Positions 1-64,000 of a DNA stretch of 64,000 nt are shown piece by piece. The notes beneath the pieces are model-generated. The model saw nothing but the letters and a program-made list of their open reading frames with translations. It did no database searches and was not told where the DNA came from. The stretch lies in NCBI GenBank assembly GCA_946965045.2, contig OX337237.1, positions 1,116,001 to 1,180,000 of the forward strand, given 5' to 3'. The DNA comes from Epithemia pelagica. Its lineage: Eukaryota; Protista; Bacillariophyta. The translations under genes and the position numbers were made by a program. Each line of letters begins with the position of its first letter. Within the stretch, counting starts at the first letter, position 1.

Positions 1-531
1 TCCCCAGGTTAGAGAACAAGTTGGGTCTAATGGGCACCCGTGAGCTCTGGACAAGGATGATACGGGAAACAGTGAAGCATCAGGATAGTCTTGTTTCCTG
101 TACTTGATTTCGAACCTTTTCTCCGGACCATTGTACCACTTGATGGCCTCAGTGTCCTTCTCTCGAGCTCTTTTCCAGGTTTTGAACCAACCCTCGAATC
201 CCACGGTCTCTGTGCTCCAAATATCGCTCAATGACGTGTAGTAGGTACCATTTTGATAGTCAAACTTCTTATCAAGATCCTTCGTGAAGCCGTCAAAATT
301 TTGTCGGAGTTTTTGTTGTTCAGTCTGGAAGCCGTCAAAATCTTGTCGGAGTTTTTGTTGTTCAGTCTGGAGTTTTTGTTGTTCAGTCTGGAGTTTTTGT
401 TGATCAGTCTGGATTGCTCCAAGCACTTGCAATATCTGTTGGAGCTGCGATTGAATAGCGGGATCAAGGGCGCTATCCGTGGAGGACGGCTGTTCCCGTT
501 GTCGTTGTTGTTGTTGTTGTTGTTGGGACAT
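1..531 (-). CDS. Partial ORF running off the left edge; polyQ and heptad coiled-coil N-terminus, possibly followed by an HNH-type nuclease domain
   Basis: Not in the ORF track because it has no stop in the window. ATG at 531 opens 177 stop-free codons: MSQQQQQQQRQREQ...QTEQQKLQTEQQKLRQDFDGF...FEGWFKTWKRAREKD...SLSRAHGCPLDPTCSLTWG. The nuclease guess rests only on the AHxxP..C motif. Confidence 0.6.
   Translation of the reverse strand, partial: MSQQQQQQQRQREQPSSTDSALDPAIQSQLQQILQVLGAIQTDQQKLQTEQQKLQTEQQKLRQDFDGFQTEQQKLRQNFDGFTKDLDKKFDYQNGTYYTSLSDIWSTETVGFEGWFKTWKRAREKDTEAIKWYNGPEKRFEIKYRKQDYPDASLFPVSSLSRAHGCPLDPTCSLTWG
289..413. repeat. 21-bp tandem units (one peptide heptad, QTEQQKL) plus a duplicated 42-bp block
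   Basis: gagtttttgttgttcagtctg is repeated; gccgtcaaaa(t/t)(t/c)ttgtcggagtttttgttgttcagtctgga occurs twice. Confidence 0.9.
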
Positions 532-1250
532 CCCAATAATTCTACTGTTTGCGCTTTGCAGGAGATCGTCGTTTTCAGAATGAAACATAAAAAGAAAGAG
601 TATATTGCTTCCGGTCTTCGAGAGAGAAAGAGAAGATGGAGTGCTTGTAACTTGTAACCAAGGAAGTCAATCGTATAGGAACAAGCGTTGTTTCTTGTTA
701 TTCTACTGACTGCGAGTGCTCCGGGTTCCGGAGAGTGGGATAATCGTGATCGTGCGAACAACCTCGCTCGGTCGCGGTGGTGGTGACGACCCATGAGCGA
801 TTCAAAGGCTTGCATCCACGACTCCGTCCCAGATTCCAGAGGTTGGATCTGCATCAATCTCTAGCGTCCGAACACTGCAAAAATTCACAGGTTGTCATCC
901 AAGAATCTTGCAGTGGCGCTTCGTATTGATACCAGTTGTCGTTTCTCATTGGATTGCACCACCATGTCTGGATTCCATCTTTTCCATTTGATCTTTTCTC
1001 TGGGGGTGGTTGATGGCCACAACAGAAGAGCGTTCTATTGCGTGTTGATCTCTCCATTGCAATTTGTAAAAGAGTTGGTGATTCCATTCAGTGGCAGCAC
1101 ACCACCACCAAGTCTCTGATTGAAAGAGTGTTGTTCTTGTGTTGGATTCAAAAAGATTTTTGGGTGCAAAACCGAATAGTGTCTCGCCCAAAAGTTCCCC
1201 CTCGTGGAAAGGAATCAATCCATTCATTCTCATTGTGGACAATCAACAGG

Positions 1251-3353
1251 ATGGTGGTCCTTGTCTTGAGACTTTCGGTCTTGTTTGTGTGGCTGTTTCA
1301 TGCGGGGAATGCATTGCGCAATGTCAAGGTTGCCAACACCCAAGAAGCCATTGCATCTCCAAAGGAGAAAACTCCAAGGACTGGACCAACCACGGCAACA
1401 ACAACTTTTTCGTCGGAATCCGACTCTACCTTCTTTTTGTCTTCGGAAACATGTCCCTTGCACTGTTTGAATGGATCCACCTGCCGTCGCGTCAAACGCG
1501 TTGCTAGTGAAGAAGAAGTGCAAAGGGAGGAGTGGCAGTGGCACTGTGAGTGTGTTGCTGGATTTCAAGGAACAGAGTGTGGCGATACCTCTACTAGTGC
1601 ATCCATCAATGGTCTGGACTCTTTATTTCCACAACCACAAGAAGCACAAGAAGAAACACAACGGCGCATCAATGCGGCTTCCTCGACAAACACATCCCCC
1701 GCCAAGAAACTGGGACAAGCCATGACCTTGACCAATGTGATTGGATATACGATGGAATCGGATGCGGTCAAGGTCGCCATGGCGGGTCCGTATTTGGTGA
1801 TTGGCGAACGACGTATGGGCAATGGATTGGCGCAAGTGCATTATCGGAAACCCAATGCCACAACCGCCTTTTCCTTGGTTTCCACCATTACAGCCTTGGA
1901 GGGGACGCGCAATTTTGGCGATGCCGTGGATATCGAAGTGCATCCCACCACGGGTCAGCCGGCACTGGTCGTGGGTGCCTCTCGGACCATGCATGAAACC
2001 ATGCCTCAAGTCATTGCTGGATCCGTCCATTACATGACCACCACCACCATGGACCAATCGGACGACAAGAATGACGACGACAACCATGGCCAGACGAGAT
2101 GGACCGAATTGGGTGGACCCATTCGCAATCGTGACGATACGACCCAAGAACATCACATTGTAGCCGAAACGGGTGGTAGGTTTGGAGCAGCTGTGGCCTT
2201 GGCCTCTTCCCAACGTCGCATGGTGGTGGGTGCACCGGCCAGTGGAGTCTTGAATGCCGGCAAGGTCTTTACCTACCATTACTACTCTACCAAAAGCAAC
2301 AACAACAAGAAACCGGTAGAGTCCGAGGCCACTTTGGAACAACAACCACAACCGACCGAACCGACATGGGTACCCATGACACAACCCTTGGTGGGAGAGG
2401 GGGGTGCCAATACCCGCATGGGGACATCGGTCGACATGAATGAGGAGGGTACCAAATTGTTGGTGGGAGCACCCGGTGCCAATGCAGGAGCCGGACAAGT
2501 CTTGTACTATGAATGGGAACCCACCACGGCCACGTGGATTCAAACCTTTACGGTATCGGGAACCAATACACAAGGATTGGGATCGGCCGTTCAATTCATT
2601 CAACGCGATGGATCGCAATTTATCGTGGGAGGTCCCGTCGATAAGGGTGGCATCGTCCAAGTGTACCGACGAAAACCACCACCCAAAACGACACCCTCCG
2701 AGACGGACACGAGACTGGGGGGTACCACCAACTCGGCTACAGCCACTACCAAGACCGCTCCGGGAGTCCTCTTTACACAAATGGGCAACACGATTGAAGG
2801 GACGACACCCGGAGAACAAGTTGGTTCCACCGTCTGTGGCAAACAAGGACGAATTGCCTTTGGAACCGCCTTGGGATCCTTTCATGTCTACGATTACAAT
2901 CCTGCAAGTCGGCAATGGGAGGCGGTGGCCGACAATATACCGGTCCGCACTGGATCGGAAGGAGCCGTGGTCTCGATTGCCATGTCGGACAATGGACAAA
3001 CAGTCAGTGTCGGATTGGAATGGAATCAACAAGTCCGCGTCTATGACTTGCTCCCCACCGATACTTCTACTACCAACGACGGCAGCGGCGACCCAGCCTT
3101 GACGGCACAAGAAGGGGGGACAGGCAATGTCACGGTCCAACAACCACCTCCACCCACGCAACGACCAACCACAGAGGAATTCGAACCAGACGACTATTGG
3201 CCATCGGCATCGCCCAGCGAAAAAGAATCCTTTCCCACACTGGATATCTTTGCCGAAGAAGTACCTCCTCCCAAGGGCAGTTTTGTCGTTCTCATTGTCA
3301 TGTTGGTATTGGCGGTTCTGGTATTTATCTGTTTGGCCTGTGGTTGGTGTTAG
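1251..3353 (+). CDS. Type I membrane protein: signal peptide, EGF-like domain, FG-GAP (integrin-alpha-like) beta-propeller, C-terminal TM
   Basis: Likely start ATG 1251 (MVVLVLRLSVLFVWLFHAGNA). EGF: CPLHCLNGSTC...WHCECVAGFQGTEC. FG-GAP blades: FGDAVDI..LVVGA, RFGAAVALASSQRRMVVGAP, MGTSVDMNEEGTKLLVGAP, LGSAVQF..FIVGGP. TM: FVVLIVMLVLAVLVFICLAC. Confidence 0.85.
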   Translation: MVVLVLRLSVLFVWLFHAGNALRNVKVANTQEAIASPKEKTPRTGPTTATTTFSSESDSTFFLSSETCPLHCLNGSTCRRVKRVASEEEVQREEWQWHCECVAGFQGTECGDTSTSASINGLDSLFPQPQEAQEETQRRINAASSTNTSPAKKLGQAMTLTNVIGYTMESDAVKVAMAGPYLVIGERRMGNGLAQVHYRKPNATTAFSLVSTITALEGTRNFGDAVDIEVHPTTGQPALVVGASRTMHETMPQVIAGSVHYMTTTTMDQSDDKNDDDNHGQTRWTELGGPIRNRDDTTQEHHIVAETGGRFGAAVALASSQRRMVVGAPASGVLNAGKVFTYHYYSTKSNNNKKPVESEATLEQQPQPTEPTWVPMTQPLVGEGGANTRMGTSVDMNEEGTKLLVGAPGANAGAGQVLYYEWEPTTATWIQTFTVSGTNTQGLGSAVQFIQRDGSQFIVGGPVDKGGIVQVYRRKPPPKTTPSETDTRLGGTTNSATATTKTAPGVLFTQMGNTIEGTTPGEQVGSTVCGKQGRIAFGTALGSFHVYDYNPASRQWEAVADNIPVRTGSEGAVVSIAMSDNGQTVSVGLEWNQQVRVYDLLPTDTSTTNDGSGDPALTAQEGGTGNVTVQQPPPPTQRPTTEEFEPDDYWPSASPSEKESFPTLDIFAEEVPPPKGSFVVLIVMLVLAVLVFICLACGWC

Positions 3354-3779
3354 TTAAGAAAAGCACATAATGTAATAGACAGAAAGCAATTCACCCTTTT
3401 CCTACAAGCATTGTGTGCCTCAATGATTTGCTCTTTGTAACCCATTCATTTATACTTTTTCCTGATCCATTTTGCGCGTTTCTAAAATTATGAGAACAGA
3501 TTCAAATGAGGCTGATTTTAAGCTATGTCGAATTGTGTATTGCCCATGAAATAATCAAACATTTCCTCTTTAAGATTACATATAAGCCCATTTGCACGAG
3601 TCTTCTCAGACTCTCTCAAAACTCTCATAAAATCATCCGAGTATACGTGATAGAAGCGCTTTCGCTTCCTGTTGACGGGAAAAACACAACATTGCAAATT
3701 GATATCTACTTATTCATTCCATGCCAACACTCTTTGATCAATACGATAGGTCATATTGGATCCACATATTACAATGAGA

Positions 3780-4280
3780 ATGCCCGTTCGAGTATCATCC
3801 AGATCCACCTTGGGGCTGGCTATTTGCTTGGCCGCATTTGTGTTGGTGATCAAGTTGTGGGTACGTCCCAACACTTGCTAAGATTTTGTTGCATGGGTGA
3901 CTTTTGTGGTGATTCAATCCCGTGGGGTGCTTTTTTCGTTCTTCTCGTACTCACAAATGTCGTGTTTTGGCATTCAGACGCAATGGCTGCACCGTGGCGG
4001 AGGACAATCTGGTTCCAAGATCCTGGTCCAACGATTTGGTCCATGGCCCGAGTGTTCCTGGATGACTGGCTCGGACTGCGCCAAGCATATCCAATCATTG
4101 GTGGGAACGAAAGTCGCCGTCATTGAACTACTGACCAGCAGTGGTAGCAATTCGGATTCTTCCTCGATCGACATTGAGTACAGTAGCAGTTCCAATGCCG
4201 TATCCAGCTTTGATCCCCAACGAGTCTTGATCTATGTGGATAAGCATGATGTGGTCCAGCAGATACCGACACGAGGCTAA
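3780..4280 (+). CDS. Signal-anchored potato inhibitor I family (MEROPS I13-like) protein; 2 exons (3780-3860, 3978-4280), 127 aa
   Basis: Exon 1 MPVRVSSRSTLGLAICLAAFVLVIKLW; intron GTACGT...TACTCAC branch...CAG, phase 0. Exon 2 has GPWPECSWMTGSDCAKHIQ and FDPQRVLIYVDKHDVVQQIPTRG, matching the I13 patterns WPEL.G...A...I and F.P.RV..fVD....V...P..G. Confidence 0.75.
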
Positions 4281-4589
4281 TAACAAGATGGCACGAAACG
4301 AAGCAGCCACAATACGCGAGATGTCACAGAGGACCTGAACCATGCCATTCATAGGACTTTATATTGTTTAAGGTCCCGCACATTGTGTGGTGATTTATCA
4401 CTTGAACTATTAAATTATGCATGTCTGTCATCGTAGTTTTTCCTGCCTTGAAAATTTCCTCTAGCTTGAGCGCTCTTGTGGGTTCATGGTCACATAGTCT
4501 GTTTCTCGTTCTTCAGTCCAACTGCCAAGAACGAGTTCCTGACACAGTACACAATGATTCCGTTGTAGCCTTGTAGCTCAAAACTCTCA

Positions 4590-7500
4590 TTAACCTCCTT
4601 GATCATTCTCACTCTCTGTATCACTATCGTCCAACAGGATAATCACCTCCTTCTTTGTAATTCTAGTACTGGATCCTGGTCCTTTGTCTCCGGAACAAGG
4701 GCCGGGGCTCAACTTGGCATCCTTGCCTTTTTCCATTTTAACTTCCTTCTTAACCTCGGATATCGGATACGGTTTCTCTGGGGTGTGATGCACCTTTTGA
4801 GGAGAGGAGGTGCTTTCGACTGTTGTCGATTCAGCCCTGCAATCTTGCGACTCGTCATCACTGTCACAAAGGTCAATGACCTCTTTCTCCCTTGTCCAAG
4901 ATCGTTCCTCTGGGCGAGCACTATCACTCTCTGGTGGGCATTTTGAGCAGACGTTGTCATGATCTCCACCTGTCGTATTGTCTGCCTTTGGAGTCAAGGA
5001 CGGCTTATCATCCCTTTTCGCGGTTTTATCTTCGTCCGAATTGTCCTCTGTTTTTTCATCTTCATGCCCATCAATGTCTATATTAGGCTCTCCATTTGGT
5101 GAATCGGCATTTTCAGAATCCGCTGTGGCCCTCTCCTCTGACCTGTCATTTTTATGTCCGTCAAACTCTTCGTTTGAATCAGCTTTTCGGGAATCACCAA
5201 CGGCCGCCTCTGTTCTGTCAATTTGATGCTCGTCGACCTCGAACCTGTTGCGCGGATCGGTGTTTTCAGAATCCTCAGTGGCCTCCTTTTGCGTACTGTC
5301 ATCTTGATCCCCGTCCAGCGCTTCGTTCGAATCCGTCATGGCCTCCTCCTCTCTTCTGTCATCTTGATGCTCTGGGATCTCTTCGTTGGGCGAAATGGCT
5401 TTTTCAGAAGAGGCCCTCGCCTCCTCTTCTTCTCTTCTATCATTTTGACTCTCAGTGACCTCTTCGTTGGGTGTATTGGCTTTTCCAGAAGCTGTCATGG
5501 CCTCCACTTCCTCTCTTCTGTTATCTTGTTTATTCTCGTTGAACGCGTCATTGGGTGAGTTTTCAGAATCCGGCGTAATTTCCTCTGTTTTGTCATGATG
5601 CTCGTCGAGGATCTCTTCGTTTGGTGAACCTGGTTTTTCAGAGTCCTCTGTTATTTCCTCCAATTTGTCATCATGCTCGTGGACAACCTCGTCGTTGGGG
5701 GAATCGGCTTTATCAGAATCCGCTGTCATTTCCTCATCATGCTCGGCGAGGACCTCTTCGTTGGGTGAACCGGGTTTTTTAGAATCCGTTGTGATTTCCG
5801 TTTTGTCATCATTCTCGTGGACAACCTCTTCGTTGGGGGAATCAGCTTTATCAGAATCCGCTGTCATTTCCTCATCATGCTCGGCGAGGAGGACCTCTTC
5901 GTTGGGAGAGCCAGGTTTTTCAGAATTCGTTGTGATTTCCTCCAATTTGTCATCATGCTCGTGGACAACCTCTTCGTTGGGGGAGCCGGCTTTATCAGAA
6001 TCCGCTGTCATTTCCTCATCATGCTCGGCGAGGACCTCTTCGTTGGGTGAACCGGGTTTTTTAGAATCCGTTGTGATTTCCGTTTTGTCATCATTCTCGT
6101 GGACAACCTCTTCGTTGGGGAAATCGGCTTTATCAGAATCCGCTGTCATTTCCTCATCATGCTCGGCGAGGAGGACCTCTTCGTTGGGAGAGCCAGGTTT
6201 TTCAGAATTCGTTGTGATTTCCTCCAATTTGTCATCATGCTCGTGGACAACCTCTTCGTTGGGGGAATCGGCTTTATCAGAATCCGCTGTCATTTCCTCA
6301 TCATGCTCGGCGAGGAGGACCTCTTCGTTGGGAGAGCCAGGTTTTTCAGAATTCGTTGTGATTTCCTCCAATTTGTCATCATGCTCGTGGACAACCTCTT
6401 CGTTGGGGGAATCGGCTTTATCAGAATCCGCTGTCATTTCCTCATCATGCTCGGCGAGGAGGACCTCTTCGTTGGGAGAGCCAGGTTTTTCAGAATCCGT
6501 TGTGATTTCCTCCAATTTGTCATCATGCTCGTGGACAACCTCTTCGTTGGGGGAGCCGGCTTTATCAGAATCCGCTGTCATTTCCTCATCATGCTCGGCG
6601 AGGAGGACCTCTTCGTTGGGTGAACCGGGTTTTTTAGAATCCGTTGTGATTTCCGTTTTGTCATCATTCTCGTGGACAACCTCTTCGTTGGGGGAATCGG
6701 CTTTATCAGAATCCGCTGTCCCAGTTTCTCTGTCCAACCCATCCTCTCTGCGGGTCTCTTGGTTAGAAATGCTGCTGTCATTGTTTATCTCGTCACTACC
6801 TCCATTGTCTCCAGTATCTAGACCATGGTTAGAGTCCTTGGTTCTCTCGAGTTCGAGTTCCCTCTTGACCTTTAATATCGGGTTTGGGCTATCCAGGTTG
6901 TCCCTCTGTTGCTGTAAATCGGATTCCCTTCCTCCTGCAGTGTTATGGCAAATTTCGTCCGCGGACTCGTCATCACTATCGCAAAGGTCTATAACCTCCT
7001 TGCTACTTTGTGTGTACGGTTCATGTGGAAGTTCGCCTTCCTCAACATCGCTGTCAGGAGACTCATGACATCTATCCTCTCGCCCATCACCAGTAGTCTT
7101 ATCATCTTTTTCGGCGACATCCATACCATCATTGTTTCTTTTCAAGGAATCGTTTTCATCTCTGGATCCTTTCTGAGGTGAGGCACAAGAGGTCGCTGCT
7201 CGCTTGTTAGTGTTGTCTTTATTCTGTGAGCTGCTATGGAGTGTAATCGCGTTGGATGGTTTTCTTGAACCCCAGGATGCCTCCATTGGCTTCGCCGAGG
7301 CGTTGCGAGTCGTGCTACCCCACGTGGACTTCGCTGTCACGGTGTCCTTTTGTAACGCAACGGAGAACTCATTTCTGGAGGTCTCAGTGCGGACAGTCGA
7401 GTCACCATACTTGCTGCTGTTGGAGCCTGAACACTCGGTAGCATTGTCGATAGCTGAATTCTGTCTTGAATCTGAACTTGAAAGAACTGGATTCCACGTA

Positions 7501-10500
7501 ACATTGTAACCTCTTGAACCCCATGTTGCAGGTCTATCCTTCCTTTTGAGGACCGAAGAAGGTCTCGATCCCCAGCTTGATGAAACCCGGTTGTTGGTCA
7601 CAGGTTCATCACGAGGGGATCCGGCAGTAGGCGCGTCTCCAGGAGACGCTTGCGTCCAAGCAATCCTAGAACTCGTTGATGGGTTACCTGAATCCTTGTG
7701 CTGTATGTCGTGTCTGGAAAAGATCGTGGTACTTTCACCGCCGGGGGGTGGTTTATCCTTCCTCTTTACAGTCGAAGGATTTGATCCCCAAATGTTTCGG
7801 GTTGATCCTAATACGGTAGTAGCACTGGCAACTGTCGAGCCCCAAACAGAGGTGACGGATCGTTCGGGAGGACCACCTTCACTGGACAACCCATCGTCCT
7901 TTCCTTGGTCTTCTCTCGAGGGGGAGGATGGGGTAGAAGGAGCAGACTTTTGATTTGCGCCCCAAGTTGAATTAGCTGCTGGAAGTATACCACCGCAAGA
8001 GGGTTTATCCTTCTTTTGACGTTTAGCATCACTTGTGGCTGTTTCTTTGTTGGATCCCCACGAGCAAGAGGGGATGGATCGCTTGGCCCCCTCACCAGAT
8101 GAGCCATCCTGAGTTCCTGGGCCGTCTCCCGTAGCCGTGGAAGCATCAGCACTAGAAACAGACTGGTCGTTTTCACCCAAATTGCGATCAGTCACCGGAC
8201 ATGTAGCAGGTGCATCCGTGTTCTTCTTCAAAGAAGGTTTTGATCCCGGGTTGGCCACTGGGCGAATGGCCACAGAAGCAGAAGGTCTGGATCCCCAGCT
8301 AGCTGTAACTGGACGACTGGCCACGGATTTAGCCCACGCAGACGAGGCACGGGTTTCTCCACTTGATGTATCTTTGTTTGTGGCTCCCCAAGGTTCCTTG
8401 TTTGTTGATCCCCAAGTCGACGTTGACGAAGGACGGGTTTCTCCATGTGGTGCATCCTTGTTTGGAGATCCCCACGTCGAAGTTGACGAGGGACGGGTTT
8501 CTCCACTTGTTGTAACCTTGTTTCTGGATCCCCAAGTCGACGTTGATGAGGGACGGCTTTGTCCACGTGATGTATCCTTGTTTGTGGCTCCCCAAGCCGA
8601 CGTTGACGAGAGACGGCTTTGTCCACGTGATGTATCCTTGTTTGTGGCTCCCCAAGTCGAACTTGACGAGGGACGGCTTTCTCCACGTGCTGTATCCTGG
8701 TTTGTGGCTCCCCAAGTCGACGTTGACGAGGGACGGCTTTCTCCACGTGAAGTATCCTTGTTTGTGGCTCCCCAAGTCGACGTTGACGAGGGACGGCTTT
8801 CTCCACGTGCTGTATCTTGGTTTGCAGCTCCCCAAGTCGACGTTGACGAGGGACGGGCTTCTCCACGTGCTGTATCCTGGTTTGCAGCTCCCCGCGTCGA
8901 AGTTGACGAGGGACGGGCTTCTCCACGTGCTGTATCCTGGTTTACAGCTCCCCGCGTCGAAGTTGACGAGGGACGGGCTTCTCCATGTGGTGCATCCTTG
9001 TTTGTGGCTCCCCAAGTCGAAGTTGACGAGGGACGGCTTTCGCCAGGTGCTGTATCCTTGTTTGTGACTCCCCAAGTCGAAGTTGACGAGGGACGGCTTT
9101 CGCCAGGTGCTGTATCCTTGTTTGTGGCTCCCCAAGTCGACGTTGACGAGGGACGGCTTTCTCCACGTGAAGTATCCTTGTTTGTGGCTCCCCAAGTCGA
9201 AGTTGACGAGGGACGGCTTTCTCCACGTGCTGTATCCTTGTTTGTGGCTCCCCAAGTCGACGTTGACGAGGGACGGGCTTCTCCATGTGGTGCATCCTTG
9301 TTTGTAGCTCCCCAAGTCGAAGTTGACGAGGGACGGCTTTCCCCAGGTGCTGTATCCTTGTTTGTGGCTCCCCACGTCGACGTTGACGAGGGACGGCTTT
9401 CTCCACGTGCTGTATCCTTATTTGTGGCTCCCCAAGTCGACGTTGACGAGGGACGGCTTTCTCCACTTGCTGTATTCTTGTTTCTGGATCCCCAAGTCGA
9501 CGTTGACGAGGGACGGCTTTCTCCACGTGCTGTATCCTTGTTTGTGGCTCCCCAAGTCGACGTTGACGTGGGACGGGTTCCTCCACTTGATGAAGCCTTG
9601 TTTATGGGAGCCGGAGCTGGTTTCGCATTCCAGCCACTGACCGACAAAGTGGACGTTTGTTTGGCTCCCCAAGTCGAGGTGGCCGCGGAGGAACGTCCAT
9701 TTCCATTCATGGGTTGTGCTTCCCACGAGGAGGATGCAGCGTGCTTGGCAGGACCACTGCCTGGAATATTGGATCCCCATGACGACGAAGCCGTGCCACC
9801 CGTACTGTTTCTCTCGTATCCAGTACCAGCAGAATGTCGAACGCCTTCTTCGTGCAAGGTCGAAATAAGACTACTTGGTTGGGAACCCAAGGAAAGAGAT
9901 CTTTGTTTGCGTGGAATGCTGGGTTTGAATGATTTTTCTAACCGATCCACTTCATCGTGGGGTCGTTTTCTCGTGTTCGACGACGATTCCTGAGATGGCG
10001 AACGATATTGGGAACGTGTTCTCATCCCGTGTCGACTTTCTTGCGAGGGGGAACGCCGTCGACCGTGGTTTCCTCGCGAGGGCTCGTGGTACTTGTCCTG
10101 CGTACTGTATCGACTATCTTGAGAGGGAGAGCGATTTCGATTGTTGTGCTGTTTCTCATGTGTACTGTATCGACTGTCTTGGGAGGGAGAGCGATGTCGA
10201 CCATAGTGTCCTCCTCTCCAGCCTTCTTGATTCTTCTCGTATGTGCTGTATCGACTTTCTTGGGAGGGAGAACGATGTCGTCCAGAATATCCTCTGGAGT
10301 GATCTTGGTTTTCATGCCTACCGTATTGTCGGTTTTCTTGGGAGGGAGAGCGATATCGACCGTAGCGTTCTTTCCACAGTTCCTTCTCGTGACGATCATG
10401 GTTCTGTTCATGCCGCCTGGTACTTGTAGGACTGGTGGCATTTCGGTCGAGCTCTGGAGTGTTGCGGAGAGAAGCTTCCACGGGTTCGGTATCCTCGGTC

Positions 10501-10991
10501 AAGTCAATCACCTCGGTCTCTGGTGGTGGCGCGGCTACTGGTTTTTTTCGGGGGACACCCTTTTTCGGTGTAAAGTCCTTTAATTGTTCCGTCGCGTTCA
10601 AACGCGCTGCTTTTTCAAAGACACCCAAGTTAACACGAATGGGAGCCGTGGTTACAATACCCCGGCGAATCAAGGTCTGATCGATGAGAGACATCATTCG
10701 CCCAAAATTGGTATGACTGTCTCGTCGAACCTGCGCTGGTTGGTCACAATCCAACACGAGACGAGCCTCTCGCAAAAAGACATTGAAAAAGTGCTCGTGC
10801 CATTTTCCATCGGCAATGGGAGGATCCAAGGGTGAAGATCGGGGACTGGTGGATAAGATCTCTTGGAGGTCAGCTTCCGAGAGTTTGAGAGATTGGGAAA
10901 ACTTTCGCTTTGCGAGGCGCTCAAACAAATTGGTATCATCCTCACTACTAGTATTACCACCTCCTTGTTGGGCACTGGAAGAATCCGACAT
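4590..10991 (-). CDS. 2,133-aa largely disordered protein with RSPSQ repeats, a WG-repeat array, an acidic array and SIM-like motifs
   Basis: Single stop-free ORF. A possible acceptor (TACTGAC branch, TAG at 11040-11042) is in frame 48 nt upstream of the ATG, so an upstream exon may exist. No catalytic domain recognised. Confidence 0.8.
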   Translation of the reverse strand: MSDSSSAQQGGGNTSSEDDTNLFERLAKRKFSQSLKLSEADLQEILSTSPRSSPLDPPIADGKWHEHFFNVFLREARLVLDCDQPAQVRRDSHTNFGRMMSLIDQTLIRRGIVTTAPIRVNLGVFEKAARLNATEQLKDFTPKKGVPRKKPVAAPPPETEVIDLTEDTEPVEASLRNTPELDRNATSPTSTRRHEQNHDRHEKELWKERYGRYRSPSQENRQYGRHENQDHSRGYSGRHRSPSQESRYSTYEKNQEGWRGGHYGRHRSPSQDSRYSTHEKQHNNRNRSPSQDSRYSTQDKYHEPSRGNHGRRRSPSQESRHGMRTRSQYRSPSQESSSNTRKRPHDEVDRLEKSFKPSIPRKQRSLSLGSQPSSLISTLHEEGVRHSAGTGYERNSTGGTASSSWGSNIPGSGPAKHAASSSWEAQPMNGNGRSSAATSTWGAKQTSTLSVSGWNAKPAPAPINKASSSGGTRPTSTSTWGATNKDTARGESRPSSTSTWGSRNKNTASGESRPSSTSTWGATNKDTARGESRPSSTSTWGATNKDTAPGESRPSSTSTWGATNKDAPHGEARPSSTSTWGATNKDTARGESRPSSTSTWGATNKDTSRGESRPSSTSTWGATNKDTAPGESRPSSTSTWGVTNKDTAPGESRPSSTSTWGATNKDAPHGEARPSSTSTRGAVNQDTARGEARPSSTSTRGAANQDTARGEARPSSTSTWGAANQDTARGESRPSSTSTWGATNKDTSRGESRPSSTSTWGATNQDTARGESRPSSSSTWGATNKDTSRGQSRLSSTSAWGATNKDTSRGQSRPSSTSTWGSRNKVTTSGETRPSSTSTWGSPNKDAPHGETRPSSTSTWGSTNKEPWGATNKDTSSGETRASSAWAKSVASRPVTASWGSRPSASVAIRPVANPGSKPSLKKNTDAPATCPVTDRNLGENDQSVSSADASTATGDGPGTQDGSSGEGAKRSIPSCSWGSNKETATSDAKRQKKDKPSCGGILPAANSTWGANQKSAPSTPSSPSREDQGKDDGLSSEGGPPERSVTSVWGSTVASATTVLGSTRNIWGSNPSTVKRKDKPPPGGESTTIFSRHDIQHKDSGNPSTSSRIAWTQASPGDAPTAGSPRDEPVTNNRVSSSWGSRPSSVLKRKDRPATWGSRGYNVTWNPVLSSSDSRQNSAIDNATECSGSNSSKYGDSTVRTETSRNEFSVALQKDTVTAKSTWGSTTRNASAKPMEASWGSRKPSNAITLHSSSQNKDNTNKRAATSCASPQKGSRDENDSLKRNNDGMDVAEKDDKTTGDGREDRCHESPDSDVEEGELPHEPYTQSSKEVIDLCDSDDESADEICHNTAGGRESDLQQQRDNLDSPNPILKVKRELELERTKDSNHGLDTGDNGGSDEINNDSSISNQETRREDGLDRETGTADSDKADSPNEEVVHENDDKTEITTDSKKPGSPNEEVLLAEHDEEMTADSDKAGSPNEEVVHEHDDKLEEITTDSEKPGSPNEEVLLAEHDEEMTADSDKADSPNEEVVHEHDDKLEEITTNSEKPGSPNEEVLLAEHDEEMTADSDKADSPNEEVVHEHDDKLEEITTNSEKPGSPNEEVLLAEHDEEMTADSDKADFPNEEVVHENDDKTEITTDSKKPGSPNEEVLAEHDEEMTADSDKAGSPNEEVVHEHDDKLEEITTNSEKPGSPNEEVLLAEHDEEMTADSDKADSPNEEVVHENDDKTEITTDSKKPGSPNEEVLAEHDEEMTADSDKADSPNDEVVHEHDDKLEEITEDSEKPGSPNEEILDEHHDKTEEITPDSENSPNDAFNENKQDNRREEVEAMTASGKANTPNEEVTESQNDRREEEEARASSEKAISPNEEIPEHQDDRREEEAMTDSNEALDGDQDDSTQKEATEDSENTDPRNRFEVDEHQIDRTEAAVGDSRKADSNEEFDGHKNDRSEERATADSENADSPNGEPNIDIDGHEDEKTEDNSDEDKTAKRDDKPSLTPKADNTTGGDHDNVCSKCPPESDSARPEERSWTREKEVIDLCDSDDESQDCRAESTTVESTSSPQKVHHTPEKPYPISEVKKEVKMEKGKDAKLSPGPCSGDKGPGSSTRITKKEVIILLDDSDTESENDQGG
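5576..6720 (-). repeat. Coding tandem array, about 8 units of 138-144 bp (46-48 aa, acidic)
   Basis: Unit SDKADSPNEEVVHE(N/H)DDK(T/LE)EITT(D/N)S(K/E)KPGSPNEEV(L)LAEHDEEMTAD, itself made of two related half-units. Confidence 0.95.
8376..9575 (-). repeat. Coding tandem array, 20 units of 60 bp (RPSSTSTWGATNKDTARGES)
   Basis: Counted from the translation: 18 units carry WG and 2 adjacent units carry RG. Confidence 0.95.
9985..10365 (-). repeat. Six dispersed RSPSQ(E/D) peptide repeats
   Basis: YRSPSQEN, HRSPSQES, HRSPSQDS, NRSPSQDS, RRSPSQES, YRSPSQES in the translation. Confidence 0.85.
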
Positions 10992-12193
10992 GATGGCTGG
11001 TCCTCCTCCTTGTGCGAAGAAACGAACACTCGGAGGACCCTAATACGCCGACGCGAGTACAAAGTCACACGTCAGTAAAGGGATTCTGCTCGAGTCCTTT
11101 GGTAGAAAAAGCACACGATGATGAAGCAAAAGAAGAATCGAAGTGAGATCCCTGCAAACGATCCATGATAACGACAAAATCCTTGCGGCAACTATGATCT
11201 GTCTCCTCGTTCACTCAAAAACCCAAAATGTGAACAAGGCTCACTAACCAAAGAACAAAAGGATATGGTGCATTTCTCTCCATTCGATTCACTCACCAAC
11301 AAAAAAGACTTCGTACGTATATGATTCATCCAATAGTATTGCAGCGCAGGGGAAGCAGAGACCACCCAGATCTACTCCATTGGCTCGTCACTACGTACAA
11401 AACGACGCAGTGTCCAAACGATTTGGATTCTCGTTTCCAACCAAATGTCAGTCGCTCTACTGAGGGTGGACCCTTGGTCTGATGAAGTCCAAGAGTCTCA
11501 ATCTGCCAAGCTATTGTGTGCAATCTCGTTTGGAATGCGTAACGAGCAATAGATGGAAGATTGTATATGTTGTTCCAGTTTTCTCTTTGTTTTCATGGTC
11601 GTCGTGTCACGCAAACGAAAAGATCGCTCGTCCGGCACGAAGTATATCCGCGACTTGAATCCATGGTAAACACTCCAGCGGCAGAAAACGTTTACTGTAT
11701 TAGAGTATGAAACTTTTCGTTCTTCCAGCGATAGGTAGTTTTGGCACCGTGACCCGAAGACATTCCGCGCACATGTCCATTGTGTTTTTGCTTTATTGTT
11801 GCGACCATTAGACACCCAACTCCTTTGTTGTGTGTCTCCAGTCTCCCAGAGAACAGAATAACTCAACCCCTCCCCCTTTATTGATTGGATTATTCTACTG
11901 CGTTGGCTGTCTTCCGTTGCTGCTGCAGCTGTTGTTGGTTTTGAAGGACAAGGAGGCGTTCCACCAATAAGTTGAGACTACAAAGACGGAGTGACAGGTT
12001 GTTGCGGAAACCGTTTCTGGTGCAGATTGAGGGGTGTCTATCCGCCAAAAGCCATCACCGTGTTCCTAGTCATCACGGTGCTCCCCTTGGTTGCTCTATT
12101 TCCTCAAGATTTCTGCGCGCTTCATCCGTTCCAAAGTCTCTCTCTCCTTCGCTTTGGCATTTCATTCACGTTTGCAAGTAAAGTATAGGAACC

Positions 12194-13597
12194 ATGAGCG
12201 GTGGCAATCACGACATGAATGCCTTTGAATGGTTGGCGGGTGGGTTGTTTTTTGCCAATTCCAATGCCCCACAAACCTCGTCGTCTTCGCATCGCCATAA
12301 GCGAGAATTGCAAGCTATTGAACATTCCAAAGATGTCAAACAATTGTGGACCGGTGTGCAAGACAATTTTGTACAATTGGAACAACAGCAGCAGCTGCTG
12401 CAAGAACAAGAGAGACAGCAGCAAGAAACCACTCCAGATGCCGTTCCACCCGACACATCGACGGACTCGTTGAGTACAGTCACTGACTTTTTGGCCGCTC
12501 GTGTGACACGGTTGCGCTATTTGTTGTTTGAAGAACGCAAACTCACATCGTCGTCCAATTTTCGATTGTCTTCAACACCGTCTGTAGCCCTGGCCACTGT
12601 CCAGTTCTTTGTGCGTCCATATCAACAACAACAAGAACCTGCACAATTGTGGCCACAATGGATTTGTCCTCAAATCTTTCAACATGTTCCCTTTGAAACA
12701 CGCAAAACCTTGGTGCATTTGTTCTGTTACTTGTTGGTATCGGGGTTGGATGGACCCGATGCTGCCTTGTATCGTGACAATGTCATGTCTGTCTTTGTTC
12801 AACAAGTCGTCTTGAGCCAGTTTCCTGCCATCATAACACAAGTGCTGGCCGGTTATGCCTCGAAATTTTCGCCCGATATTGCCCTCCATTGTGGATCCCT
12901 CTATCGTACCTTGTTGCGTCATGGCAGTTTGTATCAACAATTAGTGGGTACCACGGAGTCTGTGACACTATTTGTCTTTCCCTTTTTGGATACGTTGGTC
13001 CATACACCTAATTTTGATGTTGCGAGTGATGCAATGGAATGTTTGCGATTGGTCCTGGCACCCAGCAGCAGTCAGGCATCACCCGGTGCGTCACAATCTC
13101 AACCACAACAAGCTCCACCACAGCAACAACAAGAAGAGTCTCTCCTTTCTCAACAAAGGAACGAATGGGCGGCTGAATTCATGACGCGAGATTATGAAGC
13201 TTTGTGGGACGATCGATTTGTTCCCCATTTGTTATTTGCCAATGAACATCCCAACAATTACATGACCAAACGTGGTGCCCTGCAAATCTTGGCCAGTGTT
13301 TTGTTGACTCGGACCAATTATACAGTCATGGTTCGCTTTGTTGCGTCGGCTCGCAATCTCAAAGTCATTTTACTCTTGTTGCGACACACATCGCCCCATA
13401 TTACCCTGGATGCCTTTCATGTGTTCAAGGTGTTTGTCGCCAATCCGCACAAACCACCCGAAGTGATCAAAATTCTCAAGGACAATCAAGTCAAACTCTG
13501 TGCCTATCTCAAAACCTTGCATGCCGATAAGGCCCAATCCGATGCACAATTTCGAGATGAAAAGGCCTTGATCATTGCCACCATTGAAGCATTATAG
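12194..13597 (+). CDS. CAB39: MO25 / calcium-binding protein 39-like scaffold
   Basis: Signature C-terminal region NYMTKRGALQIL..LL.RTNY.VMVRFV...NLKVILLLL...DAFHVFKVFVANPHKP...QFRDEK; also FDVASDA. Confidence 0.92.
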   Translation: MSGGNHDMNAFEWLAGGLFFANSNAPQTSSSSHRHKRELQAIEHSKDVKQLWTGVQDNFVQLEQQQQLLQEQERQQQETTPDAVPPDTSTDSLSTVTDFLAARVTRLRYLLFEERKLTSSSNFRLSSTPSVALATVQFFVRPYQQQQEPAQLWPQWICPQIFQHVPFETRKTLVHLFCYLLVSGLDGPDAALYRDNVMSVFVQQVVLSQFPAIITQVLAGYASKFSPDIALHCGSLYRTLLRHGSLYQQLVGTTESVTLFVFPFLDTLVHTPNFDVASDAMECLRLVLAPSSSQASPGASQSQPQQAPPQQQQEESLLSQQRNEWAAEFMTRDYEALWDDRFVPHLLFANEHPNNYMTKRGALQILASVLLTRTNYTVMVRFVASARNLKVILLLLRHTSPHITLDAFHVFKVFVANPHKPPEVIKILKDNQVKLCAYLKTLHADKAQSDAQFRDEKALIIATIEAL

Positions 13598-14148
13598 TTG
13601 AAGAAATGAGAAGTCGGAGAATGCAAACAATGTACTGCGATCGGCCTTGTCGAGTCTCACGCACTCTACGAAACACACTAAACGATATTCCATGTCATGA
13701 AAGATGTAGAAACGTCTCACATAATAGAGAGTCCCCATTTTCTTTAGAAGATGTCGACACACTATAAAAGGACGTAAAACGGAGACAGACAGCGAAACGA
13801 CATCACGCGCGCACAAGACGGGGACCATATGGTGGCGTTTATGAGATAGATACAAGAAGAAAGTGGACTCCAAAGTCTTTTGATTGACAGTCTCGTCATA
13901 ATTTAACTCGTTATGAATCTAGAGTCTTAATGGAATGAGGAGCGCATCTTCATAGTGAGAGTGAAGCGACATTCACGGTTGTGACAAGATAACTCATTCT
14001 GATCGACATGGCACCAACGGTAGATAAGAGGTTTGCAATTCGCAACAACATTCACGTCCTCCTTGTACCTCGCCTTTTTGCTCGCACGTTTTATTTTTTG
14101 CAGCCAACATTCCATAGAAACGGTGCTGTGTTTCAAGCAGCGCCTGAC

Positions 14149-17100
14149 TCATCGTCCTTCAACTAGGTCAAAAATTCGCACTTGTTGATTCCGGAACCCA
14201 GCGGCAACCGAAGCTTTGTCATCCGACAATGCAATGGATACGACCCTGGATGTGGTTCCGGTAGATGTGGCCGTGGTTTCGACGGGTACCCAGTTCATGC
14301 CATCAAAATCAAAGACATAAAAGCTGCCGAGCGCGGTTCCAATGGCGAGACGACCTCCCTTGCCGCTAAGGGTAGTTCCAATACGCTCCCCCGTCGCTCC
14401 CACAATGTCGTTTCCAATCTGTCCAATTTCATTGCTTCCTGCGGCATGACCATAAACGCGTACAATACCTTGACTCACGTTGTATCCTGGACCTCCTACA
14501 GCAAACTTGAACGTACCATCAGGTTCATCCTCAATAATGACGGTAGTTGTTCCAAACAACTCCGTATCGAGGCCGTCCGAAGCAGCACGGAGATCCCAAG
14601 AATTAGAATCCCAAACGTAGTATTCCATCCGCCCACCATTGCCATTGACACCAGGAGATCCTACTACCATTTCTTCTCCATTGGCACTCAGATCAAGACC
14701 TTCGCCCATGAAGCTCAAGTGTGTTCCAAACATACGTTCCGTGACTTCTTGCCAGTCAGAGTCAATGTAATCATACGTGGATACTCCTCCAGTATCCTTT
14801 AGTGTCTCGTTCACACTTGTGTCGGGTGCTCCGATGACAACGCGTCGGCGAGTCGAGGCAACGGCCACGGACTTGCCAAATTCGCCTGCTGCTTCAACGA
14901 CAGCTTCTTCTGTGCGGAAAACACTCCCAATCTGGTTCCATCCTCCCAACCCGTCAGACTCATAGTAGTATGCAGTTCCAAAAGAGACTGAAAGCGTTCC
15001 AAGGGAAGTAATCCCTCGAGTTTGTGGTGCTCCAACCAGCAAAGCAATGGTATCATTTTCTGCGCGTACAGCCATGTCGATAGCAGCGCCATACGATTCT
15101 GATTCATCGGCGCTGTCCGATAACAAACCTTCAACGGTAACATCCAGTGCGTTTGCCGAGCGCTCGTAAGGTTGTGCGGCTCCCAGCCCTGACAATCTCG
15201 GTAGTCCAGCGACAATGGTATCTCTCACCCATGAAATGGCTGCTCCATGCCTTGTGGTGGTTGGAGAACTAAATGTCAAAGGACCAGAACTGGCTGATCG
15301 CCATTCGCGCGTTATTCCGGAGGTCGGAGATTGTGTTGGAGCGGGTACGGGTGATGGAGTGGGAAGAGGCTGGGAGGTTCGACGGTCGGATTCTTCTTCG
15401 TAGACACTAACCAAATCTTCGGATGCATAGCCTACCAACACAGTGTAGACAGAATCAGAAGAGACGTCTACGGCGGTGATGACGGCTGTTGTTGTGTCGT
15501 TGGAAACCTCAAAGCGTTGAAACGATTGGTCCCCAATAATGTCGTATCGAATGATCTTCCCTGAGGCCGTCGCAACTACAAGCTCAGGTCCGTTCGGTCC
15601 AGCTCCTCCTCCAAGAGTCTTTGGCGTCCCTACCCGTTCACCGGGGCCTCCATCAATCTGCCTCAACTGAGTCCACGTGTTGTCGCCCTCCTGTCGTTCG
15701 AACACAAGAACAAGCCCATTTCCGTCACTTGCCGAAGGTGCACCAACCGCCACAAAATCAGAAGAAAGAAACACGACATCGGCACCCAAGTCTACTGCAG
15801 ATGCTAATGTTGTTGAATGAACAACAGACCAGTCATTGTCAATCCATTCAAAGATCCGAAAGCTGCTTGTCCCAGGCTCACCCGCCACAATGGTATTGCC
15901 ATCTCGGCTCATGTCCACAGCACTACCAAAAAGGGCGTTCGCCTGCGTCCCCACCAACTCTGTGGACGATAATATTGTCCAATTCGAGTCCAATAGTCTT
16001 CGGCTATCCGCGACATCAAAATCAAAAGTATAAACTCTGCCGTTGTTATTGGAGTACGCAGGTGCACCAATGACGATGCGATAATTGTCACTCAAACCAA
16101 CTGAGGATCCAAACTTTTCTCCAACGCTGTCTCCGACGATTTCACTTCCTTCCATTTCCCATATAGAAGTTTCGGTATTGTAGACGTAAAAGTATGCTGC
16201 ACCAGTACTGTCTCCTGATGTATTGGCACCGGGAGCTCCAATGAGGAGAAAAGGACCACCCTGTGAGCTTGCCGAACTGAATACAATATCTGCACCAAAT
16301 TCACCCGCTGATGGAGGAGCATCTATGGTCTGACTCTCTTCGTAGGTTACCATTTCTCCGCTTCTCCTTCTCAGTGCTACTGCTCCCATGTCGCCCTCTG
16401 TTGGCATTCCAATGGCAATCCAGCTACCAGCCGTCGCAACACTAGAACCATGTGCTGACATTACCGGCCCTGGAACGACTTGTCGAAGTATCATCGCAAT
16501 CGTTGATAGAACCTGAAAAAGTGAAAAATTGAGTTAGTTTCCTCGCACAGGTAGTTCAAAGAGTAGAATATGAAGGAACTTACCTGCAAAGTTGGAGCAA
16601 GAGTTGGTGCAGGGGTCGGGGAAGGCCCCGGATTATCATCATCGTCATCAGCAAGCAACCATACAATAACAACCACAAGGATTGCGATGAGTAGAATGGC
16701 AATGAATGCCGCAAGGAGTACCAACGCACAAAGAAGACAGCGTCGACGTTCCTTGGCATCCTCGTCTTCGATATTTTGTATCCTTGCCTGTTCCTGAGCG
16801 GTCACACTCTTCATGCCTTGGGCACCGTTGCTATCATCATTTGAATCAACTATAACTACGCCTCGGGTTTGTCTTTGCTGCTCATTTGCTTCATAAGTTT
16901 CTGTCGCTTGATATTCCCCCCTCGTTTCATCATACTCCGTTTGATGAGCCTCTGTTTCATCGTGAAATACTTCGATTTGATCTTCTTCATCCCCGTACGT
17001 AGGTGCATCGATTTCATCTTGTCCAGTTCGGTAAGCTTCATCATCTTCGTACATCCCTGGCGTACCACGAACTCTATAGTCATCGAGATAACTCTCGTCG

Positions 17101-18734
17101 GGTTCCTCGACCTCGCCATCATGAGCCTGGTCATTCAGGACCTCTTCTTGAGGATGATCTTGATCTCCATCTTCTTCATCTCTGAACTCCTCTTGCTGGT
17201 CACCCTCCTCATCTTCCTTATCCGGTAATTCGCTTTGGTCTTCAGAATTTCCACCTTCTTCATCTGGTAGTTCTTGTTGATCTAACTCTGCATCTTGCTG
17301 GTCGGATGCCGAACCAGGACCTTCTCCGTGCTCAGGCTCTGACTCTGACACACCAGGTTCTCCCTGTTCGGACTGTTCATTTCCTGGCTGTGCGCTACTA
17401 TCATCCACCGGATTGTCATCAGATCCGTAGCTTATACTTTCAGGCAAAGTGCGGTTCGGCCGTTGGCTGTTATTCCCCATCAGAGGAGTATCATCGTCTT
17501 CATTGACAAAAACTCCTTCAACGTCGTAGCCTGTGTCATGTACCCAGTCTGTATCGTCACGGCTCTCCACATCTTCTTCACCAACATGCTCCCTTGGTTT
17601 GTTTTCCCGTTGCCGCTCGAGCTCATCTCCCTCGTCGCTGTCATCGCCGAGTATGTCGAATACATCTCCACCTTTTCCTCCGCCTACATTTTGCTGAGCT
17701 TCGCTCTCCTCGTCCTTTCCTGCTTCTCCATCTTGGGAAGTTTCTGCACTCTTTCCTTCACTTTCTCCTTCTTGTTCTTCCACTGAATGCTGTCCTTCCA
17801 CAGCTGATTGTTCTTCAGCTTCTTGCTCTTCAACGGAAGCTTGTCCTTCTACAGCTGATTGCTCTTCAGCAGTTTCTTGGGTCTCGCCGTCTACTGCTTC
17901 ACCTTCTGTATTCTCCTGACCCTCACCCGCGTCCTCAGCCCCCTCCTCCACAACTTCGACGACCTCTACCACTTCAGTGCTATTCTCATCACCATCTACA
18001 GCCGCGGGGTCCTCCTCCACTGAAGTTCCCTCGACATCGGGGGGCTCGGATTCGGCATCCTCAGCCGTTTGTTGTTGTTGTTCCTCGGCGCGTTCGGCTT
18101 CAATAATTCTGGCTTCAGCCAAAACTGCCGCCTTTAAGTGCTCTTCAATATCAGCCTCTTCCATCTTGCCAACAACTTCTTCTTCGGATTGACCAGCGCG
18201 GAGCATTTTCATATACTTCTTGGCAATGAATGCTTCGTGCTCCAGTAATTCAATGGTTTCCTCTTCTTCCTCCTCTTCCTGTTCCTCGACCTCCACCACC
18301 TCTACCACTTCCTCATCTTCCACGACCTCAATCTCCTCTATTTCCTCCACTTCTTCCTCGACAACCTCAACCTCTTCAACTTCTTCCACCTCTTCGACTT
18401 CTTCGACTACCTCTTCGACCTCGACCTCCACCTCGACAACTTCTTCTTCTTCCTTTTTCTCTGGTGCTGGTGGTGTTGGTTCACTCGGTGGTTTGAAACC
18501 TTGTTGCGGAGGGACTGGGTGTGGAAAGTTTGACTTGGGAATGGTTGGCTGTGGAACATCAATTTCTATATCCTCCGCAAACACAGCCGCTCGTACATGC
18601 TCCCCAAGAGATCCCGCCATTCGACTTTCCACTTCCTCCTTGGAAAGACCATTCTTGAGCATTTTCTTGAATCGGTTCGCAATGACCTTTTCATACTCTG
18701 TCATTTCGGGCAAATCATCTTCCTCGCCTTCCAT
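14149..18734 (-). CDS. Type II membrane protein, about 1,504 aa: cytosolic acidic region with two CCDC53-like repeats, TM, PT stalk, two FG-GAP propellers; 2 exons (18734-16584, 16512-14149)
   Basis: Track ORFs 16491..18734 and 14149..16494 join through a 71-nt phase-0 intron (CAG|GTAAGT...ACTAAC...TTTTTCAG|GTT), giving PTLQ|VLSTIAMILR. TM RRRCLLCALVLLAAFIAILLIAILVVVIVWLLA. Blades include FGADIV..LLIGAP, FGSSVGLSDNYRIVIGAP, FGSAVDMSRDGNTIVAG, FGKSVAVASTRRRVVIGAP. Confidence 0.85.
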
Positions 18735-19847
18735 GATGATTGTGGTATCAATTTATCGATGAATCCTTGGCAACAAACGATCTTTGGTTGAAACACAAAC
18801 ACACTAATAAATGGAAGCGTGATGAAAGGAAGCCTTGAATGCACCTTGCGAGGAAAAACAGACGAGCAATTCGTTGCTTATGGTATTCTCCTGCTATCTT
18901 TCGTGGCCTCTTTGTTGTCGCCCTGTCGAATTGAATGCAATAATGGAGATGATGGCCTGCGCCGAGACCGTCTCGTCTAGAGAAATTTGTTCATGTCTTG
19001 GATTGCCCCATACACTGTTTTCTCAACGTTCTTGACAACGTAGAGATTTTCAGTTTGGATTCGACAAATTTGTGGAAACGACGCAAAAAGCACAATTTCG
19101 AGCGGTTTATTTCATTTTGATACAATATAAAGAAGTGTATAATAGATGGTGATCGACGATAAAGTGTGCTCTTCTCCGAGGACTCTCTCGATTCAGGGAA
19201 AATTTTATGTTGGGAAGTTTTTGGCTATCCGTCGGTCGCAGAACATTTCCCAAGACCAAAAATGAGACTCCTAAGTAGTGTAAATTTGGCCACAGAGTAC
19301 TAGGAGTGAAAGTACTCCCCAATCCCCCCCAATCCCCCATTGCCTGTTGAAATCATCAAGCCCAACACGAATTCGGAAAAGAATCCATTTAGGCTTATAT
19401 CTGTCTATAAGAACTATGTCCGCGGAACCGAGATATCTGGTAGAGAGTCATAGTCGAGCTGGGCAATCGGACCATGCTCACAAAATCTAGCGCCGACCGT
19501 AGTTAGTTCGGCTTCTCTCGGATGCTTTCCTCCTTCAATTGCGATACGCAAACTGATACAAATGACAAAATGAGATGACTCTAAGAGAAGTTTATGAGAA
19601 GACGCCATTGGGACAAGGAATTATGCGAAATAGCGGCAAGTTCTACGATCGCTCGTCGGTACCAGAACTTTCCTCAGAGAAAATGACGAATCCTGTTTGG
19701 ACAGACTGCAATAGACCAACTGAATCGATGCTGTTATTTCTCATTTCCCCCTCCCTCTGACGATGATGCGGAGGCATCATTGACTTGATTGATGTGAGAT
19801 GTTACTTTACTTTCACTGTCTGGTTACAATTGTCGACGCTTTGCTCG

Positions 19848-20442
19848 TCACCGCCGCCGACGACGACCACGCGCTGGAACTTCCCAAACATTGTCATGTT
19901 CATTCAAGACAATAACGATGCGGTTGGGGTCAGATCGAGAAAAAGCCTTTTCCTCGTCATGGTGCTTCTGATGAACAAAGTCAATCTTGATGGCAGACTT
20001 GGAGGACACTTGTGTTTGAATGAAATTGGCACACTCCTCTCCCGACATCCACAAACATTCCGGCCACGGTCCTTCTGTATTCTTGTGTTTCTTGTTCGTT
20101 TTGGTTTTCGATTTGGCAACGGTACCGGAAGAAGACGAAAGGTGTTTGCTCGCAGTATCGAATCCCGCCAATCTTTTTGTGTTGCCCTTCTGAGCGGATC
20201 CCATCAACTTGATCCAATGAAGCATTAGGCATCATCATGATTGGAAACAAAGAGAATCGAGTTAAGATATTATTGTGCAGCAATTTTTGTGATTGTCAAA
20301 GGCGGGACCAAGATGATTCGCATTGAAAACTCACCACATTGTCGCCGTACATGAAATCAAAAAACACAAGGGCCGAAACAAAGGCCACTACTACGGCCAA
20401 AATGTTCTTCTCGGGTGAGCTACCTGTGCCGAGAAGCACCAT
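19848..20442 (-). CDS. Second signal-anchored potato inhibitor I family protein; 2 exons (20442-20335; 20207 or 20189 to 19848)
   Basis: Exon 1 MVLLGTGSSPEKNILAVVVAFVSALVFFDFMYGDNV then GTGAGT, phase 0; two in-frame acceptors are possible. Exon 2 has GPWPECLWMSGEECANFIQ and SDPNRIVIVLNEHDNVWEVPARG. The 5-prime end could extend further upstream. Confidence 0.72.
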
Positions 20443-22556
20443 GGTAGTCGTCAATCTGGATGATGATGAGGATGATTCTTGTGGTGTTGATGTTTCTACA
20501 GTTGCAGGAATGTGCCTTCCTCTGCACGTCCTTCAGAAGACTCTCAAAAGGTCTTGGTCCCGTTCATCCACCCGAAATCGCTATCCCTGCTACCGGAGTC
20601 GGGATTCCTCTAGCCCTTCCCTTGATTTCCACTTTCCTTTGGCAATTCCACAATGTTGCACCGAGCGGCAGAAGAAGAGACTCAGGGCCTGTGTGTGTCA
20701 CACTGCCACGTCCAAGAACCCAATGGATTTGGTAGTTTTACCTTGTCGGTGGTCCCGTCGTGCAAAAGACGCACCCGACCGCAACCATGGCAAAAAACTC
20801 ATGCGGCCAATGAACAGGATGCCACCAGAACCGAGAAGGAACAATGTAACCATCTCTCCACAATGCCATGTTGCCCGTAACTGAGCAATAACGTCCCATG
20901 TATTGGCACTCAAGAGTTACGCAACGACAAACACTCATGATTTCGTGGAAGAACGATCCCCCACCAGGAATGAGTGGAGATGGGAAAGGGATGCGCCGTC
21001 CGAGTTTGCCAGATTCATCCTATCCGTCAGTGTCGGGACGGGGGAAAGAACCGGCAATCACTCTCCCTTGGGATTCCACAATGTAACACTGATTGCATTT
21101 GGGTGATCATGGGAGCAACCTTCTACGCATTCCATCCAAGACACAAGAGTGTTTGGTTTCCCGAAAACCACGCTCTACTACGCAAATTCCTGGGATACCA
21201 TTCCCCAGGTGTCAAGCAAGTGTGACTCTGACGTACACAAGATCCAAACTTTTTTACGTGGTGATTGTTGTTACTCTCGAACGAGCCAGAGACTTGTGTG
21301 TGTGTAACGCACTCTCCGAAAAGTTCTTGAAACACCCGAATAACCAAGAACCGCACGTTGTGTGTTGTCAAAGAATGAAGTTTGAATCTCGTATTCTGGA
21401 CAAAAAATGTGTGAGGCAAAAGGTGACGGTCCAAAGGTTCCAACTGTGAATGGCCACCGGTTCACAGTTAGATAGAGTTTGCTAGTTGCAAGGGTCGTTT
21501 TGGTCTTTTATCTACGAGTGCGTTGTCTCCTTTTGTTTGCGATCGCGACGACTCTTTCATCCCAAAAACAAAACAGCCTCTTCACGACATGATTATTCTT
21601 TGTCTCGTCTTCTCAAACAAGATGTCGCCAATCGAATGGGTCCCTTCGTCCCTTCGAAACACTGCACACAAACAGAGCAGTCCAGGACAATTTCCCAAAG
21701 GGCAATTCTACTCATTCACGGTTCAGGAGACTGACCCTCTCGCATAACTCAAACTTGAGCGTACGTATCCTTGAATGTAAACAGATTTTAGGAGTTCAGT
21801 GGTAATGAAACGATAGAGAGTATAGAGTGAAAGACCAGCCGGTTTGCGGCTCGCGAGCTGCGAGCTCCCCGGAACAGACTGTTCTTGTTGTTCTGGTTCT
21901 GCCATTTCGATGACGCATGACGTATCATGCAGGACTTATCGCAATATTGAGTGGGCTCAGTGACCCGGGACTCAGTGATTCACTCCCACGCGTACGGCGC
22001 AGTAAATTTGAACATTAGCTAGCAACATGATTCCAGATATCCACGTAGAGGAGTAGGTATCCATGCTGCGTGCATTGTGCGTAGTGCGTAACTACCTCCA
22101 AGCAGAGGCGACCCGGTCAGTCGCACCTAGTGTTGCATTCCCTTACGAGTGCAGCTTTTTTCCGACTGAGGCCTGCAGGACTCACTCACCCCCGCTGGGG
22201 GGTAAGTGAATAACTCGTACACGTTACACACGACGGAGTCGAGAGATAATTCGCTGCGTACAATTTTTACAGACGGAGAATATAACGCAGAGAACGGAGA
22301 ATAGTCAGAGCTCAATCCCACAAACTGGAAAAAGCGAATTGCCCTCTAGCGATCGTCTGGAGTCTGGATGCATGAAGGATTGCAAGACTGCAACACACAA
22401 CAACAACCATCTGAAGTAGGTAACCTTACGGAGCAACGCAATCCCACTCAAGACGGAAGGAATCTGATTTCATCATTCCCTTGCATTCCCACAACCTACA
22501 ACCCAACCAGGACAGCCCAAGACTCCTCTGCTGTTCGTCTCTTTTACCAACCAACC

Positions 22557-23536
22557 ATGATGCACTCGAAACGCTCACTACCACATCCAGGTTCGTCTTT
22601 GGAACAAACGTTGCCATCTCCTTCGTAAGGCGGCAAACCAGCACTGTTTGGCAATCTCTGTCGCGAAGAAAGTGAAACAACAGTGGAAAGCGAAAGCAGC
22701 CTCGAAAGTTGCCGTTGCCATGACCACGACGACACGCCCTATGTCATTCAAGTGGTCGAACCATCCTTGCAATCGTCGTCACATTCTAGTAGTTCACCCT
22801 CCTTCTCGGTACTCGTGGTGGGTGTCACGGGACCGTGTGGGACGGAAACGGTTCGACAATTGGCTGCTGCTTCATCCGGCGCCATGATTTATGGAATGAG
22901 CTGTGACATTGGCAGCGTCTCGCAAGAAACCATGAACCAAACCGAGGCCTTGATTCAAGGCCATGCGACAGACCGTGCCGATCTCGAACGAGCCTTGTGG
23001 ATTAGTCAAGCGGATACTATTGTGGTATGTGCCGATGATGTCTCTCTCTGGAAAACACAAGAGGGACAGGGATCAGCGGTGGCTCTTTCCTTGACACATA
23101 CACTGGTTTCCGTCTTGGCACAAGAATGCTTTCAACAGGTGCGTCTGTTAGTGGTATCGTGGGCGACATTCACCACAACTGCAGACGACCCACAAGGGCC
23201 CCAACACGGCGGCGGCGGCATGACTCTACTGGAACATCATATGCAACTCGAACACGAGCTTCAAGACGACCCCACGGTACGAAACCGGACTACCATTTTG
23301 CGTCCACCCAAGACGGATGGTTTCTTGGACATTTTGACCGGCTCTCGGAACTGTCGCTTGCCCGTGGCCGCCCAACGGTTGCATTTCCGAACCGCGACAG
23401 CGAGCAAGAAAAGCAAATCACGGAGGACCCACTGGCAAGGATGGTCCAAAACGCGACACAAGAATTGGCCAAATATGTCGTCCACGAAGTCATTCATGGA
23501 CAGCATCCAGGCCTTATTGTCAACATTCCACCATGA
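22557..23536 (+). pseudogene. NAD(P)-binding Rossmann (NAD_binding_10 / flavin-reductase-like) gene with an in-frame TAA and an apparent -1 frameshift
   Basis: VLVVGVTGPCGTETVRQL, LIQGHATDRADLERAL, ADTIVVC, TTILRP. TAA at 22626 lies in frame between ATG 22557 and the domain. The family-like end (ELAKYVVHEVIHGQHPGLIVNIPP) is in another frame after about 23304. Confidence 0.5.
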
Positions 23537-23935
23537 AGTCATGCATATTTTGAATTGCTTTTGGATCCATCTCATTTTTCAATCCAGCGGCAACAATTTT
23601 GAGCGCTATGGCACAGTTTGTAACACTTTCAACTATAGAACGCTACCGCAATTTTACAATTCTGTTATTCTTTTCCTCTTGTTACCATAGATACAGCCTT
23701 GGCATCGAGGATGTAGAGGTTTCTTCCATATCCTTGTGTTTGTAACTGGATTGCACGATTCTGTCCTTCTCTTCCACATCCACGCTATTGTAAGATCTAT
23801 TTGTGTCTCCCAAACAAGTGAACTCCAACGGGTTCTTCTACGATGGTTTTCTCTCTATGCTACAAAATACAACAACAATCGCTCGTTTCCAAACTACACT
23901 ACTGCAGACTCCACGTCGTAGTAGGTATTAGTACT

Positions 23936-25054
23936 TCAACAGCGGTAGGTTGTACCGGGATGATTCTTGAGGGCTTGCCAATCGATTTCGGCTTGTAATT
24001 TTCGCAATTCCAAATGACGGGCTTCTCGTACTTGCTTGGCCTTTTGTTTGGCCGCTCGCAAGGTACTCAAGGAGGGCAAGGCTTGGGCTACCGATGTTGT
24101 TGCTCTTGTGGTGGTTGCTGTTGTTTTGTGGACACTCGGAACCGGCGAGACCACTGCGACGGATTCCTCGCAGTCGTATTGATGTTCATGGCTGTCATCA
24201 TCATCATCATCAAAGGACAGAGTGGTGGGAATGGTGGAACCGCCATCGTCTTCCATGGTGGTATTGGGGGAAATAATGGTGGAGGACACGACCGATGTCA
24301 AACCACTGCTGGACAAGGAGGCGGTCGTAGCGGTCCCATCCCGGGATGGATTGGTTTGCAACAACACGTAGGAAGACGCATGGGAGGATTTTCGAACATG
24401 CAGGGACGGCGTTTTGGTGGTGGCATACGAATACCGTTTCTTGGACGGTGGAGAATGAGATCCATCCAGAACCAAAAATCCATCGGCATCGCAGGGTGGC
24501 AAGGAAGAGGAGAATTCCGGCTGGTGTGTGTGCCGTTCCATAGCCAAAGGTTCGTGAATCGGCGGTTGTGATCGTGGCAGTGGTGGCGGCGGCGGGGGAG
24601 GTGGTGGTTGCCGTTGTCCGCAACATCGTCGACTGTTGGAGGTAACCGGAGTGGAATCGGTGGTTGTGACGGCAACGGGAGCGTGTGGCGGCGGCGGCGG
24701 CGGTGGAGTGTGGGACACTCCTCGGGTCGGATGAGGTGGTGGTCGAACCACTCCTCGTCTTGCGGAGGAGGATGGTGGCGTGACAAACGGAAGTGGTCGT
24801 CCCGGTGCTCGTGGAACCATGGGTGCTCTGTTTTCTGGTTGTCGTTCGGTATTAGTAGGATGAGGATGATCTTGTTCATCGTCACTGGCAAAAATCAGAC
24901 TATTGAGATCGGGTTCTGTTTCTTGATATTCCGTGGACCCATCATAGACTTGCAATTGCGTACTGGACATGGCCGTGCAACACAACAATCGATCCAAAAA
25001 GTGACTGGCCGTTTCTTCCAGCCGCGTTTTGGTGGTTTTGGTTCGTTCCAACAT
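23936..25054 (-). CDS. Hypothetical Pro/Ser/Thr-rich disordered protein with a short basic C-terminal helix (about 372 aa)
   Basis: Long ORF; probable ATG 25054 (MLERTKTT...); codon-scale Pro/Thr/Asp runs; C-terminus LRAAKQKAKQVREARHLELRKLQAEIDWQAL. Confidence 0.6.
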   Translation of the reverse strand: MLERTKTTKTRLEETASHFLDRLLCCTAMSSTQLQVYDGSTEYQETEPDLNSLIFASDDEQDHPHPTNTERQPENRAPMVPRAPGRPLPFVTPPSSSARRGVVRPPPHPTRGVSHTPPPPPPPHAPVAVTTTDSTPVTSNSRRCCGQRQPPPPPPPPPLPRSQPPIHEPLAMERHTHQPEFSSSLPPCDADGFLVLDGSHSPPSKKRYSYATTKTPSLHVRKSSHASSYVLLQTNPSRDGTATTASLSSSGLTSVVSSTIISPNTTMEDDGGSTIPTTLSFDDDDDDSHEHQYDCEESVAVVSPVPSVHKTTATTTRATTSVAQALPSLSTLRAAKQKAKQVREARHLELRKLQAEIDWQALKNHPGTTYRC

Positions 25055-26742
25055 GGCGTCGTGTGTGTGATGCAAAAAGGCAAGGGACGACTTTTTGATT
25101 TGTGGTCTCTGGAATCCAAGACAATGGCGGCTCTCGAGTTTGTGGATTGGTTGGAACAGACCACAGTTTCGACCACCAGGAGGAGGAGTTGTTGCGACGA
25201 TGGTGGGTTGAGAGGGCGTTGATTTGGAAACACCCGCGAGCAAACGAATCGATTCCGCTTCTCACCCAGACAAGTGTTGAATTGTGACTCCTACACACAC
25301 ACTACTAAGTACAAGTGTTGTGAGTCGAACACAAGAGTGACAACACACAACGGGAGGGGTTGAACCACGGAGGCCAAGAGGGAGAAACTGGAGTGTCCCA
25401 AAGGGCCTTTCCAGAGGAAGACTGGTTGTGATATTCCAACTGGTGTGGTAGATTGAAGTGGTTCAACAGTACCCCAGAAGAGCAAGCCTCGACGATGCGT
25501 TCTTGTGGGAGTCTCAATCCGCAATGTACCTTTCTTTCTCTCAAGAGGACGGAGTATCGTTTCGACAGCTTAAAACGAAGTTGGAGAGCTCGACCACAAA
25601 ACTGAACTGGAGTCGATTGAGAGTGTGCGGTCCCAGCAATCACAAGCAAATGGTAATAATCGAAAACTTCTCTCAACGTCGGAGCTTCCAGGCAGGCAGT
25701 ACAGCGTGACTGCTACGTGTAGGGAGAAACGTACGAATGAATGTGTACGGCCCTGTTTCTGTTGCGACGAGAGAAATCGAGAGGGAGAGAGAGGCGATAC
25801 ATATCGCGTGAACAAAAACGGTCTCACTTTTTGCAATTTTGTTGTTGGACTGCCAATTGGAACCAATCGTGGATTATAATAGAGTGTCCCGTCTCCGAGG
25901 AATACATAGAGTGGACACGAGCTACGAAAACCTTGAGCCAACTGTCTGTACAATGGATCGTGTCTTTGAACTGCGCGACCGAAACGGATACCTATAAGCT
26001 TCCACGGGCGATTCGCGCACTTTCTTCCGTCACATACTATGTATTTGTCGCACTCTACAGGACTGGGTACTTTGAAATAGAGCACCATGGGACCAAAGTC
26101 CCGGCAAACTCTGAATACATTCCATGGAAGTAACAATCATCGCGCCAGCCCGTGATGACTGTGAAATAGAAAGTAGAGCGAGCCAATGAATGGGCACCGA
26201 GTTGTACAGTTTACAGTAGAGTAAAATTTTGAAGCCGCGAAAACGCGACCCGCTCTTGATGGATGCCTACAAATTTTGGAGGTACCCCGGCCACTCTCCG
26301 TCAAACTGTACGTTTGGATCGTGGATCGTGGTCGTTCCGACAATGACGAACGGAAAAAATCTGGCCCTCCAAAGCCATTCTCGCCACGCGCTCCTCCATC
26401 CATCGTGCACCTTGTTTCGTTTGGTCTCTCTCTCTCTTCTTGGTTGTTGGTTCCCAAGACTTGGGTTTGGACCTGACCCAGATATTGATCGACGACTTTG
26501 GTGCCTCTCAAGGGATTGACTTGGACTGCTTTCCATAACTTAGAGCACCAAAGGAATCTCCCCTGTCACTATTTGCAAAAAAAGTGACGCGCGTCGTGAA
26601 AGACAGCTGCTGCTCATCCATCAATCCATTGCAACGGATCTCTTGTCCAGGCTCAAAGAACATCAAGACCAGCCGTTCTCCCTTTTGGCTTGTGGTGACT
26701 CCAACGACTCGAAACGGTCCCGAAGAATCTACCTAGCTTGAC

Positions 26743-27163
26743 CTATTGTCCATCATGCCAAACTTGTTCCTTATAATGGTCTTTTACGTCTTGTTCGACG
26801 CCTTTTCCTAAAGCACCAAAACTCTTCAAGAGCCAGTACACCACTGGTCCCTGCCTCATCATGGTGTTGCCAATGGCATAGAGAGGAGTTTCTTTCGATG
26901 TGTGTGTGTACGCGCGGTATGACCCCGGGGACACGAACGTTGCATGGAGGATGGTGGTTGTTGTCGTTGTAAAGGACCACCCCGCTCTTGTCAATGCAAC
27001 CGGACGCGTGGAAGGAACACGACGGAATAGTGTATAGAACTACCCGAATCTTTAGAGTGTCTATTACGGGACAAGCATACCTCTTTGTTTTCCACCTGTC
27101 TTCTACGGTCGTGGAAGGAGGACCAACTGGTCCCGTCTGTAGATTTCGGTAGGATGGATGCAT
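26743..27163 (-). CDS. Small hypothetical protein (108 aa if spliced 27163-27081 + 26986-26743)
   Basis: Donor GTATGC at 27080 and an AAG acceptor at 26987 join two track ORFs with matching phase 2. The acceptor is weak and no family was recognised. Confidence 0.3.
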
Positions 27164-28285
27164 CAATGGATGGAGAAGAAAGGACCTAGGTATGACTGTA
27201 GAGACGCAAAAAGGACACGAAGAATGTGATGACGAGCGAGACACAAAGTACATCTTTTATCCGCGGACCAATGCTTGGATCTCGTTCTAGGAAAAATGGT
27301 AGTTCACTCGTTACCGCTTTGTGCTGCAACGAAAAAGACGAAGGGATTTTTGTCATGATTTCGACAATCCTTTTCTCCAAGAGGGTCTCCTCTACACGCA
27401 CCTGTTAGTTGCTGATGCCCCACCCAGAAGAGTTGTTGTGCATGATTGAAACTGAGATCATGGTCCACAGTCCACAGCCACGGAGCATCGCTCTACTACT
27501 ATGCAAGCTATCTCGACGCTGGTCCTTTCGGGGAGGACGATAGTCGAGTCATGGAATGTGGTTTGAGCCGTGGGGGTGGGGGAGGAGGATCGCGCCATTG
27601 TGGCATCCATCGGCTCGCGCGCGATTGTTTTCTGATGGCTTGACGTCAATCAGGTGTCACGAACTCGGACACCACGCATTGAAACTCCTCATCATTATGA
27701 TACGTTTATCAATTAAAGATCATTGTGAATCTTAGAATCTTTTACCGATGAGGTGTGATTGGAACCCAAACGCGAAGACGAAATTGCACACCAAAGAGAG
27801 CCAGATGTCTTGGTACGTAGGGGGCAGTAGGGAACATACGTAGTCCCAACGCTCGGGACGAATGGAGGTTCGTATTTGGAATTTGGAGTGCGAACGGGAG
27901 GTACAGTCATGAGCGCGCGCGACTCGCCATTCGCCTACAGTACCATGGCGCATCACGGTCACTCTCAAAATTTTTGTAGCATCTGCTCTCGTGATACACG
28001 TAGGTTGTCATCACAATCTCAAGTCAAACGAGAGCCGCCCAACGAAAAGGTCGTGTGGTGCTTCTTGTTTCTTGTTGTCCAGTTTGAGTGACAGCGAACG
28101 TTGGACTTGACATCTCTCGTGCTGTGTTTCGGTCTTGGCGTGTCTTTGCGGCAGTGTCTCTAATTTGGCTTGTGTGACAACCTCTCTGGAAGCTTTGTGC
28201 TCAGCTTCCTTCTCTTCTTGAATCGATCAAGTCCGTGCTGAGCGACTATTTCATTCAGTGGTCTTTCGTTTGTGACTGTCCCAAC

Positions 28286-29818
28286 ATGTCACTGTCTACC
28301 ATTCTTCGGTCGTATCGGGCGCCTCATCATGAACAGGCTCCCTCTTCTCCTTCGTCGTCGTCATCGGACAAGAACCAGAATTCTAATCCCTTGTCGAAAG
28401 AAGATGCCATGGCCTGCACGCGGATACTGGAACAATGCGAAATGTTTCAAAAGGTGCCACCGGAAATGTTGACGGCAGTAGTGGCCGAAATGAGAGTTCG
28501 TCATGTCCACCAAAATGAAAAGTTTGTGCATCAAGGTGAATCCTGCGATCGCTTTTACTTGTTGGAAGAAGGTGAAATCATTCGCAAGCATTTGGACGAG
28601 AGCAGCGGCAAGACGCATGTGGTCAAATTTGCCATTAAAGCGAGTTCCATCAACACCATGCGCATCTTGTCTGGTGATACCTACCACAATACCATTAAAT
28701 GCGTCAGTGAAGGTGGTTGCAAGTTGTACGAAATGAGACGCACCGATTTTATCAATTTGTTGAAACGCAATCCGGACTTGTCGGTTCACATTGCCGATGG
28801 CTTGAGTGAAGCTTTGAAGCGAGGTTCCAAAAAGTTTCAGACACCCTTGCTGCAACAACAGCAACAAGAAGTCAATGTGCCAGCTGTCGCCATTGCAGCC
28901 GGCATTGAATCCTATTATCGGAGCGCCTTGAATGCCCTCTTGAATGCGCAATTGACGGGTATCAAGGCACCTCAATTGTTCCCCAATATGCACGTTCAAG
29001 TGCCGGTCCGAATTTCCTATATTACTGGATTCAAGGGTTTGCGAGCCGCCTTGGAAAGTTGGATCGACAAGTCGGACGAGGGAGGGCCAGCGTCTCTCTT
29101 TGCATCATCATCATCCTCTTCTTCTTCATCCCCCCTGATCCATGGAGCCCGTCACGACGATCATCATTCGACCATCAATAGTACTTCGTTTCGTTTGGCC
29201 ATGGCCATTGCTCCTGGTATTATCATGACACCGATTGCCAGTGTCTTGGAGGCCTCCAATGCCGGTCACATGAACTCGGAACCCCTCTTGACACGCCGTT
29301 GGATGCGAGGCTTTGTCCCCCGCATGGGTCGTGAAATTATTTTTGGATTGGGCCTGAATCAATTGAGTGATTACTTTGAAGAACGATGGTATCCCATTTT
29401 TCACGCCGACAGTACCAATCGCGACGGCATTGGCGAAACGGCCAAGAACCACAATTCTGTTTTGGCCAACGCAGCTGGCAGTTTGACGGCTGGTATCGTG
29501 GCGGGATACTTTTCGCACATTCCGCACAACATGTCCACATACAAATTGTTGGAACCGCAAAAGTCGTACGGGGAATTGTACCGCTACTTTGTGCAGCAAT
29601 CCGTCCCTCCCTTTGTCCATGACACGTGTCGACACTGGTCGCCCCAGGCCAAGTCCGTGGTGGAAACCATGGCCGCCACGCTCTTTCCCCGAGGCCTCAT
29701 TTTGCGCACGACGCAAATTGTCGGGTCCTTTGTCATTTTGAATGGAACCATTAATTATTTGCAAAATGTCGAAATGCAAAAGTTGCATTCCATGGCCATG
29801 GGGCATGGCAATTATTGA
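28286..29818 (+). CDS. Cyclic-nucleotide-binding domain fused to a divergent mitochondrial-carrier-like domain (510 aa)
   Basis: cNMP domain: LEQCEMFQKVPPEML..FVHQGESCDRFYLLEEGEI...LYEMRRTDFINLLKRNPDL. Carrier-like repeats: GIIMTPIASVLE..WMRGFVPRMGREIIFG and AGIVAGYFSHIPHNMSTYK..LFPRGLILRTTQI. Confidence 0.75.
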   Translation: MSLSTILRSYRAPHHEQAPSSPSSSSSDKNQNSNPLSKEDAMACTRILEQCEMFQKVPPEMLTAVVAEMRVRHVHQNEKFVHQGESCDRFYLLEEGEIIRKHLDESSGKTHVVKFAIKASSINTMRILSGDTYHNTIKCVSEGGCKLYEMRRTDFINLLKRNPDLSVHIADGLSEALKRGSKKFQTPLLQQQQQEVNVPAVAIAAGIESYYRSALNALLNAQLTGIKAPQLFPNMHVQVPVRISYITGFKGLRAALESWIDKSDEGGPASLFASSSSSSSSSPLIHGARHDDHHSTINSTSFRLAMAIAPGIIMTPIASVLEASNAGHMNSEPLLTRRWMRGFVPRMGREIIFGLGLNQLSDYFEERWYPIFHADSTNRDGIGETAKNHNSVLANAAGSLTAGIVAGYFSHIPHNMSTYKLLEPQKSYGELYRYFVQQSVPPFVHDTCRHWSPQAKSVVETMAATLFPRGLILRTTQIVGSFVILNGTINYLQNVEMQKLHSMAMGHGNY

Positions 29819-31717
29819 GGAACCAAAAGAACGAACCAGAACGATTTTGTGCGTGTGTGTGTGTGTTTGTATCAATACTATGTGAACCCTGTGGCGAGTC
29901 ACGACTGTTGTAATTGGTTTGGAACGGAGAGAGGTGGTTCGGGTGTACCGGTCTAAACGAGATGCCGCCCAGGGTACCCCAAGACGAAAACTGCGGTATT
30001 GCGGACGACGACAGTTGTCCATGCCATGGTACTAGGGATTCTTACACCCATGCAAGGAAGGAATGAACCAACGATTGTAGTGCTGTCTTCTCGTTGGACC
30101 TCCAAGTCGGCATTGCGAGAGAGCACTTCTTGCAACTCCACTCCTGGGTTTTCTTCCGCTCCCTGCCACTTGCCATTCCTCGAACCAAGGATTATTATGA
30201 TACCATTAGAAACAAACAGCCCATCCAGAAGACGGCTTGCGAAATATAAACAACGCTTCGAATCGGTTCCAGCCGAGTGTCCTATAAACTCTACCTAGAA
30301 AGAATACCTCCCATTTCATTGATTGAATTCTGAGGTCTAGCTTTGACAGGGACTCTTCTTCGCAGTATCAACAGAGTGTACTTATATGTGTTGTTGATAG
30401 ACTTCGTGCTCGAGGACAGGACCATCATGGTGGTTTTCTGTTTTGTTGTTGTGTTGGAGACACGGGACTAAAGCGTCGAACTACTCCTAGGAGTAGTGAG
30501 CATGAAGTAGCTAGCGATTGTAGGTAGTACGGGTAGTTTGTTCGTGAGTCGGGACTGTCGTAATTCTTGGAACTGCCGCGTGCGTACGCGAGCCATTTTA
30601 ACACCTCAGCGAGTAGAGGTAATAAATGTTCTTACATCATTTTTAAAATAAAGTTCTTATGCCTCGCTCGAGTTTCAAGGACACTTTTTCAGTCGCAACG
30701 AGCTGTCTGACGTAATGCGCCCTCCCAACTCCTTATCGCACGGATACCAACATTTATTATACAGGCTATTGATATTTTATTTTTGTAACGATAGAGATAG
30801 TGTGAATTTGGCAATGATCTCACTCTCACAACTTGCGCATGTGTCTTTGCTCTCATGTCTCTCCGCTCTCACGTACGTGGTGTTCTGCCATTGTATTGCT
30901 GACACAATCATCCCTCCGTTCGTCATGTTCGGCCATAGGTAATAGGTACAGCCGTTTGGTTGGACTTTGGGGAAGCGTTGGAAGACACAAGACACGGACC
31001 GGACGAAGTAACATAAGGAAACGACACCAGACCCACGTCGCTCTTGCTGTCTTCTTTCTTCTTGTTGTTTGGTGACAACCACACACACCTTTGGTGACAA
31101 CCACACACCTTTTGGGACGACCACAACGGGGGGAACCCGAAACCCGAACACAAAACACAAGGGGCAATCTTCCATTCCCTTGGTCGGCGGCACGGATTCT
31201 GGATTCTGATGATTCTCTTCGCCTCTCAAGATTCTCATCAACCTCCTCAAAATCCTCCATACACCATCCAAAACAAACGGCCAAGACCGTGAATGGCTCT
31301 CGCATCCTCAACCTTTACTGGCAAAGGAAGCAAACCTTTGGTTGGGGGGACCGAGGCACTCTAGCTACCGTCTACCAAACACCCTTCATCCCTCTCGACC
31401 GCCCTTCTTGTTGTCCACAGCAGCAACCGACCAAGCAACGGGCCGCGGAGAAGCTCCGCCACGTACGCCTCAAGTTATCGGTGTTGCGTCTGTGTTTTGT
31501 GTGTGTGCAAGTCCTCACCGTCATTCGTTTTCTCTCCTCCTGGCAGTCACTCCGCCCGTAGATGGAACATGACCCCCCGTCGGGGCCCTACTCCTCCCTC
31601 TTCGCTACACCACCAGAGTACCACGTCGTTTTGTTGTTGTTGTTGCCTGTTCCTGTTTGGTATTCGCCCCTCTCGTGAGGGTTAAAGAACCAAGGCGCCC
31701 TTGCTGGACCACCCACC

Positions 31718-33268
31718 ATGGCGCTCGACACACTGCAACGACCGGTCGTAGCAAGGCCGTCGTCCCTGATGACACAAGATGCGGTACCATCACCCAAACA
31801 ATCGTCCTCGCAACCATCACCACCACCGTCGGCATTGCGTCGTCGTCCCCTGGCCAAACCCAAGCAGGTTCGAATTCAACTTCCCCCTTCCGCCTTGGCA
31901 GCAGCAGCAGCCTATCATTTGGCCGCGACCGATTGTAGTACCGATAATAATACTACGACGACAAACACCTTGGTGTGGGTCCCACCGATACGAATCCACG
32001 CCATGCGCAAACCCAAAAAACACAAACAGAAGAACAACAAGAAGAAAAAGGCTAAAAAGGACAACAAGGAGAAGGACACTATCACCCCTTCTCTTGCCAA
32101 CAGTAAAAAGGACATCAACGAGAAGGACACGACCACCAACACCGCTACCAAGACGACACCGTGTGCTTTGACTCCACCCGCCAGTTGTATCCCTGGGGTG
32201 GTGGAGGAACCACCCTCCGAGACGACGAGTGGGACGACGTCCGTGGCCATTCCCATTCCTCCCTCGCCCGAGCCCCGAGCGTTTTCGGTTTCTCCATCGC
32301 CCCCACCAACCACCAGCACAATCACCACAACAACACGTGCGCCGCATCCGGTTCGCATGCCATCGGCCTGGGAACGAGATCAACGACACAAACAACAAGA
32401 GGAACAACGTTTGGCCCAGTATCGGGAACTTGTCATGTTTCACCGCATTTATCAACATCGTCGTCGTGGTCGATCGCGTCCCTTTGGGGGCGAATCGTCC
32501 CAGGACCATCACCAGGTCACTCCCCACAACCACGCTCTGCTTCGGTCCTTGATGCAGGCACAACATTCCTCCCAGCATCATCATCATCATCAACAACAAC
32601 AACAACAACAACAACAACAAGCAGTGTTGCCCCCGCCACCCGCAACGGCAACCACCACACCACCACCAACCACCATGGTCCCACCTCTTTGGCCTCGTCC
32701 CCGTCGGATCCCCCCTCCTCCATCATCCACCAATAAGAATCATCGAGCACCGGCTCCCCTTCCCTCGGTGGTATGGGTCGATCCGCCCCATTCCACCACC
32801 GATCCGGATCCCGGAACGACACCACTTGGGGCCGACACGAGTATTTCCACCACCACGCCGAATCGCATCCCCACCGCGAATACCACTCGCATCACTGCTG
32901 TGCCCCATTCGATGACTTGCGACACGGGCACGGACCATGGTCCCCCCGGCAAGTACCAAAATATCTTGTCCATTCCCTCCGTGCCCTCCTGCTCCACACG
33001 GGCGACCTCAACAGCTACTGGTTCCATTTCGGCAACGACAACAACGGCGGGATGGGGCCCCGTACTGGCGCACCCCTCGCTTCCTCCCGTTTCGTGGACC
33101 ACCACTGGGGCATCTGGAACGACGACCATGGCCAATCCCAACCATTCGTGGAGGACGTCATCGTCGTCGTTGACGGTTCCCTGGACACCCAGTGGATACG
33201 AAATTACCACGGCACCAACCAGTTTGGTGTATTCCGAATTGGATGGTGTCTTTCAGTTGGACTTGTAG
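31718..33268 (+). CDS. Hypothetical Pro/Thr-rich disordered protein (516 aa) with a short helical motif and a C-terminal FxLDL
   Basis: Long ORF with K-rich, polyH and polyQ tracts; AQYRELVMFHRI; ends SELDGVFQLDL*. Confidence 0.65.
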   Translation: MALDTLQRPVVARPSSLMTQDAVPSPKQSSSQPSPPPSALRRRPLAKPKQVRIQLPPSALAAAAAYHLAATDCSTDNNTTTTNTLVWVPPIRIHAMRKPKKHKQKNNKKKKAKKDNKEKDTITPSLANSKKDINEKDTTTNTATKTTPCALTPPASCIPGVVEEPPSETTSGTTSVAIPIPPSPEPRAFSVSPSPPPTTSTITTTTRAPHPVRMPSAWERDQRHKQQEEQRLAQYRELVMFHRIYQHRRRGRSRPFGGESSQDHHQVTPHNHALLRSLMQAQHSSQHHHHHQQQQQQQQQQAVLPPPPATATTTPPPTTMVPPLWPRPRRIPPPPSSTNKNHRAPAPLPSVVWVDPPHSTTDPDPGTTPLGADTSISTTTPNRIPTANTTRITAVPHSMTCDTGTDHGPPGKYQNILSIPSVPSCSTRATSTATGSISATTTTAGWGPVLAHPSLPPVSWTTTGASGTTTMANPNHSWRTSSSSLTVPWTPSGYEITTAPTSLVYSELDGVFQLDL

Positions 33269-33320
33269 TAGTAGTAGAAGTGGCGTGTTCAAAGAAACGA
33301 GGACGAGTGGACGCATCCGT

Positions 33321-33321
<1 letters not shown>

Positions 33322-33354
<33 letters not shown>
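33322..33354. repeat. (TCA)11 microsatellite; a second (TCA)7 lies at 33922-33942
   Basis: Read directly, in the convergent 3-prime intergenic region. Confidence 0.9.
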
Positions 33355-33939
33355 CAGGATCATGATTACACATTTTTCGTTCTCGATTTTGTGGCCCGTT
33401 TTTTGTTTTACATGTTTGGCGTTTGGGAATCTACACGACCGTCGACCCTTGATGGTCCTTCCCACATGACGCATCCTCCGGATTGAGAGAGAGACAAGAC
33501 CGTTTTTGGCTAGCTAGCTAGCTATATCTATACAACGATTCCTCCAAGCAAGATTGCATACTAACAACTAAAGGCACTATTCATTCAATGTTGCTCCAAC
33601 AACAACAAAATAGATTGAATGAATCCTCCGTTTGGGCAGGAGAACTACCCCCAAGAGTCGTTGTTGTTGCTTTCGTGTTCCATATCGTCTGGGGGAATAG
33701 TGTCCGTCTTCAAAAGCATGGCATCTCTTGGACGCCTTTGCCGTAGGTATAGAGAGAATGAGTCTCCTTGCGCTAGGAGTACTATGGTCGTATCAATGGG
33801 AATTCTCCAATTGTCGGAGAACAAATGCTTTCAAGAGAATGCGTGTATACTAATAGTAACTAATAGTAGCTCTGGGATATATATGTATCATGACTGGTTC
33901 TTTACTTTTGTGGTTGTGATCTCATCATCATCATCATCA

Positions 33940-35679
33940 TCATGAGTCTTTGGTGGGTGATGGAAGGACCCAACAGGCGGCATGATTCCATCCCGCACTG
34001 ACTCGTACGACTGGTTTGGTATCCTGAGCAAGGTTTGATGTTGTAAAGTCCATGGGAATGCGAGTGGCTTGATGCAATCGGGAAATGGTGGATCCCTGTC
34101 CCAAGACACCATTGGTTTTGACGGAACTATTGGTCGTGGTCGTTGTACTTCGACCACTGGCCCCTCGTCGTCGTGGGGCAATGCCCCACGAATAGACATG
34201 ACCCTCGTGATCGACCGCCAAGGTATAATCTTCGCCACACGCCACTTGGACCATGTTGGACAGGTTGGTCGTCGTGGTTGTCGAGTCCTTGTTGGTCTTG
34301 TCGTCATGGTCGTCGGTTCCGTCCACAACAAAGGGTACGGGTGTGGGATCGTAATGCAAGGACATGCCCCAATAATAGGCCTGTCCTTGTGCCGTCAAAC
34401 AGGCGGCATGGGAATGTCCGGCATGCATTTGGACAATGCGTTGATTGGATCCTTGTCCCACCCATTCATCCGTCGGTACCGGTTCGGGTACCGCTTGCAT
34501 GGCATAAATATCCACGGCCAAGCCCAATCCGGTGCCCAATTGACCCTTGTGATTGCGACCCCACGAATACAGGACGCCTTGTTCCGTCAAGGCCAGAGTA
34601 AAGGATTTGCCCGTGGAAAGGGACGTGACACGACTGGCGGTGGTCAAGACTTCGACGGGTTCCAAATACAATTGATCGGTGGTTTCAAAATTGCCCAATC
34701 GACCATAGGAACCGGCACCGGTCGTCAAGACTTCTCCTTCGGTCGTCAAGACAGTCATGTGCAATTCTCCCACCTGTACTTGATCGACCAAACATCCATC
34801 TTCCACCAAGGATTCGACCAAGGTGGGCGTCAGCAATCGATTGGTACTGGCATTGGTCGTCGTAGTATTCGAGGCATCCGACAGGGTTCCTCCCTGTCCC
34901 AACCATCCCATTCCCGTCGTAAAGGCCGATCCTCCAAATCCCATGGTATACAAATCGCCTTGCGTATCCACCACGGCCGCACTGTGCACCCCAAAACTCA
35001 CTTGCCGAATGCCCGTCCCATGCGGCAATTCCAACCGGGTCGGTTCCGTGACGGGATTGGCATGACCCACTCCCAATTGTCCATGCTTGTTGTCTCCCAT
35101 GACAAAGCACTGGCCATTGGTAAAGAGCCAGGCCGTTTCCGTGGGACCACATACCACGTCGCACAAGGTACTCCCATCCGTGGGCACCCACGACGACTGC
35201 CGTGTCCAATCCACCGCCGTGGGCACCGTCAGGACTGATTCCGAGGCATGACTGTCCGGCTTGAGCAATTTGGTATTGCCATCGTCCATCCCCCACATGT
35301 ACAACCGGGGTTGTTGTTCGGCAGCAGCATCAGTGGGTGCGGAGGATTCGGTGGCGGCTGCTGTCGCCGACGAAAAGGTACGACGCGGGAATCCGTCTGG
35401 TCCCACACCACGAAACAGAGTGCATTGTGATGATGGTGGTTGTGGTGCCAGAAGAGTCCCCATTCGGGGTCTCCACGAAACGGCGGCTCGTCCATAATGC
35501 TTCATCCGACAACTGGAATGATACGTTCGGGCGAGACACGACAGTTTGTTGCTTCTTCTTGGTATGGCAGGACTGCGACCACTCCCAAACAGTGTCGTGG
35601 AACCCGTGGACCACACGAGACGCGAGGAGGATGAAGACGACGACGACAACAACGACGACGACATGGTGGGAGAATCCAA
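33940..35679 (-). CDS. RCC1-repeat beta-propeller protein, probably mitochondrial (RCC1L-like)
   Basis: Repeats CFVMGDNKHGQLG, VGELHMTVLTTEGEVLTTGAGSYGRLG, GKSFTLALTEQGVLYSWGRNHKGQLG, GHSHAACLT, CGEDYTLAVDHEGHVYSWG, AGWNHAA. R/S-rich N-terminus ending RRTFSSA. Start is 35679 or 35505. Confidence 0.85.
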   Translation of the reverse strand: MDSPTMSSSLLSSSSSSSSRLVWSTGSTTLFGSGRSPAIPRRSNKLSCLARTYHSSCRMKHYGRAAVSWRPRMGTLLAPQPPSSQCTLFRGVGPDGFPRRTFSSATAAATESSAPTDAAAEQQPRLYMWGMDDGNTKLLKPDSHASESVLTVPTAVDWTRQSSWVPTDGSTLCDVVCGPTETAWLFTNGQCFVMGDNKHGQLGVGHANPVTEPTRLELPHGTGIRQVSFGVHSAAVVDTQGDLYTMGFGGSAFTTGMGWLGQGGTLSDASNTTTTNASTNRLLTPTLVESLVEDGCLVDQVQVGELHMTVLTTEGEVLTTGAGSYGRLGNFETTDQLYLEPVEVLTTASRVTSLSTGKSFTLALTEQGVLYSWGRNHKGQLGTGLGLAVDIYAMQAVPEPVPTDEWVGQGSNQRIVQMHAGHSHAACLTAQGQAYYWGMSLHYDPTPVPFVVDGTDDHDDKTNKDSTTTTTNLSNMVQVACGEDYTLAVDHEGHVYSWGIAPRRRGASGRSTTTTTNSSVKTNGVLGQGSTISRLHQATRIPMDFTTSNLAQDTKPVVRVSAGWNHAACWVLPSPTKDS

Positions 35680-36532
35680 TCAAGAAGAACTGGAATTGTG
35701 TGTGTCGGAGAGAGAGCAACAAGACAAGTCTTTTCTTGTGTGATCCAAACTGGAGTCTTGGTGGTTGTTGCTGCTGACTGTGCTAGCGGTAACTGTTGAA
35801 TGCTTGTCTCGCAGTCGATGATCCGATTCGGAGACCAAACGAAAAGGAAGGGAGCAACAGAGGAAGATCCAAATCTCTGTTCTTTGTGTGTCTCATGGTC
35901 TCGATCGTCGTGGTCTGTCCGCTGCCAGCTAGGAGTAATAGAGGACCTATGTGTCCATACGACTCTATCGTCTATTGAGTTGATCGAGAGTATAGCTTCG
36001 TCGCTTTGTGTGTTTAGAAAAGATTGGCAAACTCAGGGCTACTAAGGGCAAACCACAAACAATGGCTCCTCCCAGGGACCGTTGTTTCGGGGAAGATGGA
36101 CTAGAGTGACGATTCAACAGATTCTTGAGACAAGAATTATGGCTGTCTTCGAATGTAATCAAGAGAGTGTATGCTGTCCTCCTCCAATGAGAGAAATAAT
36201 GTGGGTTGTGTGGAATTCCTATCGATGCTATGGTTTGTTCGATTGCTTTTCACTTCACTTCTTATTTTGTTTTGGTTATAACTACTAAATGGGGTAAATC
36301 TCGTTTCGTTTGTCAATCTTTTTCACATGCAATGTCGTTCTTTCGTTTTTGTTTTTTTCAATATCAATTTTTGGTTTCGTTTCAATATCATTTTCATTTC
36401 ATTTCTTTCATCATTATCATCTTCATTTCTTTCATCATTATCATTTTCATTTCATTCATCAGTTTCATTTCATTTCTTTCGAATGTGTCAGTGGCAGCCC
36501 ATTTCTGAGTCTCACTGTGAGTCTGCTGCTGC

Positions 36533-39500
36533 TTAGAGGTGCAAGCTGCTTCCAAAACTTCCCAAGGTACCGCTTCCCACACAGGGTCCACAGTAATCCT
36601 TGGTGTAAAAGCGCAAGACTTCACTATCGGCTTCGGGGATACAAAAGGTTTGATATCCCAAACGAGCACTGAAATGGCACACATGGACAAAGTCCGCACC
36701 ACCTTCGCAAGGAAAGTCGCGGGCCAAACAATAGTACGTTTCCGTATTGGGTTCGCTGACGGGAGCGGGCATGGTCGGAGCGGAATCGCCGTCGTCGTCG
36801 GACGCCAAGAGACGCGAATGAGTACATTGGTCGACGAGGGCATCGCTCAAAATAGCAAACCAATCGGGATTGGTTTTCGTGTACACCAAGGAAATCACAA
36901 CACCGATTTCGGAGTCATGGTCCACGGGGAAGGAGATGGAAATCTTAAAGGCAGTCAATCTATTGGCAATGTCTCCGCCTTGGAAGGTCACAAAGACTCC
37001 AAAACCGCCGCCTCCCACGCGATGATCCACTTCACTGACTTCTGTTCCCAACTTCAATCCAAACATCTCGTCATTCACCTACAAACAAACAAAAAGTCAA
37101 TTCAAAACGACGGGTGAGTCCAATCTCCCTCTCACACACAAACTATACACGACACGACACACATCCACCATCCCTCCAAACGCCGACACTCTACTTACAC
37201 CCAAATCCAATGGGACATTGGATCCCTCGACGGCCAGCAGAATATCAAACCTGGCAATACCGTGTACGTCACCCATCCAGACATTCTTGCTGATCGAGCC
37301 GCCGTCATCCATTCCAAAGCGTCCCAAGGAATGCGTGTACGTTTTACTTCCCACATCCATACCGATTGGGTATGTCGTAGCCAAGGTCCAACCGTGTTCG
37401 TTGGAAACCGATTCAAAGGTATGTTCCTGCACATCATCCGAGCAACTCGAGTAGGCTTTGAGCACCATATTCGAAATACCAAAGTCGGCATGCGAAGCCA
37501 AGAAACCAAACGTGAGTCTACCCACGAAAGCGTATTGGGCAACAGGAATGACAATGGTCAAATGATTCTCCGTGAGAGAAGACGAGAAGATGCCAAACTT
37601 GAGATGTTCCGGGTGTTCCCAAAAAACTCCAAAGTCCGTCAGGCTGCTGTCCAACTCAAACAGAGGGCCATAGAGGTCGTTTCCAATACGGAAGCTTAGC
37701 TTTCCAATGGAATCTGCTGTCAACTCATGCAAATCAAGTTTCAGCTCCAAATGCAACGCGGAAGAGGGTACTTTGATCGTCGTGGAAACTTCAATTTCAT
37801 TCTTAATCTTCAATACATGTTGACCATTAAAGGTCTCTTCAGTTGCAAAGAGCAAAGAATCAACGGGTAGGATGTTCCAATCAGGATGATCGAGAGTTGG
37901 GCAGTCTGGTGTACACGGAATGTTGAAATGTACTTTGATACCGTATCCACCCGCTTGTTTCTCGTGTTTCTCGGCACACTCCGAAGGCAGATCATCCTTG
38001 TACATTTCCGAAAAGAACTCATCAAAAACATAAACATCTCCTGAAGCAACTCCTCCCACACATTGCACGACAAATGGCTGAGGCAAGTCTCCAGATGGGA
38101 TGCCGTAGAATCCGGGGCACTCTTCGTCATGATTTACGAGCACCTGGCAAACATTGTCCGTCCAGATTTGTCTCACTGAAATAGTAACGTTGTCAGCTGT
38201 GACTGTGTCAATAACGATAACGTCGTTATAGTCAGCAGGTGTCGTAACCGGTGTAACTGGGCATGAATCACACATGGCATAGACTTCAACGTCTGTTGCA
38301 AACACTGTATCCTTGAAAGATTGGAACCCAAGCTTGAAGACTTCACTAAAGCTGGTAGGAGGTACAACCACTTTGACCCTGCACATGCCATTTGAGGGAC
38401 AGGTCACGCTCACTTGAATGCCTTTGTGTAGCATATGCAAGTCATCTTTCTCGCTGGGACTGAAGTGTCCCAGGTTCAGGCCAAGGTCGTCACCGACCAA
38501 GACGACCAGTTCACCTGCATTCTCCTCGTTCACAACAAACTCAGCAACGACTGTGCCTGTACCTTCGGGCAATATATACGATTTAACAGTTGTGTTGACG
38601 CCATGTTCTTTTTCTTCGAAGAAATTCCACCCAAAAGTTGTTTTCGTAACAACTGTGTCGCATACATCCATTACTGGAGCACACTGGGGTGGTCCATACG
38701 AGCAAGGAACAAGGAAGGTGTACTTGTTCCCTTGGACATCTCCGACCTCACAAGATGTCGGGAAATCGGCTAAACCGTCCTCCATAAATTCAGGATCATG
38801 AACCCAAACTGAAATAGTTGCCATGCCGTCAAAGCATTGGGCTGTGTGCAATCTTGTGTCACCCGCATCCAAGCTATGATGAGGTTCACAATTGGTATAC
38901 GTCTCAACATCAGGGAGTTTTGAGGCGATTGACAAAACACACAAGGTATCGTTCTTGAATGCTTGAATCACCTCGACAGTGACGAACGTCTCGTTCAGTG
39001 AAACAATTGAAACGGGAAGGAAATCCAGAGGGAACGTGTACGGTTCCTCCGCAGTTACTTCGATCGCTGGACAAGATGTCGGGCTTGACGTCGGAGTTTC
39101 GGTAGGACCAAATGTAGGACCCATGGTTGGGCCTGCCGTAGGACCCATAGTTGGGCCTGCCGTAGGACCCATAGTTGGGCCTGCCGTAGGACCCATGGTC
39201 GGGCCTGCCGAAGGACTTGTCGTAGGACCCATTGTTGGGCCTGCCGTAGGACCCATTGTTGGGACGGATGTTGGACTCGCTGTCGGAGCACTACACATGG
39301 CATAGACTTCAACGTCTGTTGCAAACACTGTATCCTTGAAAGATTGGAACCCAAGCTTGAAGACTTCACTAAAGCTGGTAGGAGGTACAACCACTTTGAT
39401 CCTGCACATGCCATTTGAGGGACAGGTCACGCTCACTTGAATGCCTTTGTGTAGCATATGCAAGTCATCTTTCTCGCTGGGACTGAAGTGTCCCAGGTTC

Positions 39501-42500
39501 AGGCCAAGGTCGTCACCGACCAGGACGACCAGTTCACCTGCATTCTCCTCGTTCACAACAAACTCAGCAACGACTGTGCCTGTACCTTCGGGCAATATAT
39601 ACGATTTAACAGTTGTGTTGACGCCATGTTCTTTTTCTTCGAAGAAATTCCACCCAAAAGTTGTTTTCGTAACAACTGTGTCGCATACATCCATTACTGG
39701 AGCACACTGGGGTGGTCCATACGAGCAAGGAACAAGGAAGGTGTACTTGTTCCCTTGGACATCTCCGACCTCACAAGATGTCGGGAAATCGGCTAAACCG
39801 TCCTCCATAAGTTCAGGATCATGAACCCAAACTGAAATAGTTGCCATGCCGTCAAAGCATTGGGCTGTGTGCAATCTTGTGTCACCCGCATCCAAGCTAT
39901 GATGAGGTTCACAATTGGTATACGTCTCAACATCAGGGAGTTTTGAGGCGATTGACAAAACACACAAGGTATCGTTCTTGAATGCTTGAATCACCTCGAC
40001 AGTGACGAACGTCTCGTTCAGTGAAACAATTGAAACGGGAAGGAAATCCAGAGGGAACGTGTACGGTTCCTCCGCAGTTACTTCGATCTCTGGACAAGAT
40101 GTCGGGCTTGACGTCGGAGTTTCGGTAGGACCAAATGTAGGACCCATGGTTGGGCCTGCCGTAGGACCCATAGTTGGGCCTGCCGTAGGACCCATGGTCG
40201 GGCCTGCCGTAGGACTTGTCGTAGGACCCATTGTTGGGCCTGCCGTAGGACCCATTGTTGGGACGGATGTTGGACTCGCTGTCGGAGCACTCATGGGCGA
40301 GGCCGTTGGGCCAGCGGTTGGACCTCCGGTTGGTAGTGAAGTGGGAGGAGATGTGGGAGCTTCGAACGGGGAAGTAGTTGGACTGCTGGTTGTGCTTGAT
40401 GGATCAATGTCATCCGGCGTCGGTTCATTCGTCGGGACTGTGGTAGGGACCATTGTCGGGTTACTTGTTGAGACAACCGGAGAACTAGTTGGAATTTCAT
40501 CATCACAAAGAATGTACGCTGTCACATGAGCAAGCCCGGCACTTTTACCCGTAAGATCTCCATCGTAGTTACGAATGTAAAGCCCGAAAGTAAAGGAGCC
40601 ACTCTTGAAGACGACGTTGGGGACGATAAGGGTAACTTTCATTTCTCTCATGTGGTTCATGTCGCTGTTATCATCGCCATGGTTCATATGGTTGATTTCA
40701 TCGCCATGGTTCATATGGTTGTTTCCGTCACCATGGCTCATATGCTTGTTTCCATCGCCATGGTTATGCTCTACAGGCTCCGCAGGTTCAACAGGCTCAA
40801 CAGTCACCCAAACAGCAACGGTTTCGTCTTTACTCCTGGCAAACCTTGGCTCAGGCATCAGATCGAGTTGAAAAACGAAATTGCCCACACGCGCAAGAAT
40901 CTCATCAGGTCTGCCATGAGATGGATAAAAGACAGTGAAAGTCATTTTCATGGATTCAATTCCTTCTGGAGCAGGGTAGTCTCGGTATGTTTCGGGAGAG
41001 TGCTTATCAAGGAGCAAAAAGCTACCAGTTTCAAGTCTTCCGCCTTTGAACGGACCGACCGTAGTCTCCAAATGATCATGGATGCTTTTGGGTGTATAGT
41101 CAACACAATTTTCTTGCATAGGAACTGGACAATCAGGATTAGGACCAAGACATGGGATACGATACTTGTATGCTTCAGTGGGTAAGTCTGGAGCAATGAG
41201 GTTACATTCGTCTGGTATATCGAGATGATCTGGAAGTAAACCAGAAACTTCGTCACGGATAAAAAGCTTAATGATGACTTCACCATCCTTGCATTTCGCA
41301 TTGAATTCATCACTCTTCCAACCAAAGTTCACATTTCTCTTATCCGGGCAAACATACTCGTCATCCCCTTCATGAAAGTGAACTGCCAGTTCACAAAGAG
41401 AAATATCATTCCATGGTTGCCTCACAGTAAAAGTGACGGTGTCATTGCCAACGCTTAACACTTCGATCGGATTCTCCCGTGGAGGTGACGTGTAATTGTA
41501 GTCGATTAATTCCGCTTCATACAACGGACAGGCGGTCGGGGAAGATGTTGGAACCTGCGTAGGCGATTCCGTTGGTGTGGCTGTAGGAGTTGAAGTTGGA
41601 CCCGCGGTTGGTGTGGCTGTAGGAGACGAAGTTGGACCTGAAGTCGGAACGCCAGTCGGAGAAGCTGTGGGGTTTCCAGTAGGCATCGACGTCGGTGGTT
41701 CAGTTGTTGGGTAAAGCTGTGCGTTCCCTTTGCCTGAGGGAGCAGGGGAACTGTCGTCACAGTAATAAATGCTGTCGAGGGCTGCACCTCCGTACAGCTT
41801 CACCTCAACTACAGTAACATGTCGTAAATCAATATGGATCTTACCATCTCCCTCTCTCGTAAAATTCGTGATTGTGCCATCCACTTGAGTCACGACAACT
41901 TCCACTTTTTCCGAGACATCCACAACTTCAACGTATTCGATAACATCAATAACTGGATCATTCGTGATTGTAATAACACCATTATCCTTGCGACTACCGT
42001 TTTCTTGAACAGTAGCAACAAAACCACCGTCTGCCCCTTCTTCCGCGATGGGGACTCGATGTTTGCCATTTGTTGTCATCTGGAGATCCAAACCCCAAAT
42101 GACATCTCCTGCTTCAGTGTCCTTTACCTCCGTGGCATTTTTGGATGGGTTAGACTTTGTCGTCATCGAAAAGTCCTCCCTCTTCGAGTCAACACAAAAC
42201 ATAGTGGGAGAGGCAGTCGGAACCTCTGTTGGGCTTTGTGTAGGGCTTGATGTGGGTTCAGAGGTCGGCGATTCCGTTGGAGACGAAGTCGGACCACTAG
42301 TCGGAGGCGAAGTAGGACTTGCCGTAGGACCATCAGTCGGAGACTCAGTTGGGAGCGATGTAGGACCAACAGTTGGAGGGGAAGTTGGACTTGCCGTAGG
42401 ACCATCAGTCGGTGGCTCAGTTGGAGACGAAGTCGGACCACCAGTGGGGGGCGAAGTAGGACTTGCCGTGGGACCATCGGTCGGTGGTTCAGTTGGAGAC

Positions 42501-45500
42501 GAAGTCGGACCGCCTGTAGGGGGCGAAGTAGGACTTGCCGTAGGACCATCAGTAGGGGGCGAAGTAGGACTTGCCGTCGGACCATCAGTCGGAGGTTCGG
42601 TCGGAGACGAGGTCGGACCACCAGTAGGTGGCGAAGTAGGACTTGCCGTGGGACCATCTGTCGGTGGCTCAGTTGGAGACGAAGTCGGACCACCTGTAGG
42701 GGGCGAAGTAGGACTTGCCGTGGGACCATCGGTCGGCGATTCCGTTGGAGACGAAGTCGGACCACTAGTCGGAGGCGAAGTAGGACTTGCCGTGGGACCA
42801 TCGGTCGGTGGCTCAGTTGGAGACGAAGTCGGACCGCCTGTAGGGGGCGAAGTAGGACTTGCCGTGGGACCATCGGTCGGTGGTTCCGTAGGGGACGAAG
42901 TCGGACTACCAGTGGGGGGCGAAGTAGGACTTGCCGTAGGACCATCAGTCGGAGGTTCGGTCGGAGACGAAGTCGGACCACCAGTGGGGGGCGAAGTAGG
43001 ACCTGCAGTGGGACGAGAAGTGGGTGGGCTCGTGGGAGAGGCAGTGGGTGGTGATGTGGGACCTTTCGTGACTTCATTCGGCTCTATGATAGTTGGTCCT
43101 CCTGTGGGTGGCCCAGTGGGTGTCAGTGTCGGACCACTGGTTGGGCTTAGGGTGGGGTTTGCAGAGGGAGACATCGTCGGATTCGAGGTGGGACCATCAG
43201 TGGGTTGTCCAGTTGGCGGAGATGTCGGACTTGCAGTTGGACCATCGGTAGGTGGCTCAGTTGAAGACGAAGTCGGACCACCCGTAGGAGGCGAAGTGGG
43301 AATTGCAGTGGGCCCATCGGTTGGGGGTTCTGTCGGAGACGACGTCGGCCCACCAGTGGGGGGTGAAGTAGGACTTGCCGTGGGACCATCAGTTGGGGGT
43401 TCCGTCGGAGACGCAGTCGGACCACCAGTAGGGAGCGAAGTAGGACCTGCAGTAGGACCATCAGTCGGCGGCTCAGTTGGAGACGAAGTCGGACCATCAG
43501 TTGGAGGCGAAGTAGGACTTGCCGTAGGACCATCGGTGGGTGGCTCAGTTGGAGAAGAAGTCGGACCACCAGTTGGAGGTGAAGTAGGACCTGCAGTAGG
43601 ACCATCGGTCGGTGTTTCTGTCGGAGACGACGTCGGACCACCAGTTGGAGAGGAGGTAGGACTTTCCGTGGGCCCATCGGTTGGGGGTTCTGTCGGAGAC
43701 GAAGTCGGCCCACCAGTTGGAGAGGAGGTAGGACTTGCCGTAGGCCCATCGGTTGGGGGTTCTGTCGGAGACGAAGTCGGACCACCAGTTGGGGAGGAAG
43801 TAGGACTTGCCGTAGGCCCATCGGTTGGGGTTTCCGTCGGAGAGGTAGTCGGACCACCCGTTGGAGGGGACGTTGGACTTGCCGTGGGGCCATCAGTCGG
43901 CGAATCAGTTGGAGACGAGGTCGGACCACCAGTTGGAGGCGAAGTAGGACTTGCCGTAGGACCATCGGTGGGTGGCTCTGTAGGAGACGCAGTCGGACCA
44001 CCAGATGGAGGCGACGTAGGACTTGCCGTAGGACCATTGGTCGGTGGCTCAGTTGGAGACGAAGTCGGACCACCCGTTGGACGGGAAGTTGGGCTTGCCG
44101 TAGGACCATCAGTCGGTGGCTCAGTTGGAGAAGAAGTCGGACCACTTGTGGGCGAAGAGGTAGGATTTGCCGTCAGATCTTCCGGAGAACCATCGCCGCC
44201 GCCAATTGGAGGTGTTGGTTGGGACGTGGGCGAGATGGTTGGTCCTGATGAAGGTGGCTGAGTGGGAGGTGATGTCGGACCTGACGTCGGTGCTGATGTA
44301 GGTCCCGCGGTGGGACTGTCCGTCGGTGACGCTGTTGGCCCACTGGTTGGGCCGGCAGTAGGCGACGAGGTCGGACCTTCCGTAGGACCGTCGGTCGGTG
44401 ACGCTGTTGGCCCACTGGTTGGGCCCGCAGTAGGAGTTGAAGTAGGACCTGCAGTGGGAGCGCCCGTTGGTGACGCTGTTGGCCTACTGGTTGGGCCGGC
44501 AGTAGGAGATGAAGTAGGACCTGCAGTGGGACCCGCCGTCGGTGACGCTGTTGGCCCACTGGTTGGGCCGGCAGAAGGAGATGAAGTAGGACCTGCAGTG
44601 GGACCCGCCGTCGGTGACGCTGTAGGCCCACCGGTTGGGCCGGCAGTAGGAGATGAAGTAGGACCTCCAGTGGGACCGGCCGTCGGTGACACTGTGGGCC
44701 CACCTGTTGGGCCCACAGTAGGAGATGAAGAAGGACCTGCAGTGGGACCCGCCGTCGGTGACGCTGTGGGTCCACCGGTTGGGCCGGCAGTTGGAGAGGA
44801 AGTAGGACCTGCAGTGGGACCCGCCGTCGGTGACGCTGTAGGCCCACCGGTTGGGCCGGCAGTAGGAGAGGAAGTAGGACCTGCAGTGGGACCGGCCGTC
44901 GGTGATGCTGTAGGCCCACCGGTTGGGCCGGCAGTAGGAGAGGAAGTAGGACCTGCAGTGGGACCCGCCGTCGGTGACGCTGTGGGTCCACCAGTTGGGC
45001 CCGCAGTAGGAGATGAAGTAGGTTCTTCCTCTTCAGTCCCTCCTGCTGGAGGGTTAGGAGAAAGCGTTGGACTTCCTGTGGAGTCTGCTTCGGTGGGAGA
45101 TGATGTTGGGCCAGACGTCGGTGCCGCTGTGGGGCCTCCGGTTGGACTGTCGGTTGGTGACGCTGTTGGGCCACCGGTTGGGCCCGCAGTAGGGGATGAA
45201 GTAGGACCTGCAGTGGGACCGTCCGTCGGTGACGCTGTGGGCCCACCGGTTGGACCAGCGGTAGGCGTAGAAGTAGGACCTCCAGTGGGACCCGCCGTCG
45301 GTGACGCTGTGGGCCCACCGGTTGGGCCCGCAGTAGGAGATGAAGTAGGACCTGCAGTGGGGCCCGCCGTCGGTGACGCTGTTGGGCCACTGGTTGGGCC
45401 CGCAGTAGGAGATGAAGTAGGACCTTCAGTGGGACCGTCCGTCGGTGACGCTGTGGGCCCACCAGTTGGGCCAGCGGTAGGCGTAGAAGTAGGACCTCCA

Positions 45501-48500
45501 GTGGGACCTGCCGTCGGTGAGGCTGTCGGCCCACCGGTTGGGCCAGCTGTAGGTGATGAAGTAGGACCTTCAGTGGGACCCGCCGTCGGTGACGCTGTCG
45601 GGCCACCGGTTGGGCCCGCAGTAGGAGCTGAAGTAGGACCTGCAGTGGGACCGGCCGTCGGTGACGCTGTAGGCCCACCTGTTGGGCCGGCAGTAGGAGA
45701 TGAAGTAGGACCAGCAGTGGGACCGGCCGTCGGTGACGCTGTAGGCCCACCTGTTGGGCCGGCAGTAGGAGATGAAGTAGGACCAGCAGTGGGACCTGCC
45801 GTCGGTGACGCTGTTGGGCCACTGGTTGGGCCCGCAGTAGGAGATGAAGTAGGTTCTTCCTCTTCAGTCCCTCCCGTTGGAGAGTTAGGAGAAAGTGTAG
45901 GACTTTCTGTAGGCTCGGGATGACAAAGACATGGCACTTTTGCCTCATACTTGCATCCGAAATACGTTTCGGATCGACTCATAGACTTGGTGCAGTCGTC
46001 CTGGATTTCGTCCTCTAGTGAAATATGTCTTTCATGTTCAATATAAATTGCGATCGTTGCAAACCCATCCTCACATTGTATCGTGAAATGTGTTTCGCTA
46101 CGGGCTTCTGTACCAAAGCCCCCTTCAGGAATCATGCACTTAACATCACCTCCTTCCTCTGTATACTCCTTGTAAAAAACAGCCACCTTTTGGAGGTCTT
46201 CCAAAGTAAACAATTGAGCGACTTTGAGGGTCACACTCTTATCTGTCTTCGCGATTTCCGTAACTGGGTCACCTTGGAACGGAATGGTTCCATCGCCAGG
46301 ACATCCTTCGCAGTTGGCCACCAACCGAGTCGCCCAATCCTCGTCTTTGTCCTCGCAGGATGTAGGTGCCGAAGTTGGAGCAAGGGTTGTCGGTCCCTCA
46401 GTAGGTTCAGGTCCCACAGTCGGTTCCATAGAAGGAAGTGAACTCGGACTTGAAGTGGGTTCTGCATAACACTTACAAGGGACAGCAGTCTCGTACTTGC
46501 ATGCGAAAAATCTTTTCTGGCCTACAGGCTTTTCAGCAGCAAATTCCCTGGTGCAGGTGTCGTTCATCTCGTCCACGGTTGTAATATGACTCTCTTGTTC
46601 GATGTAAACCCACATCCTTGCAAATCCATCTACACACTGAACGTCGAATTGCGAGGAATTATTTGGGACCTTCAATGACTCAACAGACCTGCACACTGGA
46701 TTTCCTTCCGTGTCTGTATATGACACGGCAATTCCCCACAACCTTTCATTCGAAAACGTTTGTGTGATGTTGAGTTTCGCAAATTCATTTGTCCTGGCGA
46801 TTTCCGTGACTGGTTCGCCTAGGATCTGGGTGTTTGCATCTCCAGGACATCCGGTGCAGTTGGCCACCAAACGAGTCGCCCAATCCTCGTCTTTGTCCTC
46901 GCAAAATGTGGGTGACGAAGTTGGAGCAAGGGTTGTCGGTCCCTCAGTAGGTTCAGGTCCCACAGTCGGTTCCATAGAAGGAAGTGAACTCGGACTTGAA
47001 GTGGGTTCTGCATAACACTTACAAGGGACAGCAGTCTCGTACTTGCATGCGAAAAATCTTTTCTGGCCTACAGGCTTTTCAGCAGCAAATTCCCTGGTGC
47101 AGGTGTCGTTCATCTCGTCCACGGTTGTAATATGACTCTCTTGTTCGATGTAAACCCACATCCTTGCAAATCCATCTACACACTGAACGTCGAATTGCGA
47201 GGAATTATTTGGGACCTTCAATGACTCAACAGACCTGCACACTGGATTTCCTTCCGTGTCTGTATATGACACGGCAATTCCCCACAACCTTTCATTCGAA
47301 AACGTTTGTGTGATGTTGAGTTTCGCAAATTCATTTGTCCTGGCGATTTCCGTGACTGGTTCGCCTAGGATCTGGGTGTTTGCATCTCCAGGACATCCGG
47401 TGCAGTTGGCCACCAAACGAGTCGCCCAATCCTCGTCTTTGTCCTCGCAAAATGTGGGTGACGAAGTTGGAGCAAGGGCTGTCGGTCCCTCGGTAGGTTC
47501 AGGTCCCATAGAAGGTTCCATGGAAGGAAGTGCACTCGGTACATTGGTTTCCTCATCAGATGGACTACCGCCGGTGCCAGTGCACGTGCCGTTGACAACG
47601 CATACAGAAATTTGTGTGACGAGAAAACTTGAACGGAAAATCCCCCAATTGGCTTTGCCCCATCCATTTTCTCCCCTGGTGAAACCCCAACAACAACATG
47701 TGAATACGACGTTTTGTCCAAGCGTCATCAAAATCGTTCTCAATCAGTCGTCCACTTACCAATTAAAAGATGTGAATTTGGCCGGTGAAAAAGCACCGTG
47801 CTCCAAGGACAACTGTGACAAAAACCAACCATTCGTATTTAACCTCAGCTCAACCCCAACCAAATCGGCACCCTCCGTAAAACGTTTTATGATTTTAAGA
47901 ATGAGCTGTATTTAAATATGAGATGTGTGAGAATGTGGGTGATCAAAAAAAGAGAGAAGACGGGAAAGATTCTTACCGGGTCGTCGTCATCGCCGAAGAA
48001 GTTAGGCCTACAGAAAAATTTGTTTTTACTCAAACCATCACCAATCATATACCCATTGTCTGGGTCATGTTTATCAAATCTGCAAATGAAGTGTTTTCCA
48101 GGAATTGGACAATCGGCATCTGTTTTAAGGGCAGAATCCGTTTCTGTCATGTTTTGCTCTCCAACTACACAGCCGTTTCCAGATTTGCTGTCGTCCTCAC
48201 TTGGTGATGCGCCAGGAGGAGTGGCAGGTTCCATGGAAGGCGAAGCACTGGGCGAAACAGAAGGAGTCTCACTAGGTGACATGGACGGGAGCGAACTCGG
48301 TTCGGGAGTCTCACTGATAGAGCTTCCACTCGCAGCGGGAGGAACACCTCTATCTTGGGGCAAGGGCTCGGGAACCGAAGGTGGAGCAGAAGGGCTAGCA
48401 CTCGGCAACGCCGAAGGTTCCGACGATGGCGCTTGACTCGGTTCCTCGCTGAATCCACGTCTCACTCCGCTACAGGTGGCGTTCACGATACACATGGAAA

Positions 48501-51015
48501 TCTTCGCAATGGGTAATCCGGAGCTTGTATTAAACGTTCCAATGGAAGCCCGTCCCCATCCGTTGTAACCCCTATCATTTAATGAAAATCCAAGTTAGAA
48601 ACTGACTCATACAATCCAACAAAATATACAAGTGTTGCTCTTGTCCAGTACTCAATCGACGTACCAGTGATAATAGGTCGTCTTATCTTCTGTATCCCAA
48701 ACATTCACGGCTGAAAAGAGCCATCCATTGGATCGAGAAATGGCTTGAAATCCATTAACTTTACCTTCAGACCCGTACGTTTCCACAATCTTGACTTTTG
48801 TCTGTGTATTCCAAGAGAGGGTTAAAGCAAGACGGAAACATCAAAATGTGTAAGTCTTTTGTGGGTATGGGTGTATCAGTCATTGTCAAGCGAGAGTGTG
48901 TCATTGATATACGTACGATTCTTTCGGGATCCGCATCAGAGGGCAAACAATTGAGTTTTTTACCACTCCCAAGTTCCAAGTTAGTTTGGACGTCGTCGAG
49001 GAAGAGGTAACCGCCGTCGGGGGTTCTTCCTTCGGCGTCAAGGTAGTCTTCACCAACACAGAGGAAATGAGTGTTTTGGGGACACTCGGCACGAGTAGTG
49101 AGCTGTACATTGTGCAGAATTTCGTCGTCCTTGGCAGGATTCCCCCAAACGCAAGCTTCCCAATTTTTATCATCTTCCTCGCTTTCGGACGTGTCAGGCA
49201 CCTTGGAGGGTGATTTGGAGGGTGATTCGGAGGGCACGGAGGATTCGCAGCCACAGGCAATGCGTACACGGTAATAACAACGGCCGGCAAAATCGTCCTC
49301 CAAAAGAGAGGCATCATCGCCGGCATTCTCCACACACGTGTCGGGGACTTGCACAGTGTTATTCCCAAAGACATCAATCTTCTCCTCGTGTCCAGTGTAG
49401 ATACGAACTTCCGCATATCCCGAGCTGTCACAATCGGCTGTGAACTCCAAAGTAGCACCAAAGTCACCATCAATATCCTATTCACGCAAATAAATCAACA
49501 AGAAGGAGGATTGCAAATTCAAATAGTGAGAACAGGCCTTTTCAGACAAAGAAAGGAACACTACACATCGGGAAGTTTTACGAGTCTCGTACCACTTCGG
49601 CATTGAGCTTGTGATTGGTAATACCATAGACACACCTGTTTGGAAGAAACAATTGGGTGAGACACACTAGTGTTTTGGACCACGTCGTCTCAAGAACGCT
49701 GACACAATATGACATACCACCACGCAATATTGTCACCAGCTCCGGCGTTCGGTACTTGGGCAAACCTCTGACTAATCCGGAGTTTGATGGTGTGGGCCTC
49801 GCGACTCCCAAGCACTTCCACTGGATCGCCAAATTTCTCCACAATGTAATCCCAATCCAAACACCTGTGGAATTAATGGAACGTGAAGATCGACGGGAAC
49901 AAGTACAAACAGTTTGTGAGAAACCACACCTTTACATCCTGCACGTGGTAAAACCACGAGGATAGATCCACACATGTCTCTACGTACTCATCCGAAGATT
50001 GCGTTTCAATGAGAAACATTTTGTCTTGAAGATCCTCACAGTTGGTGGGAGACGCCGTGACAGGTGGAAGAGTAGGAGGATTCGAACCACTGTAACTCGG
50101 ACTAATGGACAGCGAGGGCTGCGACGAGGCACAGAAACGCTCGTCCCACATGTGCCCATAACAGTCATCCTTGGTGGGCGATTCCGTGGCCAAGCCGGGG
50201 GGTCGTACGTTCAAACCACGAGCCGAGGTCGGACTGGTGACGACCACCTGGCGAAGTGGCTGGCTGTTGCCCTGTAACTCCTTGCAGGCTGGATCATCGG
50301 GATCATCCAAACAGCGGGCAAAGAGGACAAGGGGAGATTCGGCTTCTTGAGTCTTGCGTTCGGTACCGGCATCGCTCTTGGCGGTCTCCTTTTCCAACTG
50401 CTCCGCCACTTGAGTCATGGCACTGGCGCGAGCAGCCGAGTCTTGGGTGGTGTCCTCCACAGGTGTTTCGGCCGCCGCAGCAGCAGCAGCAGCCTCGGCG
50501 GCTTCTTTGGCGTAATCACGGGGCTGACCAATCTCATAGACTTCGGGAGACAGCACAACTTTGCCAGTTTGGCGGTTGCCTTTCAAAACTTGCTCGACTT
50601 CCTTGTCCTGGACAATGTAGGCCCAACGCCCCGAGCGAGCATCGATTTCGGGATGGTTCATCTTGTCCGTGGGAGGGCACATGTGGATCTTGTTGGGATC
50701 GGCATAGTCACAATCCAACTTGTTCTTCTTGGTGTTTCCATTCTTGGAACTGCTGCTTTCGTTCTTGGGGTCGTCCAACAGCATGGACAAGACCCGGGCA
50801 TTCTTACGAGCCGAAACTTCCATGGCAATCTCCGCGACCGTTCCAGCACGGCGCGCCAAGTTTCCAATCGAACGGGTCACACTTTCGGCATTGGCTTCTT
50901 GCTCTTGTTGGAGTTGGGCACCCCAACCGAGACCTTGGACCAAGGGAGCTGCACCTCCGCACAAGGCAAGGGTGAGCAACACCTTGGACGAAACCGACGA
51001 AAAGGAGGGAATCAT
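36533..51015 (-). CDS. Giant secreted mucin/adhesin-like protein, about 4,500 aa, about 9 exons, with PT arrays alternating with Cys-rich modules
   Basis: Signal peptide MIPSFSSVSSKVLLTLALCGGAAPLVQG at 51015. Phase-consistent GT-AG introns: 49987-49865, 48916-48802, 48664-48572, 47976-47906, 47759-47676, 37198-37079. The small exons between 49864 and 49478 are not uniquely resolved. No C-terminal TM. Confidence 0.8.
38270..40291 (-). repeat. Near-identical tandem duplication, period 1,023 bp, the copies differing by one 24-bp PT unit
   Basis: For example 38281 matches 39304 and 38979 matches 40002; the offset falls to 999 after the PTMG/PTAG linker. Confidence 0.95.
40650..40770 (-). repeat. 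His/Met-rich 8-aa (24-bp) repeats
   Basis: HNHGDGNKHMSHGDGNNHMNHGDEINHMNHGDDNSDMNHM. Confidence 0.9.
42202..45918 (-). repeat. About 3.7-kb PT-repeat array (PTxx tetrapeptides in 20-aa and 24-aa higher-order units)
   Basis: PTAGPTSSPTAGPTGGPTAS units at about 44260-45850; PTEPPTDGPTASPTSPPTGGPTSS units at about 42200-44150. Confidence 0.95.
46371..47530 (-). repeat. Near-identical tandem duplication, period 546 bp (182-aa Cys module), followed by a diverged third copy
   Basis: 46375 matches 46921 and 46710 matches 47256. Module FCEDKDEDWATRLVANC...VPCKCY; the diverged copy lies at about 45920-46360. Confidence 0.95.
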
Positions 51016-52716
51016 GATTGCAACGGGTACTTTTTTTTGTTTTTTTTTTGTTTTTTCTATAGAATCAATCGCAATCACACTACTACTCAATCAACAACGA
51101 ATGGGAGACTTTTTCTCAACGAACGGCAGTTGCAACTGGACAGCAGCAACAACGGTTTGTTTGGATAACACTCAACCTTGCTCTCGCTTGACGACAACAA
51201 CAAGGGGGAAAGTCTAAGACCAAGTCACAAACAACGAGTGAGGAGCCACGAGGTGTTCCCCAACAAGAATCTTTCAGCCATGGAGACCTCCATTAAGTTT
51301 CCAGTTCCTGAACTGGAATAAAAACATAAGCCTTCATAACCTGGTGGGAAGGAGATCGTAATACCCTACCAGCTAACAATTTTTATGGTCATAGGACATT
51401 CTGCAAGAATCCTGTAGAAGTAATTGTACTCGTACTGGTATCCCAACTAAGCATATGACCCCTATTATAAAGTACTCGTATGGGTACGAGTACAGTGAAG
51501 CGGGAAAAAGTGTCAAAAACTCATCAAATAAGCCCTGCTCCATTTTGAACCACCAAGACGGGGGGCCCTTTCTTTCGCCATGGCTCTTTTTCCCCCGAAA
51601 GTTCCGAGAGATATTATGATGTATTTTGGGAGGGCAGATACTGGACTCGCCACTCGCCAGTTCGACTTCTCTCTTCTCTCCCCTCGCCCCCACTTTCAGC
51701 ATACATGGGATGGTCTCTCGTGGGTCTAGGAATCTCATGGAATCGATTCTTCTTGGGGTTGATCTGAAATTGCCCCGGGCCATGGGCTTAACCCGACTTG
51801 TCTTGACGAGACAGCGAAAACGGGAACAGGTCCAGTGCGGTTTTGGTTGCTGGGTCACTGGAGGGTCATTGAAGCAATAGACAGTGACTCCATGTATGAC
51901 CGACGATCATTCTCACAAAGTTTGTAGTCTCTGAAAATTGTGGACTATGTGCATCCCTCCAAGGTTTCATTCATGCATTTATCAAGTGATTATGGTCAGT
52001 ACCTAGGGAAAGAAAGCTTTTTGAACGAAACGACAGTGGATCACGGATCAGTGGAGGCACTCATGACGGTGCGCTGCATGGAGACAAAAGTATCCGTAGG
52101 AAGGCGGCATCGCCTTTGAAGGACCTGGAGGTAGAGAGTAGAGAGCTCGTTTGTCGTCGTTTTAGTCTCCTCTACACACGGATGCAATGACATGCCAAGG
52201 AACCAAGTATCTGCCGTGCTTTAGGTCCGTTTATTTATACACATGACCTGTATCTGTATGGTGCATCCACCACCGTATGACAATTAACATATCCGCATTC
52301 TCTGTAACTCTCTCCAGTTGGATCGTCCATATCGTTCTGTAATTCAAATTTGTCTTATCGTATAGAGGCGGAGAAGAATCATATTATTCGTGCCCTTTGT
52401 TTGTGTGGCGACCATGGTCAGTAGAGCTAGGGTGAGGTTGTACCACTGATCTTGGAAGATCCTACCCCCACCTACCTACCGTAATACGGTAGCTTTCTTC
52501 CTCCGGGGGCGGGCCTCTCACCATAACCAATAGCCATACGCCCCCAGTACGCGTACGCCCCCACATTAGTTATTAACCGACGTGATACTACGATAACAAC
52601 TGACAGACATGAAGAACGACAACCGACAAAACGCAAACCGTCCAATTTTTATTTTCTTCTCGTGTTGGCAGCAGAATCAATCAACCATTAAAAAGAGCAA
52701 GAAGACAATCTAGAAC

Positions 52717-53266
52717 ATGCAATCCAGCAACGCGCCAAGGTGAGAAAGAATGATCGCGTATGCCTCCATCTTCAAGAATGAGATAGTCGGAATGTTTCTG
52801 GAGTTGTACCGCTTGGAACAAAACACTCTCATCTTGAGCCATGATCTCTCTGACTTGGGTTTTCCTGCAACTCTCCCTACCTAGATATCTTCGTGTGAAA
52901 CGACGCGACAAGACGTATTGCTTATTATGTCAGGAATCTCAAACCATTGCGTCCGTCAAGGAAACCTTGGCCGGTATGATTCAACAATTTGATGGATCGG
53001 ACGACGACGACAAGAAGGAATTGCCTAGTCTGCGATTGCTTCGTGTCGTGGATCATTCGGCCAAACAACCCAAACAGGAAGAAGACGATGAAGATGATTT
53101 GATATTGGATGATGATGAAACCCTTGCCTCGGCCAAAATAGTGAACAATCAAGTACTCCATTTGGTGTTCTGCATCAATGACGACGAAGACGAATATGAA
53201 CCAGTCGAAGTGGTATCCACGGAATTGCCTCTTTCGAGTGGGGCAGCATCCGCCGAAACCAATTAG
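52717..53266 (+). CDS. Elongin-B-like ubiquitin-fold protein, 134 aa; 2 exons (52717-52739, 52885-53266)
   Basis: MQSSNAP-R spliced at AG|GTGAGA...CCTACCTAG|A (phase 2). YLRVKRRDKTYCLLC..TIASVKETL..LRLL..ILDDDETLASAKIVNNQVLHLVF..EYEPV follows the Elongin-B-like UBL pattern. Confidence 0.7.
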
Positions 53267-53832
53267 AGTGGTTGTTCCCAGACCCTATAACGGTGGTAAC
53301 GATTCTGACGTCGACAGCCGTCCTCGGTCCACCCGCATGCTGTCAATTCGACAACAATATTCTTGGGCACATGCAGCCAAAGCACTCGTGGATTTCGTGA
53401 AACAAAGAGGAACAACTTGTTAATGGTTATAGATTTTTAGAAAGGCGGTATCCCTGTTGAGCAATTTCGAGGGTTCGCCGCCCTTGGATTCATGTATAAT
53501 AGTTATCAACTCCATTGGACTCTCTTTTCACCACATTTCTTGAAAGATAGCAATTCACCCCACGCTGTGGAAACCACTACGCTGTTTCAATGAATTCTCT
53601 GTGCGAGTGGTGTCACGCTGAACGCAACAGTTCGTACACACGGTTTTCATCTTGGAACGAATTTCCTCGTTTCGTATGCCCCCAATCTCTATTAAACGCA
53701 AGAGATTCATTTCACGTGATGCCGGATCCTAAAACAGTAAAAGAACGAGGAAAACGCCAAGCATCACATACTACTACAGGGGAGCTCGACTTTATGTCAT
53801 GCCTCTCTACCTATTTTGGGTTACATGAGTGG

Positions 53833-55476
53833 TTACGATGAAGGTTGCACGGATTCGCGCAAACTATGATTGGGTACCACAATGGGTGCCGTGTTCTTGG
53901 TCGTGGTAGTGGTATTGGCCGCGTTACGGTGGGTGGCCGTGACCACCATTCGAGTGTTTGCGGCAGTGTCCTCCTGTTCCATAAATGAGTGATTGTGGTT
54001 CCCTGGAAACAACAACGGCCACGCATGGTCTCCCAGCCACCCAATAGTGGCCGTCGGTACAATGTCGGTAAAGGGCAAGATTTCTTCCAAAAAACTCAAA
54101 TAGGGCAACCACCCCGCCGATTGCCGTTTGGTTCGTGTCGGTGCGTCGGTTTCGTGAGGATCTGGACAATACAAGGCCATGATCAAGGCCGTTTGCAAGG
54201 GCGCCCAAACGATATCCAATCCTTCTCCCACCAGAGGCAACAAATACGAAGACGATCCCACAAAATCAATGCCCAAACTCCACACCAATTGGCCCCACAT
54301 TCCTCCGGGTACGACCGTCGATCGCAACAAATGGACCGGTGTGGGACGGGGACCCGTCTGATAAATCCATTCTTGACCCGAATGTGTGTGCAACAAGGCA
54401 TGATGCAAGGGACTCAACAGTCCGGCCACATGCGTGCGACCAACCTTGGTACTGGCATACACGACGGTCCCCAACCCCACCAGAGAGGATGCGACAATGA
54501 CACCGAGGACCAAGACGGGCAAAATAAAGGGCAAGGTAACGACACAAATACCCACAACCACCGGAGTCGATACCAAGGCCATGGCCACAATAGGAGCGGT
54601 CGGAACCAACAACCATTGGACTGGTGGCATGTACGGTCCCACAATCCGTCCCAATCGAGATTCGACATCGTCCACCAAGGACAACCAGGCCTGGACCAAA
54701 TGGACCAAGGCGGCAATTTCCGATCGATACGGACCTTCCAAGGTCATTTGCAAGCGCAATGTCGGAGGAATTTCATCTTCGACATCTTCCAGAGATCCAT
54801 TAGTCGATGGTCTTGTGAGGAGTTGTTGTGGTTGTTGTTGCAGGGGTGAAGGCGATGTCGTTCCACTTCTCTGTGGATCCGTTGAAGTATTAGTTGTATT
54901 CTCCGACGAGGAGGGAGAGAGATTAAGAATGAGCCAGGTTGTTTCGTGAATGAGCAATTGATTGAGTGGATAGGAGGAAGAATATTGTGGTTTGTGGGGA
55001 TCGGAATAGACCACCGTCAAGACAGCCGTTTCCTTGTACAGTTCGGCCAAGGTGGAGGTTTCCACCACCAATTCCCCCCGACTCGTCGTTGTCGCACTAG
55101 TGCTACGATGATGCGAATGAAATTTGAACGAGTTGCGATCCTTGTGTCGTTGTACCGGTGGTCCAGTCCGAATGGTTTTGGTCTTGTGTCGTGGAGCTGT
55201 GTTGTTGTTGTCATTTGCCTCAGTGTTCCGATGGTGGTTGTCATCAACATCATTCGAAGATGACCGATACAAATCCAATTGTACGTACGACGGTGGTTCA
55301 CGGTCTGGCAAGTCGTAGGCCGACAAGACTGTCAAACGCAGTCGTCCTTTATTCTTGCTGGTAGTGCTGTTATTCGTTCTTGCAGTGTTGTTGTTGTTGC
55401 TGGTGGAGCCTTGATTCAGCAATAACCCGCCGGCTGCGGGAGGGGCAGATGTACCCAAATTGGAAGCAATGGACAT
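53833..55476 (-). CDS. C2-like N-terminus, long central hydrophobic segment and C-terminal membrane module; candidate stramenopile lipid-droplet protein (StLDP-like)
   Basis: GRLRLTVLSAYDLPDREPP..PTLRLQMTLEGPYR; Pro-containing hydrophobic stretch WLLVPTAPIVAMALVSTPVVVGICVVTLPFILPVLVLGVIVASSLVGLG; SLGIDFVGSSSYLLPLVGEGLDIVWAP..LSFLEEILPFTDIVPTATIGW. StLDP orthology is inferred, not tested. Confidence 0.6.
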   Translation of the reverse strand: MSIASNLGTSAPPAAGGLLLNQGSTSNNNNTARTNNSTTSKNKGRLRLTVLSAYDLPDREPPSYVQLDLYRSSSNDVDDNHHRNTEANDNNNTAPRHKTKTIRTGPPVQRHKDRNSFKFHSHHRSTSATTTSRGELVVETSTLAELYKETAVLTVVYSDPHKPQYSSSYPLNQLLIHETTWLILNLSPSSSENTTNTSTDPQRSGTTSPSPLQQQPQQLLTRPSTNGSLEDVEDEIPPTLRLQMTLEGPYRSEIAALVHLVQAWLSLVDDVESRLGRIVGPYMPPVQWLLVPTAPIVAMALVSTPVVVGICVVTLPFILPVLVLGVIVASSLVGLGTVVYASTKVGRTHVAGLLSPLHHALLHTHSGQEWIYQTGPRPTPVHLLRSTVVPGGMWGQLVWSLGIDFVGSSSYLLPLVGEGLDIVWAPLQTALIMALYCPDPHETDAPTRTKRQSAGWLPYLSFLEEILPFTDIVPTATIGWLGDHAWPLLFPGNHNHSFMEQEDTAANTRMVVTATHRNAANTTTTTKNTAPIVVPNHSLRESVQPSS

Positions 55477-55917
55477 GTTCTACTTGTTGCCGCTTTAAGT
55501 GTTGAGGAGGGAAGACCAAGAGAGCAACGTTCATGGAGAGACCTTATCCTCTAACACCTTGTCTTTGTAGGATTCAAAGGATACATGTGACGTCGCCGCA
55601 CAAAAAAATCTTGATGAATCACTTTCATTTGGGGGTAGTGTCATGAAGTGCGACTGAAAACAGCCTTTATTTAGGGACCGCTGCTCAGCAAAGTTCTCTG
55701 CCCCTTTTTCAAGGCTACGAGCCAAGTCTATGGCCGATGGCCGCAGGGAAAATGATCCAACATTTTGTGGTTAACGGGTGGTAAGTTTAGTTGCGTTCAG
55801 TTATGTTTGGTTCGTCCAGACTCGACAGTGTGTGGTTTTTTCTTCCACGCAGGGTTTCGTCAACATCATCCTCTGTCCTTGGTTTGCTTTGCTTGGCCCG
55901 GTGTCTGTCAATGATGA

Positions 55918-57652
55918 TTATTTGAACAAGGCCGAAACACTCTTTTTGGCATGAATGTTGAAAATGGCCCGGGCCAACAAATCGGCCACCGAGAGTTCCG
56001 TCAACTTTTCATTGGCTTCTCGTTGCGGTGAGGTGGGAATTGTATTTAAAATCACCACTTCTTCCATTTGCGAGGCAGCAATCCGCTCGTTGCCCGGTCC
56101 ACTGAGCAATCCATGACTGGCAAAGGCAAAGACCCGCGCGGCACCCTTGGCCTTGAGTACTTCCGCCGCCTTGCACAAGGTCCCGGCCGTATCAATCATA
56201 TCGTCCACAATAATACAGTCGCAATCTCGGACATCACCCACCAAATCCATTTGATCCACCGACCCAGCCCGGGCTCGTTGCTTGACAATCATGGCCAAAC
56301 CCAAATCAGTCATGTCATACTTTTGTTCCAAACCTTCTTTAAACTTTTTGGCCCGGTACACACCGCCGGCATCCGGACTGACAATGACCGGGTTGTTCAA
56401 GTCCTTGGATCCAAAGTAATCCAATCCCACAATTCCACCGTCCAAATTGTCCACAGGAACACGGGGTCCAAAGAAACCTTGGATTTGACCACAATGCAAA
56501 TCGACGGCAATCACACGATCCACTCCAATCGCCTCCATCAAACGAGCGACATCGGCGGCGGAAATGGGAACTCGAGCCTAGAACAATAGCAAAGAAGTAA
56601 CACACACCACATTGATGCAGAATTGGAGTGAACAGCAAGGTAAGTGAATTCAGATTGGCATGATTACAGTTGAAAAGGGGCATTTTCAAAGCCATGGGCC
56701 TTTTCATGAGTCTTTGTTTCGTACGTACCTGCATTTTGCGGTCTTGTCGGGCATATCCATAATAGGGAATGACAACGGTGATGCGTCGAGCACTAGCTCT
56801 TCGGAGAGTGGATACCATGAGAAGCAGTTCCATCAAATTGTCATTGACGGGAGGACACGTTGGTTGAACGACATAGACATCTTTTCCTCGAACATTTTCT
56901 TTAATCACCACATTGACTTCCCCATCGGCAAATCGTCCCACCGTCGCCTTCCCCAAGGGAATTCCCAAATGACGAGTCACTTCCAAGGCCAGCGACATGT
57001 TTCCATTGCCCGAGAAAATTTTTATCCCACCACGGTGTCGTTTGGCCTTTTGAGCCGATTCTTCCAAACGAGCTTCCGATTCCGTCATTTCCATGGGAAA
57101 CTCGAGAGATCCCACAAAATCGGAACTATCATCGTCAGGTGATGTAGCCTGAACTCGCAATGTGCGATTCTGTTCATCTACGGGAGCCGAGCTGGCACTT
57201 GGTTTAGCGTTGAGGGTGACATTGGGATTGCGTCCAGTGTTGGTCGCAATACCAGAGTAGTTGTACGGCCGCTTGGCCGACTCCTCCTCGTTTTGATCAA
57301 CACCCGAAAAGTTTGTTGCCGAGGATGAATATTCGTCCCTTGGTCTATGTGGGTTGGGAGCCTCCTCACAGAAGGTCAAGGCTACACCCAGCAACGCTGC
57401 CGATACAGCTGCCGAGACGACCACGGGTGCGGTCCTTTCATTGTAAGCATAAATCTTTCTTGCATGGTGGCTGCTACTACCTTGATGAACCAATCTTACA
57501 ATCCCACGAGCGCTGTTCTGACGTTGTGAAGAAAAGGTCGCCGTCCGCCATTGCTGGAGAAGGAATGAGACATATACACAAGCGTGAGAGTTGGATTCGC
57601 ACCCGGTATCCAACAAGGGATAAGACCAACCCAAACGAATGGACAAGGGCAT
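55918..57652 (-). CDS. PRS: Ribose-phosphate pyrophosphokinase (PRPP synthetase) with a long N-terminal extension; intron 56728-56578; 5-prime end uncertain
   Basis: [41 protein letters not shown]|[47 protein letters not shown]. Intron CAG|GTACGT...TTCTAG|GCT, phase 0. Confidence 0.95.
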
Positions 57653-58150
57653 AGATTCAGCCGCATCCGTTTATGCAATGCTCAGCATGAAACTCAGTTT
57701 TTCAAGCCTTTCCAACTCACCCGGCTTCCCAGTATTGTACCACGTTCGCAGACTGCTCTTATCATCATGATCCAATCCACAATCCACAATCCACAATCCA
57801 TGCAAACGACCCAACCGACATGTCAACCAACGGCCAGCAATAACTACGTTTCAAGATGACCGATCCGCGACCCATCGCATCGACTTTCGAAATTCAAAGT
57901 CAAATTTCAAAATGGAACAGGGAAGCTGACGTTTTCGCGGCCCCGTCACATTTTCAGGGGATGATGACAAAGATACATGCGACACGAACAGGTTTCATCT
58001 GCCTGTCTTTTGCTTGACCAATGTTGTTGATTCAGAAGGACCAACGCGGCATGACGTTGACTGACACCATCACAGTTCATTTTCATTCCTGTCGTTGACA
58101 ATACTATTCATCTGATCCACTTTCAAAGTTTCAATAGAGCAACAACCAAC

Positions 58151-58979
58151 ATGCTTCGATCCACGATGTATCCAGTTTTGCTTTGCACCTTGCTTCTTTT
58201 GGAGGTTGTGCCTTTCTCAATAGCATTTGCCCCCATTGTGGCAACAAGAAGCAGGGTGGCTTCCTTGCACATGACCGACGAGAAAAAGGCCGAAGAAGCC
58301 GTCTTTGTGCCTCTGGAGGAAGCGCTCGAAGCTGTGGAAGCTGAGAAAGAAGACGATGAAGTTTTTGAAAAAGTAGAATCATTGGGCCGAGGATCCGCAA
58401 AAGTGAGTTCTCATAATCATCAAATGAAGAATATCCTTATGAATTCGACTGACCCAGTGTACCGCCGAAATTGATGGATTGTTTGTTGTCATCTTTTCTT
58501 GCCTTCAACAGGCGAAACGTGGTAGAAGAAAGGGTTCTAGTGCTGCGAAGAGTGGCAAAGAAACTCCTGCCAAGACCACTTTGGCCCCAGAAGAGGTTTT
58601 CTATGAGGGACCTCCTGCCATCACTGAAACCCTTGCCCCCACTCTCTCGATTGTTACAGTCATTGGAGTCATTCCTGCGGCAGCGGCATGGGCACGACAG
58701 GCGTGGGTACGCTATCGTATCACCAGCCGTCGTATTCGAGTCAACTCGGGCGTCGGAGGAAAGGATATGGCCGAAATTGTCTATCCTGACATTGTTGAGA
58801 TCCGAACAGCCCGGCGATTGTTTGGAGACGGTGACTTGGTTGCCTTTCTTCGGGATGGAGCCAAGTTTGAAATGAGGAACATTCCCAATTTTGAGGAAAC
58901 CATGGAATTTATTTTGAAACAGGTCGATGCGGATGTTGCCACACAGTATCGCGAGAAAGGTGATGTCACGAACCCCTAA
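58151..58979 (+). CDS. Plastid-targeted bacterial-type PH-domain (bPH_2-like) membrane protein, 239 aa; 2 exons (58151-58402, 58512-58979)
   Basis: Signal peptide ending FSIA-FAP; intron GTGAGT...CAACAG, phase 0; EEVFYEGPP, one hydrophobic helix, WVRYRITSRRI, IVYPDI, GDLVAFLRDGAKFEMRNIPNF resemble cyanobacterial PH-domain proteins. Confidence 0.8.
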
Positions 58980-59270
58980 ATTCGATAAAGGACAGCAATG
59001 GTCCAAGGATCATGTCCATTGAAAGTTTCCTTGAAACTCTGGGCTTGCATTTGTTGGTATATCTTGATCTCGTCTGACGACAAGTCTGCTGGTCATCTAC
59101 GCGAATGACCGACATGCTCGTGCTATATAGTGGTTAGTAGACATAAAGAATATGTACAACAACGTTCACTTAATCCACACCAAGTATTGTGTAACATTGC
59201 GTTAGGTCCGTAGGTCAAAGCTGCAAATCTGGAGAACATTTGAGAGCAGGTGACTTGCCACGTGTAGGCT

Positions 59271-60229
59271 TTATTCACTACTTGATCTAGAGCTTAGCAC
59301 GGACTCGCCCGGTGAGAAGATGGGTACGAATGGGCCCGTTTGCGTCCCTCTCCCGTCAATTGTCTCCCACAGTTCGTTTACTATTTCAAATCGAGTCATT
59401 GTTTTGGGATCCAGCGAAATGCGACAAAAATCGTGCCGAGATGGTACCTTCTGTGAAAACAAAGCACGAAGTTCATTGAGAGAACTCAGTGAGTATATGG
59501 AGCATTAATTATGGAGATTGCCCTGGGATGTCCGAACAAGGCATTATCTATACTTACCACAAGGGCCTCGATACTTTGTTCGGGGTCGGCATCGTAGTTC
59601 CATTTAATTCCAGTACAGTCAGAGTACAGAGCAACACGTCGTCGAAGTTTTCCTTCTTCTCGTCTACGATTTTCCTCAATGTCTTCACAGGCTTCCAATT
59701 CACTTGTGGTTTCCTGCTGGTAACGTGTAATCTGGTCTTGAACCGACTTTATGGAAGCCTCTGTGCTCTGCAGCTCATTCATCAAGGACAAACGTTCATT
59801 CTGTTGTTCTTCCAATCTCTGTTTTCGTTCCTTTTCTTGTGCCGAGTGTAATTCACTTTTCTTTTGGGCATCGGCAAGTTCTTCAGACAATTTTGACAGA
59901 ATTGTATTGCCATGATTTAGTTGGTCTGCAACCCATTCGTCCATGGAGGCCTGCATGGGGAGAATCTCATTTTGGAGAAACAGAATCAGATCATCCTCCA
60001 CCTTCTCTTCATCGCTGTTTGTGCCGTTCGACATGCTGTTGCTCATTCCCTCCACCAAACCAAGATTTCGCAACTGTTGTTGAATATCTTCCCATGTGGT
60101 TTTCGCTGATCGTCGGACAAACGCGGATGAGGCCGTCGGAATGGTCGGGCCGTTGCTGTTGCTGTTGATTGTTGACGAAGATCCAGGTCCAATGTCGTCT
60201 TCATTCTTGCGCTTATGATTTAGAGTCAT
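59271..60229 (-). CDS. SPC24: Kinetochore NDC80-complex subunit SPC24-like, 283 aa; 2 exons (60229-59558, 59450-59271)
   Basis: Long coiled coil, then LRRRVALYSDCTGIKWNYD and, after the intron GTAAGT...TTTTCACAG (phase 0), ISLDPKTMTRFEIVNELWETI, both typical of the SPC24 globular domain. Confidence 0.7.
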
Positions 60230-61201
60230 GATTAAATCGAACGAGAGATAAGTATTATCGCGTTTGAGAGCTGTCTCCGTCAATGTGAAGAAGTACAATA
60301 GGAAAGCAGATAATAGGAATAGGAAGGGAGGGTCAAGCAAACGACAAACAGACGACAGGAACGCTTCGTTGTTGGTCTCCTTGGGATTTGTGGCAAATTA
60401 AATTCATGCTCGCGTGATATCGAGCCCGCCTCGTGGTCAATGGTCACAGGGTATCTATCTGTACAATACTATTTAGGTGCAAACTACTACATCGAGCAGG
60501 CATCGCCTGGTGGTGGAGCCTGGAGACCCCACGCGCGCGCCGACACTTTCTCTTTTTGTACGCTGTTTTCTGTTTTGTTCATGAACTAAAAATTCAAGAT
60601 GATGCATCAATACTTCGAATCTATCGACGTCCACATATTATGGATTTGGTGCGGGAGTGTGAATTGGGTCTAGGCAAGAGCGGTTCACCTATCTACAACC
60701 TATTCACTCGCGGGAGATTCTACTGGTAGACTTGGTGAGAAGTTTGGAAAGGCGACATAATCCCTTCGATTACCTCACATTGCCAGAGCATCGAGGAATC
60801 CAGAGACCATAATGCTTCATTCTCATTTCGATGAGGAAGGACGAGCAGCCGCGGCTGATATGCCAACCAAAAATGATGAGCACCAAATCAGTAACCTCAG
60901 AAAAATGGCATCGTAGATCGTAGTGTCGTGAACTATTTCAACAAAACTCTATTCACCACAACAATCTACTGACGCAGAACCCAACTCCAAGTCCTTGGAA
61001 ATCATTGAAACCAAGATAACAGCATTGGGAGTGTCATGTTGTCCGCACAACCTTTTTTTCGAAACAAACCAAAGCCGTGGCACATCAATTCAAATGACTG
61101 ATTGGTTTGGCAAGGTGTGGTTCGTCTGGCTACAATTGTTTTCGGGGGTCCAAAACAAACAGCACTACCGAACGTCAACCATTTCGCAACGTTTGGAGTG
61201 T

Positions 61202-63901
61202 TCAAAACGCATCCATTCCATGCAACTTGTTGGCATTTTCCATCATGATGGAACGAGCATTCTTTTTCAGTGATTCACCCATAAGTGTGTCGGCCTGTGA
61301 CCTTTTGTTGTTGTTGTTGCGCTTGTGCTTCTTCGTTTTTGCCATTGTGGACGGTTCGTCACCACCAACCTCTGAGTTGGTCCATTCAAATGCCAAGGCC
61401 GCATTACGCTTTGTCGTCTCGACGGTGGGAGTAGTGTTGGGTGTGCTCTTGTTGCTGTTGTTGTTGTTTTTCTTGTTGGTTCGGTTCGCTGTCGACGAAA
61501 ACGATGCTCCCATATGCTTGGGTGTTTCTCGAAGCGCAAAGGATCGTGCCACATGTCCCAAATGCAAGGCTTTGGCCGCAAACACATGTTTGACACATTT
61601 TTCGCGTGTCGGGTAGGCTCGAATATGGGACAAAAAGGCAGTTCGGGCCAGTTCCAACAAGAACAAATCCGATCCTTGTTGTTGTTGTTGTTGTTTTCCC
61701 TGTTGCTGTTTCTTGGAAGATTGTTTCTTCTTGAATGTCGTGTCGGTGGATGTGGGATTGCGACTGGTCGATTCCACCACCTCGTCGGTACTTCTCGCAG
61801 GGTCGATCAATGTCAGGACACATTCTTCCAGACGATGTTGGAGTTCAATGGAAAAGGCTTCGCCCAAACGCCGTTGGCTCGTATTGTTGTTGTGGTTGTT
61901 GTTCGTTTTGGGGTGGTCGGGGAGACTGGTAGTACCCCCACCCGTTCGTTGTACCCCCGCTTGTGTCAGGGTAGGACAACTTTTGGTGGCCGCCGCCATC
62001 AAGGTGGCCGAGAGAGACAGAGCCGGGAGAGGAGCAATACCGCGTTGCTTCAACAAGAGCAAGAACTCTCGTTCCGATGGCAGCAAAAACAAGAGGGAAT
62101 GTCCGGCTTTGCCGGCCCGTGCCACACGACCAGCTCGATGGACGTAGTCCGATAGTTCGGCCGGTGGGTCGTATTGAACGGTCCAATCACACTGTTCCAG
62201 ATTCAATCCCCGAGCTGCGACATCGGTTGCCAACAAGATAGCAGCCTTATTATTGTTGGTGGTGGTGTTCTTGGATGCGGGTTTCGACACGTCTGGGGAA
62301 TGGTATTTTGAGCGTGGATGGTCGGACGATTGTAGAAATTCGTGCAAGACTTGCTGCCGTTGTGCATGCGGTACACGACCATGCAGTTTGTAAATGGAAC
62401 AGGCGGATCCAAAAATCCCCCGTTGCGAGTTGGTTTGGGTAGTTGTATTTGTCTTGTTCTTGTTTGTAGTTTTGTTGTTGTTGTTATTATTCGTGTTGTT
62501 CTCATCGTCGTCATTCAGATTGGCGACAATACAGTCCATGTGTTGAAAGAGAGCATAATAAAAGTCGACACTGGCACACGTGTCCAAAAAGACCACGACA
62601 CGATTTTGTTGTTGGACAACACGTTGGACCAACAAGGCAATGAGTGCCGACAAGCGCCATTTGGCACTCACCGTCATGTGCCATTGGGCCAATTGTCGCG
62701 GCGTGGAATCCGCCAATTCGCCGGCTGGCAGGTCGTCGTCGACGTCCTGGTCCTTTTTGTCTGGAGCCGCACCATCATGTGCCGTATCCTCCCGTGCTTG
62801 TTTGGAGAGGTTCGAGGAGGCCTCCTGTTTTGGTTGTTGTTGTTGTTGTTGTGGAATATCTGCAGCTGCAGTAGACAGTGTCGACAGGGCGTCCTTGTCG
62901 TCGTCCTGTTTGGATCGGATCCAGATCCAGGAATCGGACGAGCTGTTTCCGAGCGCCAAGGTTTCGATGGCCAATTGTTGCACCGACGGAGTCACTGTGG
63001 CCGATACCAAGACCGATCTCCAGGGAATGCTTGTGGTGCGGGTGGATCCTCCTTGATTGGCGAGAATGCGTTGGACAATGTGTTGGACTTGTTCCCCCAA
63101 TCCCATATCCAACAATCGATCCGCTTCGTCCAAGACGAGCCATTCCAAATTGCTCTTTTTCATGTTCTTCTTGTTGGTGTGGTTGGTTTTGAGAGCCAGG
63201 AGCAAGGATTCGGTTTTGCACAAGTGATCCAACAATCGTCCTGGTGTCGCCACGACAATACCCAATCCCTTGCGCAATCGCATCTTTTCTGATTTACGGC
63301 TATTCATGTGGTTTTTATTCTTATTGTCGTGGTTGCCAGCACCACTGCCCAACAAACTTCCGGGAACAATCCAGTGAAAGGTTTGCGCGCAGACACGTTC
63401 GGCCAAGGCTACGGTTTGGGCGGCCAATTCTCGCGTGGGACACAAAATGATACATTTGGTACCCACTGCAGCTCGTGTGGGGGTTGGTGACCCGTCGTCC
63501 TTCGTGGTGGTGGTGGAAGTGGCCATGGCATGAAGAATGGGCAAGAGATAGGCCAAGGTTTTGCCCGATCCCGTTTCGGAATGAATCAAGAGATTCTTGG
63601 CGCGTGTCGTCGTCTGGTCGTTGGCCAAAAAGGCGGGAATGGCCCGTGCTTGAATGGAGGTGGGTTGGTTCAAGTGCAACGTGGTCTGAACCGCCTGGAC
63701 AATCCGGGGATGCAATGGCAAATCGGACCAGGAATGGGCCTGGGAAAACAAGTGGTGGGAATCCTTGGTACGACGAAACGAGGAGGACGACAATGATGAT
63801 GATCCATAGTGTCGATCCAACTCCAAGGGACGAGCATGAAATGCCAATTCCGCTTGGGTCCAGGATGGTTGCTTTGGTGGTGGTTGTTGGGAGGCCGTTG
63901 A

Positions 63902-63939
<38 letters not shown>

Positions 63940-64000
63940 GTTTGGTTTGGTGTTGGAATTCACAGGGTGGTTGTTATTATTTCGTGTTGGTCGATAGTCG
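61202..64000 (-). CDS. DBP7: DEAD-box RNA helicase DBP7/DDX31-like (60S biogenesis); 5-prime end unresolved
   Basis: Q-motif PTSIQ, SETGSGKT, PTRELA, RKSEKMRLRKG (DBP7-type), TPGRLLDHL, DEADRLLD, SAT, TDVAARGL, YVHRAGRVARAG, LHLGHVARSFALRE. The track start at 63847 is TTG, not ATG. Confidence 0.9.

Follow-up and report, generated by a model that had tools for sequence, protein, structure and literature searches.

Does the tryptophan-rich open reading frame in the 64-kb window, the whole stretch of DNA analyzed here, encode a platform on which Argonaute proteins could dock? We answer with a tentative yes, held at a little under even confidence. The gene is real and its product a strong candidate for an Argonaute hook; we picture it as a multi-module nuclear scaffold with multivalent WG docking.

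A single-exon gene with a disordered product

The features of the gene are collected in Table 1. Its first ATG lies 17 codons downstream of an in-frame stop, the other haplotype carries an intact 1917-aa allele, and the Epithemia clementina ortholog is likewise a single exon, with an alignment to the 2133-aa protein that begins at Met1. The N-terminus is hydrophilic, with neither a signal peptide nor a bipartite plastid presequence. Charge is divided between residues 1–1248 (net +52) and residues 1249–2133 (net −183), and several basic K-R-K patches, together with an RS-like region, fit a nuclear location. Neither Rfam nor tRNA scanning of the window gave a match. The locus is a real single-exon diatom gene whose product is a largely disordered, probably nuclear scaffold.

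Automatic gene calls at the locus follow the antisense frame of the repeat, which is why the WG domain is missing from protein databases. Mis-calling of the locus in the source assembly likewise explains why a word-based homolog search with the N-terminal part and the dispersed WG region as queries, covering proteins of 0.55–1.75 times the query length, found no match. In Pfam, all matches to the whole protein, its N-terminus, its C-terminal half and the ortholog were within noise; PDB sequence searches found none. The initial annotation saw no recognizable parent domain, which is right only in part, since it passed over a conserved N-terminal helical domain and four SIM-like motifs. With these modules, the protein looks like a multi-module nuclear-type scaffold and not a bare WG tract.

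Table 1. Features of the WG-repeat gene (positions in the window)
Feature	Position	Strand	Description
Whole gene	4590..10991	(-)	Single uninterrupted ORF, 2133 aa
N-terminal helical domain, aa 18-140	10572..10940	(-)	Conserved; invariant G-x-W-H-E-H motif
SIM-like motif 1 (TEVIDLTEDTE)	10485..10517	(-)	Pattern scan
RS-like basic repeats	9942..10424	(-)	Six RSPSQ units; net charge +15
WG platform, aa 395-1248	7248..9809	(-)	35 W, 30 WG; S/T/G/A/N-rich disorder
60-bp tandem array	8395-9607		TRF: period 60, 20.2 copies, 90% matches
20-unit array of 20-aa repeats	8391..9575	(-)	Core consensus RPSSTSTWG; 18 WG and 2 RG units
Dispersed WG segment, C-terminal side of array	7248..8390	(-)	13 W, 10 WG
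SIM-like motif 2 (KEVIDLCDSDDES)	6963..7001	(-)	Pattern scan
psi-K-x-E site (VKRE) after SIM-like motif 2	6858-6869
Acidic repeat array, 144/282-bp period	5556..6719	(-)	16 SPN[ED]E[VI] units
SIM-like motif 3 (KEVIDLCDSDDES)	4848..4886	(-)	Pattern scan; same sequence as motif 2
Two psi-K-x-E sites after SIM-like motif 3	4731-4754
SIM-like motif 4 (KEVIILLDDSDTESE), close to C-terminus	4608..4652	(-)	Pattern scan

The WG platform

The case for a hook begins with a count. Within the 854 residues of the platform, Gly follows 30 of 35 Trp residues, and the reverse order, GW, occurs once. This bears out the earlier estimate of about 30 WG motifs, with nearly every Trp followed by Gly. The proposed division between array and surroundings also held: the array contributes 18 motifs (17 STWG and one SAWG, with W replaced by R in two further units), and 12 lie outside it. 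The span first given, 7240–9760, needs slight extension; it takes in 34 W and 29 WG, but the 30th WG falls about 20 nt beyond it, at 9779.

Chance pairing accounts poorly for these numbers. When the residues of the region were shuffled 10,000 times, WG arose 3.4 times per shuffle on average and never more than 11 times. Outside the array, where Gly has a frequency of 0.092, 12 of the 17 Trp residues precede Gly (binomial p = 1.4e-9), in keeping with the earlier contention that the dispersed motifs are no by-product of the array. In the dispersed segment on the C-terminal side of the array, the context is mostly [ST]-W-G-S-[RN], and three basic patches of the K-R-K-D-[KR]-P type adjoin WG motifs. 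Units at the array edge share WGS[RNT] with the dispersed motifs, whereas the amplified units read WGATNKD; this suggests that the array expanded from a WG motif already present.

Order-promoting residues are few in the region (V+I+L+M+F+Y+C about 6%), and a WG has on average 7.8 G, S, T, N, A or D among its 10 flanking residues. Trp residues recur every 20 aa in the array and every 16–79 aa elsewhere, with one gap of 8. This spacing provides what TNRC6 sites require, namely at least two W that are at least 10 residues apart (PMC9262622).

GW/WG-domain scoring, which had been proposed as a check, came out strongly positive. We re-implemented the composition score of Karlowski 2010 (dos; PMC2910046) from its published matrix, with dec = 8.6. 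Residues 395–906 score 246.6 half-bits, where the threshold is 6.99; smaller segments of the platform score 8–22, and the runner-up, a domain in another ORF of the window, reaches 30.5. By composition, the region falls within the "strong" class (>150), which in that paper held only NRPE1, SPT5L and GTB1, a placement made on one of two published filters (the second being the internal composition score, ics, with a cut-off of <2.14) and by a score for which compositional false positives exist (PMC2910046). The resemblance to the plant reference is partial (overall r = 0.67), with Thr at 0.16 vs 0.04 and Gly at 0.10 vs 0.21.

The N-terminal domain and SIM-like motifs

The N-terminal domain appears as five helices in an AF2 model (pLDDT 74, pTM 0.65). 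It shares 31% identity over 134 aa with the Epithemia ortholog (BLASTP pair E = 2e-15; library-wide E = 7.7e-7), and the two haplotypes differ within it by three synonymous and no nonsynonymous changes, a sign of strong constraint on the domain. It has no match in Pfam, the PDB or the Atlas; a Foldseek search of the model against the PDB gave none at E ≤0.001, Atlas structures reach a TM of at most 0.47, and ESM Atlas feature searches with this domain and with the WG region yielded no usable match. A wide VIA search of the model had a best Z of 7.5, with the SAP domains of PIAS1/SIZ1 at 6.6–6.7. Such values lie in the range of common helical arrangements, so we claim no fold for this domain.

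Four SIM-like motifs emerged from a scan for a [VIL]x[VIL][VIL] or [VIL][VIL]x[VIL] core flanked by an acidic/Ser tract. All are strong matches, three with a VIDL core and one with VIIL/IILL, and each has 8–9 D/E/S/T residues in its flanks, in a protein of which V+I+L make up only about 9%. Beside them lie three acceptor sites of the psi-K-x-E type and one weaker P-K-x-D match. A weak SIM-like VLLA core also occurs in 5 of the 16 units of the acidic array, and the IILLDDSD core of motif 4 recurs in the E. clementina ortholog. We regard the four motifs as candidate SUMO-binding elements, SIM-like in the PIAS manner.

Turnover between species and between haplotypes

Among 1.84 billion (1.84e9) representative proteins, the sole detectable relative is the hypothetical protein ACA910_013421 of E. 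clementina. A second full HMMER match (E = 7e-4) was discarded after inspection as a repetitive protein of no relation, a search with the N-region of the ortholog returned the ortholog as its sole match, and scans of JGI metagenomes with an alignment query and with a single N-domain query detected no relative. The order of parts in ACA910_013421 is the same: N-domain, two SIM-like motifs, an R/Y/S-rich stretch and a WG-rich tail. Its 13 W include 8 in WG, mostly within a 243-bp × 4 repeat that is unrelated to the 60-bp array, which indicates that WG is kept while the repeats themselves turn over. The earlier expectation that orthologs would retain WG is therefore borne out in part, by one ortholog whose array is very young (copies 98% identical). 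Retention amid turnover invites a likeness to the NRPE1 platform, which is repetitive, disordered and fast-evolving (PMC6188566).

Both haplotypes have an intact ORF, a 20-unit array and a 934-aa WG region with 30 WG; between them one WG has been lost and another gained 11 residues away. Length varies elsewhere, in the RS-like region (148 aa vs 124 aa) and in the acidic array (387 aa here vs 197 aa in the other haplotype). The dispersed WG region is 94.4% identical in amino acids between alleles, with an omega of 0.85, and about one W change is expected from the regional rate where one is seen. The region thus evolves almost neutrally between haplotypes, and these values give no within-species sign of W-specific constraint.

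A candidate Argonaute hook and its rivals

How might such a protein work? Argonaute, Dicer and RdRP all occur in diatoms, where small RNAs are linked to methylation of transposon DNA with no known effector (PMC4247016); our literature search turned up no GW/WG protein described as a diatom Argonaute partner. We envisage the WG platform as a multivalent hook, in which the PIWI domain of a diatom Argonaute would receive each Trp, with its small polar flanks, in a Trp-binding pocket. With 16–79 residues between Trp residues, two motifs could reach two pockets at once, so that one molecule might gather several small-RNA-loaded Argonautes. The SIM-like motifs would link the complex to (chromatin) proteins that carry SUMO, the N-domain would anchor or oligomerize it, and the protein would act, as effector or adaptor, in silencing that is slicer-independent and most likely nuclear. 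A fuller proposition, which we rate as unlikely, is that a single polypeptide of the diatom lineage joins an Argonaute-docking WG platform to phospho-SIM/SUMO-site modules, coupling small-RNA-guided, slicer-independent Argonaute to SUMO-marked chromatin.

The most serious rival, improbable though far from negligible, is a scaffold of condensates or SUMO bodies that acts independently of Argonaute, a nuclear-body protein without a small-RNA role. Here Trp and Arg, present as one W and two R in each 20-aa repeat unit, would serve as aromatic and cation-pi stickers, the basic N-half and acidic C-half would coacervate, and SIMs with SUMO sites would add SUMO–SIM multivalency. The block-polyampholyte charge pattern (+52 vs −183), the RS-like region and the four SIM-like motifs with their neighboring acceptor sites all suit such a role. 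Generic stickers, however, leave unexplained why Gly follows 30 of 35 Trp (p ~1e-9 outside the array) and why [ST]-W-G survives in the Epithemia ortholog. A condensate or SUMO-body role and an Argonaute-hook role can coexist.

Might the Trp residues instead fill the pocket of another protein? WG by itself does not identify the partner. CCR4-NOT (CNOT9/CAF40) and PAN3 bind W motifs of the GW182 silencing domain, and these or some other diatom partner could be the true client, an outcome we think quite unlikely. The motif grammar, W in S/T/G-rich disorder, would be the same, and W-containing regions of GW182 are also reported to recruit CCR4-NOT. Yet the W motifs known to bind deadenylases are few in any one protein and lie in proteins that also bind Argonaute, whereas 30 copies of WG are characteristic of an Argonaute platform, as in SPT5L with its more than 40 motifs.

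It is very doubtful that the WG pattern has no specific function, the dispersed motifs being decayed old repeats and function residing in the N-domain and SIMs. The omega of 0.85, the tolerated W-to-R units and the youth of both arrays (copy identity 90% here and 98% in the ortholog) speak for this reading, but neutral decay would not leave the W-G pair as the sole remnant, unrelated repeat units of two diatom lineages both hold [ST]-W-G, and the haplotypes keep equal WG counts despite a relocated motif.

Diatoms use Trp-rich disordered proteins in biosilica and pyrenoid settings; a secreted biosilica protein (W-type, cingulin-like) or a plastid pyrenoid linker with Trp stickers is scarcely credible here and was rejected, because the hydrophilic N-terminus, conserved in the ortholog from Met1, carries no targeting peptide, the motif is WG and not of the W-S/T-P type, and the SIMs, K-R-K patches and RS-like repeats indicate the nucleus.

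Should the Argonaute link hold, the hook principle would extend to stramenopiles and SUMO would be pointed to as the bridge to chromatin; the coupling scaffold, if real, would be the first Argonaute effector described in that group. In either case the locus offers a concrete candidate: the WG platform is open to W-to-A mutagenesis, the N-domain and SIMs to dissection, and the ortholog resides in a culturable diatom, E. clementina.

Comparison with known systems

The closest parallels to the proposed hook are the plant platforms: the NRPE1 C-terminal domain, SPT5L/KTF1 and SPT6L/GTB1. These share long repetitive disorder with dozens of motifs, the same "strong" score class and, likely, a nuclear-type context; in them, too, repeat units turn over between lineages, and all that stays is WG and a composition rich in S/G/N/A and poor in hydrophobic residues. 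The diatom protein differs in having no polymerase or elongation-factor body, its WG tract being joined to a novel helical domain and SIMs, and the tract contains far more Thr and less Gly, with Argonaute docking predicted from sequence. As in GW182/TNRC6, multivalent W motifs stand at least 10 residues apart in disorder and might in principle recruit several Argonautes and promote condensation (PMC9262622). The two are nonetheless unrelated in sequence, Ago_hook, UBA, RRM and PABP-binding Pfam domains being absent at E ≤1 (whole protein) and ≤10 (parts), and GW182/TNRC6 family membership was rejected for want of homology.

S. pombe Tas3 and Tetrahymena Wag1/CnjB are further GW proteins (cited in PMC12477606). 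Like the diatom candidate, they are lineage-specific and combine a helical interaction domain with a hook; they connect nuclear Argonaute to chromatin or genome-rearrangement machinery. Unlike the diatom protein, Tas3 has few GW motifs, and there is no homology to Tas3 or Wag1/CnjB. To our knowledge, none of these proteins carries SIM modules.

Classical phospho-SIMs take the form of V-I-D-L-T or I-I-L-L cores followed by Asp/Ser/Glu runs. The diatom motifs follow this PIAS-type pattern, although the protein lacks an SP-RING or PINIT domain, and the modeled N-domain resembles the PIAS/SIZ1 SAP only weakly, below the level meaningful for helical bundles. SUMO links small-RNA guides to chromatin silencing through HDAC1 SUMOylation in C. 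elegans (PMC8131101) and Su(var)2-10 in Drosophila (bioRxiv 533091). In the worm and fly cases one protein carries the SUMO link and another the Argonaute contact, whereas the diatom candidate would bear both motif classes on one polypeptide; if the coupling proves true, it would be a single-protein counterpart to the nuclear silencing axes that depend on SUMO in flies and worms.

A conserved gene encloses the WG region

The gene that encodes the WG protein is real and conserved. It comprises an uninterrupted ORF of 2133 aa (window 4590-10991, minus strand) whose start is the first ATG, 17 codons past an in-frame stop, and it lies in a gene-dense eukaryotic window among Mo25, RCC1, DEAD-box and FG-GAP neighbors. 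Rfam and tRNA scans of the whole window gave no matches, and the protein has no hydrophobic N-terminal segment. Pfam found nothing along its entire length, on which ground kinship with GW182 was rejected.

The locus is present in the ENA assembly ERZ21939226 (contig L002), 100% identical to window 2194-23597, where the gene calls comprise an antisense 618-aa ORF inside the repeat array and, of the true ORF, no more than 844 aa at its C-terminal end. Because the antisense ORF was called at this locus, the sense-frame WG domain is missing from protein databases. This annotation artefact accounts for the blank homologue searches: a word-based search returned no relatives, and the exact protein is absent from the protein collection searched.

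Features of the WG protein and the overlapping automatic gene call
Feature	Position in protein	Window coordinates	Description
Non-repeat N-domain	aa 18-140		
SIM-like motif 1	C-terminal of N-domain		VIDLT core and acidic tail
RS-like basic repeats	Between SIM-like motif 1 and WG platform		Six RSPSQ-type units
WG platform	aa 395-1248, after RS-like repeats		Three K-R-K-D-[KR]-P basic patches adjoin WG motifs
SIM-like motif 2	C-terminal of WG platform	6858-7001	13 aa, then psi-K-x-E site; coordinates span both
Acidic array		5556-6719	SPNEE[VI] units, ~387-388 aa
SIM-like motif 3		4731-4886	Identical to motif 2, then psi-K-x-E sites; coordinates span both
SIM-like motif 4	Near C-terminus		IILL core and DDSDTESE
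Antisense 618-aa ORF		8137-9993 (+)	L002 5944-7800; automatic gene call

The protein carries both motifs resembling SUMO-interacting motifs (SIMs) and SUMO-acceptor-type sites. Part of this arrangement is a duplicated module, an identical 13-aa SIM-like motif with psi-K-x-E sites ~30-40 aa later, the copies of which flank the acidic array. Net charge is +52 over the N-terminal 1248 aa and -183 over the C-terminal 885 aa; a block polyampholyte of this kind could permit self-association or autoinhibition.

The N-domain is modeled by AlphaFold2, from a two-sequence alignment, as five helices (pLDDT 74, pTM 0.65). Profile and sequence searches of the domain against the PDB gave no matches, Foldseek with the model found none in the PDB at E up to 0.001, and an Atlas shape search reached TM values up to 0.47. 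An exhaustive VIA search peaked at Z 7.5, and in it the SAP domains of human PIAS1 and rice SIZ1 scored 6.6-6.7; since Z below ~13 is uninformative for helical bundles in this search, the possible resemblance to SAP domains is recorded only as a lead. It is a curious one beside a PIAS-type SIM, the classical phospho-SIM of that type being VIDLT followed by Ser, Asp or Glu.

Tryptophan-glycine pairing within and beyond the array

The initial annotation described about 30 WG motifs at window 7240-9760, and this description holds: that exact span contains 34 W and 29 WG, and Gly follows 30 of the 35 Trp residues of the full platform. Much of the region is a 60-bp tandem array (window 8395-9607; 20.2 copies, 90% matches by TRF) encoding twenty 20-aa units with a near-invariant RPSSTSTWG core; 18 of the units carry WG and the other two carry RG, through a TGG to CGG change. 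The proposal that the dispersed motifs are no by-product of the array is also borne out. Gly, whose frequency is 0.092, follows twelve of the 17 Trp residues outside the array (binomial p = 1.4e-9), and 10,000 shuffles of the region gave 3.4 WG on average and 11 at most. The dispersed motifs have a common context, [ST]-W-G-S-[RN]. The units at the array's edges take the same WGS form, whereas the amplified inner units read WGATNKD, which suggests that the array grew from a pre-existing WG motif.

For WG/GW-domain scoring, the domain search was re-implemented from the published matrix and rules, with WG/GW seeds and dec = 8.6 half-bits (Karlowski et al. 2010, PMC2910046). Residues 395-906 emerge as a single domain containing 23 WG, with 246.6 half-bits on the first of the two published filters (domain score; the second is ics), against a threshold of 6.99 and a "strong" class (>150) that holds only NRPE1, SPT5L (586) and GTB1; the same paper lists compositional false positives of the method (PMC2910046). 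Seven smaller domains score 7.7-21.8, six of them carrying the platform on to residue 1248; the remaining one, at residues 254-261 (8.4), falls within the RS-like region. The highest-scoring domain among the window's other ORFs of at least 150 aa reaches 30.5. The correlation of composition with that of the plant reference is only moderate (r = 0.67); Gly is half as frequent and Thr four-fold higher. In TNRC6, every Argonaute-binding site contains two or more Trp residues spaced at least 10 residues apart (PMC9262622), a rule with which the spacing here accords, at 20 aa within the array and 16-79 aa elsewhere.

A relative in Epithemia clementina

Run with the N-terminal 190 aa as query, a full HMMER search of 1.84 billion representatives yielded one true match (E = 7.7e-7), the hypothetical protein ACA910_013421 of the raphid diatom Epithemia clementina (P0006), whose ORF lies in a single exon and encodes 891 aa. 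No additional relatives came from two Atlas searches or from two metagenome scans. Pairwise BLASTP aligns the two proteins from Met1 (31% identity over 134 aa, E = 2e-15), with a G-x-W-H-E-H motif invariant in both N-domains. The parts of P0006 follow the same order: N-domain, two SIM-like motifs (IILLDDSDSEEE and IVYEIDDSDSDED), an R/Y/S-rich stretch and a WG-rich tail. WG is retained in this ortholog, with 8 WG among 13 W in the tail, where each of four 81-aa units bears RGWGSA and SSTWG[D]. The underlying repeat (243 bp x 4, 98% identity) is unrelated to the 60-bp unit. With architecture and [ST]-W-G common to both genes and the repeats unrelated, motif and layout are thus conserved, and the repeats arose by independent amplification.

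The P0006 gene has for neighbors three SWEET (MtN3_slv) transporter genes (7749-8964, 15486-16705 and 18104-18706 of its surrounding DNA, L004), and this locus has no synteny with the Mo25/FG-GAP neighborhood of the window.

Variation between haplotypes

The allele on the second-haplotype contig ctg1215l (L003) is an intact ORF of 1917 aa. Both haplotypes have a WG array of 20 units and 395 aa within a WG region of 934 aa, and each has 30 WG although unit order and sequence differ; as a sign of retention, the equal count is suggestive only. One dispersed WG has relocated at window 7929-8012, through TGG to TTG and, eleven codons upstream, TGC to TGG. Seven substitutions are clustered within these 84 nt. 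The acidic array spans 387 aa in the window gene against 197 aa on L003 (allele aa 1399-1596), a copy-number stability strikingly different from that of the WG array in the same gene, and the RS-like region measures 148 versus 124 aa.

By the Nei-Gojobori method, all 3 differences in the N-domain are synonymous (0 nonsynonymous), and omega is 0.85 in the dispersed WG region and 0.83 at the C-terminus; the N-domain is thus constrained and the tail close to neutral overall. The single W change is about what this rate predicts, so the two haplotypes give no independent evidence of W-specific selection. Coding dS between them is 0.02-0.03. The intergenic promoter region (window 10992-12193) is 93% identical to its counterpart on L003, with indels, and over 20 kb at window 43822-64000 the second haplotype of the same assembly (L001) is ~99% identical.

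A candidate Argonaute hook and its alternatives

By sequence, the WG platform qualifies as a candidate Argonaute hook. Its Trp residues would occupy PIWI-domain Trp pockets of a diatom Argonaute, with each molecule engaging several Argonautes, while the SIMs would join the assembly to SUMO-modified partners. Given the basic patches and RS-like region, we take the protein to be probably nuclear. Diatoms encode Argonaute and Dicer and have sRNA-linked DNA methylation (PMC4247016), and in worms and flies SUMO connects Argonaute/PIWI guides to chromatin silencing (PMC8131101, bioRxiv 533091). That the platform binds Argonaute is a serious possibility, albeit one we place slightly short of probable.

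Rather unlikely, in our estimate, is an Argonaute-independent scaffold in which W/R stickers and SUMO-SIM contacts drive condensation; the charge blocks are compatible with such a scaffold, but it leaves the Gly after Trp unexplained. The Trp residues could instead serve a different Trp-pocket partner, for example CCR4-NOT or PAN3, which we regard as improbable, and a shade less probable again is that the WG pattern is left over from repeat history and has no function. A sticker protein that is secreted or resides in the plastid is scarcely credible, as a targeting peptide is absent.

The silencing scaffold first proposed from the WG motifs is therefore partly supported: its sequence features stand, and the Argonaute-hook reading is sharpened to a scaffold combining N-domain, SIMs and WG platform. 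The window gene and P0006 constitute a lineage-specific family of diatom scaffolds with these three parts, and a strong Argonaute-hook candidate. The NRPE1 platform is described as repetitive, disordered and faster-evolving than the rest of its protein (PMC6188566), a pattern that the pair described here matches.

Follow-up and report, generated by a model that had tools for sequence, protein, structure and literature searches.

To our knowledge, no membrane protein joining the outside of the cell to actin has been identified in diatoms, and a locus of Epithemia pelagica raises the question of whether it encodes such a link. The window, a stretch of 64,000 nt of contig OX337237.1, carries a gene that an initial annotation described as a reverse-topology, integrin-like receptor, in which cytosolic repeats resembling CCDC53/WASHC3 of the WASH complex are joined to two extracellular FG-GAP propellers, and proposed as a single-chain coupler of diatom adhesion and gliding. 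Our analysis partly supports that interpretation.

A spliced gene for a single-pass membrane protein

The two-exon gene on the minus strand is a real, spliced diatom gene, and its product is a single-pass membrane protein (Table 1). As the initial annotation had proposed, splicing joins two minus-strand ORFs (16491-18734 and 14149-16494). A contig of 5,867 nt from run X2 lacks exactly the 71 intron bases, with GT..AG ends on the strand of the gene, and exon 1 ends at a codon boundary, so the reading frame is kept through the junction. Run X2 itself looks like an RNA assembly because its longest contig measures 19.6 kb. The predicted product of ~1,504 aa comprises two N-terminal motifs, an acidic disordered tail, a transmembrane helix and two FG-GAP propellers. 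The whole architecture lies within one continuous ORF in an MMETSP transcript of the raphid diatom Entomoneis paludosa (P0003), the one named orthologue, and likewise in P0004, which is found on single-gene 4.1-kb contigs from two runs. A syntenic orthologue, L001, is divided into ORFs in the same way and likewise lies next to Mo25; it has kept just one motif copy.

The fusion could be a gene-model artefact that merges the gene of an acidic membrane protein with a neighbouring gene whose product would be a secreted double propeller; in public data, the orthologue is divided into two products by prokaryote-style gene calls, and the contigs of runs X1, X3 and X4, three of the four runs, retain the 71 intron bases. 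We regard this explanation as scarcely credible. The exact GT-AG deletion and the in-frame junction speak against it, the second ORF lacks its own signal peptide, and P0003, P0004 and P0187 are continuous ORFs; the explanation was dropped on the strength of the spliced X2 contig and the continuous ORF in relatives.

The N-in orientation of the initial annotation also held up. Four K/R residues lie in the 15 residues before the helix (aa 667-694) and none in the 15 after it, with RRRC at the flank, and the acidic N-terminus has no signal sequence; exon 1 as a whole contains 231 D+E against 44 K+R. A cytosolic location of the N-terminal part is expected from the motif family that it shares with formins. 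Judged from these sequence features, the protein is probably type II (N-in, C-out).

Table 1. Features of the two-exon gene, in window coordinates
Feature	Position	Strand	Remarks
Whole coding region, two-exon gene	14149..18734	(-)	~1,504 codons + stop
Exon 1: predicted cytosolic tail, transmembrane helix, Pro/Thr-rich stalk	16584..18734	(-)	717 codons
Motif copy 1, CCDC53-C / formin-array type	18573..18701	(-)	aa 12-54
Motif copy 2, CCDC53-C / formin-array type	18114..18242	(-)	aa 165-207
Acidic low-complexity linker	16749..18113	(-)	contains a patch (17490-17549) common to the L001 orthologue
Juxtamembrane RRRC	16737..16748	(-)	RRRC or RRRW in orthologues
Transmembrane helix	16653..16736	(-)	aa 667-694; Kyte-Doolittle 3.6
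GT-AG intron	16513..16583	(-)	71 nt; reads GTAAGT...TTTTTCAG
Exon 2	14149..16512	(-)	787 codons, in frame with exon 1
Propeller 1, seven FG-GAP-type blades	15391..16512	(-)	alignment, Pfam, AlphaFold2
Pro/Ser/Thr-rich linker between propellers	15319..15390	(-)	
Propeller 2, seven FG-GAP-type blades	14152..15318	(-)	paralogue of propeller 1

Tandem propellers in a small diatom family

Both propellers named in the initial annotation are confidently folded FG-GAP domains. Propeller 1 matches FG-GAP_2 (PF14312) with 40.5 bits, above the cut-off of 23; propeller 2 alone falls below this cut-off, yet it is homologous to propeller 1. AlphaFold2 models of propellers 1 and 2 reached pLDDT values of 92.5 and 92.0 with a pTM of 0.92, and the best solved matches of both in Foldseek were integrin-alpha heads (E 4e-17 and 3e-16, TM ~0.72). 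The ectodomain contains no cysteines, and six N-x-S/T sites are present in the protein.

The metazoan integrin alpha head, as the best structural match, has the seven-bladed FG-GAP beta-propeller in common with this protein, and integrin alpha shares with it the single membrane pass and the link from matrix to cytoskeleton that is proposed here. Unlike the type I integrin alpha, the diatom protein is predicted to be N-in, has no signal peptide and places its helix before the propellers; it carries two propellers in tandem, with an identity to integrin alpha of only 15-18%, and a 660-aa acidic tail instead of a short GFFKR-type tail. A Pfam search of the gene found no thigh or calf Ig-like legs, and propeller 2 reaches the stop codon, leaving no room for them. 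The six-frame genome search for integrin beta (PF00362), run without a eukaryote positive control, gave no match. The integrin calcium loop D-x-D-x-D-G-x-x-D is absent from both propellers, where the nearest loops, DMSRDGNTI and DLSANGEEM, miss the last acidic position.

Beyond the diatom family, the relatives closest in sequence are bacterial surface proteins with the same repeat type, FG-GAP_2 (PF14312). They score no higher than 225 bits, compared with more than 600 bits for the ~10 clusters that make up this small gene family, and they bear other accessory domains and lack a eukaryote-type cytosolic tail. No named model diatom protein was among the matches listed in a search limited by word sharing and length. 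P0005 was rejected as independent support: it stems from the same genome or one very close to it, its upstream ORF having the same helix as the paralogue L003. Within the genome, only one of at least 10 paralogues has the N-terminal motif. Members of a sister orthogroup (P0008, P0187) carry in the same N-terminal place a MYND-like cysteine-rich segment, a putative zinc finger read by eye, for which Pfam gave no match in P0008; no Pfam domain was recognised in the cytosolic tail of P0008 or in those of five paralogues.

In plant class I formins and the apicomplexan adhesins TRAP/MIC2, a chain that crosses the membrane once connects a wall or substrate ligand with actin assembly or with actomyosin, and TRAP-family tails are acidic. 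Both are type I, with a direct actin link through FH2 in plants and a link via a connector protein in apicomplexans; they have no sequence relationship to the present protein, so the likeness is an analogy only. Stramenopile membrane proteins with FG-GAP ectodomains occur in Pirsonia and brown algae (PMC13524835; 10.1101/2024.02.19.579948); compared by description, these proteins have EGF or integrin-alpha domains alongside FG-GAP, and a CCDC53-type tail is unreported for them.

The N-terminal motif and its place beside formin FH2 domains

Two copies of a helical motif lie at aa 12-54 and aa 165-207, where the initial annotation had placed them, and are 45% identical to each other. A profile of 699 repeats of the PF10152/CCDC53-C type, built without the window sequence, matches both copies at 24.2 and 26.3 bits (E 1e-9 and 2e-10 with one protein as the search space), which bears out the suggested kinship with stramenopile formin repeats. 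The claimed kinship with the C-terminal part of CCDC53/WASHC3 stands through this family profile and through the orthologues, with PF10152 matches of 35.5 bits in P0003 (model 110-144) and 34.9 bits in P0004 (model 67-146) against a gathering cut-off of 24.6 bits; it fails as a direct Pfam match on the window protein, since PF10152 matched neither exon 1 nor either motif piece, even at E<=10. Both window copies have Ser at a position that is Pro in at least 90% of the repeats, and they may therefore be degenerate. Searches of solved structures with each copy and with a 47-row motif profile gave no meaningful match containing the motif, the best being a designed helical repeat (E 0.007). Neither this architecture nor the motif arrays are described in the literature covered, which was searched for CCDC53/DUF2360/PF10152 in connection with formins or diatoms and for FG-GAP in diatom gliding.

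The WASH reading of the motif is nominal. The orthologues' motifs match WASHC3/CCDC53 (PF10152) above the gathering cut-off at model positions ~67-147, with homology to roughly the last 50 positions of the model, whereas the window's own copies lie below Pfam detection; unlike in WASHC3/CCDC53, the N-terminal part of the model, the coiled coil through which the WASH complex is built, is unmatched in the genome, where all PF10152 matches are confined to model positions 49-147. Strumpellin, ARPC2 and profilin were absent from six-frame searches of the genome. The working WASH-complex link of the initial annotation was dropped because the N-terminal part was never matched and strumpellin and ARPC2 were not found.

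The motif has a fixed place in formins. FH1 is what would normally occupy the position before FH2 in these proteins. All four FH2 (formin) genes of the genome instead carry a tandem motif array directly upstream of FH2, and in 87 of 87 sampled FH2 proteins every repeat precedes FH2, with a median gap of 17 aa that is devoid of a polyproline run. Formin arrays comprise 3-9 copies with a period of ~63 aa and abut FH2, whereas the two copies in the present protein, although of the same motif family, stand ~150 aa apart on a membrane anchor; Pfam found no FH2 in this gene, and none of the genome's four FH2 loci is at this position. The motif profile retrieved 933 cluster representatives at E<=0.001, and all 37 that were sampled match PF10152, 16 of them with FH2. 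An araphid diatom, Thalassionema nitzschioides, has the motif-FH2 architecture too. Other contexts include TPR arrays (P0157), FYVE, large proteins with no other domain, and P0103, in which the motif is N-terminal to a single helix with an LRR ectodomain.

Co-folding of motif copy 2 with actin from the same genome gave a score of 0.41, compared with 0.01 for the best of three controls; the runs share at least 93% of contacts, with a partner pLDDT of at least 79. In calibration, 51 of 78 solved complexes attained the co-fold mark, as did 2 of 108 mismatched pairs, and scores of 0.60 or less comprised 5 of the 78 solved complexes and all four mismatches that passed (of 180). The model thus weakly supports binding of the motif to actin, at a level where the calibration makes such a call more often wrong than right unless a strong prior stands behind it. 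A link of the receptor to the actin machinery is plausible from the motif's fixed place beside the formin FH2 together with this co-fold.

Candidate roles and their meaning for diatom actin

On balance, we favor the reading of a type II double-propeller membrane protein of a small diatom family, whose motif would recruit the partner of the formin arrays and thereby tie an outside or luminal ligand to actin assembly. Pro/Ser/Thr-rich stalks connect the tandem propellers with one another and with the membrane. The propellers would be exposed either outside the cell or in the lumen of a secretory compartment and presumably bind a matrix or wall component. On the other side, the 660-aa cytosolic tail would act as an acidic disordered tether holding the two ~45-aa helical motifs at its far end. 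The partner recruited by the motif, presumably the same as in formin arrays, would most likely be an actin monomer or an actin-associated factor, in which case the protein would connect the places where actin assembles with a ligand outside the cell or in the lumen.

A bolder version, which we think unlikely, makes the ~45-aa CCDC53-C motif a profilin-independent recruiter of actin monomers that replaces FH1 in diatom formins; on its acidic tether, the receptor would then couple an integrin-alpha-like ectodomain directly to actin assembly and could be the missing gliding link in raphids. Such a receptor would constitute an integrin-like bridge between the outside and actin, put together from unrelated components and with the reverse orientation in the membrane. 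Diatoms lack profilins and Arp2/3 (PMC11420354), and the failure to find profilin in this genome is in line with that report. The opposite possibility, to which we also assign a low probability, is that the protein is a surface receptor or adhesin in which the motif serves as a general helical docking or self-association module, unrelated to actin and also used in formins. The presence of the motif with TPR arrays, FYVE, an LRR ectodomain and large domain-less proteins suits this possibility, as do the weak actin co-fold and a function undescribed in the literature searched. However, the rigid position directly before FH2 in 87/87 formins, the lack of both polyproline and profilin and the regular ~63-aa period are hard to explain if the motif has no role in FH2-driven actin assembly.

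Where the protein would act in the cell divides two further explanations. As the transmembrane coupler of a raphid adhesion-motility complex, it would hold adhesive strands in the raphe with its propellers while its tail is pulled along raphe actin. Apicomplexan gliding adhesins have acidic tails, which the very acidic tail of this protein recalls, and its sole named orthologue comes from the raphid Entomoneis paludosa. The prevailing model requires a molecular continuum across the plasma membrane, and the molecular mechanism is described as still unknown (PMC11420354); the architecture of the candidate is compatible with such a role. This role is nonetheless very improbable: the family is small, with no named model raphid protein among the matches listed, the motif is confined to one of at least 10 paralogues and goes with formins rather than myosins, and its pairing with FH2 extends to the araphid Thalassionema. 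Such a narrow distribution argues against a universal or general raphid coupler. A membrane protein of the cell wall or silica deposition vesicle, with its propellers facing the lumen or wall matrix and its tail connected to the frustule-patterning cortical cytoskeleton, is improbable to a lesser degree. The silica-associated proteome reported for Thalassiosira pseudonana includes three FG-GAP proteins, TpSSP14, 24 and 34 (10.1101/2021.09.18.460806), which are set beside this family by domain type; the cytoskeleton is reported to be intimately associated with forming silica (PMC3000822), and 'outside' and 'lumen' are topologically equal. Against this stand the lack of named Thalassiosira proteins among the matches listed and of any known silica-targeting sequence feature among those testable.

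Diatoms use actin to move, to adhere and to pattern their walls, yet they reportedly do so without profilin and Arp2/3 (PMC11420354). The gene provides a concrete, taggable candidate for a membrane link from the outside to actin in diatoms, and it raises the wider question of what the motif arrays that replace FH1 in diatom formins bind. If these arrays do bind actin, they would represent a new way to feed a formin and a first function for the Pfam 'CCDC53' C-terminal motif.

Gene structure and orthologues

The two long open reading frames on the minus strand are joined by splicing into one protein, as the initial annotation had proposed. The exon-intron junctions between them read CAG|GTAAGT ... 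TTTTTCAG|GTT, and intron removal leaves 717 whole codons in exon 1 followed by 787 codons in exon 2 with the frame kept. When public contigs were aligned to window positions 14100-18800, a 5,867-nt contig of sequencing run X2 omitted exactly 71 bases, the cut being placeable at GT..AG on the gene's strand, and contigs of runs X1, X3 and X4 retained the intron. The longest contigs of X1 and X3 exceed 440 kb, but that of X2 measures 19.6 kb; with run types not on record, X2 therefore resembles an assembly of RNA, and the other runs resemble DNA.

Relatives, for which exons 1 and 2 served as separate queries, lend the one-gene model independent support. The N-terminal motif, the helix and both propellers lie in a single uninterrupted frame in P0003, a transcript from MMETSP that belongs to Entomoneis paludosa, a raphid diatom, and in P0004, the sole gene on 4.1-kb contigs from two runs. 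At L001, the orthologue locus nearest in sequence (50% identity), two frames likewise abut, with a Mo25 gene as convergent neighbour as in the window. The X2 contig passes from the receptor gene into the Mo25-like gene, and the 3' ends of the two genes therefore probably overlap or abut. The X1, X2 and X3 contigs part from the window at position 18780, which is 46 nt before the start codon, and share one other sequence beyond it; an allelic difference, an indel or splicing in the 5' UTR may explain this.

Features of the receptor gene, its neighbours and motif arrays in the Epithemia pelagica genome, and the Mo25-like gene at the orthologue locus L001 of another species
Feature	Location	Strand	Remarks
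Long ORF a	window 16491-18734	minus	open reading frame
Long ORF b	window 14149-16494	minus	open reading frame
Intron	window 16583-16513 (71 nt)	minus	GT..AG ends; contig deletion
Motif copy 1	aa 12-54, exon 1		45% identical to copy 2
Motif copy 2	aa 165-207, exon 1		45% identical to copy 1
Mo25-like gene	window 12194-13597	plus	tail to tail with receptor gene
Mo25-like gene, orthologue locus L001	9926-11989	minus	tail to tail with receptor gene
Diverged FG-GAP gene	window 1014-3350	plus	FG-GAP_2 26 bits; matches propeller 2 alone, weakly
Formin (FH2) gene with array	C7:2930048-2931787		motif repeats before FH2
Formin (FH2) gene with array	C7:734482-736719		motif repeats before FH2
Formin (FH2) gene with array	C4:2130054-2131500		motif repeats before FH2
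Formin (FH2) gene with array	C2:5037329-5038939		motif repeats before FH2
Fifth array, six repeats	C2:3675391-3676527		1,840-aa open frame without FH2

Propellers and membrane topology

Exon 2 matches Pfam FG-GAP_2; with the exon halved, propeller 1 alone scores 40.5 bits (cut-off 23), each half contains seven repeats of the FG-x-S-V ... V-G-A-P type (alignment A3), and propeller 2 is a diverged copy of propeller 1. AlphaFold2 models, each built from a 20-row alignment, reached pLDDT 92.5 (propeller 1) and 92.0 (propeller 2) with pTM 0.92 for both. Foldseek against the PDB ranked integrin-alpha heads first for both (top matches 4irz_A, E 4e-17, and 9p96_A, E 3e-16; TM ~0.72, identity 15-18%). 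These results bear out the annotated pair of FG-GAP propellers of the integrin-alpha-head kind, whose modelled fold is that of the integrin-alpha head. Both propellers share this head fold with integrin alpha, whereas the topology is reversed, two propellers are present without leg domains, and the canonical calcium loop is absent; the protein thus has the fold of integrin alpha and none of its other defining features. An integrin-beta gene was not found in the genome. The ectodomain has zero cysteines and six N-x-S/T sites, and stalks rich in Pro/Ser/Thr lie after the helix and between the two propellers.

The sole strong hydrophobic stretch is aa 667-694. Four K/R, including the conserved RRRC, occupy the 15 preceding residues and none the following 15, the first five of which are Asp; the N-terminus is acidic and lacks a signal sequence. 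Orthologues keep RRRC or RRRW ahead of the helix and acidic residues behind it. In a sister orthogroup (P0008, P0187 and locus L024), a MYND-like cysteine-rich segment replaces the motif at the cytosolic N-terminus, followed in P0008 and P0187 (the latter a complete MMETSP ORF) by a KRRR-flanked helix and two propellers. Read by eye, this segment is a putative zinc finger; Pfam (E<=0.01) gave no match on the P0008 tail containing it. Zinc fingers are cytosolic. Because of the charge bias, the conserved RRRC/RRRW and the putative cytosolic finger of the sister orthogroup, the N-in, C-out orientation proposed earlier from the positive-inside rule is a well-supported prediction, and "out" may equally be the cell exterior or the lumen of a secretory compartment.

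The cytosolic motif and formin arrays

Neither window motif copy matches Pfam CCDC53 (PF10152), even at E 10. Copies in P0003 and P0004 score 35.5 and 34.9 bits (gathering cut-off 24.6) over model positions 110-144 and 67-146 of 147, and a profile of 699 repeats, seeded with P0003 and P0004 only and containing no window sequence, scores 24.2 bits at aa 12-41 and 26.3 bits at aa 165-205 of exon 1. The N-terminal repeats were therefore rightly recognized as the CCDC53 C-terminal pattern. Both window copies have Ser at a site occupied by Pro in at least 90% of repeats and appear somewhat degenerate; L001 retains a single copy. At E<=0.001 a six-copy motif profile retrieved 933 cluster representatives, of which 136 reached E<=1e-30; the majority of the 933 contain 3-12 copies, and PF10152 matched all 37 representatives sampled.

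The proposed connection to actin machinery through WASH did not hold. Six-frame searches of the 60.5-Mb genome, by a method that recovers FH2, actin and PF10152 there, found no strumpellin, ARPC2 or profilin, and all PF10152 matches are confined to the C-terminal part of the model; a WASH association of the motif in this genome was rejected.

In all four FH2 loci of the genome a motif array directly precedes FH2 within the gene, and the six-repeat frame without FH2 resembles the large motif-only proteins P0021-P0024. FH2 occurs in 87 of 155 sampled motif proteins, and in every one all repeats, with a period of ~63 aa, lie N-terminal of FH2, at a median of 17 residues from the last repeat. None of the 87 has a polyproline run in that interval, and just four have five consecutive prolines anywhere. 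The array thus sits in the FH1 position in formins of organisms without profilin and may be an FH1 substitute; on this basis, the motif would recruit either monomeric actin or a carrier of actin. A literature search returned no description of motif arrays in place of FH1.

The co-fold of motif copy 2 and an actin from this genome scored 0.41, against 0.01 for the best of three controls, with contact agreement of at least 93% between runs and partner pLDDT of at least 79. The mark was attained by 51/78 solved complexes and 2/108 mismatched pairs; scores <=0.60 characterize 5/78 solved complexes, yet all four passing mismatches (of 180), and by this calibration a pass at such a score is more probably false than true if the guess was not already likely. 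The co-fold is weak support for motif-actin binding and raises its likelihood slightly. Four tandem intronless actin genes with identical match scores lie at C10:2050991-2061243, on the contig that holds the window and at a distance of ~0.9 Mb from it.

Family spread and possible function

The genome encodes at least ten double-propeller paralogues, in clusters located on contigs 3 and 11. In most of them a single helix lies in an ORF or segment upstream, and they therefore share the type II layout; no Pfam family matches their varied tails, and the motif is present only in the window gene. The diverged FG-GAP gene of the window has, unlike the receptor gene, a type I-like layout, its strong hydrophobic helix being C-terminal, at aa 757-775 of the open frame. 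P0103 bears a plant-type LRR ectodomain and a single transmembrane helix together with an acidic linker and three copies of the motif; at least twice, therefore, the motif has come to lie at the cytosolic end of a receptor-like protein with one membrane span.

Among the matches listed in an ectodomain profile search of a large protein collection, about ten clusters exceed 600 bits, and the next are bacterial FG-GAP_2 proteins, which score <=225 bits; named model diatoms are missing from these matches, in a search dependent on word sharing, a capped number of candidates and a length window. This narrow spread of the double-propeller family argues against the protein as the transmembrane link in diatom gliding, which we consider very improbable. 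FG-GAP proteins are present in a diatom silica-associated proteome, which makes a wall or silica-vesicle role a serious rival, if an unlikely one, and a motif role independent of actin is fairly unlikely.

The best-supported account, and one we consider reasonably probable, is a receptor- or adhesin-like membrane protein that would link a ligand to actin assembly, with topology, ligand, partner and cellular site all inferred. Two integrin-alpha-like propellers would face either the cell exterior or a lumen, and a long acidic tether would extend into the cytosol with a formin-type docking motif at its tip. The motif-tipped tether would then connect the propeller ligand with the actin assembly system.
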